Source of the DNA: an uncultured Candidatus Melainabacteria bacterium
GTDB lineage: Bacteria; Cyanobacteriota; Vampirovibrionia; Gastranaerophilales; Gastranaerophilaceae
DNA length: 64,000 nucleotides
Reading direction: 5' to 3'
Assembly: GCA_949915775.1 (NCBI GenBank)
Contig: CATLEG010000001.1
Span: 13,292-77,291 of the forward strand
In this document: piece by piece, positions 1-64,000 of the stretch
How the letters are laid out: every line of letters begins with the position of its first letter
Position numbering within the stretch: the stretch's first letter is position 1
Position numbers and translations under genes: made by a program
Notes under the pieces: generated by a model
Databases searched by the model: none
What the model saw: only the letters and a program-made list of their open reading frames with translations
What the model was told of the DNA's origin: nothing

Positions 1-893
1 CAGTATTACGTGAAGAAGCCGGAAGATTAGTTTTTTCAACAGTTGAAGATATTTTAGATCAGGTTGGTGAATATTTTGCAAGTGTTTTAGATTTAGGTGA
101 TAGTTACACTGCAAAAGCTTTAGAATATGCTACTAGTAAAATTAAAGATATGTATATTCCATTAAAAAATTCTGAAAAATTTGAAATAGATCATGATAAT
201 ATGACTTGGGTTGATTCAACAACATTACGAACAGAAAATCACATGGGTTGGGTTAGTCATGCATATAAACGTCATAGTGGTGGTCATAACTGGAATTCCA
301 GTGCGATAAATATTAATAGTATGTTAAAAGCGTATTTAACATACTTTGAAGACTATAAAAACGGTGTTTCTACACTTGATTTATATGGCCAACAATATTT
401 AGATGTAAAAAGAGGACTTTTAGCAGAAAACAAACTTGTAACCGATAAAAAAGATTACATGTACACCTGGAAAACCGGTTCTGAAGTATCAAGTGACGAT
501 ATGGGCCAAGCCGCATTTTACGATGCATTGTTTAACCAATTATGCGCAAGAGGCTGGACAGAAAATGACGACATAACAAAAAACCAATATCTGCAAGAAA
601 TGTTACAGAGTGGTCGTCTATATGTTTCACGTACCAAAGATGACGGTTATTATTATCAAAGTAATTATGCAACCGACAGTTATATAAAAGAGGTTGCAGA
701 TGAAACTCTAATAGCTCATGCCGAAGCCAAATACAACACAGAAAAAGCTAAACTAAATCAAAAAGAAGAAATGCTAGATTTGAAAATGAAAAATTTAGAC
801 ACAGAAATTTCATCCTTAACAACTGAATACGACACAGTAAAAAATACAATATCTAAGAATATAGAAAAATCTTTCAAGCGGTATAATGCGTAA
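1..893 (+). CDS. 3' part of a hypothetical protein with C-terminal coiled coil (runs off the left edge)
   Basis: Frame of the 150..893 ORF is open back to position 3 ([20 protein letters not shown]...). C-terminus is heptad-rich ([34 protein letters not shown]). Confidence 0.75.
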
Positions 894-937
894 TCTCTTA
901 TTATTCAAAACAAAAATATTTGTATTATAATGAAAAT

Positions 938-2740
938 ATGAAATATAGAGATAATGTAAGAAACTTTTGTATAATAGCCCACATTGACCATGGAAAATCT
1001 ACACTTGCCGACCGTTTGCTTGAAAAAACAGAAACAGTTGCTCAGCGCGATATGCAAAACCAGATTATGGATTCAATGGATATTGAACGTGAACGCGGAA
1101 TTACTATAAAATTAAATTCGGCAAGAATGAATTATAAAGCTAAGAATGGCAAAGATTATATTCTTAATCTTATTGATACACCGGGACACGTTGATTTTTC
1201 GTACGAAGTTTCTCGTTCTCTTGCGGCTTGCGAAGGTGCTTTGCTTATAGTTGATGCAACTCAAGGAGTTGAAGCGCAAACTCTTGCTAATGTTTATCTT
1301 GCAATAGAACAAAATTTGGAAATTATTCCCGTTATTAACAAAATTGACCTTCCTTCTGCTGATGTTGAGCGTGTAAAAGAGGAAATAGAAGAAGTTTTAG
1401 GAATTGATGCATCTTTGGCAATTCCTGTCAGTGCAAAAGCAGGTATTGGTATCGAGGAAGTTTTGGAATCTGTTGTAGAATTAATTCCGCCTCCGGTTGA
1501 TAATTCTGATAAACCTTTGAGAGCAATGGTTTTTGACAGCGCTTATGACCAGTATTTAGGAACTCTTTGTTTCTTTAAAATTATGGATGGTAAAATTAAA
1601 CTTGGCGATAAAGTTAAATTTATGGCATCCGGCAAAGAATACGATGTTGTAGAATTGGGTTATCAAACACCGATGAGAGTTCAGGTTGATGAGCTAGTTT
1701 GCGGTGATGTAGGATATTTTGCCGGTTCAATTAAAGAATTAACAAGATTTGTAGGTGACACAATTACAACTGTAGAAAATTCTGCAAAAGAACCTTTACC
1801 TGGTTATAAAGAAGCTTTACCAATGGTTTTTTCAGGAATGTATCCTGTTGATAATGACGATTATGCAGATTTGAAAGAGGCTCTGGAAAAACTTAAACTT
1901 AACGACAGCAGTATTACTTTTGAACCTGAAACTTCATCTGCTTTAGGCTTTGGTTTTAGATGCGGATTTTTGGGAATGCTGCATATGGAAATTGCTCAAG
2001 AACGTTTGGAACGAGAATACGGTCTTTCACTTGTGACAACAGCTCCATCTGTAGTCTATCATGTTTATAAAACAAATGGTGAAATGGTAGAAATTGACAA
2101 CCCTGCTAATTTACCTCCGGCTCAGTTAAGAGATTATATTGAAGAACCATATGTAAAAGTTCAAATTATTGCTCCAAAAGATTATGTCGGAACTTTGATG
2201 GATTTGGCACAAACCAAACGAGGTATATTTATTAATATGTCTTATATTGATAAATTCCGCGCAAGTCTTGAATATGAAATACCATTAAGCGAAGTTATTA
2301 CAGATTTTTATGATCAATTAAAGTCACGTACGCAAGGTTATGCAAGTATGGATTATGAATTTAAAGATTATAAACGCTCAAAACTTGTAAAATTAGATGT
2401 AATGCTTGCAGGTGAAGTTGTTGATGCTTTGTCTGTTATTTGTCATGAAGATAATGCTTTTTATATCGGTCAAAAATTAACAGCAAAATTGAAAGATATT
2501 ATTCCCCGTCAGTTGTTTGAAGTTCCTGTACAAGCGGCAATAGGCGGCAGAGTAATCGCAAGAACAAATATTAAAGCTATGCGTAAAAACGTTCTTGATA
2601 AATGTTATGGCGGAGATATTTCACGTAAGCGAAAATTATTAGAAAAACAAAAGAAGGGCAAAAAACGAATGAAATCTGTAGGACGTGTAGAAGTCCCTCA
2701 AGAAGCATTTATGGCTGTTTTGAGTCTTGATGAGGAATAA
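938..2740 (+). CDS. lepA: Elongation factor 4 (LepA)
   Basis: [36 protein letters not shown]-terminal [28 protein letters not shown]938 lies 6 nt after TATAAT (926-931). Confidence 0.98.
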
Positions 2741-2957
2741 TTTTTTCATCAATAATTTTTCTTGTTGCCTCAGTTCTGTTTTTTACTCCCAATTTAATGT
2801 ATATATTTGTCAAATTTGCTTTTACAGTTGAAGGGCTTATAAATAAAGTTTTTGCTATTTCTTCATTGCTCATCCCAAATGCTAATAAATACATTACGTC
2901 AAATTCTCTCTGTGTAAAATTGTACTCTTTACTATCTTCTGATTTAATCATTTTCAT
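2709..2957 (-). CDS. Stand-alone LuxR/GerE-type HTH regulator
   Basis: [51 protein letters not shown]. Overlaps the lepA 3' end by 32 nt (convergent). Confidence 0.9.
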
Positions 2958-3203
2958 TGTTCCTGTAATATTCTTTATCCTTTTTCATACTAGCAGAATG
3001 AAATATTTTTTGTATTAGACGAAAGTCTACATTTCAGTCATACAGCAGAAATCAGAGAAAATAGGCTAAAATCAACATGTAAAGAAATATTACAAAATAT
3101 GTATATAGTATATATGATTTAGGCAATTTTTAAATACAAAAATACTTTATATAAATATAGAGAATCAAAAAGGAAAATAGAGTATAATATAAGGAGAATA
3201 GAT

Positions 3204-3422
3204 ATGGACCAAATCGGACGTTTAAATGCACTACATGCAGCAACTAATATTGCAAAAACATCAAATGTTGGTAAAGCAGAAAGTACACAATTGTTTAATA
3301 CAAAACCTGCAAATAATGAAGGTTTTTATCCTGGACTAAACTTATCTGTTGAAAAACGAATGGAAGCACAAATGAACAATTCTTCGTTTTTCCAGGATTT
3401 GAATAACATTTTTGGAATATAA
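3204..3422 (+). CDS. Small hypothetical protein (72 aa)
   Basis: AAGGAG RBS before ATG; followed immediately by a terminator. Confidence 0.7.
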   Translation: MDQIGRLNALHAATNIAKTSNVGKAESTQLFNTKPANNEGFYPGLNLSVEKRMEAQMNNSSFFQDLNNIFGI

Positions 3423-3447
3423 AAAGACCGAAAGGTCTTTTTTTTTT
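3421..3447. terminator. Bidirectional intrinsic terminator
   Basis: AAAAAGACC-GAAA-GGTCTTTTTTTT between convergent genes. Confidence 0.9.
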
Positions 3448-4360
3448 ATGCTCTTGGATGTGTCTGATTATAAACTTCTTTTAGATGACGAGTTGATACA
3501 TGAGTATAAATTTGTGTGTTAGAAATACTTGCATGACCAAGAAGTTCTTGTACAATTCTCAAATCAGCACCGTTTTCTATTAAATGTGTTGCAAAACTGT
3601 GTCGAAATACGTGTGGTGTAACATGTTTTGGCAAATTAATTTTTTCAACTATTTCATTTATGACTTTTCTTACGGTTTTTGTTTGAAGTCTGTAACCGGT
3701 GTTATTTATAAATACAGGTGAATCTTCATTCATTGGCGGAGTTGGAAAACCTTTTGGAATTAATGTTCTTGCACTTTCAATATATCTTTCAAGATAATTT
3801 TTTGCCCTGTCTGTTATCAAAACTATTCTTTCTTTTGACCCTTTTCCAAAAACTCTTATTTCGTTTTCTTCCAGATTTAAATCTCCAAAATTTAAACCTG
3901 CAAGCTCTGAAATGCGCATTCCTGTAGCCCATAAAAGTTCAAGGATTGTTCTGTTTCTGTATCCTGAAGGGGTTTCTATTTTTGTATTATTTAAAATTTG
4001 TTCAACCTCATCCGGTGTTAAAAATTTGGGCAATGATTTTGAGCGTTTTGGATTTGTTAAACTCATTGCCGGATTTGAATCAACTTTTCGTTCTCTATAT
4101 AAATATTTGTAAAAAGTTCTTAATGATGCAATTTTTCTGGAAATAGTTGTTTTTTTGTAATTAAATCGCTGAATAAAATGCATATATTCACGAATTTTTG
4201 AAAAATTAACGTCTTCGCAGGATTGTTCATCCATCCATACAATAAAGCTTAAAATGTCCGAACAATACGCTTTTGCAGTATGTTCTGAAAAGTTTTTTTC
4301 TGCAATTATATATGATTTAAAATCTTCCAAATCCTGTTTCGAATTTTCGTTTAAACCCAT
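3446..4360 (-). CDS. xerC: Tyrosine recombinase XerC-like
   Basis: LELLWATGMRISEL, GKGSKER, HVFRHSFATHL, QELLGHASISNTQIYTH. Confidence 0.88.
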   Translation of the reverse strand: MGLNENSKQDLEDFKSYIIAEKNFSEHTAKAYCSDILSFIVWMDEQSCEDVNFSKIREYMHFIQRFNYKKTTISRKIASLRTFYKYLYRERKVDSNPAMSLTNPKRSKSLPKFLTPDEVEQILNNTKIETPSGYRNRTILELLWATGMRISELAGLNFGDLNLEENEIRVFGKGSKERIVLITDRAKNYLERYIESARTLIPKGFPTPPMNEDSPVFINNTGYRLQTKTVRKVINEIVEKINLPKHVTPHVFRHSFATHLIENGADLRIVQELLGHASISNTQIYTHVSTRHLKEVYNQTHPRA

Positions 4361-4467
4361 GATTTTCCTTGTTTTCTACTTCATTTACATTATTGATTTT
4401 TTATATTCATTATTATACAATATTTTTAGAAGAATTAAAAATTATTAACAAACTCCAGGAGAAAATA

Positions 4468-6330
4468 ATGAATTATAAAAAATTGTTAATATCATCAATA
4501 GTCGTTATTGCTGCCCTATCAACACAGGTATATGCTAAAGAATTACAGGCTCAAGTACAAAAAAATACTGCCGGAGTACCAAATATTTACTCTGAACAAA
4601 AAGTTGCCCCAATTAAATCTTTATCTCAGCCTTATCCTGAAATCGCAAAATTAATCGAATATAATCACTGTGATGAAGCTGATAAAAAATTACAAGAAAT
4701 GTTAAATTCAAAACCGAATGACCCAAATCTTTTGGCTTTGAAAGCTGTTTCACAAGCTAAACAACATAAGCTTGATCCAGCTCAATTTGAATTGGATAAA
4801 TTAATTAAGAGAGCTCCGAACAATCCAATTGTTCACTATGCTCAAGGTTATGTTTATATGCAAAGACAAACAGCCTCTGACGTTGATTATATCAAAACAA
4901 CAAGAGGTCTTATCAATTCTGCATTAAAAGAATTTGTTACAGCTGTAAATTTAGATAAAAATTATTATCAAGCTTACAACGCAATGGGTGTTGCAACTTT
5001 AAAGCTTGGTAACAAAGACGATGCAATGGATTTATTTAACACAGCATTAAAAGTAAATCCTGGTTTTGCAAACGCATACGATAATGTTGGTGTTATTGAA
5101 ATGATGAATGGAAACCTTGATGCTGCTGAAAAGAATTTTATGAATGCAATGAAATTCAATACCCACAATCCTACAGCATGGTATCATATGGCACAAGTTG
5201 AAACTCGCCGCGGAAATTATTCTAAAGCGTTAACTTGGGTTAACCACTCATTGCACGTAAATCCAAATTCTTCTCCAGCTTTAACTTTGCAAGGTGAATT
5301 GTACTTAAAACAAGGTAACCAGGCTGCCGCAATTAATTCTTTCAAAAAAGCTCAAATTGTTAAACCGGAAAACGCAAGACCTTACATGAACCTTGCTACA
5401 ATTTATGAAAATCGTGCAGATGAAGAATTTGCAATGGAACAATTGAAAACCGCTCTTGCAATTAATCCGAACAATGCTGAAAGCAAATTAAGAATTGCAA
5501 ATATGGCGCTTCATATTAGAAAATACGATCAAGCACTTGATTATTATACAAAACTTGTCGGCGATTCAAACTATAATGACGATGCAATAATCGGTCTTGC
5601 AAATACATATTACGAAATGTCAAAAGAACGCGGTGAAAATCATGGTATTACAACAAACCGCGAAATTTATCTTGCATATGACTACATAAACAAAGCGATT
5701 GAAAAATGTCCTGAAGATTTAGAACTTCATCTTGCAAAACTTAAACTTGCAAGACTTATCCACCAAGAACCGCTTTCTCGTGACAGTTTGAACTATATTG
5801 TTCAATCTGCTGGAAACAACTTAATGGATAATGTAATTAAAGGTGAAGCATATCTTGCTTTAGGCAGAGAAAAAGATGCTGTTTATACATTTGAAAACGC
5901 TGTAAACTTCTCTAACTCAGTAGAAGATGATTTATATTTAGGTGAAATTCTTGTTCATAACAAACAATTTAGAACAGCAAGAGTTGCACTTCAAAAAGCA
6001 TTAATGAAAGATCCTGATAATATTATCGCTAAAAACGGAATCAATTATATTAATCTTTGCGAAATTAAATCAAATGAATTCTTTGATATTGCGCAAAGAC
6101 AATATCAAGAAAACAATTACGCATCAGCAATTGAATATTGTAACCGCGCAATTGATTTTTATCACAACAGCCCTCAAATTGCAAAACTTAAAGCAATGTC
6201 TTATGAAAAAGAACTTAACTATCGTGGAGCTGTAAAATATTATCAGCAATATTTATCAATGAATCCAGATGCTGCTGATAAAGAAGCTGTTATTCAGAAA
6301 ATAAATAGTTACGCGCCGAAATCAAACTAA
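4468..6330 (+). CDS. Secreted multi-TPR protein
   Basis: AGGAG RBS at 4457. Signal peptide MNYKKLLISSIVVIAALSTQVYA. Many TPR-like repeats (AYNAMGVATLKLG, AYDNVGV, AWYHMAQ). Confidence 0.88.
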   Translation: MNYKKLLISSIVVIAALSTQVYAKELQAQVQKNTAGVPNIYSEQKVAPIKSLSQPYPEIAKLIEYNHCDEADKKLQEMLNSKPNDPNLLALKAVSQAKQHKLDPAQFELDKLIKRAPNNPIVHYAQGYVYMQRQTASDVDYIKTTRGLINSALKEFVTAVNLDKNYYQAYNAMGVATLKLGNKDDAMDLFNTALKVNPGFANAYDNVGVIEMMNGNLDAAEKNFMNAMKFNTHNPTAWYHMAQVETRRGNYSKALTWVNHSLHVNPNSSPALTLQGELYLKQGNQAAAINSFKKAQIVKPENARPYMNLATIYENRADEEFAMEQLKTALAINPNNAESKLRIANMALHIRKYDQALDYYTKLVGDSNYNDDAIIGLANTYYEMSKERGENHGITTNREIYLAYDYINKAIEKCPEDLELHLAKLKLARLIHQEPLSRDSLNYIVQSAGNNLMDNVIKGEAYLALGREKDAVYTFENAVNFSNSVEDDLYLGEILVHNKQFRTARVALQKALMKDPDNIIAKNGINYINLCEIKSNEFFDIAQRQYQENNYASAIEYCNRAIDFYHNSPQIAKLKAMSYEKELNYRGAVKYYQQYLSMNPDAADKEAVIQKINSYAPKSN

Positions 6331-6584
6331 TGAAAAAATTCGATATTCGAAAAACATTTGAAATATTTTTGAGAGAGCCCATCAGTGTATTAACTGAAGG
6401 GCTGTTTCAACTTGTAAATATTGAGAATAATATTTTTAGTCAAAAGCCGTATATAGGTGTAGATTTTGTGAATAAAAAAACACAAATTACGGTAGTTAAC
6501 AATGAAAAAATGTACAAAATGTTTCAAACAGTTTTATTCAAACGCCGCCTAAAAGAGCAAAAAGAAAAAGCTATGACTAAGTAA
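6330..6584 (+). CDS. Hypothetical protein (84 aa)
   Basis: Start overlaps the TPR gene stop (TAATG). Confidence 0.65.
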   Translation: MKKFDIRKTFEIFLREPISVLTEGLFQLVNIENNIFSQKPYIGVDFVNKKTQITVVNNEKMYKMFQTVLFKRRLKEQKEKAMTK

Positions 6585-6671
6585 ATGCAATTTTTCTTTC
6601 TCTCTTTTCAGGGGCGAGGGGTTGAATTAAAAGAGTGGATAAGATAATATGTGAATAAGTTCTTATCGTGT

Positions 6672-6685
6672 GCTACGTACGTAGC
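6672..6685. repeat. REP-like palindrome GCTACGTACGTAGC
   Basis: Perfect 14-bp palindrome; related GGCTACGTGCGTA(A/G)CA copies lie in the 14112-14223 tandem repeat. Confidence 0.6.
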
Positions 6686-6745
6686 CCTGCCGGTAGATAT
6701 TGATATAGATTTTGCAGATTCTTGATAAGTGTCGCACACAGTAAT

Positions 6746-6960
6746 TTATCCCCTCTCCCGCAAAGGGCGAGGGGATAAGTCATATTCCCTCTCCGAGGGA
6801 GAGGAGATCTGCTCCCTCCTTTTGTAAGGGAGGGTTGGGGTGGGTTTTACCCCTCACCCGAATTCTAACAACTCGCAAGCTCGTGGAGAAGTCTACCCTC
6901 TCCCGCAAAGGGCGAGGGGATAAGTCATATTCTCTCGCCGAGGGAGAGGGTTAGGGAGAG
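6746..6960. repeat. Cluster of CCCTCTCCC...GGGAGAGG palindromic (REP-like) repeats
   Basis: A 36-bp direct repeat (6751-6786 = 6896-6931); hairpin TTATCCCCTCTCCC-GCAAA-GGGCGAGGGGATAA; further CCCTCTCC/GGAGAGG hairpins. GC-rich island in an AT-rich intergenic region. Confidence 0.85.
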
Positions 6961-6987
6961 AGCTTGATTGAAGATGCTGAGATAAAT

Positions 6988-7563
6988 TTAATGTTCATTA
7001 ATAAGAGTATCAATATGTTTAAAGATATTCTCATTATAGCGGCTGTCGACTGCGCTGTATGGCAACACTATTCCGCCAAATTGTTTTTCTACATTTTTTA
7101 TGACATTTAATGTTTTGGAACGCGGCACATAATCCATTTTGGTTACTATTGTGAAAATTGGCAGGTTATACGCTTCAACCCATTCACGCATCTGAAAATC
7201 ATTCTTTTGAATGTCATGACGTCCATCAACAAGTTGTATTAAAGATGTTATTTGTTCTCGTTTAAGCAAATATTCTTCAAGATATTTTTGCCATCTGTTT
7301 TGTGCTTCTTTAGAAACTTTTGCATAACCATATCCGGGTAAATCTGCAATCATAAATTTATCTGCAAATTGAAAAAAGTTTATTAATCTTGTTTTCCCGG
7401 GAGTATTAGAGGTTTTGGCAAGTTTTTTTTGATTTGCCATTCCATTTATAAAAGACGATTTGCCGACATTTGAACGACCCAAAAGCGGAAATTCCGGTAA
7501 TTTATAATCCGGACACTGAGAAAGTTTTTCAGCACTTATCAAAAATTTTGCCTGCATATACAT
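6988..7563 (-). CDS. yihA: Ribosome biogenesis GTPase YihA/YsxC
   Basis: GRSNVGKSS, SNTPGKTR, DLPGYGY, TKMD. Confidence 0.95.
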   Translation of the reverse strand: MYMQAKFLISAEKLSQCPDYKLPEFPLLGRSNVGKSSFINGMANQKKLAKTSNTPGKTRLINFFQFADKFMIADLPGYGYAKVSKEAQNRWQKYLEEYLLKREQITSLIQLVDGRHDIQKNDFQMREWVEAYNLPIFTIVTKMDYVPRSKTLNVIKNVEKQFGGIVLPYSAVDSRYNENIFKHIDTLINEH

Positions 7564-7584
7564 AAACTTATAATAACATAAAAA

Positions 7585-9123
7585 TTAATTGTGTTTTAAT
7601 TTTTTAATTAATAACATTAACGGGATTACTGCGAAACAAAGAAGTCCGAAAATTCTGAAAGAATCAATAAACGCCCAAAGTGTTGACTGCTTTATAAGCT
7701 GTCCATATTGTGAATATTGTGCCATATATTGAGCTACAGAGCCTTCTGTATATTGCATTAAAGCTCCTGCTGTTGATTGAACACGCTCTATAAATGCAGG
7801 ATTAAGCTCACTCATTTTACCGACAAGCATATATTGATGAATTTGTGCAAAACGCGTTAACATTGTTGCAACTAAAGATGTACCGATTGCACTTCCTATG
7901 TTTTTTAATAAGTTTTGAAGCCCTGTTGCATTTGTCATCTGATCGTTTCTTAATGTTGCGACAGACAAATTCATAATAGGAACCATTGAAAGTCCCATAC
8001 CTAAACCCATAAAATAATTTGGAATTGCAATATTCATGTTTGATATTTGTAAATTCAAAGATCCAAATACCAAACTTGACCCGCCAATTAATGCAAGCCC
8101 TATTACAACAAAAAGCCTGTTATCAATTTTGTTTGATAATAATGCTGTCATTACCATTGCAGTCATACTTCCAAAACCTCTCGGCATCATTGTTGCGCCG
8201 CTTAAAAAGGCAGTATATCCCATCATACTCTGCAAAAATTGCGGTAAAATTGCAAGTGATGCATACAATACAGCCTGAATTACAACTTGAATTATTGTAC
8301 CTGCTGAAAAATTTCTGTCTTTAAATACAGATAAATCAACAAGAGAATGTTTATTAGTAAGCTGCGAATGGAAAAACAATACACATGCAATCATAGAAAT
8401 TGTAAATGTCCAGCAAATCCATGCTGCATTAAACCAATCAGCATTATTTCCTTTATCAAGAACTGTTTGTAGAGTAACAAGCCAGATTGTCAAATAGAAA
8501 AACCCTTTACCGTCAATTTTCACATTTTTTTGTTTACGCGCATAAGGCGGATCTTCAACAAGTCTTTTTGAAAGAATTGCTGCGATACATCCAAATGGTA
8601 CATTAATATAAAATATCCAAGGCCATGTCCAGTTATCTGTAATCCATCCGCCAAGAACAGGCCCGATAATCGGTGCCAAAATTACTCCCATTCCAAATAT
8701 TGACATTGCAAGTCCGCGCTTTTCTTTTGGAAAAGCTTCTAACATTATTGCCTGAGAAATAGGCAAAATTCCACCACCGCCAAAACCTTGTAAAATTCTT
8801 GCAAAAATCATAAATTCGATATTTTTAGCCATACCGCAAAGCATTGATGCAATTGTAAAAAGCATTATACTTATGATAAAAAAGTTTTTACGTCCAAAAA
8901 CCTTACTGAAGAAATCAACGGCAGGAATCACAATACCAGCGGCGATTAAGTAAGAAGTCAAAATCCACATGCTCTCATCGCGAGTTGCAGAAAAACTTCC
9001 TGCCATATGAGGCAAAGCTACGTTACCGATAGTTCCGTCAAGCACATAAATAAATACCGCAAGCATTACGGGTATAATCATTATCCAAGGGTTTACGGTT
9101 GGTTTCCAGTTTTCAGTATTCAT
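7585..9123 (-). CDS. emrB: DHA2-family (EmrB/QacA) MFS efflux transporter, copy 1
   Basis: LDGTIGNVALPHM, ARILQGFGGG, GPVLGGWITDNWTWPWIFYINVPFG. The real start is likely ATG9123 after AAGGAA; the tracked TTG start lies inside a repeat. Confidence 0.92.
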   Translation of the reverse strand: MNTENWKPTVNPWIMIIPVMLAVFIYVLDGTIGNVALPHMAGSFSATRDESMWILTSYLIAAGIVIPAVDFFSKVFGRKNFFIISIMLFTIASMLCGMAKNIEFMIFARILQGFGGGGILPISQAIMLEAFPKEKRGLAMSIFGMGVILAPIIGPVLGGWITDNWTWPWIFYINVPFGCIAAILSKRLVEDPPYARKQKNVKIDGKGFFYLTIWLVTLQTVLDKGNNADWFNAAWICWTFTISMIACVLFFHSQLTNKHSLVDLSVFKDRNFSAGTIIQVVIQAVLYASLAILPQFLQSMMGYTAFLSGATMMPRGFGSMTAMVMTALLSNKIDNRLFVVIGLALIGGSSLVFGSLNLQISNMNIAIPNYFMGLGMGLSMVPIMNLSVATLRNDQMTNATGLQNLLKNIGSAIGTSLVATMLTRFAQIHQYMLVGKMSELNPAFIERVQSTAGALMQYTEGSVAQYMAQYSQYGQLIKQSTLWAFIDSFRIFGLLCFAVIPLMLLIKKLKHN

Positions 9124-9142
9124 TTCTGTGTAATATTCCTTG

Positions 9143-9248
9143 TTAAGAAGACCGGATGTCAAGATGTCAGGAGGTCAAGCCATTATAGGTGAGCTTTGCT
9201 CACGAAATAAGCCTGCCTTCCTGTCTTCTTATCTTCTGTTCTTCTATT
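9143..9248. repeat. Octamer-arm repeat element, copy A
   Basis: Left arm AAGACCGGATGTCAAGATGTCAGGAGGTCAAGC, core hairpin GTGAGC-TTT-GCTCAC, right arm GCCTGCCTTCCTGTCTTCTTATCTTCTGTTCTTC. Both arms have 8-nt periodicity. Confidence 0.9.
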
Positions 9249-10795
9249 TTATTCTCTCCCTTTAATAAAAACATAAAAGGAATTAAAATAAAACAGGCTA
9301 TTGCAAAAACTTTAAATGTTGTCATATAAGCGCATAATGTGGATTGCTGGATTAATTGATTATAAAGCAGTTTACCAGCCATATTTAAAGAATTTGCCAT
9401 GTCTCCCGCCTGATTAATAAATGAGCCCGCATACATTTGTAATCTGTCTGAAAATGCAGGATTTAATTCTGTCATATTTTTAACAAGTCCTGATTGATGT
9501 ACCTGTGAAAATCTTGAAATCATTGTTGCAACAAGAGAAGTCCCAACAGCCCCGCCGATTGTTTTTAAGAGGTTTTGAAGTCCTGATGCGTTTGTCATTT
9601 GGTCGTTTCTTAAGGTTATACAAGATAGAGTTGTAATTGGCATAAATGAGAACACCAATCCAAGTCCGAAAATAAAATTCGGTATTGCAATATTCATCGG
9701 GTTAATTTGAAGGTTTAATAATCCTAACATCCAACCGCCTGTTGCAAGACAGCAAAGTCCAATGATACCATAAGTTTTATAACTTATACGTCCTCCCAGA
9801 CCTCCAAAAATTATTGTTGCAGTTAAACATCCAAGTCCTCGCGGAGCAATAGCCAATCCGCTTAAGAATGAATCGTAACCCATCATATATTGGAGCATTT
9901 GAGGTAAAATTGCCAAAGATGCCAAAAGTACCGCGTTAACAAGGATTAACATGCCTGTCCCGAAAAGATAATTTGTATCTTTTAAAACATCTAATTTAAC
10001 AAGCGGATTTTTACCTTTAACCTGTGAATAGAAAAATAATATAGCACCAGTCAGCGCAATTGCACTCAGCCAGCAAATCCATGGCGCATTAAACCAATCG
10101 GCATCATTACCTTTATCAAAAACGATCTGCAAAGGAACTAACCAAACACAAAGCCATAAAAATCCGAATTTATCAAGATGTGTGCCGGCCTGTTTTCTTG
10201 CATACGGCGGGTCTTGCAGGAATTTTTTAGCCAGAGCTATACACAAAAATCCAACCGGCATGTTGATGAAGAAAATGTAAGGCCAAGACCAGTTTTCAGT
10301 AATCCATCCACCGACAATAGGACCTAAAATAGGAGCTACAACAACAACCATACCAAATACAGCCATTGCTTTGTTTCTATCTTCACCAGAAAAACTTTCC
10401 ATAGTAACAGCTTGTGCCATAGGCATTAAACATCCGCCGCCAAACCCTTGCATTGCACGAGCAATTACAATCATTCCTATAGAATTTGAAATTCCGCATA
10501 AAAACGAAGCAAGAGTGAAAATAAACACCGCAAGCATGAACAAATTTCTGCGGCCAAAAAACTTACACAAAAAGTCAATCATAGGGATTATGATACTGCT
10601 CGCCATTAAATAGCTTGTCAAAACCCAGATAGATTCTTGCGAACTAACCGAATATGACCCTGCAATATGTGGCAGCGCTACGTTTGCAACAGTTTCATCC
10701 AATGCATACATAAAAGTTGCAAGCATTACGGGTAATATCATTAACCATGGATTAACCGTCGGTTTCCATTCTTGAACGGTGTTTGTTTCTGACAT
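9200..10795 (-). CDS. emrB: DHA2-family MFS efflux transporter, copy 2
   Basis: Paralogue of 7585..9123 (WKPTVNPW, ARAMQGFGGG). The last ~15 codons (IEEQKIRRQEGRLIS) are encoded by repeat copy A. Confidence 0.92.
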   Translation of the reverse strand: MSETNTVQEWKPTVNPWLMILPVMLATFMYALDETVANVALPHIAGSYSVSSQESIWVLTSYLMASSIIIPMIDFLCKFFGRRNLFMLAVFIFTLASFLCGISNSIGMIVIARAMQGFGGGCLMPMAQAVTMESFSGEDRNKAMAVFGMVVVVAPILGPIVGGWITENWSWPYIFFINMPVGFLCIALAKKFLQDPPYARKQAGTHLDKFGFLWLCVWLVPLQIVFDKGNDADWFNAPWICWLSAIALTGAILFFYSQVKGKNPLVKLDVLKDTNYLFGTGMLILVNAVLLASLAILPQMLQYMMGYDSFLSGLAIAPRGLGCLTATIIFGGLGGRISYKTYGIIGLCCLATGGWMLGLLNLQINPMNIAIPNFIFGLGLVFSFMPITTLSCITLRNDQMTNASGLQNLLKTIGGAVGTSLVATMISRFSQVHQSGLVKNMTELNPAFSDRLQMYAGSFINQAGDMANSLNMAGKLLYNQLIQQSTLCAYMTTFKVFAIACFILIPFMFLLKGENKIEEQKIRRQEGRLIS

Positions 10796-10806
10796 AATAT
10801 TCCTTA

Positions 10807-10915
10807 TTAAGAAGACCGGATGTCAAGATGTCAGGAGGTCAAGCTAGTTTCGGTGCTACAAAAATATCTGTAAATAGCTTGTCTTCCTGTCCTCTTGCCT
10901 TCTGTTCTTCTATTT
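10807..10915. repeat. Octamer-arm repeat element, copy B
   Basis: Left arm identical to copy A over 38 nt; different core; right arm GCTTGTCTTCCTGTCCTCTTGCCTTCTGTTCTTC. Confidence 0.9.
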
Positions 10916-11905
10916 AATTCTCACTTTCGGCACTACGGACATTCCGGGAACTATATTAAATTCATTCGGGTCAATTTCTTCTGTAAACACGATTTTTACA
11001 GGAATTCTCTGTACGATTTTAACGAATGAACCTACAGCGTTTTCAGGCGGGAATAAACTTGATTTTGCGCCTGATGCTCTTTGAATGCTGTCAACTTTAC
11101 CTTTGAAAGTATGATTTGGATAAGTATCGATTTTTATATCAACTTCTTGACCCGGTTTCATGTGACGTAATTGGTTTTCTTTGTAGTTTGCTACAATCCA
11201 GACATTTTCGGGAACAATTACAAACAAGGGAGTTCCGATATTAACATACATACCTTTTTCAACACGTCTTGAAGAAACAGTACCAGTTTGAGGTGCGTAA
11301 ATATTTGTATAACCAAGATTTAATTTCGCCTTGTCTCTTAATGCTTTAATCTCTTTTAAATCAGCATCGGCAACTTTGTTTCCGCCTTGAGAAAGTAAAG
11401 CTTCTTCTGCATTTGTTAAGTTTGCCTGAGCAGAATCATATTTTGCCTGTGCCTGATCTAAAGTTTGTTTTGATACAGCACCTTGTTCAAAAAGATTTTT
11501 GTATCTGTCTAAATCTTTTTTTGCAGTGTCAATATTTGATTGCATAGCCTTAAAATTGGCCTTTGCATTTTTTTGGTTTAACAACATTTTTTCATATTTA
11601 GCCTCAGCTTGTGCTAAAGCAATTTCATAATCCGCAGGGTCGATTTTTGCAACCAAATCACCTTCTTTAACTTTTTGGTTATCTGTGATAAATATTTCTG
11701 TTATTTGTCCTGATACACGCGGAGCAACCTGAACGGTTGTTGTTTCAACATATGCATCATCAGTTGATTGATACAATAATGCATCATGAATGAAAAAAGC
11801 TCCTGCGACTGCCACAACCGCTCCTACACCGATTGCAATAAATCTTTTGAACGGTTTATGTTCTTGTTTCAATTCTTGTTCATTTGTTGTATTTTCTTCT
11901 GTCAT
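10910..11905 (-). CDS. emrA: HlyD/EmrA-family membrane fusion protein
   Basis: STDDAYV, VAPRVSGQITEI, VGSFVKIVQRIPVKI, PGMSV. Confidence 0.93.
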   Translation of the reverse strand: MTEENTTNEQELKQEHKPFKRFIAIGVGAVVAVAGAFFIHDALLYQSTDDAYVETTTVQVAPRVSGQITEIFITDNQKVKEGDLVAKIDPADYEIALAQAEAKYEKMLLNQKNAKANFKAMQSNIDTAKKDLDRYKNLFEQGAVSKQTLDQAQAKYDSAQANLTNAEEALLSQGGNKVADADLKEIKALRDKAKLNLGYTNIYAPQTGTVSSRRVEKGMYVNIGTPLFVIVPENVWIVANYKENQLRHMKPGQEVDIKIDTYPNHTFKGKVDSIQRASGAKSSLFPPENAVGSFVKIVQRIPVKIVFTEEIDPNEFNIVPGMSVVPKVRIK

Positions 11906-11923
11906 TTAGTTCTCCTTTTTATC

Positions 11924-12012
11924 TAAGACCGGATGTCAAGATGTCAGGAGGCTATTATAGGTGAGCGTTGCTCACGAAACCAGCCTGTCTTCTTGTCATC
12001 CTGCCTTCTATT
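11924..12012. repeat. Octamer-arm repeat element, copy C
   Basis: AAGACCGGATGTCAAGATGTCAGGAGG + ATTATAGGTGAGCGTTGCTCACGAAA + GCCTGTCTTCTTGTCATCCTGCCTTC. Confidence 0.9.
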
Positions 12013-12019
12013 TTTCCAA

Positions 12020-12484
12020 TCATATATTCGTTTCTACCATTTGTTCCAATTCTAATCTGAAAGCTTTTAAGACACTTTGAACTTTATTCCATGTTTCTTC
12101 CGGTACTTTGTGAGTTACACTTTCAAAGTAATGTCTAATTTTTTTGTTAATAAAATTGAGTTCTTTATAACCTTTTTCAGTAATCCCCATTTTTTTAACA
12201 AGTCTGTTATTCTTTGTGTCAATAAATCTTGTAATAAATCCTTTTTGTTCCAGCGTATCTAAAATTCTGCCTGTATTTGCTCTATCTTTGATAAGAATTT
12301 TTGCCAAATCTCTTTGACAAATTCCGGCATTAATAGAAATTGTGTCCAATGCAGCATATTCATCCATGGTAATTCCTATTTCAAGTTTTTCAAAAAGCTG
12401 TTTACCAAGCATTTTCATCAACCTTGAAGTCTGCTCAAGTTCATAATGTATACTGTCTGTGTAATGTTCTATTTTTTCTGCCAT
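12020..12484 (-). CDS. MarR-family regulator of the efflux cluster
   Basis: ICQRDLAKILIKDRANTGRILDTLEQKGFITR winged helix; likely start MAEK (ATG12484). Confidence 0.9.
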   Translation of the reverse strand: MAEKIEHYTDSIHYELEQTSRLMKMLGKQLFEKLEIGITMDEYAALDTISINAGICQRDLAKILIKDRANTGRILDTLEQKGFITRFIDTKNNRLVKKMGITEKGYKELNFINKKIRHYFESVTHKVPEETWNKVQSVLKAFRLELEQMVETNI

Positions 12485-12527
12485 TCTGATTACCGTTAAA
12501 ATTTTAATATATGTTGTAAAAAAAATA

Positions 12528-12543
12528 TGTTGCATTTACAACA
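12528..12543. promoter_or_regulatory. Putative MarR operator in the divergent promoter region
   Basis: Inverted repeat TGTTG-CATTTA-CAACA; ATATGTTG also occurs about 17 nt upstream. Confidence 0.5.
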
Positions 12544-12592
12544 ATATTATGCTAACATATGATTATAAAAAATGCAAGAGGAAATTTTTGCA

Positions 12593-12688
12593 AAGAAGAA
12601 CAGAAGGCAAGAAGGTAAGAAGACAAGCTGGTTTCGTGAGCAAAGCTCACATATAATAGCCTCCTAACGTCTTGACATCCGGTCTTCT
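12593..12688. repeat. Octamer-arm repeat element, copy D (inverted)
   Basis: GAAGAACAGAAGGCAAGAAGGTAAGAAGACAAGC + GTGAGC-AAA-GCTCAC + CCTCCTAACGTCTTGACATCCGGTCTT; reverse complement of copies A/C. Confidence 0.88.
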
Positions 12689-12704
12689 GATAGAAAGGAT
12701 ATCA

Positions 12705-14102
12705 ATGAAAAAGATAATAACAATTGCACTATTAACAAGTATTATAAGCCTTAATATCATACCGGCTATGGCAGATTCACCCCAGCCGAAACAGTTCAAA
12801 AGCATGGTTAGTAAAAATAAGAAGGCTCCAGATGAAAGCTATAAATTTGCATATATTAATATAAATTGGTGGGAAAATTTTAATGACGATTTATTAAATA
12901 ATTATATTGAAAAAGCTGTTTTAAATAATTACGATTTAAAAATGGCAACTATAAATGTTGAAGAATATTACCAACAAACAAGAGCACAGTTTGCAAATGA
13001 ATTACCTTCTGCAACTGCGGGTTTTGGGCCTTCATTGATTAAAATGCCCGGAGCAACAAATACTAAGGCCGGTTTTGGAGTTCCGATGATTGTTCAATAT
13101 GAAGCTGATATCTTCTTGAAAAACAGAAATAAAACTCAATCTGTTAAGAAGCTTTATGAAGGTTCAAAAATGGATGAACGTGCTGCATATATAGCAATTG
13201 CATCTGCTGTGGGTTCAACTTATTTTAATATTGCAAATCTTGATAAAATTATTTCTTTACAGGAAGAAATTGTTAATATAAGACAAGATATTTATAATTT
13301 GATGTTAGCACGTAACAAAGAAGGGTTAACCTCTACTGCTGACACAATTAAGGCAAACAAAGCACTTGTTAATGGACAAACTGATTTATTAGAACTTAAA
13401 AAACAAAGAGAAAAATTATTAAATCAATTTTGTGTGCTTATTGGTGAAAGTCCGGAAAATGCATCATCAATTGAAAGAACATCATTTGACAACTTAAATT
13501 ATGATTTTGCAATTCCTTCTCAAATCCCTTCAGAAATTATTGTAAACCGTCCAGATTACGTTAAAGCGGAACTGATGGTTGAAAAAGCCGGAATTGATGT
13601 TAAAGTTGCTAAAAAAGAATTTTTACCATCAATTAATATTATAGGCGGCGGTTTGTTTAACGCAGGCGATATCGGCAGTCTGTTTACTACAAAAAATATG
13701 CTTTTAGGTGTTGCCGGCGGAATTATGACACCGTTATTTCAAGGTGGAGCATTGAAAGCTAATTTGAGATTGAAAAAAGCGACTTATGAAAGAGTTTTGC
13801 AAAACTATTACAAAACCAACTTGACAGCAATCCAAGAAGTCAATGATGCTCTTGTTGCTTCTCGTATGGATAAAGAAAAAATGATTCAAACAGAAAAACA
13901 ATACAATTTGGAAAAAGCAGATTACAAATTTAATGAACAAAAATTTAATCAAGGTACAATTTCAAAACTTGATTTAATTCAACATCAAGAAAATTTGCTT
14001 ACAATCGAAAAATTAGTTGCACAACAAAAAGCAGAATGTATGACGGATGCAATAAGCTTGTATAAAGCTACAGGCAGCCGTCCATACGACTACGTAAATT
14101 AA
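12705..14102 (+). CDS. TolC/OprM-family outer-membrane efflux protein
   Basis: Signal peptide, NWWENFNDDLLNNYIEKAVLNNYDLK, RPDYVKAE, LYKATG. AAGGA RBS before ATG12705. Confidence 0.9.
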   Translation: MKKIITIALLTSIISLNIIPAMADSPQPKQFKSMVSKNKKAPDESYKFAYININWWENFNDDLLNNYIEKAVLNNYDLKMATINVEEYYQQTRAQFANELPSATAGFGPSLIKMPGATNTKAGFGVPMIVQYEADIFLKNRNKTQSVKKLYEGSKMDERAAYIAIASAVGSTYFNIANLDKIISLQEEIVNIRQDIYNLMLARNKEGLTSTADTIKANKALVNGQTDLLELKKQREKLLNQFCVLIGESPENASSIERTSFDNLNYDFAIPSQIPSEIIVNRPDYVKAELMVEKAGIDVKVAKKEFLPSINIIGGGLFNAGDIGSLFTTKNMLLGVAGGIMTPLFQGGALKANLRLKKATYERVLQNYYKTNLTAIQEVNDALVASRMDKEKMIQTEKQYNLEKADYKFNEQKFNQGTISKLDLIQHQENLLTIEKLVAQQKAECMTDAISLYKATGSRPYDYVN

Positions 14103-14111
14103 GGAGCGCAG

Positions 14112-14223
14112 CCAAAATTTAATAAATAACACCAAGATATACTTACATGGCTACGTGCGTAACAAATACCAAAATTTAATAAATAATACCAAGATATACT
14201 TACATGGCTACGTGCGTAGCACA
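14112..14223. repeat. 57-bp tandem duplication (2 copies) ending in a REP-like palindrome
   Basis: CCAAAATTTAATAAATAA(C/T)ACCAAGATATACTTACATGGCTACGTGCGTA(A/G)CA at 14112 and 14169. Confidence 0.9.
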
Positions 14224-14250
14224 TCATCACCTCTTTACTTATAAGAAGTA

Positions 14251-14286
14251 AAGCGCCGGCAAAAATAATTGCCGGCCTTTTTTTAT
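14251..14286. terminator. Intrinsic terminator between tolC and prs
   Basis: GCCGGCAA-AAATAA-TTGCCGGC followed by a T tract. Confidence 0.8.
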
Positions 14287-14291
14287 TATAA

Positions 14292-15305
14292 TTATTGAAT
14301 TTGCATTTCTTTTTCAAATCCGAACAATGAACTTACTGATTCATCATCATGAATTCTTGCAATAGCTGCTCCTAAAAGCGGTGCAACAGAAAGCTGTTTA
14401 ATATTTGGAGGCATTTTTTCCATATCCAAAGGAATTGAATTTGTAACGATGCATTGTTTGATAGGTGAATTTGCAAGTCTTTCAATCGCAGGGCCTGAAA
14501 ATACAGGGTGTGCTGCGCATACGTAAACTTCTTTTGCCCCTTCCTTCTTTAAAAGTTTAGAAGCTTCACAAATAGTTCCGGCTGTATCAATGATATCATC
14601 GTACATTACGCAAACTTTATCTTTAACTTCACCGATAACATGAGATGCAATAGCTTCATTATGTTTGTCACGACGTTTGTCAATGATTGCAAGTGAACAT
14701 CCAATAGTTTTTGCAAAATGTCTTGTTCTTTGAACACCACCTGTGTCAGGGCTAACTGCAACAATATCATCAGGATCAATATTCAAACTTTTAATATAAT
14801 TTGTTAATATTGGTTCTGCAAAAATATGGTCGACAAGAATATTGAAAAACCCTTGAATTTGACCGGTATGTAAATCCATTGCAAGAACTCTGTCTGCTCC
14901 CGCTGTTGTTAATAAATCAGCTACAAGTTTTGCTGTAATTGCTTCGCGGCCGGAAGTTTTTCTGTCCTGTCTTGCATAACCATAATAAGGAATTACTGCA
15001 GTAATAGTTTTAGCACTTGCACGTTTGAAAGCATCAATAATAATTAACAATTCCATAAGATTTTCGTTAACAGGATTGCAAAGAGGCTGAATAATAAATA
15101 CATCATCCCCTCTGACACTTTCTTTAACCTGCACATAAATTTCGCCATCGGCAAAATTTTTAATAACCATAGGCCCAATAGAAGTTCCAAGATAATCGGC
15201 AATTTCTTGAGCAAGTTTTGTGTTTGAACGTCCCGCAAAAAGTTTGATATCATGTGTCGGATTGATAGTTCGTTCTAACTGAGGAAAAGTCATTTCTGCT
15301 ACCAT
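14292..15305 (-). CDS. prs: Ribose-phosphate pyrophosphokinase
   Basis: FADGEIYVQV, VIPYYGYARQDRK, DLHTGQIQGFF, VSPDTGG, DDIIDTAGT. Confidence 0.97.
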   Translation of the reverse strand: MVAEMTFPQLERTINPTHDIKLFAGRSNTKLAQEIADYLGTSIGPMVIKNFADGEIYVQVKESVRGDDVFIIQPLCNPVNENLMELLIIIDAFKRASAKTITAVIPYYGYARQDRKTSGREAITAKLVADLLTTAGADRVLAMDLHTGQIQGFFNILVDHIFAEPILTNYIKSLNIDPDDIVAVSPDTGGVQRTRHFAKTIGCSLAIIDKRRDKHNEAIASHVIGEVKDKVCVMYDDIIDTAGTICEASKLLKKEGAKEVYVCAAHPVFSGPAIERLANSPIKQCIVTNSIPLDMEKMPPNIKQLSVAPLLGAAIARIHDDESVSSLFGFEKEMQIQ

Positions 15306-15458
15306 ATGTAATTCCTTTCATTTATATTGAATATTATAAATGTATTGGGTTATAACCTCAATAATTCATTAAGTAATATTACTAAAACAGGAACAGAAAA
15401 ATTTTTGCTAAAAATTAATGGATTTATATATAATTTTACACTAAAATCACCTCTATAT

Positions 15459-15520
15459 GTCACCTTGAACTTGTTTCAGGGTCTCATAACTAAGAGATGC
15501 TAAATCAAGTTCAGCATGAC
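15459..15520. repeat. Long palindromic element (RPE/REP-like, GTCA...TGAC family)
   Basis: GTCACCTTGAACTTGTTTCAGGGTCTC-ATAACTAA-GAGATGCTAAATCAAGTTCAGCATGAC; a half-copy lies at 43931-43959. Confidence 0.8.
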
Positions 15521-15558
15521 GGGTAGGAATTATTCTGTGTAAAATTATATATAAATCC

Positions 15559-15846
15559 TTAATTATCAATTAGAGAAAAATTTTCTGGTAAACCATCTTC
15601 AATTAATTTAACCAATTCTGAAGCTTTAATATTGTATGCTTCAGCAAGTTTGAAAATAGTGGTAATCTGCGGATCTTTAAGCGCACGTTCAATTGTACTG
15701 ATAATAGACACAGAAATATCATATTCACTAGAAAGAATAAATTGGCTTTTTTCACCTCTAAGTTTTCTAGCTTGTTTTGCTAATGATTTTAATATTATTT
15801 TCTTTTTTTCTTCAATTTTCTCTTGCATTTTAATTATTTTAACCAT
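15559..15846 (-). CDS. XRE-family HTH protein
   Basis: KSQFILSSEYDISVSIISTIERALKDPQITTIFKLAEAY; the start may be ATG15828. Confidence 0.8.
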   Translation of the reverse strand: MVKIIKMQEKIEEKKKIILKSLAKQARKLRGEKSQFILSSEYDISVSIISTIERALKDPQITTIFKLAEAYNIKASELVKLIEDGLPENFSLIDN

Positions 15847-15891
15847 ATGATAGATTTATCGCTTTCACGAACAAGAATAAAAAGGCTTAAA

Positions 15892-16242
15892 ATGTATAAA
15901 AAAACGATATTATTAGATTTGGATGGTGTCTTGAATGAGTATAATGGAAACTATATTCATGGGTATATACCGCCGGCGCGAAAAGATACGTTAAATTTTG
16001 TTAAGCAGTTATCAAAACAATATATTATAAAATTATTTACGACCCGGGATATAGAAATTGCAAAAAAATGGTTAAATGAAAATCGCCTGAGTGATTACAT
16101 AAATTCTGTAACAAATACAAAAGAGTTGGCATGGTTAATAATAGATGACAGGAGTATAAGATTTGACGGTTGTTATGAGAGCATGTTGAATAAGATTAAC
16201 AATTTTGAGGTTTGGTATAAAAAAGAAAAAGAAAATGCTTGA
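15892..16242 (+). CDS. HAD-superfamily (DxDGV) small phosphatase-like protein
   Basis: ILLDLDGVL, LFTTR, LIIDDR motifs. Confidence 0.7.
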   Translation: MYKKTILLDLDGVLNEYNGNYIHGYIPPARKDTLNFVKQLSKQYIIKLFTTRDIEIAKKWLNENRLSDYINSVTNTKELAWLIIDDRSIRFDGCYESMLNKINNFEVWYKKEKENA

Positions 16243-16296
16243 TTTTAAAAAATGTTCATGATAGATTATATCTTGCTAACCGAATTGAGAATTTGC

Positions 16297-17839
<1,543 letters not shown>

Positions 17840-17854
17840 TTAAAAACCTTGTTT

Positions 17855-18463
17855 TTATTTTGTGATAGCCTTTTTTATTTCTTTGATTGAGTTGTTATCG
17901 GTTGTAATTATTATTTTGTCGGCTCCGGAAATCGAAATTTCAAGAAAATATTTCTTATTTGTTTGTAATGTCGGAGTTGCTCCGGAGATTCCGCCGACGA
18001 TTGCTCCGACACCTCCAAGCAATAAGCCGCCGACTATTGCCCTTGCGACAACTGATTTATTTTTTTGAGTTTGTTCGATTTCCTCCAAAACCATGACATT
18101 TTCGATTTTATCAAAATCGATTTTTAAAATTTCTTTTTCAGAATCAAAAAATGAGATGTTTTTGTTTGCTATTCGACAAGAGAGTTTTTGTTGATAATCG
18201 GCAAATTTTACGCCTTGAATATGAACGATGTTGAATTTTTTTAAACCATGCTCCGGCATGGTTTTTTTATTATCAACAAACGATTTAATAAATTCCGGAT
18301 TTTTTTTGTTTAAATACAAATTAAGTCCTCCGGAAATCAACAAGAATAAGACTCCGAGAGGGGTTTTAATAAAAAACAAAATAATCCCGGCAAAAAATAA
18401 AATTATTGCCAATGTTAAAAAAAGTTTACATTTAAAATCGGGATTGTTAATTTTATTTGACAT
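17855..18463 (-). CDS. Two-TM membrane protein with glycine-rich hydrophobic segment (phage immunity-region protein)
   Basis: N-terminal TM pair; KSVVARAIVGGLLLGGVGAIVGG; lies between repressor and integrase; GGAG RBS before ATG18463. Confidence 0.75.
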   Translation of the reverse strand: MSNKINNPDFKCKLFLTLAIILFFAGIILFFIKTPLGVLFLLISGGLNLYLNKKNPEFIKSFVDNKKTMPEHGLKKFNIVHIQGVKFADYQQKLSCRIANKNISFFDSEKEILKIDFDKIENVMVLEEIEQTQKNKSVVARAIVGGLLLGGVGAIVGGISGATPTLQTNKKYFLEISISGADKIIITTDNNSIKEIKKAITK

Positions 18464-18836
18464 AATTTTCTCCGCTTGTAATATATAGACGCTCGGCAAG
18501 TCCGACAACGGCTTGAATGTCCGTCTCGTTCATATTTGAAACGATTTCAAATAATCTTTTTATGGTTTCACTTTTTGACATTTTTTCAACGAGACTCGCG
18601 GTTGATTCGTCCAAGAGGACCGGCGTTTTTGCGTCCGTTAAATTGATTAAGTCGTCAAGAGTACAGTTAAAAACCTTTGTTAATTGTCTTAATGTTTTTA
18701 AATTTGGATTTTGCGTTCTACCGCTCGAAATTCGCTCCACAGTTTGAACGGGCAATCCCGACAACTCCGCGATTTTGTCATTTGTTAATTTTAATTTCTT
18801 TTTAAAATAATTCATTTTTAAACTTAAATTTTCCAT
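18453..18836 (-). CDS. CI-like XRE repressor
   Basis: LTNDKIAELSGLPVQTVERISSGRTQNPNLKTLRQLTKVFNCTLDDL; divergent from a Cro-like gene. Confidence 0.88.
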   Translation of the reverse strand: MENLSLKMNYFKKKLKLTNDKIAELSGLPVQTVERISSGRTQNPNLKTLRQLTKVFNCTLDDLINLTDAKTPVLLDESTASLVEKMSKSETIKRLFEIVSNMNETDIQAVVGLAERLYITSGENYVK

Positions 18837-18919
18837 TCCGGGACCTCCGACAACATTATATTTTATAGGGTTGATATTTGCAACCGTTAATTTAATTAAA
18901 ACGTTAAAAGTTTTAAAAG

Positions 18920-19035
18920 TTTCGTTAAAATATTAACGAAAAAATTATTTCTTGACATTTTTTATATAATTTTGTAAAGTTGTAATCGTTAATCAATTAA
19001 CGATTTTATTATTTACATTTGTTAATACATTAACG
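18920..19035. promoter_or_regulatory. Three palindromic operators (CGTTAA-N4-TTAACG) and rightward promoter
   Basis: TTTCGTTAA-AATA-TTAACGAAA (18920-18941), AATCGTTAAT-CA-ATTAACGATT (18984-19005), TGTTAAT-AC-ATTAACG (19020-19035); TTGACA 18952, 17 nt, TAAAGT. Confidence 0.8.
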
Positions 19036-19065
19036 ATTTAATTAAAAAGTAAAGGAGAAAAAAGA

Positions 19066-19245
19066 ATGTTTCACAATTTATCGGCAGAGATTAGACGAAC
19101 CGGTTTAACAAATAAAGAGTTCGCAGAGAGGGTTCAAATTAACGCCGTTACATTTTCAAAAAAATTAAACGGGCACGTCGATTTTAATTTATCCGAAATT
19201 AAAAGGATTGTCGATTATTTTGAGTATAAATACATATTAAAATAA
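19066..19245 (+). CDS. Cro-like small HTH protein (59 aa; missing from the ORF track)
   Basis: AAGGAG RBS; MFHNLSAEIRRTGLTNKEFAERVQINAVTFSKKLNGHVDFNLSEIKRIVDYFEYKYILK. Confidence 0.85.
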   Translation: MFHNLSAEIRRTGLTNKEFAERVQINAVTFSKKLNGHVDFNLSEIKRIVDYFEYKYILK

Positions 19246-19341
19246 AAATTAAGGCGTTTAAAACGCCGTTAAATTTTTCACATGATCCATACAGAAATAC
19301 AATTTTAAATAAAAAATTACAAAAAGCGGCAGAAAGATTAC

Positions 19342-19380
19342 AAAAACCCGGCAATTTATTACAAGTTGCCGGGTTTTTTT
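19342..19380. terminator. Bidirectional terminator inside the element
   Basis: AAAAACCCGGCAA-loop-TTGCCGGGTTTTTTT. Confidence 0.85.
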
Positions 19381-19388
19381 GTTGCCTT

Positions 19389-19640
19389 TTATGCGTTTGG
19401 GTTTTTAAAGTATAAAAACATCCAATCCCGCCCCTCGTCTAATGTTAGCTGAAAACAATTTTTATATTTTGGGTATTTGGATTCGTTGCCGTTTTCATCT
19501 TTTATGTAATATGTTGTTGCCCCTTTCCAATCGCCTTTGCGGGTAAACCAACCCAATGCCCATGGGTCGCAAGGGTCGTGGTCTGAATATTTTGTTATTA
19601 AAACATATTCACCGGGTTTTGGGTTTTTTATTTTTCTCAT
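19389..19640 (-). CDS. Phage-like hypothetical protein (83 aa)
   Basis: GGGGTG RBS; start overlaps the upstream stop (ATGA); VLITKYSDHDPCDPWALGWF. Confidence 0.7.
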   Translation of the reverse strand: MRKIKNPKPGEYVLITKYSDHDPCDPWALGWFTRKGDWKGATTYYIKDENGNESKYPKYKNCFQLTLDEGRDWMFLYFKNPNA

Positions 19641-20149
19641 TTTTCACCCCCTTGTAAAATTGGGTCGATTACGGCATGGCGTTTGCGGTAACGGTCTAAT
19701 GTTTCAATTAAATACGCTAACTCCTTTGCCGTTACCTTTTGTGTTTGCAGCATTTTTGCAACGTCCGGGTTGTTTCTGATAGATTCCAGGGCGTTTAGTA
19801 AAAATGTTTTTTCATCAAGTGTTATGCGTTGGTTTAATGTTTCAGTACGCTCCGTACCTTTACGCCTCCCGCCGCCACGATAACCGCCATGCGGGTATTG
19901 TGTTTTATATAGGTTTTTAAATACATCATCAACCGCCGCAAATGCACGCAATACATCTTTTGGTAATATATCCGGGTTTTTGTTGCAAAAATCTGTTATA
20001 TATCTTATTTTGGCGTTTGTAATTTTATCATTGCCACGCCCCCGCACACTAACACGAGCGTCGCTTAAAACCTTTTTACAATGACGTATTACAATAAAAA
20101 TATCATCACCGTAACCCTCCCGGTGTTCATATATGACGTTTAATCGCAT
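19637..20149 (-). CDS. Hypothetical DNA-binding protein (HGGYRGGGRRKG motif followed by an RHH-like segment)
   Basis: AAAGGTGG RBS; basic Gly/Arg hook then TETLNQRITLDEKTFL. Confidence 0.65.
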   Translation of the reverse strand: MRLNVIYEHREGYGDDIFIVIRHCKKVLSDARVSVRGRGNDKITNAKIRYITDFCNKNPDILPKDVLRAFAAVDDVFKNLYKTQYPHGGYRGGGRRKGTERTETLNQRITLDEKTFLLNALESIRNNPDVAKMLQTQKVTAKELAYLIETLDRYRKRHAVIDPILQGGEK

Positions 20150-20602
20150 TGTTTGCCACCTTTCGTTTTTTGCCAGTTGCCCGGTGTTGCTTGTACTATA
20201 TATGCCGCCATATTTCTTGCCGGTATTTATGCCGCACGCCGGTTGTGGTTTTACATTTTTTGATTTTTCAAAATTCAGAAATTCAAAATCCGTTTTTAGT
20301 TTTTCAGTTTTTTAAATTTTTGTTTTTGCGTTTTGCAAAATTGCCTAATGCCAAATTCTTTTTTCTATCTTTTGAAAATCTATTTTTATTATAAATCGTG
20401 TTTTGATTTTTGCAAGTCAAAAAACAAAAAACACTTTTTGCTTTTTACATTTCTTAATTTTGTTTTTTGTATAGCAAAAACCAAAAAACGCAACTTGAAA
20501 AATTAAAAGGTAAATTTTGCGTAATTTTTCACCTCCGCCGCACTCGCCGGCAAAAATACCCCGACCGCCAAAACACACGCCCCGCCGTGCTTTAACGTTC
20601 AA

Positions 20603-20700
20603 AGGTACTGTGCCGCCCCTCAAAACAAACGGGGGTTGTTGTCCCGCCTGCCGTCTTGTTTATAGTCCGCAAATTTTTTTAATTTGGCAAAATTTTTTTC
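20603..20700 (+). other. cos-like packaging-site candidate
   Basis: AGGTACT, 19 nt, ACGGGGG..., then T-rich tracts, within 700 bp of non-coding DNA; loosely resembles lambda cosQ-cosN spacing. Confidence 0.3.
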
Positions 20701-21100
20701 CTGGTATTCTCTAAACTCTTTAATATAAAAGGTTTTTAGCAATTTGTATTTGTAATAAAATCAATTATAAAGTGATATGCTAAAAAGCAATAACAATAAG
20801 GGTTTTAAGATAATAAAAAATTATAAAAATTTCAAGTTAAAAAATCAACAATTTTGCAGCAATAAAATTATAAAAAATCATACTGGGTGCGGGTTTGTGT
20901 TATTTGCAAAAATCAACTTGAAAAAGCAACCGTAAAATTTAAAAAAATAAACTTGATAATGTATATCAAAAAACAAATTATGCACATTTTAAAATGTGTT
21001 CAATCTCAATAATATTAAGGTTTTCTCTATTTTCTTTTAACTCTTTTATAAAATCTTTTATGTACAAAATTAAGTTCGATTTTTGACACCTACGCTCCAT

Positions 21101-21137
21101 ATAAAAAAGGACAGGATTTATACCTGTCCTTTTTTAT
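21101..21137. terminator. Bidirectional terminator (original tRNA-Ile terminator in the empty site)
   Basis: ATAAAAAAGGACAGG-ATTTATA-CCTGTCCTTTTTTAT directly after the right-hand CCAT. Confidence 0.88.
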
Positions 21138-21270
21138 ATCTGCTATGGTTTTGAATTACAGATATTATCATTAACGGGACGCACTCTAAGTATTCAGTAT
21201 GTGGTTATGAGCAAGGACTCCGTTAAAAGCTGACTAAATGTCAGGTTTTAATGGAGGGCTGATAAGGGAT
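21101..21270 (-). ncRNA. Candidate ~170-nt structured sRNA
   Basis: Extended -10 TGC-TACTAT (21284-21276); long hairpin CTCCATTAAAA..CTGAC/GTCAG..TTTTAACGGAG; no ORF; strong terminator. Confidence 0.4.
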
Positions 21271-21304
21271 AAGTTATAGTAGCAATTTATTGCACAAATT
21301 TAAT

Positions 21305-22069
21305 CTATAATAATTCCTCTAACATTTGCAAAGATTTATGTATGTCTGTTAAATCGGGATTACTCATATACATTATTGCCATAACTTGGCAGACCGACTG
21401 CACATTGCAACGAGCTGGCAGAACTTCATACAATACACTTTTCAACCTCGAAATGTCTTCACCCTTAATAAGACCGTCATCTTCATCAAGAATACCTTCG
21501 GGAGTATGACCGCAGGACAGATACAGAACAACTTTCTGTTCAATAATACTCATTTTGGATAGACTGATTTTCCGTTGTTCACTCAACCATTTTTGCAGTA
21601 TGTGCAAATTCATAACGACGTTTCTCGGCTGTAGCTGAACTGTAGTAGAGATAAGTTCGGGACATAATCCGAAAATAGTAAGGTTCGTAACTTTGCAGTT
21701 AAACGGGGCGAATAAATCAAGATGAGAGCAAATTTTTGCCTCATAACGTCTGAATTTTGGGTTAGTTCGAAACATCTTTTCGGTTTGTTTGTAGACTTTT
21801 GCATACTCTTTCGGATTATCACAGCAACTAATCAGTGTGTCAAACTGTTCTTGCAGTTCTTTTGGAGCTTTCAGAACGGTTTCGACGAGATAACCTACTA
21901 GGTAAATCTCATTTGCGTTGTGTTCTCTTGCCCTATCAAGTAGGATTTGTTCGTTGACTTCTTCATCTTCGCCCATAGTAACAGCTTTTTTCAACATAAG
22001 CAGTTTTTGGTATTGTGGCAAGACATGTTCATAGCTGATTTTTGCAGGTAAATTTTTCACCATTTTCAT
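21305..22069 (-). CDS. Hypothetical protein, possibly with degenerate C-terminal LuxR-like HTH
   Basis: AAGGA RBS before ATG22069; MSIIEQKVVLYLSCGHTPEGI resembles LuxR helix 1-2. Confidence 0.65.
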   Translation of the reverse strand: MKMVKNLPAKISYEHVLPQYQKLLMLKKAVTMGEDEEVNEQILLDRAREHNANEIYLVGYLVETVLKAPKELQEQFDTLISCCDNPKEYAKVYKQTEKMFRTNPKFRRYEAKICSHLDLFAPFNCKVTNLTIFGLCPELISTTVQLQPRNVVMNLHILQKWLSEQRKISLSKMSIIEQKVVLYLSCGHTPEGILDEDDGLIKGEDISRLKSVLYEVLPARCNVQSVCQVMAIMYMSNPDLTDIHKSLQMLEELL

Positions 22070-22174
22070 GTTCCTTTCATAGTGTTTCATCTAATTAGTT
22101 CGATAAGAACATGATTTATTCTATAAGAATAATTTTGTGTGTAAATTACCCATGTGGCTAAAAAAACAAAAAAA

Positions 22175-22507
22175 TTAATCTTTGTTAGCAAACATGCGGG
22201 CAATATTGTTTAAATAGTAAAGTTTTTCACTATCCAACTCGGGCAGAATATAATTAATTTCACGTATAATTTCTTCTTGTTGAGAATCTATCGTTGTCAT
22301 ATTAAAGTCGAATAAATCTCTTGGTAAAACACTAAAGACCTCACAAAGTCTTGAAAATGTCTTGTAAGAAACAAAAGTTTTTCCTGTTTCTAAAGAACTC
22401 AATGTAGATGTTTCAATCTCCAAAGCTTCTGCTAATGTTTCTTGTGACATTTTGTGTTTTTTGCGTAATTCTCTAATTTTGTTTCCAAAACTTTCCTTAA
22501 TATCCAT
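22175..22507 (-). CDS. XRE-family HTH regulator
   Basis: FGNKIRELRKKHKMSQETLAEALEIETSTLSSLETGK. Confidence 0.9.
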   Translation of the reverse strand: MDIKESFGNKIRELRKKHKMSQETLAEALEIETSTLSSLETGKTFVSYKTFSRLCEVFSVLPRDLFDFNMTTIDSQQEEIIREINYILPELDSEKLYYLNNIARMFANKD

Positions 22508-22663
22508 AATATTAGATTAGAATGTGTTTTAATAAAAAACAACACAAAATAACTGAAACTTTTCTATTCAAATCCAATAGAAATTTAGTAAAGTATCTAT
22601 TATTGTAGAATATACTCCTATTTTAAGGTAGTGCAAAATTGGAGTATATATTACGATACAAAA

Positions 22664-22996
22664 ATGGCAGATATTAAAAAAGTTTTTGGACAACATTTAA
22701 GAAAATACCGCTTAAGAAAAGGATATTCTCAAGAAAAATTAGCTGAACTAATTGGTTTGGGCTCAAAATCAATAAGTCCTATAGAATGTGGTCATAGATT
22801 TTTAGCAATAGATAAATTAGAGAAACTTTGCGAGATTTTGGAAGTTGAACCATTTCAGCTTTTTCTCACAAACGAACAATCAAGAGAGATTGCAGATGAT
22901 TTGCAGAGAGAAAGAGTGCTTTCAAGATTAAATACATGTAACCGTCAAGAACTCAAGCTTTTGTGCGATATTCTCACTCAATTTCTAGGCAGGTAA
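22664..22996 (+). CDS. XRE-family HTH regulator
   Basis: FGQHLRKYRLRKGYSQEKLAELIG; ATG22664 is 6 nt after TACGAT. Confidence 0.88.
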   Translation: MADIKKVFGQHLRKYRLRKGYSQEKLAELIGLGSKSISPIECGHRFLAIDKLEKLCEILEVEPFQLFLTNEQSREIADDLQRERVLSRLNTCNRQELKLLCDILTQFLGR

Positions 22997-22998
22997 CA

Positions 22999-23337
22999 AT
23001 GGAAAGCAATCTAAAAGAACTATTTGGAACAAGAATTGCGGAGTTGCGAAAGAAACATCACCTATCACAACAACAGCTTGCCGATATGGTGGGGTTCAAA
23101 CTTATAGGCATATCTCAAATCGAGAGAGGAGTAAAATTCGCAAGCGAGAGGACAATTCAAAAACTTTGCACCGCATTAGAGTGCGAGCCAAAAGATTTGT
23201 TCAACTTTGAGGTCAAAAGAATACTAACAAAACAAGAAAAAACAGCGATTGCAGACATAAAAAGCATGTTAGAAAATCACCCCGAACACATAATTAACAC
23301 TTTTGCTTTTGTTGCAGAAAAAATACAAAATGAATAG
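22999..23337 (+). CDS. XRE-family HTH regulator
   Basis: FGTRIAELRKKHHLSQQQLADMVG; 2 nt after the previous stop. Confidence 0.88.
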   Translation: MESNLKELFGTRIAELRKKHHLSQQQLADMVGFKLIGISQIERGVKFASERTIQKLCTALECEPKDLFNFEVKRILTKQEKTAIADIKSMLENHPEHIINTFAFVAEKIQNE

Positions 23338-23452
23338 TTAATCTGGCTGGAGCATCGACACTTATCCAACCCTCTTTGATTTATCAAATTGCGTTTTTTA
23401 GAAAAAATTTTTTACCCTTGTATTTTTGTAGCCGATATGCTACAATATAATT

Positions 23453-23767
23453 ATGAAAGAAATTATTTATTACCAAACAATAGATAATAAAATTCCTTAC
23501 CTTGATTGGTACAAATCTCTTGATAAAAGTCTAAAACTTGTTGTCGACAAGCGTATTTCTAAAATTGAAAGAGGTTTGTTAGGAAATATTAAACGATTAT
23601 CTGAAGATTTATACGAAATAAAATTTGATAATGGCTTAAGAATATACTACACAGAAAAAGGTGATACAATTATTCTTTTACTTACTGGCGGTAATAAATT
23701 AAAACAGTCAAAAGATATAGAATTAGCACAAAAATATATTAATGAATACAATGAAAGGATTAGATAA
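23453..23767 (+). CDS. Type II TA toxin, RelE/HigB-like (addiction-module killer type)
   Basis: RISKIERGLLGNIKRLSEDLYEIKFDNGLRIYY...ILLLTGGNKLKQSKDIELA; promoter TTGTAT-17-TACAAT, then 6 nt to ATG. Confidence 0.88.
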   Translation: MKEIIYYQTIDNKIPYLDWYKSLDKSLKLVVDKRISKIERGLLGNIKRLSEDLYEIKFDNGLRIYYTEKGDTIILLLTGGNKLKQSKDIELAQKYINEYNERIR

Positions 23768-24105
23768 TGAACGAAAAAGAAAAAACATTATTAGAAAACC
23801 TTCCAAAACACCAAGATTATTTGAAACAACAACTAAAAGATGACCCTGAATATGCTCAAATGTGGCTTGAAAGTCTTTTAGAAGATTATTCTGAAAATAA
23901 AGATGTAAATGATTTGATCTACAATTTGAAACCTCTAATTGAAGCAAATTATTCAATATGTGATTTTGCAAAATTAATTGGAATTCACAGAATAACTTTA
24001 TATAAAATTTTCTCAAGAAAAATGGTGCCAAGTATTGAAATTTTACATAAAATTTTTACAGGGTTAGGATATGATTTAAAAATCTCTGTACAAAAAAATC
24101 TATAA
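23767..24105 (+). CDS. Cognate HTH antitoxin (HigA-like)
   Basis: 1-nt overlap with toxin; HQDYLKQQLKDDPEYA; HTH ICDFAKLIGIHRITLYKIFSRKMVPS. Confidence 0.85.
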   Translation: MNEKEKTLLENLPKHQDYLKQQLKDDPEYAQMWLESLLEDYSENKDVNDLIYNLKPLIEANYSICDFAKLIGIHRITLYKIFSRKMVPSIEILHKIFTGLGYDLKISVQKNL

Positions 24106-24219
24106 TTTCCCTCTGCAATATCAAATATTAACAAATGTAACAATATATACTTTTTATATATTAGAAAGTCAAATTTTTAACTGATTTGTTTTTTATTAAT
24201 ATAGAGGTATAATGCTTTT

Positions 24220-24372
24220 ATGGACAAGAGAGATTTTACAGTAATCAATAATGAAGTAAAAATTGAAGAAAAACAAAAAAATGTTTCTCGGCAAACTAAT
24301 CCGATTGCGAAAAAATTTGTTAAATTCCATGATGAAAAAAAATTTAGTGTTAGAGATATTTTTAGTAAATAA
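24220..24372 (+). CDS. Small hypothetical protein (50 aa; missing from the ORF track)
   Basis: TATAAT (24208-24213), 6 nt, ATG; MDKRDFTVINNEVKIEEKQKNVSRQTNPIAKKFVKFHDEKKFSVRDIFSK. Confidence 0.55.
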   Translation: MDKRDFTVINNEVKIEEKQKNVSRQTNPIAKKFVKFHDEKKFSVRDIFSK

Positions 24373-24391
24373 TTTGTGTTAAAATAAAAGA

Positions 24392-25150
24392 ATGACAAAG
24401 ATTTTGGATTGTACTTTACGTGATGGCTTGCATGTCAGAGATTTTAATGATGAATGTATTTTAGCTGTGCTTAATGCGGCTGAAAATGCAGGACTTCAAT
24501 ACTTTGAAGCCGGTTATAAAATGCCGGAAAGTATTCAATCCGCGAAAATAAAAACAGTGATTATGGTAGATACCAAAAATATTCAACCGGTTAGCAAAAA
24601 AGCTGATTGTGTCAGAGTTGCGTGTTATCCGCATGAAATTGAGAAAGCTCTTGAAGCTGTTGAAAACTTTCATAATCAAGGGTTTGAAGTTTTTTTACAT
24701 TTGATGACTGCGGATAAATTTGATAAGTATGATATTCTAAAAAATTGGAAAAATAAAAATATTTTAACTTCAATTTATTTTGCAGACAGTTTTGGTTCAT
24801 TTATGCCCGAAGATGTTGAAAGAGTTTATAAAAAACTTGAAAATTGCGGTTTTGATAAAATAAGTTTTCATGCTCATGATAATTTGCATCTTGCATTTAC
24901 AAATACGATAAAAGCAATAGAACTTGGTGCTTATAGCGTTGATGCAACTGTTTTTGGCATAGGCAGAGGCGGCGGAAATTTGTCATTAGAAATTCTTTTG
25001 AAGTATTTTGGAAAAGATTACCATCCTTATTTAGATTTGATAAAAAAATATTTTCTTAATGATGAACAAAAATTTGAAGCGCGGGTTGGCGGTTTAGAAA
25101 ATGTTCATCCGCTAAAGGTCAAGCAATTGTATGATGGCATATATTTTTAA
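24392..25150 (+). CDS. DRE-TIM (HMGL-like/DmpG-like) aldolase-family protein
   Basis: ILDCTLRDG, YFADSFG, FHAHDNLHLAFTN, VDATVFGIGRGGGN. Confidence 0.8.
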   Translation: MTKILDCTLRDGLHVRDFNDECILAVLNAAENAGLQYFEAGYKMPESIQSAKIKTVIMVDTKNIQPVSKKADCVRVACYPHEIEKALEAVENFHNQGFEVFLHLMTADKFDKYDILKNWKNKNILTSIYFADSFGSFMPEDVERVYKKLENCGFDKISFHAHDNLHLAFTNTIKAIELGAYSVDATVFGIGRGGGNLSLEILLKYFGKDYHPYLDLIKKYFLNDEQKFEARVGGLENVHPLKVKQLYDGIYF

Positions 25151-25196
25151 AGCATCTATAATTCTATAATAAACTTAAATAAAAGAGGAATTTTGA

Positions 25197-27746
25197 ATGC
25201 TTTTAACTGACCATGTTCAAGCGATTATCAAGTCGGCAAAATCAATTGTGGTTGCAAGGAATTATCCGGAACTTTCACCGGAGCATATAATGCTTGCTTT
25301 AATGCTTGATGGGAATGATTTGCCAAAAGTTATACTGGAACGTGTCGGGGCTGATAGTCCGGAAATTGTTGACAGATTGAACAATTATGTGTCTAAGAGG
25401 GCTTATTATGCGAGAGGTAAATTTTCTGATGTTAGACTTTCTGTTGAAACTATTAAATTAATAAACACAGCAAAAGAAGAAGCTGAAAAATTTGGTGATG
25501 AGCAAATTAGTATAGAACATTTGTTTTTAGCACTTTTTAGAAATGATAATAAAGTTCTAAATTATTTGTGGGAGCAAAGCGGTTTAAATAGAATTAAACT
25601 TTATGAAAATATGACAGAAGTAGTTAAAAGTATCATAGAAGTTGATAATGAAGGGAATGAAGAGAAAAAAGATAATGCATTATCAAAATTCACTACTGAT
25701 TTAACCGAAAAAGCAAAGAAAAATAAACTTGATCCTGTTATTGGTCGTGATGATGAAATCAGAAGAACAATACAAATATTAAACAGACGTTCAAAAAACA
25801 ATCCGGTAATTATCGGGGAGCCGGGTGTTGGAAAAACTGCTATAATAGAAGGTTTGGCGCAAAGAATTGTTTGCGGAGATGTGCCAGAAAGTTTAAAAAA
25901 TGATAAAATTCTTGCACTTGATTTGGGTGCATTACTTGCGGGTGCTTCTTATCGCGGAGAGTTTGAAGAACGATTAAAATCTGTTTTGAAATCTATAGAA
26001 GAAAAATCAGATGATTTAATGTTATTTATAGATGAAATTCATACAATTATGGGGGCGGGTTCATCTGAGGGTTCTGCTGATGCCGGAAATCTTTTAAAAC
26101 CAATGCTTGCTAGAGGAAATATAAGAGTAATCGGTGCAACTACAATTGATGAATATAGAAAATATATAGAAAAAGATAAAGCTATGGAACGTCGTTTTCA
26201 ACCAGTATTGGCTGAAGAACCTTCTGTTGAAACCACAATAAGTATATTGCGTGGTTTGAAAGACAAGTACGAAGGTTATCATAATGCGATTGTTGCGGCG
26301 GTAAAACTTTCTGACAGATATATTTCAGACAGATGCTTGCCAGATAAAGCTATTGATTTATTGGATGAAGCAGCATCTGCTTTAAGAATTGAAATTGATA
26401 CAATGCCTGAAGAAATTGATATTTTTATTCGCGAAAAAATTCAACTTGAAATGAATAAAAAATCTCTTGAAAAGGAAAATTCTCAAGAAGCATTAAAAAA
26501 ATTGGAAAAAATTACAAAGAAAATTGCAGATATTGATGCTAAAATTGAAAAATTGAAAAAACAATGGCAGCAAGAAAAAAAACTTATTGATTCATCAGCA
26601 TCTTTGAAACGTAATATTGAAAAATTGAAATCTCAGATTGAACTTAACAAAAAAAATCCAGCGATGACTGCTTCGTTAGAAGTAAAATATTCTCAAATGC
26701 TTGAAGCAGAACAAAAATTACAAGAACTGCAAAATCAATCCGGTAAAAAACGTTTGCTAAAAGAAGAAGTTGATGAAGATGATATTGCATCAATTGTCGC
26801 AAAATGGACAGGAATTCCTGTAAATCGTCTTATGGAAGATGAAGCTGCAAAACTTATTAATATGGAAAAAGTTATGCATGAACGTGTTATCGGTCAAGAC
26901 GAAGCTGTTGAAAAAATTGCAAATGCAATAAGACTTTCTCGTTCCGGACTTAGAGATATTAAACGTCCAATTGGAACCTTCTTATTCTTGGGGCCGACAG
27001 GTGTTGGAAAAACTGAACTTGGAAAAACACTTGCACATATTCTATTTAATGATGAGGATGCACTTATCCGTATTGATATGTCAGAATTTATGGAAAAATC
27101 TTCAATATCAAGATTAGTTGGAACAACAGCCGGTTATATAGGGTATGAAGAAGGCGGACAGCTTACGGAAGCTGTTAGACGTAAGCCGTATTCCGTAATA
27201 CTTTTTGATGAAGTTGAAAAAGCACATTCTGATGTATTTAATCTTATGCTGCAAATGTTTGATGATGGACGTTTGACAGATGGACAAGGCAGATTAATTG
27301 ATTTTAAAAATACAGTTATAATTATGACAAGTAATCTAGGAAGTGATATTATTCTCAATGAAAATATTACGGTAGAAGAAAGGCAAAATTGTTTAAATAA
27401 GACTTTAAGAGAAAAATTTAAGCCGGAATTTTTGAATAGAATTGATGAAATAATCACATTTAAAGCTCTAACACTTGATGAATTAAAACGTATTGTTGAT
27501 ATTCAAACAATGTCGTTAATGAAAAGACTTGCAGAACAAGGTATTGAACTTGAAATTTGTGAAACTGCAAAAAATTATCTTGCAAACGAAGGTTATGAAC
27601 CATTGTATGGTGCAAGACCATTAAGAAGAGTAATAAGGCAGGAAGTTGAAATTCCTATGTCTATGAAGATTTTGGAAGGTAAATTTAAAAAAGGCGATAA
27701 AATAAAACTTAATTATAATAATGAAAAATTAGAATTTTTACATTAA
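25197..27746 (+). CDS. clpB: ClpB-type disaggregase (divergent)
   Basis: Clp-N repeats, GEPGVGKT, LFIDEIH, coiled-coil middle domain, GPTGVGKT, LFDEVEKA, YGARPL. Confidence 0.88.
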   Translation: MLLTDHVQAIIKSAKSIVVARNYPELSPEHIMLALMLDGNDLPKVILERVGADSPEIVDRLNNYVSKRAYYARGKFSDVRLSVETIKLINTAKEEAEKFGDEQISIEHLFLALFRNDNKVLNYLWEQSGLNRIKLYENMTEVVKSIIEVDNEGNEEKKDNALSKFTTDLTEKAKKNKLDPVIGRDDEIRRTIQILNRRSKNNPVIIGEPGVGKTAIIEGLAQRIVCGDVPESLKNDKILALDLGALLAGASYRGEFEERLKSVLKSIEEKSDDLMLFIDEIHTIMGAGSSEGSADAGNLLKPMLARGNIRVIGATTIDEYRKYIEKDKAMERRFQPVLAEEPSVETTISILRGLKDKYEGYHNAIVAAVKLSDRYISDRCLPDKAIDLLDEAASALRIEIDTMPEEIDIFIREKIQLEMNKKSLEKENSQEALKKLEKITKKIADIDAKIEKLKKQWQQEKKLIDSSASLKRNIEKLKSQIELNKKNPAMTASLEVKYSQMLEAEQKLQELQNQSGKKRLLKEEVDEDDIASIVAKWTGIPVNRLMEDEAAKLINMEKVMHERVIGQDEAVEKIANAIRLSRSGLRDIKRPIGTFLFLGPTGVGKTELGKTLAHILFNDEDALIRIDMSEFMEKSSISRLVGTTAGYIGYEEGGQLTEAVRRKPYSVILFDEVEKAHSDVFNLMLQMFDDGRLTDGQGRLIDFKNTVIIMTSNLGSDIILNENITVEERQNCLNKTLREKFKPEFLNRIDEIITFKALTLDELKRIVDIQTMSLMKRLAEQGIELEICETAKNYLANEGYEPLYGARPLRRVIRQEVEIPMSMKILEGKFKKGDKIKLNYNNEKLEFLH

Positions 27747-27785
27747 ATTTGTGTTATAATTTTTTAAAAAAGATTCGAGGATTTT

Positions 27786-28715
27786 ATGCAAAATATATTA
27801 GTTACGGGCGGTGCCGGTTTTATCGGGTCGCATCTGTGCGAAAAGCTTATTAATGAGGGCAATCATGTAATTTGTCTGGATAATTTTTTTACTGGTTCAA
27901 GAAAAAATATTGAACATCTTTTAGATAACAAAGAATTTGAACTTATCCGGCATGATATTGTTGAGCCAATTATCCTTGAAGTTGATAAAATTTATAATCT
28001 TGCTTGTCCGGCAAGCCCTATTCATTACCAGTTTAATGCGATTAAAACCATAAAAACTAACGTAATCGGGGTTACGAATATGCTTGATCTGGCAGATGAA
28101 ACCAAAGCTAGAATTTTGCAGGCATCTACAAGTGAAGTTTATGGCGACCCGACTGTTCATCCGCAAAAAGAAGAATACTGGGGAAATGTAAATCCGATAG
28201 GATTAAGAAGCTGTTATGATGAAGGAAAACGCGTAGCAGAAGCTTTGATGATGGATTATCATCGACAGCACAATGTGGATATAAAAATTATCAGAATATT
28301 TAATACATATGGTCCTAGAATGGCAGAAAATGATGGTAGAGTTGTTTCTAATTTTATAATTCAAGCTCTAAAAAATGAAGATATAACAATATATGGGGAC
28401 GGCAGTCAAACTCGTTCATTCTGTTATGTTGATGATTTGGTACGCGGTATGATTTCTTTGATGAATACAGAAAATTTTATCGGTCCTGTAAATGTTGGAA
28501 ACGACGGCGAATACAGTATTTTAGAACTTGCGAAAATGATTATAGAACTTTGCGATTCATCATCAAAGATTATATTTAAACCTTTACCGTCTGATGACCC
28601 TTGTAAACGTCGTCCTGATTTGAGTTTGGCGAAAGAAAAATTGGACTATGCTCCGACAGTAGACATAAAAGACGGATTGTTGAAAACGATAGAATACTTT
28701 AGAACAAGTTTGTAA
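27786..28715 (+). CDS. UDP-glucuronate decarboxylase (UDP-xylose synthase) family SDR
   Basis: [49 protein letters not shown]. Confidence 0.92.
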
Positions 28716-28875
28716 TACTACGGATGAATTCTTTTTGTTGTTCAAGTAAAATAACGTAATCACCTTCACCGCTTACTTCTGCATACCAAATTGCATCAGT
28801 GAGTACATGATTTACTGCTTCTATTTGTCCTATAGCGGCTTGAATTGCTTCCATTTTTTCTTCAAGTGTGAGCAT
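28699..28875 (-). CDS. Small acidic helical protein (58 aa; missing from the ORF track)
   Basis: AAGGT RBS; [58 protein letters not shown]; divergent from an HTH gene. Confidence 0.6.
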
Positions 28876-28909
28876 AAGTTAACCTTTCTTAATTATAAAA
28901 TCTATTTTA

Positions 28910-28943
28910 TACCAATATTGGTAATAATTTACCAATATAGTAA
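28910..28943. promoter_or_regulatory. Tandem palindromic operators
   Basis: TACCAATATTGGTA (perfect, 28910-28923) and TTACCAATATAGTAA (28929-28943). Confidence 0.65.
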
Positions 28944-28994
28944 CAAAATAGTTTTAAATTGTCAATATTTTACTTAAAAATGTATAATTAGTGT

Positions 28995-29204
28995 ATGAGT
29001 GTAAAAGAAGATATTAAAATTTTACTTGTTAAAGAATGCCTCACTATAAAAGATTTGGCTGAAAAAGCAAGTCAAGTTTCAGGTGAAAAATATAGTGTTG
29101 ATGGACTGTATAAAAAATTAAATAATAGCACCATGAAATATGACGAGGCTAAATTCCTAGCTCGCGTCCTTGGCTACGAAATTGAGTTTAAGAAAATAAA
29201 TTAA
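28995..29204 (+). CDS. Small HTH (XRE/Cro-like) protein
   Basis: LTIKDLAEKASQVSGEKYSVDGLYKKLNNSTMKYDEAKFLARVLGY; TATAAT, 6 nt, ATG. Confidence 0.8.
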   Translation: MSVKEDIKILLVKECLTIKDLAEKASQVSGEKYSVDGLYKKLNNSTMKYDEAKFLARVLGYEIEFKKIN

Positions 29205-29334
29205 TAATATTGCACTAATTGAGGTTTTGTATTAAAATTATTTTGCAGGGTAGCAGATGCCTCTTCAAAAGGAAAACTAACCGACACTTTTATATTGAAC
29301 CTCGGGTTGGTTCCCGACTAGAAAGGGGGCTGAT

Positions 29335-29415
29335 ATGGATAAATTCAATATTAGTCTATTGCTAATCTTTATGATTTTATTTGTATTAAAAAACGGCTCT
29401 CACTTAGAAAGATAA
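29335..29415 (+). CDS. Putative type I toxin peptide, locus 1 (26 aa)
   Basis: MDKFNISLLLIFMILFVLKNGSHLER; AAAGGGGG SD; promoter TTGCAC-17-TAAAAT; 90-nt structured leader. Confidence 0.65.
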   Translation: MDKFNISLLLIFMILFVLKNGSHLER

Positions 29416-29469
29416 GAACCGTTTGAACCTCTACAAGGCATCCGGCAGTCTGGAGAACTGCCACCCTGT
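29386..29469 (-). ncRNA. Putative antisense antitoxin RNA, locus 1
   Basis: Minus-strand TTGACA (29504-29499), 17 nt, AATAAT; terminator AAACGGTTCT/AGAGCCGTTT + U tract overlapping the toxin 3' end. Confidence 0.55.
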
Positions 29470-29560
29470 ATTTATATTATTTACTATTTTTGTAATTTTG
29501 TCAAGGGTATTTGAATATTTTTTGGCTTGCGATAAACTGTATTTATGGTATTATTACTTT

Positions 29561-30880
29561 ATGACTAAACCCATTGTAGCAATTGTAGGACGTCCAAATG
29601 TAGGAAAATCAACCTTTGTAAACCGTTTGATAGGTACAAGAAACTCTATCGTTGATGATTTGCCGGGGGTTACACGTGATAGAATTTATTTTGACGTTGA
29701 ATGGCAAAATAAAGTTTTTACAGTAATCGATACTGGCGGAATTATACCGGGTGACGAAGATGAAATTATGCTTTCTATTTTTGATCAAGCAAAAATTGCT
29801 TGTGATGAAGCTGAAAAAATTATCTTTATAGTTGACGGAAAAGAAGGTATTAATCCTGTAGATTATGATATTGCAAATATTTTACGTCAGTCAGGCAAAC
29901 AGGTTTTTCTTGCTGTAAATAAATTAGATAATCCCGAAAGTTTATTAATGATTAATGATTTTTATTCACTTGCAATTGGTGAACCTGTAGGAATTTCTGC
30001 ATTACATGGCTCTGGAGGTGTCGGCGATTTGTTAGACCTTGTGACCGAAGATTTTGAACAAGATATTGAACAAGTTGAAGATAATACAATTAAAATTGCA
30101 ATTGTCGGACGACCAAATGCGGGAAAATCTTCTATTGTAAATGCTTTGTTAAACGAAAATCGTGTAATTGTATCTGATATTTCAGGAACTACACGCGACA
30201 GTATTGACAGTTCAATAACTTATAAAGACAGAGAATTTATAATTATCGACACTGCCGGCATTAGAAAAAAAGCAAAAGTTGACTGGGGTGTTGAAAAATT
30301 TGCTGTAGACAGAGCAATACGTTCTATTAAAGATTGCGATGTTGCTCTTCTTGTAATTGATGCAAAAGAAGGAATTTCTGATCAGGATAAAAAAATTGCA
30401 TCTATTATTACTGAAGCAGGAAAAGGTATTATTATTGCAATCAACAAATGGGACTTGATTGAAGATAAACAATCTAATACCATAAATCAGTATAACAAAA
30501 AACTTGCTAATGATATTCCTTTTTTAGAATATGCTCCGAAAATATATATTTCAGCAGTTACCAAACAAAGATTAAACCAAATTTTTGTTGAGGCTGAAAA
30601 TGTTTATTCAGAATGTACCAAACGCATTTCAACAGGTTTATTGAATAAAGTTGTCAAAGAAGCATACATGCTTAATCCGCCGGCTTCTTCCAAAGGTAAG
30701 CGTTTAAAGATAATGTACGTAACTCAAACAGGAATTCAACCTCCGCATATTATTATTTTTGCAAATAACGCAGACTTAATGAAAGATCATTATAAGCGTT
30801 ATCTTGAAAATAAATTGCGTGAAGCATTCGGCTTTTTCGGTACTCCTGTAAAGCTTTCTGTTCGTGAGCGTTCTGATTAA
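29561..30880 (+). CDS. der: Ribosome biogenesis GTPase Der (EngA)
   Basis: Two G domains (GRPNVGKS, GRPNAGKS), DTGG, DTAG, KH-like C-terminus; start ATG29561. Confidence 0.97.
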   Translation: MTKPIVAIVGRPNVGKSTFVNRLIGTRNSIVDDLPGVTRDRIYFDVEWQNKVFTVIDTGGIIPGDEDEIMLSIFDQAKIACDEAEKIIFIVDGKEGINPVDYDIANILRQSGKQVFLAVNKLDNPESLLMINDFYSLAIGEPVGISALHGSGGVGDLLDLVTEDFEQDIEQVEDNTIKIAIVGRPNAGKSSIVNALLNENRVIVSDISGTTRDSIDSSITYKDREFIIIDTAGIRKKAKVDWGVEKFAVDRAIRSIKDCDVALLVIDAKEGISDQDKKIASIITEAGKGIIIAINKWDLIEDKQSNTINQYNKKLANDIPFLEYAPKIYISAVTKQRLNQIFVEAENVYSECTKRISTGLLNKVVKEAYMLNPPASSKGKRLKIMYVTQTGIQPPHIIIFANNADLMKDHYKRYLENKLREAFGFFGTPVKLSVRERSD

Positions 30881-31105
30881 TTACAGTTTGCTTACAAAAC
30901 AAATTACGTCATCAAACAAATTCTTGATTGGTTCTGATACATCGTAATTAAGAATTTTCTTAACATATTCCATTTTTTCTTCGAATGTTAGGGTGTCTTT
31001 AACTTCTTCGGGTAAAAATGCAAGGATGTTTTCAATTTTGCTTTCATCAATTTCAAGATTGAGTAATGAATAATCAATCTCTAAAGAATTTAATTGTTTA
31101 ATCAT
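30881..31105 (-). CDS. Small hypothetical protein
   Basis: AAGGAG RBS; 74 aa, acidic. Confidence 0.65.
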   Translation of the reverse strand: MIKQLNSLEIDYSLLNLEIDESKIENILAFLPEEVKDTLTFEEKMEYVKKILNYDVSEPIKNLFDDVICFVSKL

Positions 31106-31116
31106 TTTTTAACTCC

Positions 31117-31461
31117 TTATATATATTCTGATACATAATTAAACATTTCATCAAACATTTGTTCAAGGGGTACTGTAATATCCGTAATTGCCTTTTGTTG
31201 AATTTTTTCGAAATCATTAGATTTCGGGGGTCTTACAGCTATTGTTTCAAATTTACCGGCTTCAAGCTGTTCAAGTAAATCTCTTGAAAAATCTTTTGTT
31301 TCTCTCAAATGTGACAAAATTGCACAATCAATTTTAAATAAATCTGTGGAATTTAACTCATATTCGAGTGTTTTTTCCATTTTTTCAACGTCAATAATGT
31401 CTTGCATAATGCCGTTGGCGATGATTGTACTGTCCATAGCTGTCTCTAATTTTGAACTCAT
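31117..31461 (-). CDS. Hypothetical protein
   Basis: GGAGGT RBS; 114 aa, acidic and helical. Confidence 0.7.
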   Translation of the reverse strand: MSSKLETAMDSTIIANGIMQDIIDVEKMEKTLEYELNSTDLFKIDCAILSHLRETKDFSRDLLEQLEAGKFETIAVRPPKSNDFEKIQQKAITDITVPLEQMFDEMFNYVSEYI

Positions 31462-31650
31462 TTAAGTTTTTACCTCCAATTTACTGTCCGTAAATTTTAT
31501 CTCGGATGTTTTTCAAAAAAACTTTAACAAAATGAGTGATTTGTTACATTAAATTTACAATAATTTATTTTTTTAATAATACAGGTTATCCGACCGGCTG
31601 ATTAATTATTGGGTTTAATATATATAATAAGTTCAAAAGGAGATAAATTT

Positions 31651-31881
31651 ATGATAGATTTGTATATTTCGGAAACCTGTCCATATTGTCATAAAGTTAT
31701 GGATTTTATGGCAAAAGAAAGTATTAGATATAATAAAAAAGATGTGTCAGTTCCTCAAAATCGTGAAGAACTTTTAGAAATTGGTGGTCAGCTTCAAGTT
31801 CCTTTTATTAATGATACTGATTACGGGGTATCAATGTATGAGTCTGATGATATTATTAAATATTTAACAACAAGGTGCTAG
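31651..31881 (+). CDS. Glutaredoxin-like protein
   Basis: CPYC active site, QVPFI, YESDDII; AGGAG RBS. Confidence 0.9.
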   Translation: MIDLYISETCPYCHKVMDFMAKESIRYNKKDVSVPQNREELLEIGGQLQVPFINDTDYGVSMYESDDIIKYLTTRC

Positions 31882-31882
31882 T

Positions 31883-33460
31883 ATGTTTTATAATCCATCT
31901 AATAGTTTTGAATATAATGACTGTATATCACATGGCGCATGTTCTGTTTCTCCAAACATTTCTTCTATGCAGGAAATTATGTTTATTTTGTTGAGACAAA
32001 TTGCGTATTATCTAATTAAACTTAAAAATTTCGGTATAGAAAAAGAAAATGTGGTTTATGATATAATGTCAGAATTAGCCTTTATTGATAATCTTAAAGA
32101 TTTATCTGAGGCTCAAATTTTAGACATTTTTTCAAAGCATTATATTAATTTTGTTAAAACAAGAAAAGAATATTTGAAAGTTTGTAAAGAAAATAACACT
32201 TCATGTGAAGATTTAAAAAATATATTAAAATTATCGCCAAAGACAAGTCTTTCAAGTATTTTAAAACGAGGTGATAAAGAATATTTAAATAAGTATAAAA
32301 GAATTGGACTTAACCAAAAATATTTTATAGAAGTTTTATCTGGTGTGATGAAAAGTGTTTGTATCAACTGGATAAATTTAAAAGAATACGGTGAAAATGG
32401 TAAATTCGCATCAGATTCTGTATTAAATGCATTAAATCTTTTGAATTCTGTTCGTGTATCATCTGAAAAAATTAAAGTTTATATAGATGAACTTGCAAAA
32501 ATTGATATTGAAATTTTAAGACGTATAAATGAATTACAAATAGAAAATTTTGGTGCAATAAAAACAGTAGAAGTTTCTAATTCAACTCGTCCTCATAAAG
32601 CAGTTTTAGTATCAGGTTCAAATTTACATGATTTACAACAGCTTTTAGAAGCATTGAAAGATGAAGATATTGATGTTTATACAAATGGAAATCTTTTAAT
32701 AGCACATGCGTTTGCTAAATTTTCAGAATATAAAAATTTAAAAGGTCATTTTGGAAGTGATGTATTTAATACAATTCTTGATTTTGCAACTTTCCCGGGT
32801 GCAATTCTTTTGACAAGAAATGAATCTCAAAATATAGAATATTTATATCGCGGTAGATTATTTACAACGGATGATATTGCAGCTAAAGGTGTTGTGAAAA
32901 TTGAAAATAATGATTTTTCGCCGCTTATAAAATCTGCACAATCAGCTAAAGGTTTTGCCAAAGGTCAGCAAAGAGGTTCTGAATTAATTGGTTATGATGA
33001 TGCTGAATTGGAAAAGCAAATAAATAATATTATAGAGAAAAATCCTCAAAAGATTTATATAATAGGATTTTCAAATAACTCTATGCATCAAATGGATTAT
33101 TTCAATAAATTTTTTGCAGAACTTCCGGCTGATTCATATGTAATAAGTTTCTCATACAAACCGAAAATCGAAAATTCATTACATATAAATATAGGAAATG
33201 ACTATGCAATATTGTATTCTATTTTGCATAAAATTGTACAAAAGATATCTATTGATTCTGAAAAATTAGTATTTTTTATGACAAAATGTGATACAAATTC
33301 ATTGTCAAATATAATAAATTTAAAAAACAGAGGTGCAAAAACAGTATTTTTGTCGGATTGTCCGCCTCTTGTAATTAATCCTTCTGTTTTGAACGCTTTT
33401 ACAAGAATGTTTAAAGTCAATATGATAACAAATCCTAAAGATGATTTGTTAAATATTTGA
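31883..33460 (+). CDS. Hybrid cluster protein (Hcp/prismane)-fold homologue, degenerate
   Basis: DCISHGAC, DIDVYTNGNLLIAHAF, KNLKGHFG, FPGAILLT, YRGRLFTT match the Hcp scaffold; most cluster ligands are replaced. Confidence 0.7.
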   Translation: MFYNPSNSFEYNDCISHGACSVSPNISSMQEIMFILLRQIAYYLIKLKNFGIEKENVVYDIMSELAFIDNLKDLSEAQILDIFSKHYINFVKTRKEYLKVCKENNTSCEDLKNILKLSPKTSLSSILKRGDKEYLNKYKRIGLNQKYFIEVLSGVMKSVCINWINLKEYGENGKFASDSVLNALNLLNSVRVSSEKIKVYIDELAKIDIEILRRINELQIENFGAIKTVEVSNSTRPHKAVLVSGSNLHDLQQLLEALKDEDIDVYTNGNLLIAHAFAKFSEYKNLKGHFGSDVFNTILDFATFPGAILLTRNESQNIEYLYRGRLFTTDDIAAKGVVKIENNDFSPLIKSAQSAKGFAKGQQRGSELIGYDDAELEKQINNIIEKNPQKIYIIGFSNNSMHQMDYFNKFFAELPADSYVISFSYKPKIENSLHINIGNDYAILYSILHKIVQKISIDSEKLVFFMTKCDTNSLSNIINLKNRGAKTVFLSDCPPLVINPSVLNAFTRMFKVNMITNPKDDLLNI

Positions 33461-33684
33461 TTTAGGTTTAATTAATTAAATTTTTACAAAAAATTTACAA
33501 ATATTTTGTAAATTTTGTAATTAGGATAATAAGATTTGCCTGAGATGTAAGTATAGTATGCTTTTTCTTGTCAATCCATGTTTTTGTTTATATGAAAACA
33601 CTGACTTGTTGATTATTAAAATAATCTTTATAATAATTTTGAAGATTTACATATAGTGAATATAACAAAATAGGAGAAGTAAAA

Positions 33685-34599
33685 ATGAAAAAGTTAAAAG
33701 AAAAAATTTCACAGGCATTACGAAATTATGGGAAATTGGAAATAACGTTGGACGAGGTATTACAATCGCAAGAAAATCTGCTTAAAAATTATTCAAATCC
33801 TGTTTTTAGTAATAAAGATAAGAATAAAATACTAAAGCAATTTACAAATTTGAAAAATATTGGAAACTCTTTATACCGTTATAATGCATTGAAAGAAAAT
33901 GATTATCAACAAGATGCAGAGGAAGAAAAATCAAATATTGAAAACACAGTATTAAAAGGCGGCATAAGTTATAATAAATACGTTTGGCATTCTGAAAATG
34001 GTGAACATACTTGTGATGTGTGTAAATCATTGGACGGTAAAGTTTTTGATTTTTATGATGAAGTTCCCGAACGTCCTCATCCGAATTGCAAGTGTACAGT
34101 TGAAGTTGTGGAAGATTCCGATATTGGTGAAATAGAAAATGATGGAAGTGTAACTGAATCTAAAAATCCAAATTCTCAGAAACTCCCAGCACAAGAATGG
34201 ATTATGCCATGTGATGGTCCTATTACCAGTGGTTATGGGAAAAGAGATGTGCCTGTACCAGGTGCTAGCAGTAATCATAATGGTTGGGATATTGGAGTTC
34301 CTATTGGCACTCCAGTTAAGGTAGTTGCAGATGGTAAAGTTTACTATGCCGGAAGAGCTGATGGATATGGAAAAATGGTTATAATAGATCATGGAAAAAT
34401 AAATGGTACTACAGTTACTAGTGAATATGGACACATTTCCTCTTGGAATGTGTCTTATGGGCAAATGGTTAAGCAAGGACAAGTTATTGCAAAATCAGGA
34501 AATGAAGGAATATCTAGTGGACCTCATTTACACATTACAATTAGAGAAGGTGCTTATCGAGGTAAAGCTGAAGATCCTGGCAAATATATTAAATTTTAA
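33685..34599 (+). CDS. MuF-like Cys/His domain fused to M23 peptidase
   Basis: TCDVCKSLDGKVF...PHPNCKC; M23 motifs HNGWD (HxxxD), GPHLH (HxH); no signal peptide. Confidence 0.82.
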   Translation: MKKLKEKISQALRNYGKLEITLDEVLQSQENLLKNYSNPVFSNKDKNKILKQFTNLKNIGNSLYRYNALKENDYQQDAEEEKSNIENTVLKGGISYNKYVWHSENGEHTCDVCKSLDGKVFDFYDEVPERPHPNCKCTVEVVEDSDIGEIENDGSVTESKNPNSQKLPAQEWIMPCDGPITSGYGKRDVPVPGASSNHNGWDIGVPIGTPVKVVADGKVYYAGRADGYGKMVIIDHGKINGTTVTSEYGHISSWNVSYGQMVKQGQVIAKSGNEGISSGPHLHITIREGAYRGKAEDPGKYIKF

Positions 34600-35100
34600 T
34601 TATGGACGTAACTTTTCAACTTGTTTGATATATTCTTCTATGATTTTAATCTGTTTATTTTCGTAAAGGATAATTTTTGTTAGTTTATTTTGATTAACAT
34701 TATTATCCTTTATATAAGGATAAAGGTATTCGTAAATAGGATTTGTGCTATCAGTTCCTAATGGTTGATACTTAGTACCTAAATACTTTTCTTGTGTAAC
34801 TTTCATCAACTTTGCGTATAAATCTAAATCAGCAGCCGGTATACAAACTTCTGATATTAGTGTTAGATTAATATAATTCTCAAGATTAAAACCATTTTTT
34901 AGAACATTATCTCTCAAATTTTTAGCATTTTTAATATATTCATCAACATTTTTAATTGCTTTAGGGTATTCAGTATTAATAATATATTCCATTTCTTTTT
35001 TATACTGTTTACTCAAATTTTTAGGTATCGGTTTATACTCTGCAAATGCAGACAGAGAAGTTAAAATTAATATAAATAAAATTAAAAAAATTTTTTTCAT
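34600..35100 (-). CDS. Secreted hypothetical protein (immunity candidate 1)
   Basis: Signal peptide MKKIFLILFILILTSLSAFA-EYKPIP; abuts the M23 stop convergently. Confidence 0.75.
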   Translation of the reverse strand: MKKIFLILFILILTSLSAFAEYKPIPKNLSKQYKKEMEYIINTEYPKAIKNVDEYIKNAKNLRDNVLKNGFNLENYINLTLISEVCIPAADLDLYAKLMKVTQEKYLGTKYQPLGTDSTNPIYEYLYPYIKDNNVNQNKLTKIILYENKQIKIIEEYIKQVEKLRP

Positions 35101-35231
35101 AATATATAATTTCCTTCAATAATAAAATATTTTATAGCAAACTAAAAAAATTAACAGTATTAGAGTATGAATTAATTATTACAAATATTTTGACATTTAG
35201 AAAATGGTAAGATGTATGTGAATTATAGGAC

Positions 35232-35348
35232 GGTACTGCTGGAATTGGAAAGAATGGTAAAGTGATGACTACTGGCCCTCATTTACATTTTGGTGTTCAT
35301 AAAAATGGTCAATCAATAAATCCACTAGATTTTATCAGAAATTTTTAG
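35232..35348 (+). pseudogene. Orphan M23 C-terminal fragment
   Basis: GTAGIGKNGKVMTTGPHLHFGVHKNGQSINPLDFIRNF*; in-frame stop just upstream and no start codon. Confidence 0.75.
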
Positions 35349-35948
35349 TATGTAAATATTGATTTTTGAATATACATATTCTTTTGCTTTTAGTAAATCC
35401 ATTAATTTGTCTGAATAATCTACTTGATATCTTTCTATATAATATTTATATAGGAAGATATCACTTTCTGTTCCGGGTTCAAGTTCTAAATTATATTTTT
35501 TTATATAAGGTTGTATTTGTTCAATAATTGTATCTGGATATAGGCTAATTGTTCCGTTCATTTCTTTTAATTGTTCAATAAATATTTTATTTTGTTCATT
35601 ATTTTGAGGATTATTCAAATATTCTTGATATATAGAGTCAGATTTTTTATTAAAGTCAAAAAGCATTTGTTTTAAGGTTTTGTTATTATATGTAATTTTG
35701 TCATATAAAATGTGTTTTAAACCTTTACTTGCATCTAAGCGAAAATTATTAATAAGATTTTCAGGAATCTTTTTTACATATTCATCTTGTAAAGCTTCTG
35801 GTACCGGTTCATAATTGTCTAAATCTCTTATTTTAGTTAATATTTCAAAGTCTATTTTATTTAAATGATTAGGTATCGGTTTGTACTCAGCGAAAGTAGA
35901 CAGAGAAGTTAAAATTAATATAAATAAAACTAAAAAAATTTTTTTCAT
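35325..35948 (-). CDS. Secreted hypothetical protein (immunity candidate 2)
   Basis: First 26 aa nearly identical to 34600..35100 (MKKIFLVLFILILTSLSTFAEYKPIP); unrelated thereafter. Confidence 0.75.
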   Translation of the reverse strand: MKKIFLVLFILILTSLSTFAEYKPIPNHLNKIDFEILTKIRDLDNYEPVPEALQDEYVKKIPENLINNFRLDASKGLKHILYDKITYNNKTLKQMLFDFNKKSDSIYQEYLNNPQNNEQNKIFIEQLKEMNGTISLYPDTIIEQIQPYIKKYNLELEPGTESDIFLYKYYIERYQVDYSDKLMDLLKAKEYVYSKINIYILKISDKI

Positions 35949-36093
35949 AATATATATTTTCCTTTGCATTTATTTTAATCTGTCAGGATGTTTTTTGCAA
36001 TACTTAGCTGCTATTCTCAGTTCGTAAAAATGGAATGTGACTATAAATAATATAATAACTTTTTTTTTAACTTATTTGTAATATAATATTGGT

Positions 36094-37461
36094 ATGATGA
36101 ACGTTCAAAACATTATCGACAGACTTAGAGAGATAATGGACGATGAAACTATTATTCAGCTTAAAGATGAATTAAATAGTTATCACGTTGCCGATCTCGC
36201 TGATATTTTTCAAGAATTTAAACCTGAAGAAAGATTACAGTGTTTTAAACTTCTTGATCTGGATAAAGCTGCCGATTTAATGGAATATTTACCCCCGCAA
36301 ATGCAGGTTGAACTTTTAAGTGATATTGACGAAAACCATGCATCTCAAATTCTTACTCAATTGCCTCATGATGCAGCAGCTGATGTTCTTGGTGATATGG
36401 AAGAAGATGAAAGTGAAACTTATTTAGACAAACTTCCTCACAAATTTTCAGAAGAAGTTAGAGAACTTTTAACATATAACGAAGATACAGCCGGCGGGAT
36501 TATGAATCCGTCAGTATTGACCGTTAATTCTGATATGAGTGTTCAAGATGTCTTGAATCATATTAGAATAAAAGCCGAACAAGACAATATGGAACTTTAT
36601 TATGTTTATGTTGTTGATAAACAAAATCATCTTATGGGCGTTGTTTCTTTGAGAAAACTTTTGACTTCTCCAACAAATCAAAAAGTTGAAGATATTATGA
36701 TTTCTGATATTGTTCGTTTGCATGTTGATGATTACAGTGATTATATTATTGATGAATTTATGAAATATCAGTATAATGCTTTACCAGTTGTGGATTTATA
36801 CAATAGATTAAAAGGTATGATTACTTGGGATGATGTTCATGATTTGTTTGAAGAAGAAACAACAGAAGAAATTTATCAGTCATCCGGTATTTCAACAGAA
36901 GTTGTAGATGAAGATGAAATTCTTTCAGGTAATGTGTTTAATGCTATTAGAGCTCGTACTCCTTGGCTGTTTATAACACTTATCGGAGAATTTATTGCAG
37001 TTAATGTTGGTCATCATTTTGATCATACTTTGCAGGCTTTGCCTATAATTGCAATATTTATGCCGCTGCTTGCAGGATTAGGCGGGAACATTGGTACACA
37101 AAGTATTACGTTAATGGTGCGCGGGCTTTCAACAGGTCAGGTAACTTTAAGTTCTGCTGTACATCACATTTTTAGAGAAACTTTAATTGGTTTATTAATC
37201 GGTTCAATTTTCGGGCTGCTTGTGACTCTTGTTACCTGGGGTTGGCAGCATAATATGGAATTAGGAATTATAGTTGGGCTTGCAATGGCAATTAATATGA
37301 CTATGGCTACAGTTATAGGAACATTTACACCTTTTGCTTTAAAGGCAATGAAAATAGATCCGGCAGTTGCATCAGGGCCGGTAATTGCTACTACTATTGA
37401 TGTTTTGGGACTGGCAATTTATTTTACGCTGGTTTCAACTTATTTAATTAAGGTTATGTAA
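36094..37461 (+). CDS. mgtE: Magnesium transporter MgtE
   Basis: MgtE_N, CBS pair, GGNIGTQS, DPAVASGPVIATTIDV. Confidence 0.95.
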   Translation: MMNVQNIIDRLREIMDDETIIQLKDELNSYHVADLADIFQEFKPEERLQCFKLLDLDKAADLMEYLPPQMQVELLSDIDENHASQILTQLPHDAAADVLGDMEEDESETYLDKLPHKFSEEVRELLTYNEDTAGGIMNPSVLTVNSDMSVQDVLNHIRIKAEQDNMELYYVYVVDKQNHLMGVVSLRKLLTSPTNQKVEDIMISDIVRLHVDDYSDYIIDEFMKYQYNALPVVDLYNRLKGMITWDDVHDLFEEETTEEIYQSSGISTEVVDEDEILSGNVFNAIRARTPWLFITLIGEFIAVNVGHHFDHTLQALPIIAIFMPLLAGLGGNIGTQSITLMVRGLSTGQVTLSSAVHHIFRETLIGLLIGSIFGLLVTLVTWGWQHNMELGIIVGLAMAINMTMATVIGTFTPFALKAMKIDPAVASGPVIATTIDVLGLAIYFTLVSTYLIKVM

Positions 37462-37471
37462 AGGAATAATT

Positions 37472-38794
37472 ATGACAAATAAAATTAGTAGACGTGAAAG
37501 AACAGAATCATTTGTTAGACATATAAAAAAAGAGCGGGAAGAAAGTTCTTCTTTTGCTAAAGTTTTAATTGGTATGATAATTGTATTTGTAGGAATTATT
37601 GCTGCTTTATTTATTTTTGCGGGCAATGAAGAAATTATAACTAAAAATTTTGGTGAGAATTCTATTGTAACAAAGATTTATAAAAAATTAATTCAAACAA
37701 GTGCTAATAAAGAACATGCGGATTTTGCACTTCCATTTGGTTTAAGACGTCAAAATATTTTGTTTTTGGGAGTTGATGCAAGCGGAAATCCTGATGATTT
37801 ATGGACCGGCACAAGAACTGATACTATAATTCTTGTTAATATTGATCCTAAAACAAAATCTGTTAATGCATTATCAATTCCTCGTGATAGTAAAGTTTAT
37901 CTTCCAAAAAATAATGGAGTCAATAAGATTAACGCTGCACATGCTATAGGCGGCGTTGAAATGACTAAAAGAACTGTAGAAGATACATTAGGAGTCCATA
38001 TTGATCGTTATGTAATGGTTCATGATGATGCTGTTAAAGAAATTGTTAATGCAATGGACGGGTTAGACATTTATGTCGAAAAACCAATGCATTACAATGA
38101 TTATTCAGGAAATTTACATATTAATTTTACTAAAGGAAATCATCATTTGAATGGTCAGCAGGCTGTTGAATATTTGAGATTTAGACATGATGCACTGGGT
38201 GATATTGGCAGAACACAGCGCCAGCAGTGGTTATTAAGAAGTTTATTAACTCAATTAAAGCAGCCGTCAACTATAACAAAAATTCCAGATATAATTTCTG
38301 TTGCGAAAAAATATGTTAAAACGGATATGTCTTTTTATGAAATGTCACAATATGCAGCACTTGCAAGACATGTTGATATGGATAAGATAGAAATAGCAAT
38401 GCTTCCTGGGGCACCAAATCAGAAAGGTTATATAAGTTATTGGATTTTAGACCCAGAGAAAACTCAAGAAGTAGTTAATAGAGTGATTTATAGAGACAAA
38501 GAACATTTTGATGAAACAATGCCTGTTACGGCAAGTGTGTTGGCATCGGACTCTCTTAAAGGTGAAGCTTTTGCACAGCATTTGAAAGATGCCGGAATTG
38601 AGGTGAAATGTACCGGCCATATATCTCGTGCACATTCTCAGTTTATTGCTCATTCAAGTAAAATTACGAACGAATATTATAATCATTTGAAAAAGAAAGA
38701 TGAAAGTATGGGCGGATTGCAGTTTGTATATGATCCGGTGAATTATTATTGCGGTGAGTCAGATTTTACGGTGATTTTATCCGGCAATCAATAA
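37472..38794 (+). CDS. LCP (LytR-CpsA-Psr) family protein
   Basis: ILFLGVD, RTDTIILV, SIPRDS, KINAAH, LRFRHD, DIGRTQRQQ. Confidence 0.92.
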   Translation: MTNKISRRERTESFVRHIKKEREESSSFAKVLIGMIIVFVGIIAALFIFAGNEEIITKNFGENSIVTKIYKKLIQTSANKEHADFALPFGLRRQNILFLGVDASGNPDDLWTGTRTDTIILVNIDPKTKSVNALSIPRDSKVYLPKNNGVNKINAAHAIGGVEMTKRTVEDTLGVHIDRYVMVHDDAVKEIVNAMDGLDIYVEKPMHYNDYSGNLHINFTKGNHHLNGQQAVEYLRFRHDALGDIGRTQRQQWLLRSLLTQLKQPSTITKIPDIISVAKKYVKTDMSFYEMSQYAALARHVDMDKIEIAMLPGAPNQKGYISYWILDPEKTQEVVNRVIYRDKEHFDETMPVTASVLASDSLKGEAFAQHLKDAGIEVKCTGHISRAHSQFIAHSSKITNEYYNHLKKKDESMGGLQFVYDPVNYYCGESDFTVILSGNQ

Positions 38795-38812
38795 AATTCC
38801 ATATAGGAAAAT

Positions 38813-38886
38813 GTGCTTGTAGCTCAGCTGGATAGAGCGTTTCCCTCCGAAGGAAAAGGTCGTGCGTTCGAATCGCATCAGGCACA
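38813..38886 (+). tRNA. tRNA-Arg(CCG)
   Basis: Acceptor GTGCTTG/CAGGCAC; anticodon arm TTTCC-CTCCGAA-GGAAA; T arm GTGCG-TTCGAAT-CGCAT. Confidence 0.95.
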
Positions 38887-38888
38887 AA

Positions 38889-39310
38889 TAAAAAGACGGC
38901 AATAGCCGTCTTTTTATTTGTAATGATAGCAGATACGAGCGCCAATTGCGTTCGAGCGAAATTTTTGCAGAGGGCGAAAGCATTTTCTTTGAACAATGCA
39001 AATTGTGAAAAGAAAATCTGTAGACCCGTTTATCGCAAAAATTTCAAGACAATCGCATCAGAGATTAAAAAGATGGCAACAGCCATCTTTTTATTTGTAA
39101 ATGATAGCGGATGCGAACGTCAATTGCGTTCAAGCGAAGTTTTTGCAGAGGGCGAAAGCATTTTCTTTGAACAATGTCAATTGTGAAAAGAAAATCTGTA
39201 GACCCGTTTAATGCAAAAATTTCAAGACAATCGCATCAGAGATTAAAAAGATGGCAATAGCCATCTTTTTATTTGTAAATGATAGCAGATGTGAACGCCA
39301 ATTGCGTTTG
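38889..39310 (+). repeat. tRNA-linked tandem repeat, ~2.4 copies of 177-178 bp
   Basis: Units start at 38889, 39066 and 39244. Each begins with a terminator hairpin; complete units end with AATCGCATCAG, identical to tRNA positions 38871-38881. Confidence 0.9.
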
Positions 39311-39426
39311 GCGTAAGTTAGTGTATTTTTTATATGTCAAATTGTAACATTTTATACAATACAACTAAAGTTTGCTTAATATACATCCGTTAAAAAAATT
39401 ATTAGCAGAATTTATAGGTATAAATT

Positions 39427-41352
39427 GTGAGTTTAATAAATATTAATAATTCTAACATAGATCTAATATATTTAGATAAAAATAAAAAATATGATAAAAC
39501 TCAAGTTTCAGACGATTCATCAATTTTTTTAGAAATAAAATCCTCAAAAATTAATAATCAAAATAATTCTCCATCCCAACAAACTCTTAATCAAAATGCA
39601 GAAAATATTGAGGAGATTAAGAATTTACCGCCTGAAAATATCTCAAAATTTGAAATAAAAAAAATAACTGATTTAAATACCGGAATTTACAAAGATCAGG
39701 TCGTACAGATGACTGATGGTAAATTTTATGAGTTTGATCCTCAAGGTAGAGTTACACGTGTATATAATGAGCCGAAAAAAGAATCTAAAAATGGAACTCC
39801 TAATTCATTCACCTATATTATTTATAATGATGACGGCAGTATAAATGAATACATTAAATATGAAAATGAAGGTAAAATAATAAACGGACAAAGAAAATGC
39901 GGTATTTATAACAATAACGGTGAATTACAATCGTATTACATAGACAGTAATTTTGATAATATTAGCGAAGATTTTGGATGTCAAATTTCATACGACAAAG
40001 AAGGTAAAACTACAGGAAAAGCAATCTCTGCTTATAATAAAGATGGTAAAACAATTACTAATACGTTTTATGATGAAAACAATAAAATAACAGGTGTAGA
40101 AAATTTTATTTATGATACAGATGGAAAATATCGTTCTGAAACTATTTCATACGACAAAGAAGGTAGAATTGCAGGAAAAATAATCTCCACTTATAATAAA
40201 GATGGAGAAATAATAAATTCTAATTCTAAAACAGTTTATCCTGAAGCAAGTGAAGAAGCTAAAAATATTCATAACAAGCTTTCTAATATTACACCGGAAA
40301 ACTTAAATGAAATATTTGAACATATAGAAAATCTTAAAATAGAAAATACAGAGGCTAATGATGATGAAGGTAAAGATAACATACAATTTGTAATGGATGC
40401 ATATGAAGTTGTATATGGTAAATCATTACTTGAAGCTCTTGCAGAAACTCCTAATGGTAAAATTCCGGCTCAAGAAATGATTGATCGGGTTAAATTTTTG
40501 TGTAGTTCGAAAACAGATGATGATCATTATAAATATACTGACGATATTCAAAAAGATATGGAATCACATCCAAATGACTATAAAAAATTATCTGTAGATT
40601 TAAAACGTATGTTAAATAGAAGCTGGTTATCAAAAACTGATAATGACAAAGGTGAATATGGAGATAATGACATAAATATAAATGGAATTATTGATTCAAA
40701 TCAAAACGTAAATCAAAACCTAACCGGAGATTGTTATCTAATTGCCTCAATCATTGCACTAAGCAAAAAACCTGAAGGTGCCAAGGCAATAAAAGAAATG
40801 GTACACGAAAACAATGACGGCTCTGTAACGGTAACCCTGAAAGGTGTAAATAAAAGCTATACGATTTCTCAACAAGAACTTTTAAATGCAGATATGTTTT
40901 CTGTAGGTGATGATGATATGCGGGTTATTGAAATAGCTTTTGACAAATATAGACGAGATTTAGCTTATGAATCAGAAAATTATATGACAGCTTGTGATAT
41001 TGAAGGTGGCTATCTTACCGATGTCACTCAGGCAATTTTTGGTCAAGATGCTGAAGATATACAAGATGGAAAATTTGATATAAAAGACTTTAATAATCAA
41101 AATGTTGCATATTTGTTTAATATAAATATAGATGGAACATATAATGATACTGGTATTTTTGTAAAAAATACTATAACAGGAGAAAAAATATCAGGTACAA
41201 TGGTACAAAATCATGAATATGCGATAGTAAAAAGTGATGAAAATAATGTTTACTTTATAAATCCATGGGATAAAAATGAAGAATTATCAATGAATATTGA
41301 AGATTTTAAATCTATTCAAGGACTAAATATATCTTCTTTTAAATTTGCTTAA
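39427..41352 (+). CDS. Large protein with YD/MORN-like repeats and C-terminal papain/calpain-like cysteine protease domain
   Basis: QNLTGDCYLIASI (Q...C), HEYAI (H), FINPWD (N); internal 53-aa duplication (nt 39985/40144). Confidence 0.72.
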   Translation: MSLININNSNIDLIYLDKNKKYDKTQVSDDSSIFLEIKSSKINNQNNSPSQQTLNQNAENIEEIKNLPPENISKFEIKKITDLNTGIYKDQVVQMTDGKFYEFDPQGRVTRVYNEPKKESKNGTPNSFTYIIYNDDGSINEYIKYENEGKIINGQRKCGIYNNNGELQSYYIDSNFDNISEDFGCQISYDKEGKTTGKAISAYNKDGKTITNTFYDENNKITGVENFIYDTDGKYRSETISYDKEGRIAGKIISTYNKDGEIINSNSKTVYPEASEEAKNIHNKLSNITPENLNEIFEHIENLKIENTEANDDEGKDNIQFVMDAYEVVYGKSLLEALAETPNGKIPAQEMIDRVKFLCSSKTDDDHYKYTDDIQKDMESHPNDYKKLSVDLKRMLNRSWLSKTDNDKGEYGDNDININGIIDSNQNVNQNLTGDCYLIASIIALSKKPEGAKAIKEMVHENNDGSVTVTLKGVNKSYTISQQELLNADMFSVGDDDMRVIEIAFDKYRRDLAYESENYMTACDIEGGYLTDVTQAIFGQDAEDIQDGKFDIKDFNNQNVAYLFNINIDGTYNDTGIFVKNTITGEKISGTMVQNHEYAIVKSDENNVYFINPWDKNEELSMNIEDFKSIQGLNISSFKFA

Positions 41353-41374
41353 GTTTAAATTTCTTTTTTAAGTT

Positions 41375-42310
41375 TTAAAAATTATTTACAATATCAACAA
41401 GGTTTTTTGCTATGTTTAATGCTTCATTAAAAATATATTTATTACGGAGAAAATCTTCGCGCTCTATATATTTTGACACAATTTTTCGCGCATATGTGCC
41501 TATTGCTATTCCGTTATAATTTATTTGGCACATTTTTGCAAGTTCTGCTGTTTTTGAATTTGTGCCGCCTGACAACATTATGTAAACGGGAAGTTTTGCA
41601 TTCTGAACGATTTCGGCTGTTGCAACTGCTTGTAGTGTTGTTTTGTAATCATCTTTACTGCCGCTCATCGGAAAACCATCTGCCTGAACTATTGTTGTAT
41701 AAGGCTTTCTGTCTTTAATCATTTGTTTTATACGATTAATCATTTTTTCTTCCGATAAATGACCGCGTGATGTACATATACTCAAAAAACCATCATAAAT
41801 GGAATTAATATATTCCCATTTTTCAACCCAGTCGTCATTTTCACCCATTGCGTGAAGTTCAATACAGTTTATGCCAAGTTTAAGGAGCGGTAGCAAAACT
41901 TCACTCAAGTCTTTATTTTCAGAAATAAAAGAAATTGCATCATGCTTACAAACACTAAAACATTTGCCGCAGCCGATGCAACGCGCCGCTTTTACTTTAC
42001 AATGTTTTATTGTGCGCTGTGGACAGATTTCTTCACACTTGTGGCATCCTACGCATTTTTCATAATCAATCTGAGCTTTACGTATGTGCGGATCGCCTTT
42101 AATTCCGACACTTACGCACAAACAGCCTTCACGCCCTTGAAGACCGCGCTTTGCAGCTTCAACAATTTCCGGTTTCGCTGATAAATCAAAAAATTTACAT
42201 CCTGCGGCGGAATACAATGCAACAAGTTTTTCAACCTCAACAGCATCTTCATTTCCGGCACCGCAAACAAGTTTGAAACATTTACCTTTCTCAAGTAAAT
42301 CTTTAAGCAT
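41375..42310 (-). CDS. ldpA: LdpA-like 2x[4Fe-4S] protein
   Basis: FKLVCGAG N-terminus; CVGCHKCEEICP and CIGCGKCFSVC; C-terminal QADGFPMSG...LSGGTN like LdpA_C. Confidence 0.75.
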   Translation of the reverse strand: MLKDLLEKGKCFKLVCGAGNEDAVEVEKLVALYSAAGCKFFDLSAKPEIVEAAKRGLQGREGCLCVSVGIKGDPHIRKAQIDYEKCVGCHKCEEICPQRTIKHCKVKAARCIGCGKCFSVCKHDAISFISENKDLSEVLLPLLKLGINCIELHAMGENDDWVEKWEYINSIYDGFLSICTSRGHLSEEKMINRIKQMIKDRKPYTTIVQADGFPMSGSKDDYKTTLQAVATAEIVQNAKLPVYIMLSGGTNSKTAELAKMCQINYNGIAIGTYARKIVSKYIEREDFLRNKYIFNEALNIAKNLVDIVNNF

Positions 42311-43473
42311 TATCTCACCATATAATTGTAAATAGTTTCTGACGCTTTAACAATAAATTCTTTACCAAGCGGTGAATTGTGCGGACGATTTGCAAAAATA
42401 ACAACAATATATTTTTTGCCGTTTGGTGCATAAACAATTCCTGCATCTCCAAGCATTTTCCCGATATCGCCTGTTTTATGCAAAAATTCTGCACCGGCCG
42501 GCAAACCTGCTGCAATAAGTCTGTTATTGTGAACATGTCCCATATAATCAAAGATTTTTTCGCGTGAAGATGTGCTTAAAAATTCAGGATTATCTATGTT
42601 ATACAAAATTGTTGCCATATCTTTTGCAGTAGAATGATTTGTTCCGGCATAGTCTGGCAGCCATGTTTGCACGTATGTATGTTTTATACCCCATTGTCTT
42701 AATGCTGAATTTATATCAGTCATAGAACCCAATTGAGCCATAAGCATATTTGTTGCAGAATTATCGGATTCTGTAATCATCATTCTTGCAAGTGTATCAA
42801 TTGAATATTCAGAATTTGCAGCTTTAAATTGCAAACTTCCGGAACCTTCAGTTCTGTAAAATTCTGTCAAAGGCATTTTATCAGAAAGCGAAAGTTCATT
42901 TTTTTCTATTGAACGAAACAATTCAATAAGTACAGGAATTTTTATAATACTTGCTGTTGCATAAATTTTATCCGCACTCAAATCAGCATAATTTCCGCTT
43001 TCATAGTCCCAAACATAAACAGAAGGTTCAATTGAAGGGTAAGCTGCCGCAATATTTTTAAGCTGATTTTCAAGTCCTGTAAGTTCATTACCTTCGTTTA
43101 AATGTGTCATTTGAGGTTTTTTAATTTCCGCACCTACCAGTGAATGTGAACCAAGATACCAGTGGTTTGATAAATAATTTGTAGTAGGAAATAAAAGTTG
43201 TTGATAGTCCGTTTTAATTTCTTTATAAGGTGTTGGATTAAATATCTGTTTTGTAACTTTATTAAATCCGTAAGGCAAAATTGTAAATCCTAATAATGCT
43301 ACAAAAGCAACAGAGATAATTCTATGAATAAAATAATTACGTTCAACCTTTTTTTTGTTAACAGATGGTCTTGCAGTTTTTTGAATTGTGTGTAAATTTG
43401 GACGATAATTTGTTTGTTGATAATTATACTGCGTGTAGTATCTGTTATTAGTATATTCTGCTAATTTCGGCAT
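42310..43473 (-). CDS. Class A beta-lactamase-like serine hydrolase (PBP-A type) with membrane anchor
   Basis: SIIK (SxxK), SDN and KTG motifs; N-terminal TM. Confidence 0.85.
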   Translation of the reverse strand: MPKLAEYTNNRYYTQYNYQQTNYRPNLHTIQKTARPSVNKKKVERNYFIHRIISVAFVALLGFTILPYGFNKVTKQIFNPTPYKEIKTDYQQLLFPTTNYLSNHWYLGSHSLVGAEIKKPQMTHLNEGNELTGLENQLKNIAAAYPSIEPSVYVWDYESGNYADLSADKIYATASIIKIPVLIELFRSIEKNELSLSDKMPLTEFYRTEGSGSLQFKAANSEYSIDTLARMMITESDNSATNMLMAQLGSMTDINSALRQWGIKHTYVQTWLPDYAGTNHSTAKDMATILYNIDNPEFLSTSSREKIFDYMGHVHNNRLIAAGLPAGAEFLHKTGDIGKMLGDAGIVYAPNGKKYIVVIFANRPHNSPLGKEFIVKASETIYNYMVR

Positions 43474-43575
43474 CTCAATTCCCCAATCATATTTCTATTT
43501 TACTTTACATAAATTTAAATGGCAAGTAAGTTTACATTTTTTTAAGTTATAATATTAAAGTATAGGAGAGAAAGA

Positions 43576-43890
43576 ATGACTGATTGTATATTTTGTAAAA
43601 TAATTAACGGTGATTTTAATACAGAGTTTTTGTATGAAAATGATTATGTTGTAGTTTTTAAAGATATAAATCCTAAAGCACCAATTCATCTTTTGGTAGT
43701 TCCAAAAGTGCATGTAGCATCATTAAATGAATTGGAAGATAAAGCGTTAATGGGTGAACTTTTACAGGCAGTAAAAGATGTTACTAAAAAAATAGGTTTA
43801 AAATCTTATAAAACACTTATTAACACAGGAAAAGAAGCAGGACAGGAAGTCTTTCACCTGCATGTACATGTGTTGGGAGAAAAAGTATAA
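43576..43890 (+). CDS. HIT-family nucleotide hydrolase (HinT-like)
   Basis: CIFCKI, DINPKAPIHLLVVPK, FHLHVHV. Confidence 0.95.
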   Translation: MTDCIFCKIINGDFNTEFLYENDYVVVFKDINPKAPIHLLVVPKVHVASLNELEDKALMGELLQAVKDVTKKIGLKSYKTLINTGKEAGQEVFHLHVHVLGEKV

Positions 43891-43904
43891 GAATAAAAGG
43901 AATA

Positions 43905-44026
43905 GGTAAAAAACGGGAACGAGCGATTATGAGATTCTGAAATATAAGTTCAGAATGACGGAAAAGCGAGTGACTGACCAAAGAATTTAAGATAACACAA
44001 ATATTTATAAAGAGGATAAAAAAATG
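43905..44026 (+). promoter_or_regulatory. Conserved leader shared with rseP, carrying a nested half-palindrome insert
   Basis: Matches 58226..58144 on the minus strand through to RBS and ATG. Confidence 0.6.
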
Positions 44027-44875
44027 AAAAACGGAATAGAAAATGGATATTATCACGAAATTACACCATCAGGGTTTGGAATTGCAATTAAAGCAGGAAA
44101 AATTTTGTATTCTAAACAATCAGAGTTTCAAAAAGTTGAAGTTTTTGAAACAGAAAGCAGTTTAGGCAGAGTTTTAACACTTGATGATTTAATGATGACT
44201 ACAGAAGGCGACGAATATCATTATCATGAAATGATTGCACATATTCCAATGATGCATCATAAAAATCCTGAAAACGTACTTGTTATCGGCGGCGGTGACG
44301 GCGGTACAGTTAGAGAAGTTTTGAAACACAAATCAGTTAAAAAAGTTGTTTTAGCGGAAATCGACGGACTTGTTATTGATGCCTGTAAAGAGTTTTTACC
44401 GACAATTTCTTGCGGTTTATCTGACCCGAGAGTTGATATTCAAGTAGTTGATGCAATAGATTTTATTAAAGACAAAAAGAATGAATATGATATCGTTCTT
44501 ATAGATTCAACAGATCCGATGGGCCCTGGAGAAGGTTTGTTTACAGAAGAATTTTACACAAATGTTAAAAATTCTTTGAAAGAAGGCGGTATTATTGCAG
44601 CTCAATCAGAAAGCCCATTTGTGAATAAAGAAGAAATCAAAAAAATGTATAATTTGTTGAAAAAAGTATTTCCAATCTGTGATACTTATACATCAAATAT
44701 TCCAACATACCCAGGCGGTTATTGGGCTTGGGCATTCTGTTCAAAAGATGTTAAACCACTTTCTTACTTTGCAGATGACAGATATGAAGACATTGTAAAA
44801 ACTTGTAAAATCTATAACAAAGATTACCACAACACAAGATTTGCTCTGCCAAATTATTTAAAAGAGTTGTTATAG
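44024..44875 (+). CDS. speE: Spermidine synthase
   Basis: QSEFQKV, YHEMIAH, VIGGGDGG, DSTDP, PTYPGGYW. Confidence 0.95.
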   Translation: MKNGIENGYYHEITPSGFGIAIKAGKILYSKQSEFQKVEVFETESSLGRVLTLDDLMMTTEGDEYHYHEMIAHIPMMHHKNPENVLVIGGGDGGTVREVLKHKSVKKVVLAEIDGLVIDACKEFLPTISCGLSDPRVDIQVVDAIDFIKDKKNEYDIVLIDSTDPMGPGEGLFTEEFYTNVKNSLKEGGIIAAQSESPFVNKEEIKKMYNLLKKVFPICDTYTSNIPTYPGGYWAWAFCSKDVKPLSYFADDRYEDIVKTCKIYNKDYHNTRFALPNYLKELL

Positions 44876-44883
44876 GTATTTTC

Positions 44884-45765
44884 ATGAGAAAAATAAATTA
44901 CGCATTTTGGATTATAACAATATTTTTTATTTCATTAATCATTTATGCAGGATTTATTGAACCAAACAGACTTGTAATAAGGCAGGAAAATTTATTCTTG
45001 CCTTATTGGCAAATGCAAAATTTTAAAATCGGTGTCATTTCTGACATTCATATTGGTACAAAATTTGTTGATTTGAAAAAGTTGGGAAAAGTTGTTAATG
45101 CTGTTAACTCACAAAATCCTGATTTAATAGTTTTTCTTGGAGATTTAGAGGGAAGGTATATTGCAAAATCAAAATCTGATGAAGTTACAGATATATTAAA
45201 ACAATTGAAAGCTAAAAATGGTGTAATAGCAATTCTTGGAAATCATGATTTTTATCCGCCATCAACAGTAAAAAACATTCTAAAAAATGCAAATATTCCT
45301 GCTCTGGAAAATGAAAGTATTACAATTTCTCCTCAACTTCAGGTAGTTGGTTTAAAAGATATGTGGCATTATAAATTTAATCCTGATGATGTAATAGGTA
45401 AACCAAATATTCCAACAATAGTTTTATCGCATAATCCGGATTATTTCCCACAAATTACACCAGATGTAAGTCTGACATTAAGCGGACATACACATGGCGG
45501 AGAAGTTTATTTTCCATTTTTAGGTGCGCCATTTGTACCGTCAAAATATAATCAAAAATATCGTAAAGGATATATTGTAGAAAATAACAAGCACCTATAT
45601 GTTACAAGCGGCATAGCAACATTAAGCAAGTTTAGATTATTTAATCCGCCGGAAATTGTTATTTTAACATTGAACAAACAAGATAAAAATAATATAACTA
45701 CCAATACTCCTGTAAAACAAGGATATATTAAAAATCATTTTAAAGTTCCAAACAGTTTACGTTAG
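44884..45765 (+). CDS. Metallophosphoesterase (YkuE-like)
   Basis: SDIH, GD, GNHD, SHNPD, SGHTHGG. Confidence 0.9.
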   Translation: MRKINYAFWIITIFFISLIIYAGFIEPNRLVIRQENLFLPYWQMQNFKIGVISDIHIGTKFVDLKKLGKVVNAVNSQNPDLIVFLGDLEGRYIAKSKSDEVTDILKQLKAKNGVIAILGNHDFYPPSTVKNILKNANIPALENESITISPQLQVVGLKDMWHYKFNPDDVIGKPNIPTIVLSHNPDYFPQITPDVSLTLSGHTHGGEVYFPFLGAPFVPSKYNQKYRKGYIVENNKHLYVTSGIATLSKFRLFNPPEIVILTLNKQDKNNITTNTPVKQGYIKNHFKVPNSLR

Positions 45766-45784
45766 TTTATGATATTATAAAATT

Positions 45785-46363
45785 ATGGATTTCACAGAAA
45801 AAACACTAAATTCACAAACAGTTTATGACGGCAAAATCATCAAGGTTTTGAAAGATGATGTCGAAATCTCTGATGGGACAAAAGCTTTCAGAGAAGTCGT
45901 AAAACATTCAGGCGGGGTGGTTGTTTTGGCTATAAAAACACAATCCCCCTCATCCGCCTTACAGGCACCTTCTCCCACTATTGGGGAGAAGGATCGAAGT
46001 GTGTTGTTTGTAAAACAATTCCGCTATCCGATGAAAGAAGTTTTACTCGAACTTCCAGCCGGAAAACTTGAATATGGTGAAGACCCATTTAAGGCTGCGC
46101 AAAGAGAACTTGAAGAAGAAACCGGATATTGTGCTGATAATTGGACTGATTTGGGATTTGTTTACACTTCCCCGGGGTATAGTGATGAAAAATTATATCT
46201 TTACAAAGCTGAAAATCTTCATTTTACACAATGTCATCCTGATGAGGGCGAAATTCTTGAACCTATTGAAATTAAAATTGATGATGCAATAGATATGATT
46301 AATAAAGGTGAAATAAATGATGCAAAGACACTTTGCGCGTTTTTCAGGAGTAAATTTATATGA
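45785..46363 (+). CDS. nudF: ADP-ribose pyrophosphatase (Nudix) with in-frame repeat insertion
   Basis: Nudix box PAGKLEYGEDPFKAAQRELEEETG; extra segment QSPSSALQAPSPTIGEKD. Confidence 0.88.
   Translation: MDFTEKTLNSQTVYDGKIIKVLKDDVEISDGTKAFREVVKHSGGVVVLAIKTQSPSSALQAPSPTIGEKDRSVLFVKQFRYPMKEVLLELPAGKLEYGEDPFKAAQRELEEETGYCADNWTDLGFVYTSPGYSDEKLYLYKAENLHFTQCHPDEGEILEPIEIKIDDAIDMINKGEINDAKTLCAFFRSKFI
45943..45993. repeat. Palindromic REP-like element inside nudF
   Basis: ATCCCCCTCATCCGCCTTACAGGCACCTTCTCCC-ACTATTG-GGGAGAAGGAT, 51 nt (17 codons). Confidence 0.8.
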
Positions 46364-47151
46364 TTAAGATGGTTGCAACGGATATTGACGGAACAATTGT
46401 TGATTGGAATTTAGGTGATTTTACACCTGCTGTAAAAAAATGTATTAAAAATCTTTGTGCAAGCGGTGTAAAAGTAGTTCTTGTTACAGGCAGAATGCAT
46501 TGCGCCTGCAATCATATTGTTAATGAACTAAAACTTGAAACCCCTGTTGTTTCATATCAAGGCGGTTTGATAAAAGATAAAGACGGCAATACTCTTTATC
46601 AACAAAATTTAAATTCTGACTATGCAAAACAAATTATTAAATGGGCTAGAGACAACAATATTCATATAAATCTCTATATCGACGACAAATTATATGTAGA
46701 AAATGATAATGATTTTGTAAAAAAATATACAGATGGAAAATTTGTACCTTATACAGTTTGCCCATTTGATAGTCTTGAAATCAAAAATGTAAATAAAATT
46801 CTTGCAATAGATTACAATGATGCTGAAAGAGTTACAGGCTGGGTTAATGAGCTTCAAAAGAAATTCCCTGAATTATATATTGTCAAATCAACTCCGTTTT
46901 TCTGTGAAATTGGAAGTTCAATGGCAAAAAAATCTCTTGGTGTGGAATTTCTTGCAAAACATTGGGGGCTAAAAAAAGAAGAAATTTTAACAATTGGCGA
47001 TCAAAATAATGATATTGAACTATTAAGAGCCGGCGGAATTAAAGTTGCAATGGGAAACGGCACACCCGAATTAAAAGAATGTGCCGATTTCATAACTGAT
47101 ACTGTTCAAAACGATGGCTTCGTAAAAGCCGTTGAGAAATTTGTTAAATAG
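46360..47151 (+). CDS. Cof-type HAD hydrolase
   Basis: ATDIDGT, VTGR, KSLG, IGDQNNDIEL, AMGNG. Confidence 0.92.
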   Translation: MIKMVATDIDGTIVDWNLGDFTPAVKKCIKNLCASGVKVVLVTGRMHCACNHIVNELKLETPVVSYQGGLIKDKDGNTLYQQNLNSDYAKQIIKWARDNNIHINLYIDDKLYVENDNDFVKKYTDGKFVPYTVCPFDSLEIKNVNKILAIDYNDAERVTGWVNELQKKFPELYIVKSTPFFCEIGSSMAKKSLGVEFLAKHWGLKKEEILTIGDQNNDIELLRAGGIKVAMGNGTPELKECADFITDTVQNDGFVKAVEKFVK

Positions 47152-47401
47152 TACCTGTCCAAAATGGAGGTCTGCCAAAGTTCCAATAAGTGTTTGTAGG
47201 ATTGAAATCTTTATGACGGCGTCTGAACCATTTTCTTTTTGTTTCTGTTTTTATTGTTTGTGCAACCTGTTGAGTGTTATCAGGTTGAACAGTAACTTCT
47301 GTTACGGTTTCTTTGTAAGAACCCGGTGCTTGATAAAGTTCCGCAGATGCGCAGCCTGCAAAACATAATAAGCATAAAAATGTGATTAAATTTTTTTTCA
47401 T
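47144..47401 (-). CDS. Small secreted or lipoprotein
   Basis: AGGGGG RBS; signal peptide with lipobox-like FAGC. Confidence 0.7.
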   Translation of the reverse strand: MKKNLITFLCLLCFAGCASAELYQAPGSYKETVTEVTVQPDNTQQVAQTIKTETKRKWFRRRHKDFNPTNTYWNFGRPPFWTGTI

Positions 47402-47491
47402 TTATTCCCCCTTTAAAGGTTTTTATGGTTTTAACTATATTATACCCATTTAAAACATGAAAATCAATATTTTTGCTATATAATTTAAAAT

Positions 47492-48343
47492 ATGCAAAGA
47501 AGATTACCTGAATATTTAAAAAGACCTATAATTGATACTGACAAAACCCGCACTGTCAGAAGAATTTTAAAAACAAAATGTTTAAATACTGTGTGTGAAA
47601 ATGCACGTTGTCCGAACAAAAACGAATGTTATACAAAAAATACAGCAACTTTTTTAATTATGGGAAACAACTGTACAAGAAACTGCCGCTATTGCAATAT
47701 TTCTTGTAACAGACCTGAACCTTTAGATATGGATGAACCAAAACACATTGCAGAGGCTGTAAAGGATTTGGGATTAAAATATGCTGTAATTACTTCTGTA
47801 ACTCGTGATGATTTATTAGATGGCGGAGCAGAACATTTTGCAAAATGTATTTATGAAATAAGAAATATTTGTGAAGATGTAAAAGTTGAAATTTTAACTC
47901 CTGATTTTAAAGGTAATAAATCATCACTTGATTTGATTATTAAATCACATCCCGATGTGTTTAATCACAATATTGAAACAGTAAAAGAAGTTTTTAAACA
48001 AGCTCGTCCTCAAGGTAATTATGAATGTTCACTTGAAGTTTTAAAATATATTAAAGAAAATAGTGATATTACAACAAAATCAGGGCTAATGATTGGTTTG
48101 GGTGAAACATTTGAACAAATAGAAAATACTATGAATGATTTGATAAATGTTGGTTGTGATATTTTAACAATCGGTCAATATATTCAGCCATCAAAAAAAC
48201 ATTTGCCTGTTTCAAAATATTATACACCTGATGAGTATGAAAAACTAAAATTACTCGCAAAAAAAGCAGGTTTTAAAAGTTTTCAAATCGGTCCTCTTGT
48301 AAGAAGTTCTTACAAAGCAGCCGACATTGTTAATGTTTCTTAA
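47492..48343 (+). CDS. lipA: Lipoyl synthase
   Basis: TVCENARCPNKNEC, CTRNCRYC, VFNHNIETV, IGQY, VRSSY. Confidence 0.96.
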   Translation: MQRRLPEYLKRPIIDTDKTRTVRRILKTKCLNTVCENARCPNKNECYTKNTATFLIMGNNCTRNCRYCNISCNRPEPLDMDEPKHIAEAVKDLGLKYAVITSVTRDDLLDGGAEHFAKCIYEIRNICEDVKVEILTPDFKGNKSSLDLIIKSHPDVFNHNIETVKEVFKQARPQGNYECSLEVLKYIKENSDITTKSGLMIGLGETFEQIENTMNDLINVGCDILTIGQYIQPSKKHLPVSKYYTPDEYEKLKLLAKKAGFKSFQIGPLVRSSYKAADIVNVS

Positions 48344-48396
48344 AATTAGCCATAAGGCTATTTGCCTTTTTACTACAAAGGGAGTACAATTGATTT

Positions 48397-49215
48397 ATGG
48401 TAGAACAATTATATTCTGACATCCCGCCGACAAAGCTAAGGAACAAAGAGGAAAAATTTAAACCGGCTAAAACTAGTAAATTTTGGCTATGGGTTGCAAG
48501 TATGTTTTTCTTTAACATGCTGCAAAATCGTTTTTATGCTTTTAGATATAAGGGTGTGGAAAATTATTATAACAGTGATACAAAAATTCCGACAATTCTT
48601 TTTGCTCCGCACAGCAACTGGTGGGATGGAATTGTGCTATATAATATTACCCACAGGATTTTTCATAAAGAAATCCGTTTAATGGTAGAAGAATTGAATA
48701 GATTTCCACTACTTAGACGCGGCGGAGCATATTCAGTTAACAAAAAATCACCTCAATCTGCCATGAAAGCTTTGCAGTATTCTGTAGATTTAGTTGGTGA
48801 TTTGAGAAATATGTTATGTATTTTCCCTCAAGGAATTATAAGACCTCCTCATTACAGACCATTTGAATTTCAAACCGGTCTTGCTTATATTGCCCAAAAC
48901 GCAGTAAAAAAATATGGACGTGTTAATTTAATTCCTTGTGCGATAGATTATTGTTTCTTTAGAGACAACAGACCGGAAGTTGTTGTTGATTTTGGTAAAT
49001 GTATTGAATTAAATAATGAAACATCATTAAGTCGTAAAGATTTGACTCATTTATTTGAACAGGCTTTGACACAAACTTGTGACGCGCAGGCTTACGATAT
49101 TTCGCATGGTGAGGTTTCTAATTATAATATATTATTTAAACAACATTTAAAATGGTATAGAAGAATAGAACAACGCTTAAAAAGTATTGATTTACCGCCA
49201 GTATCAGGAGTATAA
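48397..49215 (+). CDS. Lysophospholipid acyltransferase (PlsC-like)
   Basis: HSNWWD (HX4D), IFPQG. Confidence 0.82.
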   Translation: MVEQLYSDIPPTKLRNKEEKFKPAKTSKFWLWVASMFFFNMLQNRFYAFRYKGVENYYNSDTKIPTILFAPHSNWWDGIVLYNITHRIFHKEIRLMVEELNRFPLLRRGGAYSVNKKSPQSAMKALQYSVDLVGDLRNMLCIFPQGIIRPPHYRPFEFQTGLAYIAQNAVKKYGRVNLIPCAIDYCFFRDNRPEVVVDFGKCIELNNETSLSRKDLTHLFEQALTQTCDAQAYDISHGEVSNYNILFKQHLKWYRRIEQRLKSIDLPPVSGV

Positions 49216-49287
49216 ATCCTTTAGATTTTTTACAATAAATATTCTATTTAAAATTTTGTGATATAATCTCTTTTAAAAGGAGAAGTT

Positions 49288-50304
49288 ATGAAAAAGCCGA
49301 ATATTGCTATTTTAGGTGCTACAGGTGTTGTTGGAAGAGAAATTACTAAGATTGTTGATGAATTAAAAATTGATTTTAATGAGATTAAATTTTTATCAAG
49401 TGCAAAATCTGCCGGTAAAAAATTAGAATTTCAAGGTAAAACTTATACAGTTGAAGAAGCTAAACCGGAAAGTTTTGATGGAATAAATATTGTTTTGGCA
49501 TCTGCCGGCGGCTCAACTTCTCAACAATTTGCGCCCGAAATTGTAAAAAGAGGCGGTGTAATTGTTGATAATTCAAGTGCTTTCAGAATGGAAAAAGATG
49601 TTCCTCTTGTTATTGCAGGAGTTAATGATGAAGATTTGAAAAAACATAAAGGTATTATTGCAAATCCAAATTGTTCTACTTCCCAATTGATGCTTATTTT
49701 AAAACCATTACATGAAAAAGCAAAAATTAAAAGACTTATTGTTTCAACTTATCAAGCTGTTTCAGGGGCAGGTTTAGCTGCTATTAATGAACTTCGTGAT
49801 GATACAAAAGCTAATTTGTCTGGCGAAAATTTTGAAAATAAATGTTTTAAAAAACCGATTTCTTTTAATGTAATTCCTCAAATTGATGTATTCTGTGAAA
49901 ATGGTTATACAAAAGAAGAAATGAAAGTTGTAAACGAAACAAAAAAAATTCTTCATCTTCCTCAAGATTTGCCAATTTCTTGTACGGCTGCACGTGTTCC
50001 GGTATTTAACGGGCACTCTGAAGCAGTTGATATTGAATTTGAACATGAAATTACACCGGATGAAGTTCGCGAAATATTATCAAATTCATTTGGAATAAAA
50101 GTTATTGACAATCCTGAGAATTTTGAATATCCAACAACTCGTGATGCATCAGGAGTTAATCCTGTTTTTGCAGGCAGAATTCGAAAAAATCTGGCATTTA
50201 AAAACGGAATTTCATTATGGTGCGTTGCAGATAACCTAAGAATTGGGGCCGCATTGAATACTGTAAGAATTTGTCAAAAAGTTATTGAAATGGGTTTGTT
50301 TTAA
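49288..50304 (+). CDS. asd: Aspartate-semialdehyde dehydrogenase
   Basis: GATGVVG, DNSSAFRM, ANPNCST, STYQAVSGAG, RVPVFNGHS, ADNLRIGAA. Confidence 0.97.
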   Translation: MKKPNIAILGATGVVGREITKIVDELKIDFNEIKFLSSAKSAGKKLEFQGKTYTVEEAKPESFDGINIVLASAGGSTSQQFAPEIVKRGGVIVDNSSAFRMEKDVPLVIAGVNDEDLKKHKGIIANPNCSTSQLMLILKPLHEKAKIKRLIVSTYQAVSGAGLAAINELRDDTKANLSGENFENKCFKKPISFNVIPQIDVFCENGYTKEEMKVVNETKKILHLPQDLPISCTAARVPVFNGHSEAVDIEFEHEITPDEVREILSNSFGIKVIDNPENFEYPTTRDASGVNPVFAGRIRKNLAFKNGISLWCVADNLRIGAALNTVRICQKVIEMGLF

Positions 50305-50317
50305 AAATCGACAGCAC

Positions 50318-51352
50318 TTATTTTTCAAAACTATCTTTAACAAATTTCATTAAAACTTCATCGGCTAAAATACAGGCAATTCTTGCTTCGGCAACTACAG
50401 TACAAGCTTCAACCGCACAAACATCTGAACGCTCAAAATGCGATTGTGCTTCTGTCATTGTTTTTAAATCTACCGTATTTAATGTTTTTCTAAGTGTTGG
50501 AATAGGTTTCATAACAGCAGTAATAATAATGTTTTCGCCATTACTCATGCCGCCTTCAATACCGCCTGCGTTATTTGTTTTGCGGATAATTTTTCCATCT
50601 TCTAAAAACATCTCATCATGAAACTCACTTCCACGCATTTTATAAGCGTGATGATTTCCAATAGAAACCGATTTTATTGCAGGAACACTCATTACCGCCT
50701 GTGCAATTTTACCGTCAAGCATTCTGTCCCAATGAACGTATGAGCCCAATCCCACAGGCAAATTTTCAAACATGATTTCAAATTTTCCGCCTAATGTGTC
50801 GCCCTCTTCTCTTGCAATATCAATTTCTGTTTCGAAATTATCTTTGGCATTACCAATCTGCAAAATTTTAGAAGAACATTTTATATCACAAACTTGAGCT
50901 ATAATTTGTTTTGCAACAGCACCAACAGCAACTTCTATTGCAGTTTTACGGGCACTGGAACGCTCCAAAACATTTCTTAAATCTTTGTGATTATATTTTA
51001 TACTTCCTGCATAATCCGCATGTCCCGGACGGCATTTTGTGAAAGATTTTTCATCTGTATAATCATCAGGATTAATACTCATAATTTTTTGCCAGTTTTC
51101 AAAATCTTTATTTTGAATAACGAGTGTAACGGGTGAACCGAGAGTTTTACCAAATCTTACGCCTGATGTAATTTCTATGGTATCTGATTCGATTTTCATT
51201 CTTCCGCCGCGGCCGTAGCCGGTTTGTCTGCGTTTTAATTCTTCATTAATAAATGCGGGGTTAATTTCAAACCCCGCAGGTATTCCTTCTATAATAGCGG
51301 TTAAGCATTTTCCATGACTTTCACCGGCTGTCAAAAATCTAAAAACTTGCAT
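50318..51352 (-). CDS. aroC: Chorismate synthase
   Basis: TAGESHG, RPGHAD, ERSSARKT, NNAGGIEGGMSNG, ERSD. Confidence 0.97.
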   Translation of the reverse strand: MQVFRFLTAGESHGKCLTAIIEGIPAGFEINPAFINEELKRRQTGYGRGGRMKIESDTIEITSGVRFGKTLGSPVTLVIQNKDFENWQKIMSINPDDYTDEKSFTKCRPGHADYAGSIKYNHKDLRNVLERSSARKTAIEVAVGAVAKQIIAQVCDIKCSSKILQIGNAKDNFETEIDIAREEGDTLGGKFEIMFENLPVGLGSYVHWDRMLDGKIAQAVMSVPAIKSVSIGNHHAYKMRGSEFHDEMFLEDGKIIRKTNNAGGIEGGMSNGENIIITAVMKPIPTLRKTLNTVDLKTMTEAQSHFERSDVCAVEACTVVAEARIACILADEVLMKFVKDSFEK

Positions 51353-51386
51353 TGTCTATCCTTTGTACTGTGGTAGAGTGCTACTT

Positions 51387-51866
51387 TTATTTGTTGGCAT
51401 ATTTTAAGAAAGTTTGCACTTTTGTCTGCATCATTTCTTCTGTAATTTGCCATTTACCATTAACTTTTTTAACAATCATATAAGTTTTTAGTTTGTAGTT
51501 TTCACCAGATGGCTGTCTTAATGAACTAACTTTATAAGCTCCATTACCAACTGAGGCAACTGAAACATTTGTATAATTGTTTTTGTAATTTCTTAATTTT
51601 GCACCTGCTTGACCAAGTTTCATTTGTTTAATATATGTTGCAGTATCTGTGTTAACATTAACAAGTTCTCCATTTGGTTTTACAACCTGTCTGATAATTT
51701 TTGCACTTGGTGAATACATTGTAGTTAATGTCGGGCTGTAAGAGTTTGCTGCAGTTACATAACTATTGAAGAATTTTAAAGCTTCTTGAGCATCATCTGC
51801 AAAAGCTTGTAAACCTGTTGTAATAAATAAGCCAAATATCATTAATAATGATAATAATTTTTTCAT
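51387..51866 (-). CDS. Secreted hypothetical protein (NTF2-like fold possible)
   Basis: AAAGGAG RBS; signal peptide; C-terminal KKVNGKWQITEE. Confidence 0.75.
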   Translation of the reverse strand: MKKLLSLLMIFGLFITTGLQAFADDAQEALKFFNSYVTAANSYSPTLTTMYSPSAKIIRQVVKPNGELVNVNTDTATYIKQMKLGQAGAKLRNYKNNYTNVSVASVGNGAYKVSSLRQPSGENYKLKTYMIVKKVNGKWQITEEMMQTKVQTFLKYANK

Positions 51867-51978
51867 ATTTTTCTCCTTTACACATATGTAAAACGATTTT
51901 AATTATTTTTTTGTTCATTTTTATTATAACACAGATTAACTGATTGTCATTATTCAAAATATGTAGTATAAATTTGTT

Positions 51979-52830
51979 ATGAATTTACAAACACTTTCAC
52001 AATATTTAGATTATCTGGAAATAGAAAAAGGACTTTCTCAAAATACGCTGGAAGCTTATAGAAGAGATATAAGTGATTTTTTGGACTTTTGTGGAGATAT
52101 TGAAGAAATTCAGCGAACACAATTAAATTCTTATATTAGGAATTTACATGAAAAAAAATATTCACCTACAAGTGTTATGCGAAAAATAGCTTCGATTCGC
52201 GGATTTTTTAAATGGGCATGTACAAATGAAATAATAAAAACAAATCCGGCTTTAACTTTAGAACAACCGAAAATTCCTAAACGTTTACCAAAAGTGATTT
52301 CAGTAAAAGAAATTGAGGAAATATTAAATCAAAATTTAACGAATTATGAACGTGTGATTGTAGAGCTTTTATATGGCTGCGGTTTGCGAGTATCTGAACT
52401 TGTTGAATTAAAAATAAACGATTTTGATATAAAAAACAAATATCTTGAATGTACCGGCAAAGGTTCAAAAGATAGAATCATACCGCTTGGTAACAAAGCA
52501 TGTGAAGCCATAAAAAAATATCTTCCTCAAAGAGATTATATAATTGCAAAATTCAATATAACTTCAAAAAAGCTGTTAATAAATAATTCTGGACAAAATG
52601 CAACACGACAAGAAATATATACATTTATTCATGAACAGGGAAAAAATTTGCATAAAACAATATCACCTCATACACTTCGCCATAGTTTTGCAACCCATTT
52701 GTTAGAAAACGGTGCAGATTTAAGAGTTGTACAAGAATTGTTAGGTCATAGTGATGTTGCAACAACTCAACTTTATACGCATATAAGTAAAAAACGCTTG
52801 AAAGATGTATATTTTAGTATAAATAAATAA
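51979..52830 (+). CDS. xerD: Tyrosine recombinase XerD
   Basis: IEKGLSQNTLEAYRRDI, LYGCGLRVSEL, SPHTLRHSFATHLLENGADLRVVQELLGH, TTQLYTH. Confidence 0.92.
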   Translation: MNLQTLSQYLDYLEIEKGLSQNTLEAYRRDISDFLDFCGDIEEIQRTQLNSYIRNLHEKKYSPTSVMRKIASIRGFFKWACTNEIIKTNPALTLEQPKIPKRLPKVISVKEIEEILNQNLTNYERVIVELLYGCGLRVSELVELKINDFDIKNKYLECTGKGSKDRIIPLGNKACEAIKKYLPQRDYIIAKFNITSKKLLINNSGQNATRQEIYTFIHEQGKNLHKTISPHTLRHSFATHLLENGADLRVVQELLGHSDVATTQLYTHISKKRLKDVYFSINK

Positions 52831-52897
52831 AAAATCTTGCAAAGAAAAATTTTTGTGATAATATAATTTTGTGCTCACAAAAGAGTAAATAATAGAT

Positions 52898-52971
52898 GCG
52901 TCTGTAGCTCAGCTGGATAGAGCATCTGCCTTCTAAGCAGAGGGTCCCGCGTTCGAATCGCGGCAGGCGTA
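52898..52971 (+). tRNA. tRNA-Arg(TCT)
   Basis: Acceptor GCGTCTG/CAGGCGT; anticodon arm TCTGC-CTTCTAA-GCAGA; T arm CCGCG-TTCGAAT-CGCGG. Confidence 0.95.
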
Positions 52972-53168
52972 AATTAAAGGAGATAGGAAAACCTATCTCC
53001 TTTAATTTTTGTTTGACAAGCGATGAGAACGCTCAATGCGTAAGCATTGTATCGTGTTCGAGCGCGAGTGAGCTGAGGGCGGAGGACTTTTGCCAAAAGA
53101 ACTGTGTTCTTGCAGGCAAAATCCGTAGACCCGTTAAACGCGAACGAACAAGACAATCGTGTCAGGCA
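52971..53168 (+). repeat. tRNA-linked element (single copy) including terminator
   Basis: Terminator 52971-53008, then GTTCGAGCG...GAGGGCG...AAATCCGTAGACCCGTT...CAAGACAATCGTGTCAGGCA, homologous to the 38889 units. Confidence 0.82.
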
Positions 53169-53278
53169 TTAATGAAAAGAGGATTCGGTTCAATCTGTCT
53201 TTTAAATATCTATATAAATATTTAAAATAACACGGTGAGTTTGTTTATTTTGTTACAAAAAGAAACGATAATTTTCAA

Positions 53279-53497
53279 ATGGTAGAAAAAGAAATTGTTA
53301 AAATATTTGGACAAAGACTAAAACAAGCAAGAGAAAAGGCAAACTTAACGCAAGCTGAATTGGCGGAAAAGGTTGGATTGTCAACAAATTTTGTTGGCAT
53401 GGTTGAACGGGGTGAAAGAAATACAAAATTTGCAAATGTATATAGTCTTATTACAGCATTAGGCTATACTCTTGAAAAATTTTTTAAAGGGTTATAA
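53279..53497 (+). CDS. XRE HTH, restriction-modification controller (C)-protein-like
   Basis: FGQRLKQAREKANLTQAELAEKVGLSTNFVGMVERGERN. Confidence 0.85.
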   Translation: MVEKEIVKIFGQRLKQAREKANLTQAELAEKVGLSTNFVGMVERGERNTKFANVYSLITALGYTLEKFFKGL

Positions 53498-53569
53498 CTT
53501 TTTTGTTAACATATTTACATTATGAAAATTGTTTATTATATTTAGAATATAAGTTATTTGGTAAATTAT

Positions 53570-55189
53570 ATGTTTAATGTAGAAACTTTTGAATATTCGC
53601 AGGATAAATTTGATAATTGGGATACATTATTTGATTATCATTGCGTTTATATATTAGAAAATGGAAAAGATGCTTATATTGGCGAGTCTAATGATTTTAT
53701 AAGAAGGGCAAAAGAACATAATAAACAATCTATTAAAAACAAATTGAAAAAATATAATTTTAAAAGAATGCATGTAATTTCAGGAGAATTGTCTGAGGAA
53801 ACTCCTTCAAAACATTATGAAAATTTGCTAATAAGACTTATGAAAGTAGATAAAAAATTCAATGTTGTAAATGGTAATGATGGTGAAAAACCTCATTATA
53901 TTAGAAAAAATGAATTTGAACTGTACTTTGATGAGCTCTGGCATAAGCTTGAAAAAATTGGATTAGTAAAGACAAAAGATTTTATGTTAATTATTAATTC
54001 AAGCTCATATAAATATTCGCCGCATACTGTTTTAACGAAAGAACAATATAATACTTTAACAAGTATTGTTCACACTATTGATTCTGGAGAAACTCAAGCA
54101 CATAAAAAACATTTTTTTAACAGACCAATTTTTATAAATGGTGATGCCGGTACTGGCAAAACAGTAGTGGCTACGTCATTATTTTATTATTTAAAAAATA
54201 ATGAACGCTATAAAGATAAAAAAATAGCTATGGTATATGCAAATCCTTCTACAAGAGCTGAAATTCAAGAAGTATTTAAAAATGTTGATGGATTAAGTGC
54301 AAAAGATGTTATATCTCCTGTTGATGTCACAAAGGAGCATTTTGATATTATAATATGCGACGAAGCACAAAGATTAAGGTGCAATAAAAATTTAGGATTG
54401 TTCATTAAATATTTTAGAGAAAGTAATACAAGATTAGGGTTTGATGATAAACACGATGAGCTTGATTGGATTTTAACTAATTCTGATTGTCAGGTTTTAT
54501 TCTATGACGAAAAACAAATAACTAGTCCATCTGATATACCTGAAGAAAAATTTAAAGAAAGACTTAATTATATAAAGCGTGGTATACGTCCTATAAGATT
54601 TGCTGAGCAGATGCGTATAAGAGCGGGTAACGATTATGTTCCTTATATATTTGATATATTAAATCAAAATACGAATGAGGCAAAAACTTTTGATAATTAT
54701 GAATTTAAGCTTTTTAAATCGTTTAAAGAATTGGCTAAGCTTGTATCTCAAAAGGAAAATAGTACAGGTCTTAGTAGATATTGTGCAGGTTATGATTGGA
54801 AGTGGAGAGCAAAAGAAGATAAAACTTTAGTGGATTTCACTTTGGATGGTGTAGATATTCAGTGGAATAAACAGATAAGCGGATGGTTGAGAAATATTGA
54901 AGCTGTTAAAGAAATGGGTAGTATATACACTTTGCCGGGAATGGATTTAAATTATGCTGCTGTTGTTATAGGGCCAAGTCTTTATTTTGATAAAATTGAT
55001 AATAAAATAAAAGTGGACAGAAATAAATTTTTTGACAATAAATTGAAAAAAGGTGTGAGTGACGATGAATTAATAAAGTATATTCTAAATACCTATGCTG
55101 TTTTTCTTACACGAGGTATAAGAGGAACATATGTATATGTTTGTGATGATAATTTAAGAGATTATTTTAGTAAATTTATTCCTTATTAA
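53570..55189 (+). CDS. GIY-YIG nuclease fused to DUF2075 (Schlafen group-3-like) helicase
   Basis: VYIL...YIGES...R...EH; Walker A GDAGTGKT; Walker B IIICDEAQRL; EQMR; GSIYTLPGMDLNY; YAVFLTRG. Confidence 0.85.
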   Translation: MFNVETFEYSQDKFDNWDTLFDYHCVYILENGKDAYIGESNDFIRRAKEHNKQSIKNKLKKYNFKRMHVISGELSEETPSKHYENLLIRLMKVDKKFNVVNGNDGEKPHYIRKNEFELYFDELWHKLEKIGLVKTKDFMLIINSSSYKYSPHTVLTKEQYNTLTSIVHTIDSGETQAHKKHFFNRPIFINGDAGTGKTVVATSLFYYLKNNERYKDKKIAMVYANPSTRAEIQEVFKNVDGLSAKDVISPVDVTKEHFDIIICDEAQRLRCNKNLGLFIKYFRESNTRLGFDDKHDELDWILTNSDCQVLFYDEKQITSPSDIPEEKFKERLNYIKRGIRPIRFAEQMRIRAGNDYVPYIFDILNQNTNEAKTFDNYEFKLFKSFKELAKLVSQKENSTGLSRYCAGYDWKWRAKEDKTLVDFTLDGVDIQWNKQISGWLRNIEAVKEMGSIYTLPGMDLNYAAVVIGPSLYFDKIDNKIKVDRNKFFDNKLKKGVSDDELIKYILNTYAVFLTRGIRGTYVYVCDDNLRDYFSKFIPY

Positions 55190-55199
55190 AATTGAATGA

Positions 55200-56309
55200 T
55201 TATTTTTTACTAATTATTTCTTCAATTTGTTTTGCAGATGTACCATTTCCGTATGGATTTTGTGCTTTTAATCTTGTTTGTTCGCGAGTTTTTGATAAAA
55301 TTTCTTCGCTGTAAGAAATTATTTTATCATAATCTGCACCGACTAAAATCGAAACTCCTGCTTCAATTCCTTCTTTACGTTCGGTTTCATATCTCATAAC
55401 AAGAGTCGGGCACCCGAATGATGGGGCTTCTTCTTGAATTCCGCCGGAATCTGTAAGAATAAGTTTAGCGTTTTTCATCAGATATACAAGATATGGATAA
55501 TCTAATGGTTTTAATAGTTTTACATTATAATATTTTTCCAAACGCGTATAAATTTTATCTTTTACATTTGGATTTGGATGAACAGGTATTATAAAAGTAT
55601 GATCAGAATATTTTTTTACAAGAAATTCTATTGCATCAAGAATTCTGTCAATTCTTTCACCATGATTTTCGCGTCTGTGAGCAGTTATTAAAACCAATTT
55701 ATCATCAATTGTAATTCCATTATCTTGATAAAATTTTGCAGCCATATTCATAGTTTCTTCAGAAAGACAGAAAAGTGCATCTATAACTGTATTTCCGACA
55801 ATATAAATTTTATCATCTGAAATATTTTCATTCAAAAGTGCCTGCCTATTTTTTTCTGTAGGTGCAAAATTTATTTCTGCAACACGAGATGTCATCTGTC
55901 GCATAACTTCTTCCGGAAATGGTTCGTAAATATCATATGAACGGAGTCCGGCTTCTACATGGTAGACAGGAATTTTGCGATAAAAACTTGCGAGTGCCCC
56001 GCAAAGAACAGTCATTGTATCGCCTTGAACAATTGTGGCATCTATTTCATGAGTATCAAAAACTTTGTCTAAAGAAGTTAAAATACGAGTCTGAACCTCT
56101 AGTAAAGATTGATTCGGTTTCATACAATCAAGATTAATATCAGCTTTCAAGCCAAAATACTCAAGAGTTTGGTTTGATAACTCTTTTTGCTGTTCTGTAT
56201 TACAGATAATTACATTATATTTTTCCGGATATTTTTTAAGTTCCAAAATAACCGGTGCAAGTTTAATAACCTCGGGACGTGTCCCAAATACAAATAATAT
56301 ATTTTTCAT
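55200..56309 (-). CDS. wecB: UDP-N-acetylglucosamine 2-epimerase (non-hydrolysing)
   Basis: FGTRPEVIKLAP, VQGDT, HVEAGLRS, PFPEE, TAHRRENHG, TDSGGIQEEAPS. Confidence 0.95.
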   Translation of the reverse strand: MKNILFVFGTRPEVIKLAPVILELKKYPEKYNVIICNTEQQKELSNQTLEYFGLKADINLDCMKPNQSLLEVQTRILTSLDKVFDTHEIDATIVQGDTMTVLCGALASFYRKIPVYHVEAGLRSYDIYEPFPEEVMRQMTSRVAEINFAPTEKNRQALLNENISDDKIYIVGNTVIDALFCLSEETMNMAAKFYQDNGITIDDKLVLITAHRRENHGERIDRILDAIEFLVKKYSDHTFIIPVHPNPNVKDKIYTRLEKYYNVKLLKPLDYPYLVYLMKNAKLILTDSGGIQEEAPSFGCPTLVMRYETERKEGIEAGVSILVGADYDKIISYSEEILSKTREQTRLKAQNPYGNGTSAKQIEEIISKK

Positions 56310-56438
56310 AATTTAAATTTTAATATAAAAATATTTGTTGAGCAACAGATTATATAAGTTTCTATTATATAGAAATATCGTTTTCCTTTGTGTCTATTGG
56401 CGGTCGACGATAGGCACATTATTAGCTACATTTAAAAT

Positions 56439-56660
56439 ATGACGGATGATGTAAGAGTAAAATTTTCAAAAAAATTACAAGCTATTAGAAAAGAACGTAA
56501 TTTATCTCAAGAAAAAATGGCTTTAATATGTGGAATTGATAGAACATATCTTGGACGAATTGAAAGGCTTGAAAGAACTCCAAGTCTTACTGTATTACAG
56601 AAAATAGCAAATGGATTAAATATTACTTTATCAGAATTATTTAAAGAGATTGATTTGTAA
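56439..56660 (+). CDS. XRE HTH, C-protein-like
   Basis: LSQEKMALICGIDRTYLGRIERLERTPSLTVLQKIANGL; TACATT, 6 nt, ATG. Confidence 0.88.
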   Translation: MTDDVRVKFSKKLQAIRKERNLSQEKMALICGIDRTYLGRIERLERTPSLTVLQKIANGLNITLSELFKEIDL

Positions 56661-56670
56661 ATTTAAGTAC

Positions 56671-56743
56671 GTCATTGCGAACGTTAGTGAAGCAATCCAG
56701 CTTATCATATGGATTGCCACGTCACTTCGCTCCTCGCAATGAC
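56671..56743. repeat. Long palindromic element (RPE-like GTCATTGCGA...TCGCAATGAC)
   Basis: GTCATTGCGA..AGCAATCCA-loop-TGGATTGC..TCGCAATGAC. Confidence 0.88.
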
Positions 56744-56772
56744 AATATTATAAACTATCCGGGTATAATAAT

Positions 56773-58146
56773 TTATTTATTAAACAGCGGTTGTACCAAT
56801 ACATAGATGTCGTTAAAAAGTACAAATATCAACAATATAATTAATAATGCAAAGAATACATTCATTATTTTATTTGCAATTTCTTCATTAACAGGTTTAC
56901 CAATAATTTTTTCTACACACAAGAAAAGTAAATGGCCACCGTCTAATGCCGGTATTGGTAAAATATTTAATATTGCAAGATTCATTGAAATTACTGCTGT
57001 TAAAAGAATTCCATAGAAAATTCCATCCTGACTAATTATATCTCCGCCGACTTTTGTAATCAATACAACGCCATGCATATTTTTTAATGGAATTTTGCCT
57101 GTAAATAATTGTTTTAATACAATTAACATAGATTTTGTTTCATTATATAAATAATTCCAGCTTGCTGAAAACGCTGATTTTATGCCGGTAACCGGTACTA
57201 AAATTTCTTTTTTGTCAGGAACAATACCAATAAGTCCTTCGCTGTCAGAATACATTGTTTTTAATTGTACAATCTGATTGTTGCGCAAAACTTTCATATC
57301 AATTGGTTTTTGGTTATCAGACATTGCATAGGCAAGATCGTTTAATGAATATGTTCCATCTGATTCTATAAATTTTTTATCTTTAATTTCATCACGAAGT
57401 TTGATTTGAGGTTCTGAAAGCTTGATTTCGTTATCTTTATATAATGCAACGGCATTTAAAATATTTTTATTCAAAACTACTTTTTCTTCTTGAACAGCAT
57501 TTGAAAGTTTTACAATTAACCCTTCAGGAATAATTTCATCTTTTACAAATGCAGGATTTATTTTTTTTAATCTGGTATAATTTTCATCTGCAATTTTTTC
57601 ACTAATTTTACCGTCAAAAGATGCACTGTACATTGCATAAAGATTTATACCGTATTTTGTATCTATTTTTGAACCGTTAACTTCAACTATTTTATCACCT
57701 GCTTGAAGTCCTGATTGCCAAACACTTGCATCTTTTGGAGCAGAAATTTCTTTTACATATGTATCGAATTTTCCTGATGGTAAATTCCCCCATAAAAACG
57801 CAGTTAAAAGTACAAGGACAAATGCACAAATAACGTTAGCACCGACACCGGCTGCAAAAACAATTGCTCTTTGCCATATTGGTCTGTTCATTAATCTGTC
57901 TTTAGAATCGGCAGGAATATCAGAATCTTTATCATCATCAGGAAAAGAAACGTAACCGCCGAATAAAAAAGCGTGAATAACAAGAGTTATATCTCCGACT
58001 TTTTTTTTCCATAAAGTTGGCCCTATAGGAAGTCCGATACCGAATTTGTCAACTTTTATTTTGAAAAGCCTTGCCGCATAAAAGTGCCCAGCTTCATGTA
58101 CCAGAATAAGTATACTTATTAATAAAATCATTATAATAGTTGACAT
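56773..58146 (-). CDS. rseP: RIP metalloprotease RseP (site-2 protease, PDZ)
   Basis: VHEAGH, GGYV, AAGVGAN, NILPIPALDGG. Confidence 0.93.
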   Translation of the reverse strand: MSTIIMILLISILILVHEAGHFYAARLFKIKVDKFGIGLPIGPTLWKKKVGDITLVIHAFLFGGYVSFPDDDKDSDIPADSKDRLMNRPIWQRAIVFAAGVGANVICAFVLVLLTAFLWGNLPSGKFDTYVKEISAPKDASVWQSGLQAGDKIVEVNGSKIDTKYGINLYAMYSASFDGKISEKIADENYTRLKKINPAFVKDEIIPEGLIVKLSNAVQEEKVVLNKNILNAVALYKDNEIKLSEPQIKLRDEIKDKKFIESDGTYSLNDLAYAMSDNQKPIDMKVLRNNQIVQLKTMYSDSEGLIGIVPDKKEILVPVTGIKSAFSASWNYLYNETKSMLIVLKQLFTGKIPLKNMHGVVLITKVGGDIISQDGIFYGILLTAVISMNLAILNILPIPALDGGHLLFLCVEKIIGKPVNEEIANKIMNVFFALLIILLIFVLFNDIYVLVQPLFNK

Positions 58147-58249
58147 TTTTTATCCTCTCTGTAAATATTAGTGTTATCTTGAAAATTTTGGTCAGTCACT
58201 CGCTCTCGCTCGCTCCCGTTTTTACCCTTTCCATAAATATTAGTGTTAT
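58144..58249 (-). promoter_or_regulatory. Conserved leader shared with speE, with flanking 16-bp direct repeat
   Basis: TAAATATTAGTGTTAT at 58162-58177 and 58234-58249 flanks a 56-bp GAGCGAG-rich core. Confidence 0.6.
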
Positions 58250-58274
58250 TTTATAGTATATATTTTATCATAAA

Positions 58275-58820
58275 TTAAATATTTATTATAGATTTTATTG
58301 CAAGGAATATTAAAATTAATCCTCCGGAAATTTCCAAAATTCTTGAAGGCAGCCGTTTAAAAAATATAGCAAGCCAAAAACCTTTCAATGACATATAAAA
58401 AGACATAAAACCTATAATTAAAGCAGATAAAATTAACGATGTATGTGTCAAATTTATACTTACTCCGGCGGCAAATGCATCAATACTTGTTGCAATTCCC
58501 ATTCCTACGAGGCATTTTAAATCTATACAACAAATTTTTTCTTCTTTTTCCTGAAAAGCTTCATATATAAACTTAATTCCTAAAATCATGAAAATCGCAA
58601 ATACAAGCCAATTACTATATTCTGTAATATATTTGCTTATAACACCGGTTCCAAAATAACCCAAACAAGGCATAAACCCCTGACAAAATCCCATTGTTAA
58701 TGCCAAGATTGCAGAATTTCTTATTCTGTTGGAATTCAAAATCAATCCTTGTGAAAAAGATACCACAAGACAATCAATTCCTAATGCTGCTGCAAGTACA
58801 ATGATTTCAACTAAGTTCAA
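58275..58820 (-). CDS. mntP: Manganese efflux pump MntP
   Basis: ALGIDCLVVS and IATSIDAFAAG repeats; six TM. Confidence 0.85.
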   Translation of the reverse strand: MNLVEIIVLAAALGIDCLVVSFSQGLILNSNRIRNSAILALTMGFCQGFMPCLGYFGTGVISKYITEYSNWLVFAIFMILGIKFIYEAFQEKEEKICCIDLKCLVGMGIATSIDAFAAGVSINLTHTSLILSALIIGFMSFYMSLKGFWLAIFFKRLPSRILEISGGLILIFLAIKSIINI

Positions 58821-60240
58821 TTTCTACCTCAAATAATCTGTTCCATGGAAAACTATAATTTACATTATAATGTACACCCAATTTTTTGAACACTTTTTCT
58901 TCAAAAGGTTTTATAAGTTTGTCAATATCCATAGTGCCTGCTTGTCTGACATTTGCCTGATAAGCCCAATCGTCAAGAAAACGAATAACTTGAAGTTTTT
59001 TGAAATTATAATCAGAAGACTGGCTATTTTCAAAGTAAGAGCTTGACTTCTTGACCTCTTGTCTTCTTGTCATCTTTACAACCGCAGCACAAATAAGACT
59101 TCCCAATGTGTTTGCAGATGTATTCCAAGCAGAATAACCGTAAAAATTGTCGTCTAAATCTGTTTCAAAAAGTTTTTGCACAAAAGCGTTATCAGCTCCA
59201 TTGGCAAATCTAACATCTGCTATCATATAGGGTTTATCAGGTTTTTGCCAGATTCCGGAAAATTGTTTTGTATCAACTTTCATAACAATTTCACCTTGAT
59301 GGTCTTCAAAATTGTTTATATAAAGCAAAATATCTGCCCTTTCAGGCTCGCAAACCTCACATCCTGCAAGCTCTAACTGTCCCAGAACAGATTTTTCTAT
59401 AGATACATCTTCATAATTAGAAATTAAATGTTTGTTTTCCGGTGATAAAAATATTGGAGCAACTTTCAAAGAAGTTTTGGGAGCATAAGAAGACAGACTT
59501 TTTTCATGATAAAGACTTGTCCTCTTGTCTTCTTGCCTTCTTGTCATCTGAATAGCGCGCGCAAGAAGAGTTAGCGGAATTTCATCTGCGCCGGTTTTTA
59601 TAAACCCGCCAAGTTTTTCAAGAGCTTTTGCCTCCTGAACATTAAATCCGAATTCTGCACAGTCATCTTTTGAAAAAACTAATGTTTCAAAAAAACCTGA
59701 CTTTTGCCAATCAAGGTAAAGTTTATTTATTTCAAAATTTCTTTTTCGTGTAGAAAGATAATCCTCTAAAATCTCATCCGGCACTTCTTTTTTACATATC
59801 GTGCCAAATTTATCCATACAATATGAATAATTAAAGATTTTCTTTCCCCATTTATTCCAGTATTCTTTTTCTTCTTCATTAACATTATTATTAGAGATAC
59901 GCATGATGCTTGAAAAAGCATAGATTTTAGCCTGTTTTGTCTTCAGAATATTTTTAAGTTTTTCTATTCTCGTTTTAATTTCTTCAAAAGTATCTGTTGA
60001 ACGTCTGGAAGGAATTAGGCCGCCGTATGCAACTGTATCTAAACACATTACGATAGAATCACATTCAGGCAGACTTTCAAGCCATTTAAAAATTCCATCG
60101 ACATCGGCGGATTTTTTCAAATCACCTAACAAACTGCGTTCCGGAATAAGAAGTTTAATATTTTTATTAATCGCGCAAATCTGCTCCGGTAATGTATAGC
60201 AAACAGGACGATTATCTATTGGAATAAAAGCTATGTTCAT
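58807..60240 (-). CDS. DUF4127-like protein with two in-frame repeat insertions
   Basis: IPIDNRPVC, YGGLIPSR, TGADE, YSAWNTSANTLG, RFLDDWAYQANVR. Confidence 0.75.
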   Translation of the reverse strand: MNIAFIPIDNRPVCYTLPEQICAINKNIKLLIPERSLLGDLKKSADVDGIFKWLESLPECDSIVMCLDTVAYGGLIPSRRSTDTFEEIKTRIEKLKNILKTKQAKIYAFSSIMRISNNNVNEEEKEYWNKWGKKIFNYSYCMDKFGTICKKEVPDEILEDYLSTRKRNFEINKLYLDWQKSGFFETLVFSKDDCAEFGFNVQEAKALEKLGGFIKTGADEIPLTLLARAIQMTRRQEDKRTSLYHEKSLSSYAPKTSLKVAPIFLSPENKHLISNYEDVSIEKSVLGQLELAGCEVCEPERADILLYINNFEDHQGEIVMKVDTKQFSGIWQKPDKPYMIADVRFANGADNAFVQKLFETDLDDNFYGYSAWNTSANTLGSLICAAVVKMTRRQEVKKSSSYFENSQSSDYNFKKLQVIRFLDDWAYQANVRQAGTMDIDKLIKPFEEKVFKKLGVHYNVNYSFPWNRLFEVEIELS

Positions 60241-60287
60241 TATTCTATTATATGTTAATATAAAAATTAAGCAAAAAAGTTAAAATT

Positions 60288-60968
60288 ATGACAAAAATTC
60301 CTGACAAATCACCTGCTGTGATTCATACAATGTTTAATATGATTTCAAAAGAATATGATTTTTTAAACAATCTTATGTCTTTTGGAATACATCAAAATAT
60401 CAAGTTAAAATGTGTTCAAAGTCTTGATATTAAACCGCATGCAAACGTAATAGATTTATGCTGCGGTACAGGTGATATAGCAAGATTAATAAAAAAAGTT
60501 CAACCTCAATCTATAGTTACGGGAATTGATTTTTCCGAGAATATGCTTGAAATAGCGAAAAATAAAAGTGAGGGCATACAATATTTTCAAGGTGATGTGA
60601 CTAATCTTCCATATCCTGATGAAACTTTTGATATAGTTACAATGGGTTTTGGTTTAAGGAATATTCATAATGCTGAAAAAGCTGTTGAAGAAGTTTATAG
60701 AATTCTCAAACCAAACGGACTTTTTTTACATCTTGATTTTGGAGAAAAAAATTTTTTAAGTCATATTTTTGATATGGTTGTTCCATCTGCAATAAAATTA
60801 TTTACCGAAAATTCTCTTCCTTATAAATATTTAATAGAATCTAAAAAAGCTTTTCCAATACCTGCCGATTTGATAAAAGATTTTGAAAGCAAAGGATTTA
60901 AGTTAAATAAGCGTTTAGATTTTATCTCCGGTGTAATTTCTGCACAAATTATGGAAAAAAGGGGTTGA
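60288..60968 (+). CDS. UbiE/MenG-family methyltransferase
   Basis: YDFLNNLMSFGIH, DLCCGTGD, DFSENML, LPYPDETFDIVTMGFGLRN. Confidence 0.9.
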   Translation: MTKIPDKSPAVIHTMFNMISKEYDFLNNLMSFGIHQNIKLKCVQSLDIKPHANVIDLCCGTGDIARLIKKVQPQSIVTGIDFSENMLEIAKNKSEGIQYFQGDVTNLPYPDETFDIVTMGFGLRNIHNAEKAVEEVYRILKPNGLFLHLDFGEKNFLSHIFDMVVPSAIKLFTENSLPYKYLIESKKAFPIPADLIKDFESKGFKLNKRLDFISGVISAQIMEKRG

Positions 60969-60999
60969 AAAATTTTAAAAATAAGTTATAATGTATATA

Positions 61000-61108
61000 T
61001 AGGGAAAAGACTCTAAGAGGTCTCACTCTCTTAAAGTCTTTCTTAACTCCCTATTTGATGAATTTAAGTGCTATGATTATTGCTAAAATAAGCCATAGCG
61101 CTTTTTCT
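61000..61108 (+). ncRNA. Putative antisense antitoxin RNA, locus 2
   Basis: TTGAAA-16-TATAAT promoter (60965-60992); long 5' hairpin; terminator GCTATG..CATAGC + TTTTT overlapping the peptide gene. Confidence 0.6.
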
Positions 61109-61125
61109 GTTATCCAGAAATTCAT
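61051..61125 (-). CDS. Putative type I toxin peptide, locus 2 (24 aa)
   Basis: AAGGAGGTGA SD; MNFWITEKALWLILAIIIALKFIK; extended -10 TGA-TATAAT at 61212-61204. Confidence 0.72.
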   Translation of the reverse strand: MNFWITEKALWLILAIIIALKFIK

Positions 61126-61237
61126 TTTATCACCTCCTTCAACCGTCATTTTCCACTTAACAAGTCTGTGCCGGTGGAGATGGAGAGAGCTTACCCTGAA
61201 ATTATTATATCAAAAATATAATAAATATTATTAAAAT

Positions 61238-62038
61238 TTAAACATTTTTCAAAATTTCCAAAATTAATGTTTTGAATTTAACTTTGGCTGTGTTTGCGGA
61301 TTCAATAACTTCTTCATGTGAAAGTTTTTCGCCGTTTGAAGAGCTTGCAGCATTTGTAATACAGCTTATTCCTAAAACATTTATACCGCAATAATTTGCA
61401 ACAATTGCTTCCGGTACTGTTGACATTCCAACAGCATCACCGCCAAGTTTTCTTATCATTTTTATCTCTGCTGGTGTTTCATATGATGGTCCGGAATTAG
61501 CCCAGTACACACCTTTTTGAATCGAAATTTCTAATTTCTTTGCACAATTTTCTGCTAATTCAATGAGATTTTTTTTATAAACTTCTGACATATCAGGAAA
61601 TCTTTCACCCAGAGTTTCGTCATTTTCTCCGATTAATGGATTATTTCCGAGATTATTAATATGGTCAGTTATAATCATTAAATCAGCCGGTTTAAAACTT
61701 TCGTTAACTGCCCCTGCGGCATTAGTTAAAATAATAGTTTTCACACCCATTTTTTTCATAACTTTTATTGGATAAGTTATTTCTTGCAAAGAATGACCTT
61801 CATAAAAATGGTTTCTACCCTGCATCATCACAACTTTTTTTCCGCAAATTTCAGAAAATATAAGTCTGCCTTTGTGACCTTTTACAGTCGAAGTTATAAA
61901 ATTTGGAATATCGTTATAAGAAATTGCGTAATTACAGTATTCATCCGCAAGTTCACCTAGTCCGGAACCAAGTATAATTCCAATTTCAGGTACAAAATTA
62001 TTAGTTTTTTCTCTTAAAAAATTAATTGTATTTTCCAT
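61238..62038 (-). CDS. punA: Purine nucleoside phosphorylase (trimeric type)
   Basis: ILGSGLG, QGRNHFYEG, TNAAG, GPSYETPAE, AVGMSTVPE. Confidence 0.93.
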   Translation of the reverse strand: MENTINFLREKTNNFVPEIGIILGSGLGELADEYCNYAISYNDIPNFITSTVKGHKGRLIFSEICGKKVVMMQGRNHFYEGHSLQEITYPIKVMKKMGVKTIILTNAAGAVNESFKPADLMIITDHINNLGNNPLIGENDETLGERFPDMSEVYKKNLIELAENCAKKLEISIQKGVYWANSGPSYETPAEIKMIRKLGGDAVGMSTVPEAIVANYCGINVLGISCITNAASSSNGEKLSHEEVIESANTAKVKFKTLILEILKNV

Positions 62039-62050
62039 ATAAACTCCCTA

Positions 62051-62082
62051 ATTAAAAAGTTAGAGTTGCCCCTAACTTTTTT
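62051..62082. terminator. Hairpin terminator upstream of punA
   Basis: AAAAAGTTAG-AGTTGCCC-CTAACTTTTTTT. Confidence 0.65.
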
Positions 62083-62158
62083 TGTAAAATCTGTCTATAC
62101 TATGTGACTATAATGCATTATAAAGATTACCAAAATCTTCCGATTGGGCTATGTAGCA

Positions 62159-62401
62159 CTAACCGACTAATCTGTCATCATCAGCTTCCGCAGCTTTTAC
62201 CATAATGGCATGTTCTACCGGATTTTCTTTTTTATAAGTTGTGTCAAAATTTTCTTCAAATCCGAAATCATCATGTGCTTTTTTAGCTTGAGTTTCGTCT
62301 ACAAGTTTTTTTGCAAGTTCTGCAATTTCATAAACTAATTGATATCTGTTGTCTGTATTTTCATTTAAATCCCAGGCAACTCTTATAATTTGATCCATCA
62401 T
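62159..62401 (-). CDS. rpoZ: RNA polymerase omega subunit-like (cyanobacterial type)
   Basis: NRYQLVYEIAELAKK and NPVEHAI resemble the omega motifs (NRY.....A.RAK / KPV..AI). Confidence 0.55.
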   Translation of the reverse strand: MMDQIIRVAWDLNENTDNRYQLVYEIAELAKKLVDETQAKKAHDDFGFEENFDTTYKKENPVEHAIMVKAAEADDDRLVG

Positions 62402-62496
62402 AATTTTACCTCATTTATTCTTTATATATCCATAGTATAATATAAAAACTTTTTTGGCAAGTAGCAAAATTTTAAGAATTATTGTATAATTAGTTT

Positions 62497-63075
62497 ATGA
62501 AAAAATTTGATGATATTCACAAATTTGTTTGGATAGAGTTTTTAATTTGGTTTTTAATTTTATGTTTTGCTGTTGCAGGAGTTAGAATTTACAAGCATAA
62601 CAGTGAAAAAAAACTTGTAACTTATCAAATTTTTATGCCTGATGTTGATGGAATTATCATTGGTTCACCTGTTAAATTTATGGGTGTACAAGTTGGGCAT
62701 GTCGATAAAATCAAAATAGTTTCAAATGAAGTTTATTTAAAAATAGTTATTACTGATAAAAATCTGATTTTGCCAAAAGGTTCAATTGCAACTGTAGAAT
62801 TTAATGGTATGGGTGGTTCAAAATCTCTTGAAATTTATCCTCCAACTCAAGAAAGTCTAATTTCTGGTAAAATTATTTCTGTACAAAACCCTATTAGATT
62901 AAACGATTCTCTTACTCTTTTAGGCGATATGTTTGATAAAATAAATTCTATTATGGTCAGAACTTCTTTGTTTGCCGATAAAACGGGGGTTATTGATATG
63001 AAACAGGGTGTAGAACTTGATGGGATTCAAAATAATATGAATATACTTGATAAATGGTTAAGGAGTAAAAAATGA
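62497..63075 (+). CDS. mlaD: MlaD/MCE-domain protein
   Basis: TM then DVDGIIIGSPVKFMGVQVGHV; GGSKSLEI. Confidence 0.8.
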   Translation: MKKFDDIHKFVWIEFLIWFLILCFAVAGVRIYKHNSEKKLVTYQIFMPDVDGIIIGSPVKFMGVQVGHVDKIKIVSNEVYLKIVITDKNLILPKGSIATVEFNGMGGSKSLEIYPPTQESLISGKIISVQNPIRLNDSLTLLGDMFDKINSIMVRTSLFADKTGVIDMKQGVELDGIQNNMNILDKWLRSKK

Positions 63076-63716
63076 AAAACGTTAGAATTATAAATAATCC
63101 TGTAGTACTCTTAAATTTATGTACAATGAGAGATAAAAATACTGATAGTCAGGGAGTCAGAATTGCAACCAGAAAAATTACAAGATGTTTGCTTTATGAA
63201 GCTGCCAAAAACCTTCCGCTTGTTGAACGCGAAGTTACAACTCCTTTAACAACATTTATGGCTAAAACGGTTGATCCTGATATTAATTTAATTATTTCAC
63301 CAATATTGAGAGCCGGTTTAATTTTTACCGATGAAGCGATAGATATTTTACCGCAGGCATGTATCAGGCATATTGGAATGTACAGAGATGAAGAAACACT
63401 TAAACCGGTATGGTATTACAATAAAGTTCCGATGGAAGCTCCAAATCCGGAAAAATTTTATATTTACATTACTGATCCTATGCTTGCAACAGGAAATTCA
63501 CTTATAGAAGCAATAAAATTATATGCAGACAAAGGTATTCCAATTTCGAATATAAAATGTCTTTGTATAATTGCAGCACCTCAGGGTATTGAAAATATTC
63601 ATAAACATTATCCGGATATTGAAATTATCACTGCTGCTGTAGATGAATGTCTGAATGAAAAGGGTTATATTGTCCCTGGTATGGGTGATGCAGGTGATAG
63701 AATTTTTAACACATAA
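63072..63716 (+). CDS. upp: Uracil phosphoribosyltransferase
   Basis: PILRAG, HIGMYRDEETLKP, DPMLATGNS, YIVPGMGDAGDR. Confidence 0.95.
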   Translation: MKNVRIINNPVVLLNLCTMRDKNTDSQGVRIATRKITRCLLYEAAKNLPLVEREVTTPLTTFMAKTVDPDINLIISPILRAGLIFTDEAIDILPQACIRHIGMYRDEETLKPVWYYNKVPMEAPNPEKFYIYITDPMLATGNSLIEAIKLYADKGIPISNIKCLCIIAAPQGIENIHKHYPDIEIITAAVDECLNEKGYIVPGMGDAGDRIFNT

Positions 63717-63742
63717 AATTTTTATGTTAAAATAATTACGAT

Positions 63743-63816
63743 GGCTTCGTAGCTCAGCAGGATAGAGCAGCGGTTTCCTAAACCGAAGATCGCGCGTTCG
63801 AATCGCGCCGGGGCCA
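63743..63816 (+). tRNA. tRNA-Arg(CCT)
   Basis: Acceptor GGCTTCG/CGGGGCC; anticodon loop TTCCTAA; T arm GCGCG-TTCGAAT-CGCGC. Confidence 0.93.
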
Positions 63817-63967
63817 GTTTCTTTTTCTTTGCTAAAAAGAAAAAGAAACCAAAAAGAAAAGACCACTTGGGCTTTGGACAAGTTTTTATTGGGTTGTTCA
63901 AAAGAAAGTATCACTTGGGTAGTTTTGGAGTTTGACGGTTTTGGTTTTTAAAGAGGCTTTTGGTAAC

Positions 63968-64000
63968 GATAAGAACGCAAAGTGCGTTCGAGCGCGAGTG
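63968..64000 (+). repeat. Start of a third tRNA-linked element (truncated by window edge)
   Basis: GATAAGAACGC...GTGCGTTCGAGCGCGAGTG matches 53022-53070. Confidence 0.7.

What the first reader, a model, noticed from the sequence alone, without database searches (positions are those of the whole stretch)
29210..29504. Type I toxin-antitoxin-like locus 1 (unannotated)
Seen: a TTGCAC-17-TAAAAT promoter. The transcript 5' end (GCAGGGTAGCAG, GATGCCT) pairs with its 3' end (CTGCCACCCTGT, AGGCATC). ATATTGAA/TTCAATAT encloses the SD and start. The ORF is a 26-aa peptide with a hydrophobic core and charged tail. A convergent TTGACA promoter and terminator define an ~85-nt antisense RNA over the toxin 3' end. 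Established: this is the architecture of TxpA/RatA- and AapA/IsoA-type systems. I know of no type I TA described from this lineage and do not recognise the peptide family.
Basis: partly seen in the sequence, partly recalled or inferred. Interest (0 to 1): 0.7.

Follow-up and report, generated by a model that had tools for sequence, protein, structure and literature searches.

The report
Melainabacterial type I toxin-antitoxin family
A 300-bp cassette that encodes a 26-residue membrane-type peptide and a convergent antisense RNA belongs to an undescribed, multi-copy type I toxin-antitoxin-like family that is common in gut Melainabacteria (Gastranaerophilales) and their prophages; toxicity and transcription remain untested.

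Summary
Window 29210-29505 is a sharply bounded cassette. A weak promoter drives a ~225-nt mRNA (29245-29470) encoding a 26-aa hydrophobic peptide (29335-29415). A near-consensus convergent promoter and a hairpin plus U6 terminator define an ~82-nt antisense RNA (29469->29388) over the last 8-9 codons and the 3'UTR.

I collected 113 distinct copies, and 109 keep an intact ATG ORF of 25-29 aa. Second codon positions are strongly conserved, and pN/pS is 0.40 in frame against 0.65 and 2.5 out of frame.

Covariation supports the 5'/3' closing helices of the mRNA. An 8-11-nt direct repeat in the 5'UTR and the 3'UTR also covaries, so the antisense RNA is complementary to the 5'UTR as well, as in Fst/par.

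The family occurs in 124 of 301 sampled genomes of the order, almost all in one family. There are up to 7 copies per genome, tandem arrays, antisense-only remnants, and copies in a fixed prophage slot.

Rfam, Pfam and NCBIfam gave no match, the peptides are absent from a 15-billion-protein collection, and I found no paper on the lineage. It is a new family of a known kind, closest in logic to bsrG/SR4 and Fst/RNAII.

The parts
29210..29238 (+). Toxin mRNA promoter: -35 TTGCAC (29210-29215), 17-nt spacer, -10 TAAAAT (29233-29238)
   Evidence: Sequence. The conserved block of the family starts here. Across 99 copies this promoter is weak and variable, with a median score of 8 of 12, only slightly better than shuffled sequence.
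29245..29470 (+). Toxin mRNA, about 225 nt, from (G)CAGGGT to ACCCTGT. The exact 3' end is unknown.
   Evidence: Covariance model R1 matches 29245-29470 at 233.7 bits. The 5' and 3' ends covary, so a single RNA must contain both.
29245..29251 (+). H1, 5' strand GCAGGGT. It pairs with ACCCTGT at 29463-29469.
   Evidence: 7 pairs, 97.8% paired in 110 distinct copies, 5 of 7 pairs with compensatory changes. The paralogue on contig C63 has GGGGC/GCCCC instead.
29256..29266 (+). H2, 5' arm GATGCCT (29256-29262, pairs with AGGCATC at 29436-29442), overlapping a CU-rich candidate anti-Shine-Dalgarno element CCTCTTC (29260-29266)
   Evidence: Duplex energy is -12.45 kcal/mol within a copy and -7.63 kcal/mol between copies. 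This arm is the predicted partner of the Shine-Dalgarno sequence when the 3' region is blocked (0.58-0.65) and in this copy's minimum-free-energy fold.
29270..29315 (+). 5'UTR stem H4: AGGAAAACTAACCG (29270-29283) pairs with GGGTTGGTTCCC (29304-29315). The first direct repeat (DR1) lies in its loop.
   Evidence: Duplex mean -12.3 kcal/mol. The plus strand gives the lower energy in 52 of 75 copies because of G-U pairs. GGUA/UACC replaces GGAA/UUCC in copy G011.
29295..29303 (+). DR1, TTGAACCTC, the 5'UTR copy of the covarying direct repeat. Proposed second target of the antisense RNA.
   Evidence: The longest common substring between 5'UTR and 3'UTR averages 8.4 nt within a copy and 4.9 nt between copies, with at least 35 distinct repeat sequences.
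29322..29329 (+). Shine-Dalgarno region AAAGGGGG, ending 5 nt before the ATG
   Evidence: Near-invariant block TCGGGTTGGTTCCCGACTAGAAAGGGGG. Predicted unpaired probability is only 0.13.
29335..29415 (+). Toxin ORF, 26 aa: MDKFNISLLLIFMILFVLKNGSHLER
   Evidence: ORF list. 109 of 113 copies keep an intact ATG ORF of 25-29 aa. Codon-position entropy is 0.69/0.19/0.82, and pN/pS is 0.395 in frame against 0.65 and 2.5 in the shifted frames.
29423..29431 (+). DR2, TTGAACCTC, the 3'UTR copy of the direct repeat. Its CCUC(U) end is the predicted 3'UTR anti-Shine-Dalgarno element.
   Evidence: The repeat class covaries with the two bases after the Shine-Dalgarno sequence: GACTTC goes with TC, and AGCTTC or AGTCTTC goes with CT.
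29444..29462 (.). H3 hairpin GGCAGTCTGGAGAACTGCC. It is the 3' hairpin of the mRNA and, as its complement, the 5' hairpin of the antisense RNA.
   Evidence: 99.3% paired, 4 of 5 pairs compensatory (CG to UA in 40 copies, GC to CG in 17).
29386..29469 (-). Antisense (antitoxin) RNA, about 82-84 nt, starting ACAGGGUGGCAG. It covers the last 8-9 codons, the stop codon and the 3'UTR.
   Evidence: The position is fixed by the conserved promoter, 7 nt from the -10 to ACAGGGT in 93 of 99 copies, and by the terminator. The fold gives a 5' hairpin, a linker and a terminator at -33.6 kcal/mol.
29388..29424 (-). Intrinsic terminator of the antisense RNA: hairpin 29424-29391 followed by U6 (29393-29388). 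The U-run and stem are the codons for L-K-N-G-S on the other strand.
   Evidence: Fold. Helix 4 is 96.4% paired, with 5 of 6 pairs compensatory. The simple terminator scan did not flag it.
29476..29504 (-). Antisense promoter: -35 TTGACA (29504-29499), 17-nt spacer, -10 AATAAT (29481-29476)
   Evidence: Scan. It scores 11 of 12 in 90 of 99 copies, with a 17-nt spacer in 87. Synteny with genome G008 ends exactly at 29505.

Best explanation
Window 29210-29505 is one copy of a chromosomal and prophage-borne type I toxin-antitoxin-like cassette specific to Gastranaerophilales (Melainabacteria).

Components:
- A weak promoter makes a compact mRNA of about 225 nt for a 26-aa peptide. The peptide has a short polar N-terminus, a 13-15-residue hydrophobic helix and a polar, positively charged tail. 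It is inferred to insert into the membrane and to be harmful when made in quantity.
- A near-consensus convergent promoter makes an antisense RNA of about 82 nt, consisting of a 5' hairpin, a linker and a terminator.

Shown by covariation:
- The 5' end of the mRNA pairs with its 3' end (helices H1 and H2), enclosing a 3' hairpin.
- An 8-11-nt direct repeat sits in the 5'UTR (DR1, in the loop of a 5'UTR stem, about 21 nt upstream of the Shine-Dalgarno sequence) and again in the 3'UTR (DR2). The two copies change together between cassettes, so each antisense RNA is also complementary to its own 5'UTR.

Predicted by folding:
- In the free mRNA the Shine-Dalgarno sequence is held by the pyrimidine end of DR2, and the AUG sits in a local stem.
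- The antisense RNA is perfectly complementary to the last 8-9 codons, DR2, the 3' strand of H2, the hairpin and the 3' strand of H1.
- When the antisense RNA occupies the 3' region, the released CU-rich 5' arm takes over the Shine-Dalgarno sequence.

Inferred by analogy with bsrG/SR4, TxpA/RatA and Fst/RNAII:
- Antisense binding keeps the mRNA untranslatable, by an anti-Shine-Dalgarno swap plus the DR1 contact at the edge of the ribosome footprint.
- The 82-bp duplex is an RNase III substrate.
- Loss of the short-lived antisense RNA, after cassette or prophage loss or under stress, would allow peptide synthesis.

The step that opens the ribosome-binding site is not identified.
For: Anatomy.

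Family:
- 113 distinct copies and 114 covariance-model matches.
- 109 of 113 copies have an intact ORF.
- Codon-position entropy is 0.69/0.19/0.82. pN/pS is 0.395 in frame against 0.65 and 2.5 off frame.

Structure:
- 95.5% of cells are paired and 21 of 37 pairs carry compensatory changes. 0 of 500 shuffles reach this, and the slid controls give at most 10 such pairs.
- The H2 duplex is -12.45 kcal/mol within a copy against -7.63 kcal/mol between copies.
- A paralogue in the same genome has entirely different H1 and H2 sequences but the same layout.

Direct repeat:
- The longest common substring is 8.4 nt within a copy against 4.9 nt between copies.
- No covarying partner inside the mRNA was found for its variable part.

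Promoters:
- The antisense promoter scores 11 of 12 in 90 of 99 copies, while the toxin promoter is weak. bsrG/SR4 shows the same asymmetry (PMC3834814).

Shine-Dalgarno partners:
- The 3'UTR is the partner with probability 0.54 in the free mRNA.
- The 5' arm is the partner with probability 0.58-0.65 when the 3' region is blocked.

Behaviour typical of toxin-antitoxin modules:
- 35 of 60 genomes of the genus and 124 of 301 of the order carry it, with up to 7 copies per genome, tandem arrays of 4-5, and remnants that retain only the antisense part.
- Copies occupy a fixed prophage slot between the tail-fibre assembly gene and the lysis genes.
- Paralogues within one genome carry different direct-repeat and H2 sequences.
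Against: - Both RNAs are inferred from sequence.
- Toxicity is untested.
- The hydrophobic core is short, at 13-15 residues.
- The toxin promoter is barely better than shuffled AT-rich sequence in many copies.
- The plus strand has no canonical intrinsic terminator: 7 nt separate the 3' hairpin from an interrupted U-rich run, and the scan found none.
- Folding predicts a closed Shine-Dalgarno sequence in every state modelled, with unpaired probability 0.13-0.21. The model therefore does not explain how the peptide is ever made.
- The conserved LKNGS codons may be constrained by the antisense terminator rather than by peptide function.
- Strand assignment of the long RNA from energies is weak. 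For H2 the plus strand gives the lower energy in 42 copies and the minus strand in 32. For the whole RNA it is 35 of 75. The window's minus strand folds with the better z-score, -4.72 against -3.22.
- The alignment used was fitted to the model structure.
- The association between repeat class and Shine-Dalgarno spacer could partly reflect shared ancestry.
Confidence: 0.75

Rival explanations
1. The cassette encodes a harmless small membrane protein, for example a modulator of a transporter or sensor, whose synthesis is tuned by a cis-antisense RNA. It would be an ordinary antisense-regulated small gene, not a toxin-antitoxin pair.
For: The peptide is conserved and selected for hydrophobicity, but nothing here shows toxicity. 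The ribosome-binding site is predicted closed in all modelled states. Many small membrane proteins are non-toxic (review PMC12648545, listed but not read).
Against: A housekeeping small protein would be expected as a single copy in a stable context. This cassette is patchy (35 of 60 genomes of the genus), has up to 7 copies per genome, occurs in tandem arrays and leaves antisense-only remnants. It sits in unrelated contexts and in a prophage accessory slot. The pairing of a weak toxin promoter with a near-consensus antisense promoter is the signature of type I modules.
Confidence: 0.12
2. The peptide is primarily a phage function, such as a lysis-timing or holin-like accessory, or a superinfection-exclusion or abortive-infection effector. 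It would be carried as a prophage accessory gene, and the chromosomal copies would be leftovers. The antisense RNA would keep it silent in the lysogen.
For: In three independent IMG/VR prophage contigs the cassette lies in the same slot. It is co-oriented with the late genes, between the tail-fibre assembly gene and the small-ORF plus endolysin cassette next to the integrase. TxpA/RatA and bsrG/SR4 also reside in prophage regions (my own knowledge).
Against: Most copies, including the window's (between an epimerase, two small genes and der), have no phage genes beside them. 26 aa is far shorter than known holins. This reading overlaps with the toxin-antitoxin explanation rather than excluding it.
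Confidence: 0.08
3. The unit is a non-coding structured element, either a mobile repeat or a pair of small RNAs, and the ORF is incidental.
For: The RNA structure is strong and covaries. Part of the ORF doubles as the antisense terminator. The cassette is multi-copy with sharp boundaries.
Against: 109 of 113 copies keep the ATG, the reading frame and a 25-29-codon length. An invariant Shine-Dalgarno sequence lies 5 nt upstream of the ATG. Second codon positions are about four times more conserved than first and third positions, and pN/pS is lowest in the ORF frame. Divergent copies replace residues conservatively, for example MENINLTLIMLFLIMFLIKNGSYQNR. Apart from the two convergent -35 boxes I saw no terminal inverted repeats; target-site duplications were not examined.
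Confidence: 0.03

Closest known systems
bsrG/SR4 (Bacillus subtilis SPbeta prophage), with the related TxpA/RatA
   Same: [quoted passage not shown] The 5' and 3' ends of the mRNA pair in a long closing helix, and the Shine-Dalgarno sequence lies in a double-stranded region. The antitoxin promoter is much stronger than the toxin promoter. In bsrG/SR4, antitoxin binding at the 3' end frees the 5' nucleotides, which re-fold to tighten sequestration of the Shine-Dalgarno sequence, and RNase III degrades the duplex (PMC3834814). Folding predicts the same kind of swap here.
   Different: There is no sequence relationship: no Pfam or NCBIfam hit for the peptide and no Rfam hit for the RNA. The peptide is 26 aa against 38 aa for BsrG. 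The antisense RNA is about 82 nt against about 180 nt. The 3' hairpin lies inside the closing helix rather than after it. The extra covarying direct repeat that gives 5'UTR complementarity is not a feature of bsrG/SR4. The lineage also differs: Melainabacteria against Bacillota.
Fst/RNAII (par of pAD1) and SprA1/SprA1as
   Same: Convergent promoters. DNA direct repeats are read in opposite directions, so the antitoxin RNA is complementary to the 5' region of the toxin mRNA as well as to the 3' end. Helices within the mRNA sequester both the 5' end and the Shine-Dalgarno sequence. The toxin mRNA is about 230 nt (PMC7472228; PMC8594479).
   Different: The peptide lacks the PXXXG motif and has no Fst Pfam hit. 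There is no shared bidirectional terminator. The two RNAs overlap by about 82 nt, including 8-9 codons, whereas Fst-type antisense RNAs do not overlap the ORF. There is one repeat pair, not DRa plus DRb. DR1 lies about 21 nt upstream of the Shine-Dalgarno sequence rather than over the initiation site.
AapA/IsoA (Helicobacter) and hok/sok
   Same: A long-distance 5'-3' interaction locks the full-length toxin mRNA in a closed form, and the peptide is short (my own knowledge).
   Different: In those families the antisense RNA lies over or near the 5' part of the mRNA and is fully covered by it. Here it covers the 3' end. No leader ORF is present. 3' processing was not tested.
MsoT1/MsoA1 of Microcystis aeruginosa (candidate, 2025)
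   Same: It is the only type I candidate reported from the phylum Cyanobacteriota. Its cis-encoded antisense RNA of 56-83 nt, with two hairpins, binds the 3' end of the ORF and the 3'UTR (PMC12390103).
   Different: MsoT1 is 63 aa with two predicted helices and is restricted to photosynthetic cyanobacteria. It is unrelated in sequence. Covariance model R1 found nothing outside one Gastranaerophilales family in a sample of 351 genomes across the phylum.

Membership tests
Type I toxin-antitoxin systems (general class) | Short (<60 aa) hydrophobic peptide ORF with its own ribosome-binding site | tested here: met
   26-aa ORF with Shine-Dalgarno GGGGG 5 nt upstream. Intact in 109 of 113 copies, with purifying selection on hydrophobicity.
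Type I toxin-antitoxin systems (general class) | Antisense RNA gene complementary to the toxin mRNA | tested here: met
   At the sequence level only. A near-consensus convergent promoter is present in 90 of 99 copies, at a fixed distance from a hairpin plus U6 terminator. Transcription itself could not be checked.
Type I toxin-antitoxin systems (general class) | Peptide is toxic when over-produced, and the RNA neutralises it | not testable with these tools
   This needs expression experiments. Only indirect support exists: multi-copy and patchy distribution, antisense-only remnants, and prophage-borne copies.
Fst/RNAII (par) | Fst-type peptide with a PXXXG motif (Pfam Fst_toxin) | tested here: not met
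   The hydrophobic domain of MDKFNISLLLIFMILFVLKNGSHLER contains no proline or glycine. No Pfam or NCBIfam hit at E<=10. Motif definition taken from PMC7472228.
Fst/RNAII (par) | Direct repeats giving antitoxin complementarity to the 5' region of the toxin mRNA | tested here: met
   DR1 (29295-29303) equals DR2 (29423-29431). Identity is 8.4 nt within a copy against 4.9 nt between copies. There is one repeat pair, and it lies upstream of the Shine-Dalgarno sequence rather than over the start site.
Fst/RNAII (par) | Shared bidirectional terminator, with no overlap of the ORF | tested here: not met
   The antisense terminator lies inside the last 8-9 codons, and the RNAs overlap by about 82 nt.
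bsrG/SR4 and TxpA/RatA | [quoted passage not shown] | tested here: met
   Antisense RNA at 29469->29388 against the ORF end at 29415.
bsrG/SR4 and TxpA/RatA | Sequence homology of the toxin (BsrG or TxpA families) or of the antitoxin RNA (Rfam models) | tested here: not met
   No Pfam or NCBIfam hit. No Rfam family reached its gathering score, and at E<=10 only chance-level hits appeared.
bsrG/SR4 | 5'-3' closing helix whose 5' strand re-folds onto the Shine-Dalgarno sequence when the antitoxin binds | tested here: inconclusive
   The closing helices are shown by covariation. The re-folding is only a thermodynamic prediction: the partner of the Shine-Dalgarno sequence shifts from the 3'UTR (0.54) to the 5' arm (0.58-0.65).
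AapA/IsoA | Antisense RNA over the 5' part of the mRNA and the start of the ORF, fully covered by the mRNA | tested here: not met
   The antisense RNA covers the 3' end only. Family layout taken from PMC8594479.

The most novel reading that the evidence does not exclude
Gastranaerophilaceae may carry a modular superfamily of type I cassettes built on one regulatory scaffold: a (C)AGGGT 5' end, 5'/3' closure, and a shared antisense promoter module. Different toxin ORFs would be swapped into this scaffold. Locus 1 is one example. Locus 2 of this window, encoding MNFWITEKALWLILAIIIALKFIK, is another. In this reading each paralogue carries a private 8-11-nt address, the covarying direct repeat plus the H2 sequence. 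That address would let up to 7 copies coexist without cross-talk. The antitoxin would act by forcing a swap between two alternative anti-Shine-Dalgarno elements. The phage-borne copies would serve prophage retention or defence.
Probability: 0.35. Interest if true: 0.7.

Novelty: new member of a known kind. Interest (0 to 1): 0.58.

Why it matters
A 2025 paper states that type I toxin-antitoxin systems have been found only in Proteobacteria, Firmicutes and Tenericutes, and it reports a single candidate from photosynthetic cyanobacteria (PMC12390103). This family would extend the class to the uncultured, non-photosynthetic Melainabacteria of the animal gut.

The dataset is unusually informative. 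More than 100 natural variants already define the RNA structure and the contact points between antitoxin and mRNA by covariation.

The family also offers a natural series of orthogonal toxin/antisense pairs. The prophage-borne copies link it to phage biology in a lineage with no genetic tools. Neither gene callers nor RNA or protein family libraries annotate it at present.

Tried and rejected
- Rfam, at both the gathering and the E-value thresholds, gave only chance-level hits.
- Pfam and NCBIfam gave nothing for the locus 1 peptide variants or the locus 2 peptide.
- An exact look-up of five peptide variants in the 15-billion-protein collection found none.
- I considered a 6S RNA, a riboswitch or a leader for der. 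These are rejected: there is no Rfam hit, copies sit in many unrelated contexts, and homology with relatives upstream of der starts only about 20 nt before the der start codon.
- The empty-site comparison upstream of der was uninformative because that region is not syntenic in the genus.
- RNAduplex of the whole antisense RNA against the whole 5'UTR gave meaningless long looped duplexes. I replaced it with the repeat-identity test.
- The search for a covarying partner of the direct repeat inside the mRNA was negative (6.03 nt against 6.19 nt). A targeted look found only an association between the repeat's 3' end and the two bases after the Shine-Dalgarno sequence.
- Strand assignment by folding energy was ambiguous.
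- The GenBank phage and PLSDB plasmid collections gave no match.
Full report
**What is in the window**

- On the plus strand, TTGCAC (29210-29215), a 17-nt spacer and TAAAAT (29233-29238) precede a transcript-like block that begins GCAGGGT at 29245.
- A Shine-Dalgarno sequence GGGGG (29325-29329) lies 5 nt before an ATG ORF (29335-29415). The ORF encodes MDKFNISLLLIFMILFVLKNGSHLER.
- On the minus strand, TTGACA (29504-29499), a 17-nt spacer and AATAAT (29481-29476) form an 11-of-12 promoter match.
- About 7 nt downstream of that promoter the minus strand reads ACAGGGUGGCAG. About 82 nt further on comes a 10-13-bp hairpin followed by U6 (29424-29388).
- The predicted antisense RNA folds as a 5' hairpin, a linker and a terminator (-33.6 kcal/mol).
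- It covers the last 8-9 codons, the stop codon and the whole 3'UTR of the peptide mRNA.
- The simple terminator scan did not flag the hairpin, and the plus-strand -35 is too weak for the promoter scan.
- No Rfam family matches, at gathering score or at E<=10 beyond chance.

**It is a family, not a chance arrangement**

- BLAST in the window's own genome found two more copies in tandem on contig C5. It also found copies in about half of the genomes of the genus.
- A degenerate pattern for the conserved leader block was scanned over one genome per GTDB species, and nhmmer was then run on the hits. Together they gave 113 distinct full-length copies.
- Almost all lie in MAGs titled Candidatus Gastranaerophilales or Melainabacteria, which identifies the lineage.
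- Conservation starts at the plus-strand -35 and stops at the minus-strand -35, so the unit runs from promoter to promoter and is about 295 bp long.
- Synteny with the closest relative that shares this site (G008) runs from 27786 to exactly 29505. It breaks at the outer edge of the antisense -35.

**The ORF is a real coding sequence**

- 109 of 113 copies keep an ATG ORF of 25-29 codons. The consensus is about MDNFN[IL]SL[LF]LIFLIL[YFC][IV]LKNGS[HY]LNR, and divergent copies change residues conservatively.
- In codons 2-18, which lie outside the antisense overlap, the entropy of codon positions 1/2/3 is 0.69/0.19/0.82.
- pN/pS is 0.395 in frame, against 0.65 and 2.5 in the two shifted frames.
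- The codons for L-K-N-G-S coincide with the U-tract and stem of the antisense terminator. That motif may therefore be constrained at the RNA level.
- The peptide has no Pfam or NCBIfam match.
- Five variants are absent from a collection of about 15 billion predicted proteins. The gene is effectively unannotated.

**RNA structure**

I built covariance model R1 from 15 copies and aligned 114 matches to it. On that alignment 95.5% of cells pair, and 21 of 37 pairs show compensatory changes. No shuffle out of 500 reaches these values, and sliding the partners drops pairing to 35-43%. The caveat is that the alignment was fitted to the model's structure.

The supported helices are:
- H1, the closure of the 5' and 3' ends (GCAGGGT with ACCCTGT; GC to AU at the fifth pair);
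- a small UCGGG/CCCGA hairpin in the leader;
- a stem enclosing the AUG;
- the terminator hairpin;
- the 3' hairpin H3 (CG to UA in 40 copies, GC to CG in 17).

A second long-range helix, H2, shifts register between copies, so I tested it without an alignment. In the window it is GATGCCT (29256-29262) pairing with AGGCATC (29436-29442). The duplex energy is -12.45 kcal/mol within a copy and -7.63 kcal/mol between copies.

A fourth, divergent paralogue in the same genome (C63:860-1077) has GGGGC/GCCCC for H1 and CCUGUAUC/AUACAGG for H2. Its layout, its peptide (MDNFNLALFLIFLIIFIIKNDTHIK) and its antisense promoter are otherwise the same.

A 5'UTR stem, H4 (29270-29283 with 29304-15), uses many G-U pairs. 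The plus strand gives the lower energy in 52 of 75 copies. Other energy-based tests of strand were ambiguous.

**The direct repeat**

- The 8-11 nt just upstream of the invariant TCGGG block in the 5'UTR (TTGAACCTC, 29295-29303) recur after the terminator arm in the 3'UTR (29423-29431).
- Across copies the repeat takes at least 35 different sequences, such as TAGACCTC, TTCAAGCTTC, ATAGTCTTC and TTTAGACTTCG. The two copies within one cassette nevertheless stay identical.
- The longest common substring is 8.4 nt within a copy and 4.9 nt between copies.
- The antisense RNA is the complement of the 3'UTR copy. This covariation therefore keeps each antisense RNA complementary to its own 5'UTR.
- That is the logic of the DRa/DRb repeats of Fst/par (PMC7472228).
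- I found no covarying partner within the mRNA for the variable part of the repeat.
- The repeat's pyrimidine-rich 3' end can pair with the Shine-Dalgarno sequence. It also covaries with the two bases that follow: GACTTC goes with TC, and AGCTTC or AGTCTTC goes with CT. Shared ancestry may contribute to this association.

**Translation control as predicted by folding**

- In the free mRNA the Shine-Dalgarno sequence is mostly paired (unpaired probability 0.13). Its main partner is the 3'UTR repeat region (0.54).
- If the nucleotides covered by the antisense RNA are made unavailable, the Shine-Dalgarno sequence stays paired (0.19-0.21 unpaired). Its partner becomes the released CU-rich 5' arm (0.58-0.65).
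- bsrG/SR4 behaves this way experimentally. Antitoxin binding at the 3' end frees the 5' strand of the closing helix and tightens the stem that holds the Shine-Dalgarno sequence. RNase III then degrades the duplex (PMC3834814).
- None of the states I modelled opens the ribosome-binding site, so the activating step is unknown.

**Promoters**

- The antisense promoter scores 11 of 12 in 90 of 99 copies. It has a 17-nt spacer in 87 copies and a fixed 7 nt from the -10 to ACAGGGT in 93.
- The toxin promoter is weak and variable, with a median score of 8 of 12, close to shuffled AT-rich sequence.
- The pairing of a strong antitoxin promoter with a weak toxin promoter is the usual type I pattern.

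**Distribution and context**

- Model R1 matches 35 of 60 genomes of the genus.
- It matches 124 of 301 genomes sampled from the order, in 27 of 58 genera. All are in one family except a single genome of another family.
- It matches nothing outside that family in a sample of 351 genomes across the phylum.
- Genomes carry up to 7 copies. Tandem arrays of 4-5 copies occur (loci L048 and L098).
- Some copies have lost the start codon (C5b) or are reduced to the antisense RNA part alone (model positions 143-217).
- Paralogues within one genome differ in their direct-repeat and H2 sequences.
- Six IMG/VR viral contigs carry full copies.
- In the three I examined, the cassette lies in the same slot of a tailed prophage. 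It is co-oriented with the late genes, between the tail-fibre assembly gene and the small-ORF plus endolysin cassette next to the integrase.
- The GenBank phage and PLSDB plasmid collections have no match.
- The window's copy is not inside a recognisable prophage. It follows a divergent pair of small genes (58 aa and 69 aa) and precedes der.
- Homologues of the 69-aa gene also end immediately before the cassette at two other distinct sites, in three genomes in all.

**Comparison with known systems**

- It is not a member of any of those families. The peptide lacks the Fst PXXXG motif and any family hit. The antisense RNA overlaps the ORF and there is no shared bidirectional terminator. The antisense position is opposite to AapA/IsoA.
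- No paper in the library links type I systems to Melainabacteria or Gastranaerophilales.
- A 2025 paper states that type I systems were known only from Proteobacteria, Firmicutes and Tenericutes. It reports one unrelated 63-aa candidate from Microcystis (PMC12390103).

**Verdict**

This is a new family of a known kind, defined here by more than 100 natural variants. What is missing is direct evidence for the two transcripts and for toxicity.

Noticed in passing
It has the same scaffold: a TATAAT -10, CAGGGTAAG at the 5' end, CU-rich leader motifs, an AAGGAGGTG Shine-Dalgarno sequence, and a convergent promoter TTGAAA-17-TATAAT whose spacer resembles that of locus-1 copies. The peptide is unrelated (MNFWITEKALWLILAIIIALKFIK). 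Model R1 does not hit it. It is multi-copy in 12 of 19 genomes of the genus. Separate partial matches to the ORF part or to the 3' part suggest modular exchange.
   Followed up: partly
window 28699-29204: A divergent pair of small genes (58 aa on the minus strand, 69 aa on the plus strand) surrounds an intergenic region with repeated TACCAATAT motifs that look like an operator. Homologues of the 69-aa gene (55% and 36% identity) end immediately before the cassette at two other sites, in genomes G008 and G019. This may be a small co-travelling regulatory pair.
   Followed up: partly
L201:2992-3214, L200:7036-7259, L196:11535-11762 (IMG/VR contigs): The cassette occupies a conserved accessory-gene slot in related tailed prophages. 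It lies between the tail-fibre assembly gene and a small-ORF plus endolysin cassette beside a tyrosine integrase, and it is co-oriented with the late genes.
   Followed up: partly
L048:2453-4311 and L098:5231-6425: Tandem arrays of five and four cassettes at a spacing of about 320 bp. The members are diverged, and some have lost the start codon or the ORF.
   Followed up: no
G014:C2:47605-47946 (L011/L033): One copy has its 5' end (TGCAGGGTA...) displaced about 120 bp upstream. Something appears to be inserted into the 5' arm region. I did not examine the insert.
   Followed up: no
L038, L066, L067, L083, L073, L092, L105: Full-length cassettes lie on contigs of MAGs titled Muribaculaceae, Brachyspira, Acinetobacter or Bacteroidaceae. 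Mis-binning or mislabelling is the likeliest cause, given that the family is otherwise restricted to one lineage.
   Followed up: no
window 29505-29562 and relatives (L165-L193): The region upstream of der is not syntenic across the genus. Homology starts only about 20 nt before the der start codon. In genome G004 another cassette sits upstream of der in the opposite orientation, so this looks like a rearrangement hotspot.
   Followed up: partly

Follow-up and report, generated by a model that had tools for sequence, protein, structure and literature searches.

The window, a stretch of 64,000 nucleotides from a 2.04-Mb, 98% complete assembly (G000) of an uncultured Candidatus Melainabacteria bacterium, carries a tandem array at 38889-39308, directly behind an intact tRNA-Arg(CCG) gene (Table 1). 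Tandem Repeats Finder reported it as one array with a period of 178, 2.4 copies, and 92% matches. Each 178-bp unit opens with an intrinsic-terminator-like hairpin, a design that recurred in all 47 tRNA-linked units examined. In unit 1, TGCGTTCGA matches the adjacent tRNA exactly over the T-stem 5' strand and into the beginning of the T-loop (its counterpart in unit 2 is TGCGTTCAA). On the 3' side of the core, AATCGCATCAG reproduces exactly what remains of the T-loop, followed by the 3' strand of the T-stem and the initial 3 nt of the acceptor 3' strand. Enclosed by these two halves is a 95-nt core, which in copy 1 runs GCG, stem P1, GAGC-N-GAGGGCG, variable covarying stems, CUGUAGACCCGUU-N-AAY-GC, P1', and CAAGAC. 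The segments between and behind the cores (R segments) carry tRNA 3' fragments and further anti-T-arm sequence (GATGCGA pairs with TCGCATC in the second), and the third halts at T-loop position 55, has no core, and gives way to unique sequence; a tRNA-His array on another contig (C136) likewise closes with an incomplete R segment that lacks a core and breaks off at GGGTTCG. The original prediction of repeats of about 178 bp, built from a terminator, a T-arm 5' half, a core of about 95 nt, and a T-arm 3' half plus acceptor, was confirmed in all its parts. It also held that homologues follow tRNA-Arg(TCT) and tRNA-Arg(CCT) and that tRNA-Ile(GAT) has none, which we found to be correct; the core of the Arg(CCT) unit starts at 63992, leaves the window, and reaches C1:77372, and on its 3' side stands AATCGCGCCGGGGCCACCA, a tRNA 3' end with CCA present.

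Table 1. Features of the three tRNA-Arg loci in the window (window positions; R1 is the covariance model of the core)
Feature	Position	Strand	Evidence
tRNA-Arg(CCG), intact	38812-38887	+	ARAGORN; Rfam tRNA 65.4 bits
First copy of the repeated tRNA 3' segment, T-loop position 58 onward	38871-38886, within tRNA-Arg(CCG)	+	
Unit 1 terminator-like hairpin and T-run AAAAAGACGGCAATAGCCGTCTTTTT	38889-38917	+	Read from sequence
Unit 1 anti-T-arm segment and hairpin Pa	38926-38955	+	CGAGCGC pairs with GCGTTCG
T-arm 5' half copy TGCGTTCGA, end of the unit 1 anti-T-arm/Pa region	38947-38955	+	
Core copy 1, type A	38956-39050	+	Model R1 match 38953-39054, 77.9 bits; covariation
Second R segment: tRNA 3' fragment, terminator 2, anti-T-arm, T-arm 5' half	39051-39133	+	Sequence; Tandem Repeats Finder
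tRNA 3' fragment copy AATCGCATCAG in second R segment, degenerate after G	39051-39061	+	
T-arm 5' half TGCGTTCAA in second R segment	39125-39133	+	
Core copy 2, type A	39134-39228	+	94% identical to copy 1 (BLAST); model R1 match 39131-39232, 75.7 bits
Third, partial R segment: tRNA 3' fragment, terminator 3, anti-T-arm, TTGCGTT	39229-39308	+	Sequence; Tandem Repeats Finder
tRNA-Arg(TCT)	52897-52972	+	ARAGORN; Rfam
Arg(TCT) unit: terminator, anti-T-arm GACAAGCGATGAGAACGC, inner GNRA hairpin CAATGCGTAAGCATTG, T-arm 5' half CGTGTTCGA	52974-53061	+	
Arg(TCT) unit core, type A	53062-53154	+	Model R1 match 53059-53158, 98.1 bits
Diverged copy of tRNA-Arg(TCT) 3' end AATCGTGTCAGGCAT	53155-53169	+	
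tRNA-Arg(CCT), CCA not encoded in gene	63742-63817	+	ARAGORN
Arg(CCT) unit: anti-T-arm, hairpin ACGATAAGAACGCAAAGTGCGTTCGA, and first 9 nt of core	63964-64000	+	

The core folds as a rod, and compensatory covariation along it is strong. The earlier observation that a stem changes in sequence and keeps its pairing was borne out and extended, as 15 of 21 predicted pairs were compensatory among 24 copies from the genome itself. Across 98 copies from many species, double changes occurred in 16 of the 21 pairs and 95.9% of alignment cells were paired, versus 71.5% after shuffling and 31-41% with slid partners, in an alignment that was fitted to the model and hence favours pairing somewhat. The stems are variable throughout the family and the internal loops are conserved, with non-Watson-Crick elements that include tandem G-A pairs, a 3x3 GNA/GNA loop, and a G-U pair that is invariant in 96 of 96 copies, so that the folded strand is the sense strand. 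The AAY bulge is not a canonical K-turn, because the tandem G-A pairs lie two base pairs away from it. A hammerhead reading of GAUGAG...CGAGCG at the three-way junction was rejected on junction lengths, misfitting invariant bases, and lack of a model match; the likeness of GAYGAG...CGAGCG to the hammerhead CUGAUGA...GAAA is superficial, and no Rfam ribozyme matched. In Rfam 15, only tRNA reached threshold over the whole window, and nothing meaningful (RtT included) appeared over 38700-39450 at E <= 10 or over four related loci at E <= 1; a literature search found no description of this family. The core family is a well-supported structured element without an Rfam entry, which annotation pipelines will overlook, and the same pipelines may miscall its split tRNA fragments and stop-codon overlaps.

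A covariance model located about 56 cores in the 2.04-Mb genome, among them copies that follow the tmRNA gene and no fewer than 16 different tRNA genes. Besides Arg tRNAs, the hosts genome-wide were tRNAs for Ser (three), Leu (two), Gly (two), Lys (two), Glu, Met, His, Asp, and Val, together with tmRNA. The presence of a unit at all three Arg tRNAs had been taken as an isotype-specific link, which was wrong: the Arg-only appearance arose because the window showed just Arg cases, and 47 T-loop-type units from many species, typically 63-108 nt 3' of the tRNA, span nearly every isotype. Copy number was polymorphic, as the original prediction had proposed to check, ranging from 0 to 55 within the genus (0-28 in the congeners of this genome) and from 0 to 20 elsewhere in the order, in its other families. 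A pattern scan across GTDB yielded over 118 stretches, nearly all labelled Gastranaerophilales or Melainabacteria, and the core family is confined to Gastranaerophilales. Two sub-types carry the signatures GAGGGCG...GUAGACCCGUU (A) and GAGGCUGG...GAAUUGCCGUU (B), and short forms measure 55-75 nt. About 30 cores genome-wide occur without any tRNA sequence, and about a dozen copies have the core centred within another palindromic repeat. At about 50 copies per 2 Mb, a visible part of the intergenic DNA in this poorly known, uncultured gut lineage belongs to the family, which very likely contributes to the fragmentation of these assemblies into many contigs.

Comparison of congeners revealed insertion polymorphism at tRNA genes. 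G005 and G012 have an empty site at tRNA-Arg(CCG). In G007 the site is filled: a single unit of about 190 bp brings a 3' end that completes the tRNA, and the original 3' end, still joined to its own flank, comes immediately after the core. At tRNA-Arg(CCT), CCA is natively encoded in G002, and in G000 the proximal 3' end has no CCA and the distal copy has it; the same proximal/distal pattern was found at tRNA-Asp in G026 and tRNA-Leu in G010. The distal copies are thus the original gene ends, because relatives encode CCA in the gene. Reverse transcription of a mature tRNA, which CCA on the distal copies might suggest, was discarded since the relatives' genes encode CCA and reverse transcriptase is absent. 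The empty and filled sites, together with CCA status, exhibit what characterizes tRNA-targeting elements, namely a borne 3' end that restores the gene and an original end displaced distally, and they support one of two readings put forward originally, a non-autonomous mini-element that enters at the T-loop, leaves a displaced tRNA 3' fragment, and multiplies in tandem. These alleles could in part reflect precise loss instead of gain. The insertion point lay at 57/58 to 58/59 of the T-loop in most units, at 55/56 in several, and once in the acceptor strand, and such variation is unusual for a site-specific recombinase. A search for an uninterrupted anti-T-arm plus T-arm copy, representing a pre-insertion or post-excision state, found none; the stray T-arms that it met were ordinary displaced tRNA ends of larger islands.

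The antisense segment paired better with the T-arm and acceptor copy of its own unit than with swapped ones (mean -12.2 vs -10.0 kcal/mol, p = 1.3e-4), and own pairing was the stronger in 35 of 47 units. Inverted, imperfect target copies that pair into a duplex, as in a folded single-strand att site, were accordingly present in this 47-unit test. Flank-to-flank complementarity over the copies showed modest enrichment (-11.5 vs -9.5 kcal/mol) and is therefore a feature of certain sub-classes, not a rule for every copy.

The core also behaves as a mobile module by itself. Besides tRNA genes, it inserts into stop codons, into the loop or centre of palindromic repeats, and head to tail beside itself, always in sense orientation, and all tRNA-linked and stop-linked copies are co-oriented with the host gene. 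Ten copies begin inside an in-frame TAG stop codon (L14, S14, L6, S15, GAPDH, and others), compared with just 19% of long ORFs that end in TAG. Here the insertion falls between the second and third base (UA|G), and TAG is regenerated because the element starts with G, so that insertions in ribosomal-protein and glycolytic genes leave the protein unchanged, which is unusual for bacterial repeats. At the rpsO stop codon, G000 and G008 carry the element and G031 and G014 have an empty site; the G000/G031 junction has no clean insert boundary, as the sequence by the 3' end differs by one base. A palindromic host repeat was found with and without the core, with identical boundaries, and in L099 three bare cores stand head to tail as exact 93-nt units. 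The exact stop-codon placement has no DNA-level explanation, which weighs against the mini-cassette reading favoured below. Equally unusual are cassettes of less than 200 bp that act like integrative elements at many tRNA genes, and the antisense copy of the target that each cassette carries.

Candidates for a mobilising enzyme were sought in the elements themselves and across 31 genomes. The units (180-190 bp) hold no integrase of their own, and the cargo islets examined were free of recombinases. An autonomous element with the 5' and 3' halves apart around an ORF was represented just by truncated fragments, and no longer copy with the same ends enclosed an ORF. The 98% complete G000 assembly yielded zero RVT_1 reverse transcriptase candidates and had no Y1/IS200 transposase, IS110 recombinase (DEDD_Tnp_IS110), or TnpB zinc-ribbon domain, nor did these families track copy number; Y1_Tnp was absent from G000, G003, G008, and G014 (17-55 copies each), and IS110 and TnpB genes were absent from most carriers. 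DUF559 was present and uncorrelated with copy number. By presence and copy-number correlation over the 31 genomes, none of Y1_Tnp, RVT_1, DUF559, IS110, and TnpB fits as mobiliser. All-against-all ORF clustering gave no multicopy transposase as candidate and returned small tyrosine recombinases in phage-like regions, DUF559 genes, and repeat-derived pseudo-ORFs. The genome contains tyrosine recombinases, including a Xer-like gene at 51979-52830 of the window. Known classes of enzyme-dependent repeats did not match either: the termini pair (P1) as in MITEs, but with free, covarying sequence and no autonomous copy; no target-site duplication was seen beyond an ambiguous 1-2 nt; and for REP/REPIN-RAYT or IS200/IS605 (PATE) elements there is neither a Y1 (HUH) enzyme nor a fixed 4-5-nt 5' target, the 5' flanks varying among TTCGA, GGGTT, ATA, GGGA, and AAAA. 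Retroelements (retron, group II intron, or retroplasmid-like) are disfavored by the lack of RVT_1 and by CCA ends that are genomic.

Taken as a whole, the evidence makes it fairly probable, though well short of certain, that the 178-bp array consists of 2.4 copies, in tandem, of an integrative mini-cassette that is non-autonomous and about 180-190 bp long. Such a cassette would consist, in order, of a replacement tRNA 3' end from inside the T-loop (position 58 or 59), an intrinsic terminator, a segment antisense to T-arm and acceptor, a short hairpin ending GGTTCG(A), and the 93-95-nt core rod ending CAAGAC(A). Because the cassette supplies a 3' end, T-loop insertion would leave the cognate tRNA intact, and the original 3' end would be displaced to right behind the core. 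The local array most likely grew by unequal recombination between units, because the distal AATCGCATCAG-AGATT fragments can at no time have completed a tRNA. We hypothesize that the mobile form is a folded single strand, that strands are exchanged at the base of stem P1, and that the enzyme acts in trans. In tRNA cassettes, the antisense segment may pair with both core-flanking T-arm halves and re-create the T-arm target as a duplex from which the core branches off to the side, by the logic of attC or CTX-phage attP(+). After insertion, the element would be co-transcribed with tRNAs and highly expressed operons and would probably act as a 3' or intercistronic RNA hairpin, as do REP, ERIC, and Correia repeats.

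A broader reading that joins these steps, which we hold possible and yet doubtful, is that of a new gene-less class of mobile element whose folded single strand is recognised by shape and not by sequence. Under it, the bare rod of about 95 nt would enter exposed hairpin loops and translation stop points on the sense strand of highly transcribed genes, while the composite form, whose antisense T-arm would rebuild the target as a duplex in the attC/CTX manner, would home into any cognate tRNA gene and replace the tRNA 3' end, driven by a host-encoded or new enzyme. If true, the integration logic of integron attC and CTX would extend to tRNA genes and point to a new recombination activity.

Somewhat less likely still, the core may chiefly be an RNA that serves host or phage, a processing, stabilising, or protein-binding hairpin at tRNA 3' ends and after the stops of highly expressed genes. 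Its spread would then be secondary, and its conserved internal loops would be bound by a host protein or nuclease; REP/ERIC/Correia hairpins and the RNase III sites that separate phage T7 genes offer parallels. Every copy is sense to a transcribed gene, and the non-Watson-Crick loops are typical of protein-binding RNA; copies follow L14, S14, and L6 in one ribosomal operon as well as S15, GAPDH, an SLH protein, and a pilin-like gene; short forms sit between phage structural genes, right after stops and ahead of ribosome-binding sites; and the tRNA-Asp copy is conserved across two families of the order. However, close relatives do without the element at the same genes (rpsO is empty in 17 of 19 congeners), copy number swings over its full range within one genus, many copies stand inside other repeats or past terminators, places for which one expects little transcription, and a replacement tRNA end and an anti-T-arm would be superfluous for an RNA hairpin. 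Were this reading true, the core would qualify as a candidate for a new protein-binding RNA motif, one present in the phages of the lineage as well as in highly expressed operons.

We regard as improbable that a small RNA is ligated or reverse-spliced into RNA breaks, at T-loops and A-site-cleaved stop codons, and then copied back to DNA. RelE-type toxins cut UA|G, exactly where the stop-codon insertions fall, and RelE/HigB-like toxin-antitoxin cassettes lie within one tRNA array, which, with the consistent sense orientation and the RNA-like look of the structure, would suit such a route; against it stand the lack of any reverse transcriptase candidate in this 98% complete genome, a native encoding of CCA that explains the CCA ends, and the lack of any known ribozyme match. 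Slightly less probable again is that the core directs, or forms the scaffold for, an RNA-guided recombinase or nuclease, as IS110 bridge RNAs and TnpB/IscB omega-RNAs do, with the anti-T-arm or the flanking tRNA 3' end as guide. A unit of about 178 nt and a rod with internal loops do recall bridge RNAs, the antisense segment matches the target tRNA, and the flanking tRNA 3' end is placed as an omega-RNA guide would be, but the cognate IS110 and TnpB genes (and Y1 TnpA) are missing from G000, the first two also from most carriers, no Rfam omega or HEARO model matched, the insertions show no conserved target motif on their 5' side, and conserved internal loops with variable stems are the opposite of programmable guide loops. 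The second of the original readings, a tRNA-like RNA with a large T-loop insertion, and likewise a plain local tandem duplication without mobility, are highly improbable even though T-arm halves flank the core exactly and the array is tandem, because the second copy has no tRNA 5' half and neither ARAGORN nor Rfam detects a tRNA there, the T-arm halves pair with the upstream antisense segment and not with each other, the core occurs about 30 times without tRNA sequence, and relatives have empty sites.

As integrative mini-cassettes, the repeats can be set beside several known systems. The 178-bp repeats reportedly found at E. coli tyrT, with their RtT RNA, had been named as an analogue, and this holds for layout: in both, tandem units of about 178 bp stand directly behind a tRNA gene, with a tRNA 3' end copy per unit and no enzyme coding. 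It fails for sequence and structure, as no Rfam family (RtT included) matched at E <= 10. The units here also depart from tyrT in that the 95-nt core interrupts the tRNA copy, in their antisense T-arm segment, in their spread over at least 16 tRNAs and tmRNA, and in a core that turns up at sites without tRNAs as well. REP/BIME, ERIC, Correia (nemis), and RPE repeats influence mRNAs or are tolerated in them, and like them the core is short, abundant, hairpin-forming, lineage-specific, nested, and often right after stops; it differs in its free stems, conserved internal loops, strictly sense placement, and lack of target-site duplications, and no RAYT or IS630-type partner was found. To our knowledge, insertion inside T-loops or stop codons is undescribed for those repeats.

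Integron attC and CTX-phage attP(+) are said to be used as folded single-strand sites. By analogy only, the cassettes resemble them in two imperfect inverted target copies that would rebuild a duplex, an unpaired centre, a variable terminal hairpin, a single orientation, and apparently structural recognition; here, by contrast, a tRNA T-arm serves as target, the crossover point bears a 95-nt rod as a branch, and the core also inserts without the duplex. We know of no precedent in attC or CTX attP for a branch of about 95 nt at the crossover point. Integrative elements that target tRNA genes reportedly include integrase-less, CIME-type derivatives and tandem accretion at att sites, and the cassettes share with them the replacement 3' end, the original end displaced to the far junction, arrays at one tRNA, and cargo islets. 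They depart from them in a unit of 180-190 bp, in the absence of an integrase from any unit or islet examined, in a distal repeat interrupted by a structured core in the T-loop, and in a junction that varies by 2-3 nt. Some units enclose cargo: toxin-antitoxin modules at tRNA-Leu(TAG) are enclosed in this way, units in L144 and L185 surround islets of 1.5-4.4 kb, and the small islets include toxin-antitoxin modules and an SMR pump.

The repeats behind the Arg tRNA genes of the window belong to a family of small insertions that is lineage-specific, orientation-specific and strongly structured and that occurs in two forms, a bare core and a tRNA cassette of ~180-190 bp. Tandem Repeats Finder gave one array at 38889-39308 (period 178, 2.4 copies, 92% matches), which begins immediately 3' of tRNA-Arg(CCG) (38812-38887), and sequence reading, repeat finding and model matches all agreed with the original prediction as to the repeat unit and its homologues at the other Arg genes (see the table). 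The second unit part ends in an exact copy of the T-stem 5' strand and T-loop start of the adjoining tRNA, and the fourth part exactly repeats its remaining T-loop, its T-stem 3' strand and three acceptor bases, the first ones; a third unit ends, without a core, at TTGCGTT (39308). We queried the whole assembly (2.04 Mb, 143 contigs) first with the DNA sequence of the core and later with simple patterns, used 24 cores of this genome to build a covariance model (R1), and mapped the 38 tRNA genes and the tmRNA gene for comparison with core positions. The model gave 56 matches, ~50 with E below 1e-9, and at least 22 cores were located downstream of the tmRNA gene or of 16 different tRNA genes; by isotype these were Arg (three), Ser (three), Leu, Gly and Lys (two each), Glu, Met, His, Asp and Val. 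In other species, cores lay behind nearly every isotype, mostly 63-108 nt downstream. The supposed link to tRNA-Arg thus fell away, and the apparent specificity is the chance content of the window, where three Arg genes have the element and one Ile gene does not. Copy number ranged from 0 to 55 within the genus and from 0 to 20 in other families of the order, and when each GTDB species was scanned by pattern in one genome, more than 118 stretches were among the matches listed, almost all labelled Gastranaerophilales, Melainabacteria, Vampirovibrio or "Cyanobacteria bacterium". The few exceptions, under the names Methanobacteriaceae, Muribaculaceae or Fusobacterium (loci L097, L109, L131, L150) stood beside the usual tRNA arrangement and are probably mis-binned Gastranaerophilales contigs.

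The core consensus reads GCG, P1 (the foot stem), GAGC, N, GAGGGCG, variable stems, C(U/C)G(U/A)AGACCCGUU, N, AA(C/U), GCGAG, P1', CAAG(AC), and RNAalifold predicted a rod of 21 pairs from 24 copies. The expected stem covariation was found, with compensatory changes at 15 of the 21 pairs in these copies and double changes at 16 (490 cells) in 98 copies from many species. Standard pairs filled 95.9% of cells in the 98 copies compared to 71.5% in column shuffles, in an alignment fitted to the model and hence somewhat favouring pairing; an independent MAFFT alignment agreed, as did slid controls, where pairing fell to 31-41% with partners displaced by 1-3 columns. P1 is plain Watson-Crick in some copies (AUUGC/GCAAU, GACCUGC/GCAGGUC, GAAAUUUUUGC/GCAAAAAUUUC) and carries tandem G-A/A-G mismatches in others (CGAGUGAGC/GCGAACGAG), a GGG/CCC stem covaries to GUG/CAC, and the base 3' of GAGC covaries with that 3' of GUU (U-A in 43 sequences, A-U in 46). 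The core keeps its internal loops and leaves its stem sequences free. One G-U pair is invariant (96/96 sequences), and the core therefore folds on the sense strand. Its main sub-types are A (GAGGGCG...GUAGACCCGUU) and B (GAGGCUGGAGC...GCGGAAUUGCCGUU), beside short forms of 55-75 nt and type C (GAUUUGCGGACG...GGAGCAAAUC), a third, unrelated interior with the same ends as the core; its structured interior (GATTTGCGGACG...GGATAGCGAACAGATTGAG...CGAAACTCTGTGAGC..GGAGCAAATC) fills the core's slot in tRNA cassettes. None of these forms matched any Rfam 15 family.

Directly 3' of the core, all tRNA-linked copies have a tRNA copy that extends from within the T-loop to the discriminator, often running on into a terminator, and directly 5' of it a sequence ending GGTTCG(A), such that excision of the core in silico gave a perfect T-arm. 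The break falls at T-loop 57/58 or 58/59 in most units and at 55/56 in several (GGGTT/core/CGAATCC); the tRNA-Glu unit is broken in the acceptor 3' strand instead. The upstream segment is the reverse complement of the T-arm and first acceptor bases with an altered loop (in the tRNA-Met unit GGAGGGAUGAGAACCCA, where the exact reverse complement would be GGAGGGAUUCGAACCCA). This antisense segment is predicted to be able to pair with both T-arm halves, and the modelled cassette fold is a three-way junction of P0, Pa and the core rod. Among 47 units, antisense pairing averaged -12.2 kcal/mol with the unit's own tRNA copy versus -10.0 with the copies of other units, and was better with the own copy in 35 (Wilcoxon p = 1.3e-4). 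Terminator and spacer sequences vary among units; the design stays constant.

Coordinates of units, arms, cores and neighbouring features (G000, source genome; C, its contigs; other G, relatives' genomes; L, fetched loci)
Feature	Location	Strand	Description
Unit part 1			terminator-like hairpin and T-run
Unit part 2			~30 nt with 3' end TGCGTTCGA (TGCGTTCAA in unit 2)
Unit part 3 (core)	window 38956-39050, 39134-39228		95-nt segment
Unit part 4			AATCGCATCAG, directly 3' of the 95-nt segment
Core behind tRNA-Arg(TCT)	window 53062-53154		homologous
Core behind tRNA-Arg(CCT)	window, from 63992		homologous, continues past the edge
P0 arm			predicted: antisense segment with tRNA 3' copy
Pa arm			predicted: GAAC... 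with ...GUUC, cap often C(GNRA)G or GNA hairpin
Type C	G000 C62:6700-6830, C28:~16820; G011 locus L063
Tandem bare cores	L099 958-1243	-	no spacer, 3 x 93 nt
Tandem bare cores	G019 locus L046		no spacer, ~80-nt units
tRNA-Leu(TAG) array	G000 C3:22546-24700 (L031 1046-3200)
Palindromes with nested cores	G000 C22:9523, C17:21446, C51:349		examples
Minimal cores	G000 C4:8270-8324, C5:42030-42095
Minihelix sub-group	G000 C10:19846-19944, C30:391-489, C89:7057-7156, C9:13429-13527, C5:26289
DUF559 gene	G000 C5:15819-16199		six other loci
Tyrosine recombinase gene	window 51979-52830	+	XerC/XerD-type, 283 aa
Displaced tRNA halves	G000 C18:5900, C18:22559-22631		ordinary
Displaced tRNA halves	G000 C68:5651-5723, C68:10330		ordinary

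Insertion is evident at tRNA-Arg(CCG), which we compared in nine congeners. The locus is empty in G005 and G012 (...GTGCGTTCGAATCGCATCAGGCAC/GATTTCTATA...) and filled in G007 (...GTGCGTTCG/AATCGCATCAGGCAT, terminator, spacer, GCGTTCG, core, CAAGAC/AATCGCATCAGGCAC/GATTTCTATA...); therefore the distal tRNA 3' end and flank are original, and ~190 bp were inserted in G007, namely a new 3' end, terminator, antisense segment with hairpin, and core. In G011 the left part is as in G007 and the core is of type C; relative to this allele, G003 is empty. This comparison supports an integrating mini-element with a displaced tRNA 3' end, as had been proposed. For the growth of the local array (2.4 copies), unequal recombination between units is a better explanation than repeated integration, because its distal tRNA fragments (AATCGCATCAG-AGATT) could never complete a tRNA. 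Certain "empty" sites may be precise losses. At tRNA-Arg(CCT) of the source genome, CCA is missing from the functional proximal end and present in the distal copy, and it is likewise confined to the distal copy at tRNA-Asp in G026 and one tRNA-Leu locus in G010; CCA as a mark of reverse-transcribed mature tRNA was dropped, since the empty tRNA-Arg(CCT) gene of G002 encodes it natively. Some arrays enclose genes as cargo: at tRNA-Leu(TAG), cores and tRNA 3' copies border an unknown ORF and two toxin-antitoxin modules, and islets of 1.5 and 4.4 kb, both free of recombinase genes, are enclosed at other loci. The tRNA-Leu(TAG) array contains, in order, a RelE/HigB-like toxin paired with an HTH antitoxin, an ORF of 215 aa, two cores, each with a tRNA 3' copy behind it, and lastly the second toxin-antitoxin pair; the 90 nt behind the tRNA recur behind the second core.

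The core also inserts on its own. Ten cores of the source genome start within an in-frame TAG stop codon, their first G serving as its third base, in genes named from recognisable sequence: ribosomal proteins L14, S14 and L6 (one operon) and S15, GAPDH, an SLH-domain protein, a pilin-like, a HEAT-repeat and a GGGtGRT protein, and a Mu-like transposase. TAG terminates only 19% of long ORFs in this genome. The S15 gene, rpsO, lacks the element in 17 of 19 congeners, reading GGT TAA TTTTAAAAGCACCC in the nearest relative (G031, 96% identical) and GGA TA(GCGATTGC...CAAG..)TTTTAAAGCACCC in the source genome (element in brackets); it is empty in G014 (TAG TTTT) and filled in G008. Because the element begins with G, TAG is restored after TA whatever the original third base, and the encoded protein stays the same. 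In a broader sample, five of nine cores with an ORF end at most 40 nt upstream overlapped the stop in this manner, and 73 of 82 non-tRNA copies had no adjoining ORF end. About a dozen near-identical type B cores are nested in another palindromic repeat (CCCCTCTACCTCTGGGAG/core/AGGGTAGAATT), which is empty in ~25 copies with identical boundaries, and nesting in different palindromes was seen in further species. Bare cores also stand head to tail as exact 93-nt units (GCGG...CAAGCA), and short forms are found between structural genes, both in prophage regions of the source genome and in ten phage contigs from IMG/VR, immediately 3' of stops or just 5' of ribosome-binding sites.

Mechanistically, we infer that the element would be handled as a folded single strand, with strand exchange at the foot of P1. 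This reading is suggested because shape appears to be what is recognised (free stems, conserved loops, a strand-specific G-U), because fixed-sequence terminal repeats and target duplication are absent, because the targets are hairpin loops or sense-strand sites of very highly transcribed genes, and because cassettes hold an antisense target copy recreating the T-arm duplex with an unpaired centre. In integron attC sites and the CTX-phage attP(+) hairpin, a built-in inverted target copy gives a duplex with an unpaired centre, a design that the cassette would share. A single exchange between the core/A58 junction of a cassette and G57/A58 of a tRNA would yield exactly the product observed. A weak point is that the T-loop junction varies and is not one set phosphodiester bond; moreover, a 95-nt branch at the crossover point is, to our knowledge, unprecedented. 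The exact placement within stop codons has no DNA-level explanation, which keeps alive an RNA-level or transcription-coupled origin of the insertions; RelE-type toxins cut UA/G in the ribosomal A site. Among known systems, the E. coli tyrT 178-bp repeat (RtT) is closest in layout, integrase-less derivatives of tRNA-targeting integrative elements in behaviour, attC and CTX attP in design, and REP, ERIC and Correia repeats in lifestyle. By the tests run, the element is a member of none of these kinds, and our literature search found no description of the family. That it represents a distinct class, a single-strand mobile element recognised by shape, is a reading we hold to be rather unlikely. 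Once inserted, the element would lie in tRNA trailers and in 3' or intercistronic stretches of mRNA, and by analogy with REP, ERIC and Correia elements it could plausibly affect RNA processing or stability.

A mobilising enzyme was sought in the 98%-complete source genome and other high-copy genomes, from which Y1/IS200 transposase, reverse transcriptase, IS110 recombinase and TnpB were absent. The source genome held no longer element sharing the core's ends, and its sole multicopy enzyme genes were small tyrosine recombinases in phage-like regions. The DUF559 endonuclease was rejected as the mover, with seven genes in the source genome and none in G008, G014 and G024 (17-28 cores). These Vsr-like genes (~112 aa each) themselves resemble small mobile genes; the copy behind rpsO is within a block that has CCCTCTCC/GGAGAGGG palindromes on its flanks and is missing from G031. 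A Xer-like gene (Phage_int_SAM_1 and Phage_integrase domains) lies just upstream of tRNA-Arg(TCT), ending 67 nt before it.

Further sequences adjoin or resemble the core. In one sub-group it is followed by GGAGCG-TAGC-CGCTCC-ACCCACCA, a minihelix with an ACCA-like tail like a tRNA 3' end that matches no tRNA in the genome, and then by a conserved hairpin, TTGGATATAAAGTCCAA. Palindromic repeats CCCCTCTACCT(C/T)TGGGAGAGGGTAGAATT... and the related CCCTCTCTCTTTGTGAGAGGGT(A/T)GAATTTGTTAGTGAGC... number dozens of copies in the source genome, are often at contig ends and host nested cores. Two minimal cores (UCUGC...GCAGAGGG(C/U)GAAAGCG..GUACCCGUUUAAUGC...) stand in the leaders of an RlmN-like and another radical-SAM gene, immediately before ribosome-binding sites. 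Ordinary displaced tRNA 3' halves mark an island of ~16.6 kb at tRNA-Lys(CTT) on C18, where a tyrosine recombinase adjoins the tRNA, and one of ~4.6 kb at tRNA-Phe on C68.

Follow-up and report, generated by a model that had tools for sequence, protein, structure and literature searches.

Locus 2 lies in a metagenome-assembled genome of the Gastranaerophilales (Melainabacteria/Vampirovibrionia) of 2.04 Mb (143 contigs, 32.6 % GC). Positions are given in the window, which is the whole 64-kb stretch of DNA that was analysed. The locus 2 cassette (60965–61212) is a compact two-gene unit that occupies the entire 269-bp gap between two convergent genes, with a short peptide gene on the minus strand and a predicted antisense RNA gene on the plus strand. 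The features are:

60288–60968, plus strand: UbiE/COQ5-type methyltransferase gene (Pfam Ubie_methyltran), the left flank of locus 2
60965–60992, plus strand: antisense promoter TTGAAA-16-TATAAT, near consensus (11/12), the -35 of which overlaps the stop codon of the UbiE-like gene
60999–61111, plus strand: predicted antisense RNA of approximately 113 nt with two hairpins (5' hairpin domain, linker, second hairpin and U-run)
61042–61047, plus strand: antisense linker CUUAAC, partly single-stranded in the fold of the predicted antisense RNA
61066–61103, plus strand: second antisense hairpin, inside the ORF and followed by UUUUUCUGUU
61102–61111, plus strand: antisense U-run, inside the ORF
61212–61204, minus strand: extended -10 TGATATAAT of the peptide mRNA, from sequence and pattern match, with no recognisable or usable -35
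61198–61189, minus strand: conserved mRNA 5' end CAGGGTAAGC, the 5' strand of the 5'-3' clamp, from invariant columns in alignments A1 and A2
61182–61173, minus strand: anti-Shine–Dalgarno (anti-SD) CATCTCCACC, which pairs with the SD region in the MFE structure
61161–61156, minus strand: leader-loop motif GTTAAG, a direct repeat of a 3'-UTR motif, from co-variation over 31 loci
61139–61130, minus strand: perfect Shine–Dalgarno (SD) AAGGAGGTGA
61125–61051, minus strand: ORF of 24 codons plus stop encoding MNFWITEKALWLILAIIIALKFIK, with ATG at 61125 and TAG at 61053–61051
61053–61042, minus strand: stop codon and 3'-UTR linker TAGGGAGTTAAG, the 3' strand of the inner clamp in the fold, holding the second GTTAAG (61047–61042)
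61041–61006, minus strand: 3' hairpin of the mRNA (36 nt), a likely terminator and stabiliser from the fold, the complement of which is the 5' hairpin of the antisense RNA
61008–60998, minus strand: mRNA 3' end TTTTCCCTATA, with an invariant CCC that forms the outer clamp with the 5' GGG
61238–62038, minus strand: purine-nucleoside-phosphorylase-family gene (Pfam PNP_UDP_1), the right flank of locus 2

The remaining copies of the cassette in the same genome likewise adjoin housekeeping genes. In none of 80 relatives was a UbiE homologue present within 3 kb of the PNP gene, and in the three relatives whose loci were read for an empty-site comparison the sequence downstream of the PNP gene differed; hence, synteny gives no insertion boundaries. 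The PNP gene is also adjoined by an ORF for an acidic protein of 80 aa (62159–62401, minus strand), which had no Pfam match at E ≤1e-5.

The sequence-only reading had described an extended -10 and a CAGGGT-type start on the minus strand, an anti-SD ahead of a perfect SD and a hydrophobic ORF of 24 aa, and each of these was found. The CAGGGT at 61198–61193 places the predicted start of the mRNA near 61197, and the 3' hairpin is followed by UUUUCCCUAUA, which ends near 60998, giving a predicted length of approximately 200 nt. At the 5' end GGGTAAGC is invariant across the family in alignments A1 and A2, and the GGAGG of the SD is nearly invariant among family members; AAGGAGGTGA itself occurs only once in the whole window, with 0.06 copies expected by chance. 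The predicted fold of the mRNA (-61.5 kcal/mol, z -4.4) was not equalled in any of 200 shuffles, and in it the anti-SD holds the SD, the 5'-terminal AGGG is base-paired to CCCU at the 3' end and GCUCUCU of the 5' region to AGGGAGU around the stop codon. The long-distance pairing proposed earlier thus stands for AGGG with CCCU; CTCT does not pair with AGAG, which sits in an arm of the 3' hairpin. In the computed ensemble the probability that the SD is unpaired is 0.003 for locus 2 and averages 0.049 over the family, compared to 0.275 when the context is shuffled. Primary transcripts that are non-translatable because the SD is occluded have been called a hallmark of type I toxin–antitoxin loci (PMC6733600), and such a transcript is what the in silico structures predict here. 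A strict terminator scan called no canonical terminator on either strand of locus 2 and, hence, both of its terminators are non-canonical.

Downstream of the predicted start of the antisense RNA, two hairpins separated by the linker fold with -40.0 kcal/mol (z -6.8; none of 200 shuffles as good). The predicted RNA is fully complementary to the mRNA over its 3' UTR and the final two thirds of the ORF (codons ~6–24), so the antisense gene is on the 3' side, overlaps the ORF (61051–61125) and shares approximately 110 nt with the mRNA. A convergent promoter driving a two-hairpin RNA of about 110 nt, with its terminator in the ORF, had been anticipated and is borne out by the sequence, in the form of an 11/12 promoter and the predicted fold. 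At least 10 of 12 positions agree with the sigma-70 consensus in 31 of 32 family loci, a score equalled by just 1 % of 52-nt windows drawn at random from this genome, and the -10 ends 3–7 nt (mode 5) ahead of the GGG that is the complement of the terminal CCC of the mRNA. By sequence, the antisense promoter is the best-conserved promoter of the cassette, the sense promoters of the family being weaker and more variable. In type I systems, the antitoxin promoter is usually stronger than the toxin promoter. The antisense transcript was also considered as a coding RNA, and this was rejected as the 59-aa ORF on the plus strand (61055–61234) has no SD and runs beyond the predicted terminator. One antisense frame is free of stops over the span of the ORF in 22 of 31 loci, with no SD or conserved start seen, and is probably a by-product of codon composition.

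The peptide MNFWITEKALWLILAIIIALKFIK is hydrophobic (GRAVY 1.41) and flanked by lysines, with a net charge of +2. Its uncharged core of 12 residues is short for a membrane span, which counts against reading it as a toxin. The frame is conserved across the family, an open frame of 20–26 codons being present in all 31 parsed loci, though the parse demanded a short ORF and the coding test is therefore partly circular; frame +1 is open in none of the 31 and frame +2 in five. Over these loci, there are no stops in 747 codons of the ORF frame, and 188 and 36 in the other two frames. Four of the 35 pattern hits failed the parse and were set aside, and one of them, ahead of a kinase gene, is a true false positive. 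Among the 20 loci of type A, entropy at the three codon positions is 0.79, 0.61 and 0.98, i.e. highest at the third, and single-nucleotide codon differences are synonymous in 729 cases and non-synonymous in 570. From these patterns, the ORF of the family is most likely translated.

At least three types of peptide are found on the same RNA chassis, namely a purely hydrophobic type (xFSITEKALxLILLIILALK) that includes locus 2, an amphipathic type (MNRELIKKALAxLELLIKLI and relatives, hydrophobic moment 0.42) and a third represented by MDILIKLLLLVFAIIVASKI. The conserved (E/K)KAL and ALK residues are encoded, family-wide, by the arms of the antisense terminator stem and by the A-run opposite the U-tract (61066–61111 in the window). 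Peptide and RNA therefore constrain each other, and part of the conservation of the peptide is explained by constraints on the RNA. Searches with seven of the peptides found no Pfam family at E up to 10, and NCBIfam returned one chance-level TatA match only, so that no profile of a known type I toxin family (Hok/Gef, Fst, Ldr, TisB, Ibs and others) was matched. None of eight peptides (that of locus 2, its 32-aa upstream extension and six family members) was present in a collection of 15 billion proteins and, hence, the copies checked are unannotated.

The sequence-only reading had suggested scanning the genome for further loci with this leader and a short hydrophobic ORF. BLAST of the cassette against its own genome gave partial matches. 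Searching that genome for GGAGG ahead of a short hydrophobic ORF yielded six homologous copies and one locus of a second type, which has two members. The parts are in a common order, which is promoter, invariant GGGTAAGC 5' end, anti-SD/SD helix, ORF of 23–26 codons, 3' hairpin and terminal CCC, with a convergent TTGAAA/TTGACA-16/17-TATAAT promoter directly past the CCC. The leader pattern GGGTAAGC-N35-65-AAGGAGGT was found in 76 of 401 genomes of the order (approximately 120 sites; five hits for the reversed control). Outside the order it is at background, with seven hits against approximately 13 for the control in ~177 sampled genomes of the phylum, a sample that includes only three genomes of other Vampirovibrionia orders. 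A covariance model, R1, was built from the six paralogues. In the fetched loci it matched at 33 sites, one of which is truncated at a contig end while the other 32 span the whole model. At E ≤1e-5, it identified full-length copies in 193 of the 401 genomes and 37 of the 64 genera of the order, with E values down to 1e-41 and often six or more copies per genome, counts being capped at six. The sequence-only reading had suggested a lineage-specific family inserted between housekeeping genes; these counts agree with the former and the flanking genes with the latter. Tandem arrays of three or four cassettes with a period of approximately 275–330 nt are present in relatives (G083:C34:29934–31058, G194:C42:53–668 and G229:C26:2431–2828), the first consisting of four copies at a period of approximately 305 nt.

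In phage and plasmid sequences, blastn found short AT-rich promoter-like matches only. An exact-pattern scan of IMG/VR viral contigs gave more than 115 hits for the leader pattern, and none of the 80 listed matched the model; a stricter pattern gave four hits, and again none matched. As these non-exhaustive scans gave no link to plasmids or phages, a post-segregational role is unsupported. Rfam, which includes 13 type I antitoxin RNA families (PMC8594479), returned no match at the gathering threshold and, at E up to 10, only chance-level matches to unrelated eukaryotic families. A gene for RNase III is present in this genome.

Copies within this genome also share parts in different combinations. 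Two tandem copies ~750 bp apart at L005 (C3:10212–10408 and C3:10961–11161) have identical promoters and leaders and different peptides and 3' hairpins, and locus 2 has its 3' module in common with the copy on C59 (83 % identity) and its peptide type in common with that on C33. On sequence comparison this points to modular exchange of cassette parts. Two members from relatives look atypical: L102 has an ORF of 40 codons and the model match of L113 is approximately 100 nt longer than usual, and these may be decayed or insertion-bearing copies.

Conservation of the RNA structure was assessed over 31 non-redundant loci by comparing the pairing of each strand with its own partner and with partners from other loci. 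For all five pairings considered (the inner clamp, the anti-SD/SD helix, the SD flank alone, the 3' hairpin and the ORF-internal hairpin) own strands pair better than crossed ones, and none of 2000 permutations was as good; for the arms of the 3' hairpin the values are -16.0 kcal/mol (own) and -6.3 kcal/mol (cross). RNAalifold recovered only three pairs from A2, a 31-sequence MAFFT alignment, because MAFFT misaligns the diverged hairpins, and this analysis was replaced by the duplex tests and by a covariance-model-guided alignment, A3, on which pairs were counted. In A3, 87 % of cells hold standard pairs, compared to 76 % when shuffled and 44–52 % with slid partners, and both sides have changed in 24 of 38 pairs. 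Changes on both sides are seen in ten of the 11 pairs of the ORF-internal hairpin, the clamp column pair 11:328 is CG in 13 sequences and UA in ten, and the anti-SD/SD helix (helix 3) is 93 % paired in 33 sequences. Being fitted to the model, A3 leans towards structure, a bias of which the duplex tests are free. Taken together, these sequence comparisons indicate that the RNA structure of the cassette is under selection.

The leader-loop GTTAAG of locus 2 (61161–61156) is identical to the GTTAAG in the 3'-UTR linker (61047–61042), and in other loci the two motifs have changed jointly, to TGTGAAGAAA, AGTGAAGAA, AGTTACG, GTTATGA, GTTAAGCAG or TCGAAG. Over 31 loci, the longest word shared by leader and 3' UTR averages 6.45 for own pairs and 4.73 for permuted pairs (0/5000 permutations as good), and the predicted duplex between antisense linker and leader is likewise stronger for own pairs (-8.75 kcal/mol, compared to -6.60 kcal/mol permuted; 0/5000). 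Within the antisense RNA, no segment is less paired than the linker (0.57 unpaired, compared to 0.37 overall). Co-variation of the motifs is clear in 3' modules of the GGAGUUAAG type and weak in those of the GGGGCUUUUAAAG type. As the leader motif co-varies with that in the 3' UTR, a second docking site for the antisense RNA is suggested and, by analogy with par of pAD1 and SprA1, the leader motif is a candidate docking or seed site.

Locus 1 (29210–29504, plus strand) and a locus on C63 (~890–1100) of the same genome make up the second type of cassette and encode the peptides MDKFNISLLLIFMILFVLKNGSHLER and MDNFNLALFLIFLIIFIIKNDTHIK; the C63 member was recovered in the genome scan and locus 1 is its partner. 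This type has a CAGGGTA 5' end, an end clamp, which is predicted for locus 1 itself, and a convergent promoter just beyond the 3' end. The earlier proposal that loci 1 and 2 share a design is retained. That they form a single family is not, as neither locus 1 nor the C63 locus is detected by R1. On present sequences, they are analogous or very distantly related and not demonstrably homologous.

We conclude, with a probability of about 0.72, that locus 2 represents an order-specific cassette, present in multiple copies, that would act like a type I toxin–antitoxin module. The best reading of the family, from sequence, is that of a new lineage-specific type I toxin–antitoxin family, and we infer the roles of 'toxin' and 'antitoxin' from the predicted transcripts and peptide. 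A weak promoter would give an mRNA of approximately 200 nt in which the SD is buried by the upstream anti-SD and the 5' end is clamped near the stop codon and at the extreme 3' end. With this SD lock and end clamp, the primary mRNA would be translationally inert. A strong convergent promoter would supply an antisense RNA of approximately 113 nt which, in excess, would form a duplex of ~110 bp with the mRNA that RNase III could cut, removing the 3' stabiliser and destroying the coding region. The CUUAAC linker of the antisense RNA may also dock on the GUUAAG loop of the leader and thereby either keep the SD helix closed or start the pairing of the two RNAs. On loss of the antisense RNA, or on processing of the mRNA or its leader, the peptide would be made and could insert into the membrane and stop growth. 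More specifically, we propose tentatively, at a little short of even odds, that an order-wide, recombining RNA chassis (invariant GGGUAAGC 5' end, anti-SD lock, 5'-3' clamp and 3' antisense gene) carries at least three unrelated peptide cargoes and that a single antisense RNA acts on it at two sites, through the full 3' overlap and through an internal-loop motif that docks on its co-varying copy in the leader loop.

The same RNA and ORF features would fit equally well with an antisense-regulated gene for a small membrane or amphipathic peptide that is not a self-toxin, the RNA circuitry serving only to tune expression. Such a product could act on a transporter or sensor as a regulatory micro-protein, or its role could be ecological. 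In favour of this explanation are the short hydrophobic core and the chromosomal location of the copies, which adjoin housekeeping genes and were not found in the phage and plasmid sets. However, diverged copies occur several to a genome and in tandem arrays, unrelated types of peptide share one chassis, translation would be locked twice and the antisense promoter exceeds the sense promoter in strength. In combination, these features are characteristic of type I toxins and not of known regulatory micro-proteins (PMC6733600, PMC8594479), and we regard this explanation as unlikely.

Explanations that dispense with a functional ORF fare far worse. A non-coding repeated intergenic element, such as a MITE/REP-like unit or a bidirectional terminator module in which the ORF is incidental, would also be multi-copy, intergenic and hairpin-rich with complementary ends (GGG...CCC). 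Yet the terminal complementarity is merely 4–6 bp, promoters are conserved in position on both strands, and a near-invariant strong SD lies 4–10 nt ahead of a start codon; the frame is open in 31/31 parsed loci (the parse itself required one), with the third codon position most variable and synonymous differences in excess, which makes such an element highly improbable. A chance array of stretches that resemble promoters and hairpins in intergenic DNA of high AT content might be entertained for a genome of 32.6 % GC, in which promoter-like hexamers are common (seven sites in the region, compared to 3.5 expected). This is already refuted, and its probability is negligible, by full-length homologues in 193 genomes with E values as low as 1e-41 and by covariation in every helix. 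Since the cassette recurs and covaries in hundreds of genomes, locus 2 is more than a chance arrangement.

No publications linking type I systems to the Melainabacteria, Gastranaerophilales or Vampirovibrionia were found. According to a paper from 2025, type I systems are known only from the Proteobacteria, Firmicutes and Tenericutes, together with one 2025 candidate from the Cyanobacteria (PMC12390103), though their apparently narrow spread is itself debated (PMC5367252). If the reading as an order-wide chassis under two-site control is correct, the cassette would represent the first type I superfamily of the Melainabacteria and only the second candidate in the phylum, and part of the sequence of its peptide would be dictated by an antisense terminator on the opposite strand. 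As a type I module, the cassette would add a large family, present in about half of the sampled Gastranaerophilales genomes and often in six or more copies, in an uncultured lineage of the human and animal gut that is sister to the photosynthetic cyanobacteria. The family would also illustrate, within one small natural system, layered RNA control (SD lock, end clamp and two-site antisense), dual-strand coding constraint and modular exchange of peptide and RNA parts.

Among known systems, TxpA/RatA and its like and SprG/SprF have duplex-triggered decay by RNase III as the expected mode, and their toxins are roughly 30–59 aa long. The locus 2 peptide, at 24 aa, is shorter, and no sequence similarity to these systems was found in either peptide or RNA. 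Their hosts belong to the Bacillota, whereas that of locus 2 belongs to the Gastranaerophilales, and locus 2 adds the 5'-3' clamp and the co-varying leader motif. The features recovered from sequence are those of the type I class, i.e. an ORF for a hydrophobic peptide with an SD and a predicted complementary antisense gene. Antisense RNAs on the 3' side that overlap the ORF typify Gram-positive families (PMC8594479). Like the peptide of locus 2, the toxins of TxpA/RatA, BsrG/SR4, BsrE/SR5 and YonT/SR6 of Bacillus subtilis and of SprG/SprF of Staphylococcus aureus are small and hydrophobic. Their antisense RNAs are encoded convergently on the 3' side and cover the 3' UTR together with part of the ORF (PMC8594479), a layout also predicted for locus 2.

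The convergent RNAs of par of Enterococcus faecalis pAD1 (Fst, RNA I/RNA II) and of SprA1/SprA1as also have overlapping 3' ends, and in both the antitoxin is complementary to a 5' part of the toxin mRNA beyond the overlap (PMC8594479), which the identity of the leader and 3'-UTR GUUAAG motifs of locus 2 resembles. In par and SprA1, however, the antisense RNA lies clear of the ORF and its contact with the 5' part of the mRNA is over the translation start. At locus 2, the antisense RNA would overlap two thirds of the ORF, and the candidate site in the leader is a loop motif of only 5–10 nt, upstream of the SD; neither Pfam nor Rfam gave a match for locus 2. A long-distance 5'-3' fold, an occluded SD and an inert primary transcript, all predicted for locus 2, are shared with hok/Sok of plasmid R1 and aapA/IsoA of Helicobacter pylori (PMC6733600), to which no homology was found. 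There, an anti-SD at the 3' end sequesters the SD through the long-distance fold, and the target of the antisense RNA is in the 5' part of the mRNA, whereas the predicted anti-SD of locus 2 is local and upstream and its antisense RNA would target the 3' part. MsoT1/MsoA1 of Microcystis aeruginosa was reported as the first type I candidate in the Cyanobacteria, and MsoA1 is, like the predicted antitoxin of locus 2, a cis-encoded RNA with two hairpins, and it binds the coding region at its 3' end as well as the 3' UTR (PMC12390103). MsoT1 differs in its length of 63 aa, with two predicted membrane helices, and has relatives in photosynthetic cyanobacteria, whereas the peptides of the locus 2 family are 20–26 aa long. 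On sequence and predicted structure, the layout of locus 2 is closest to the 3'-overlapping Gram-positive systems, with the addition of a hok/aapA-like end clamp and a par-like second site.
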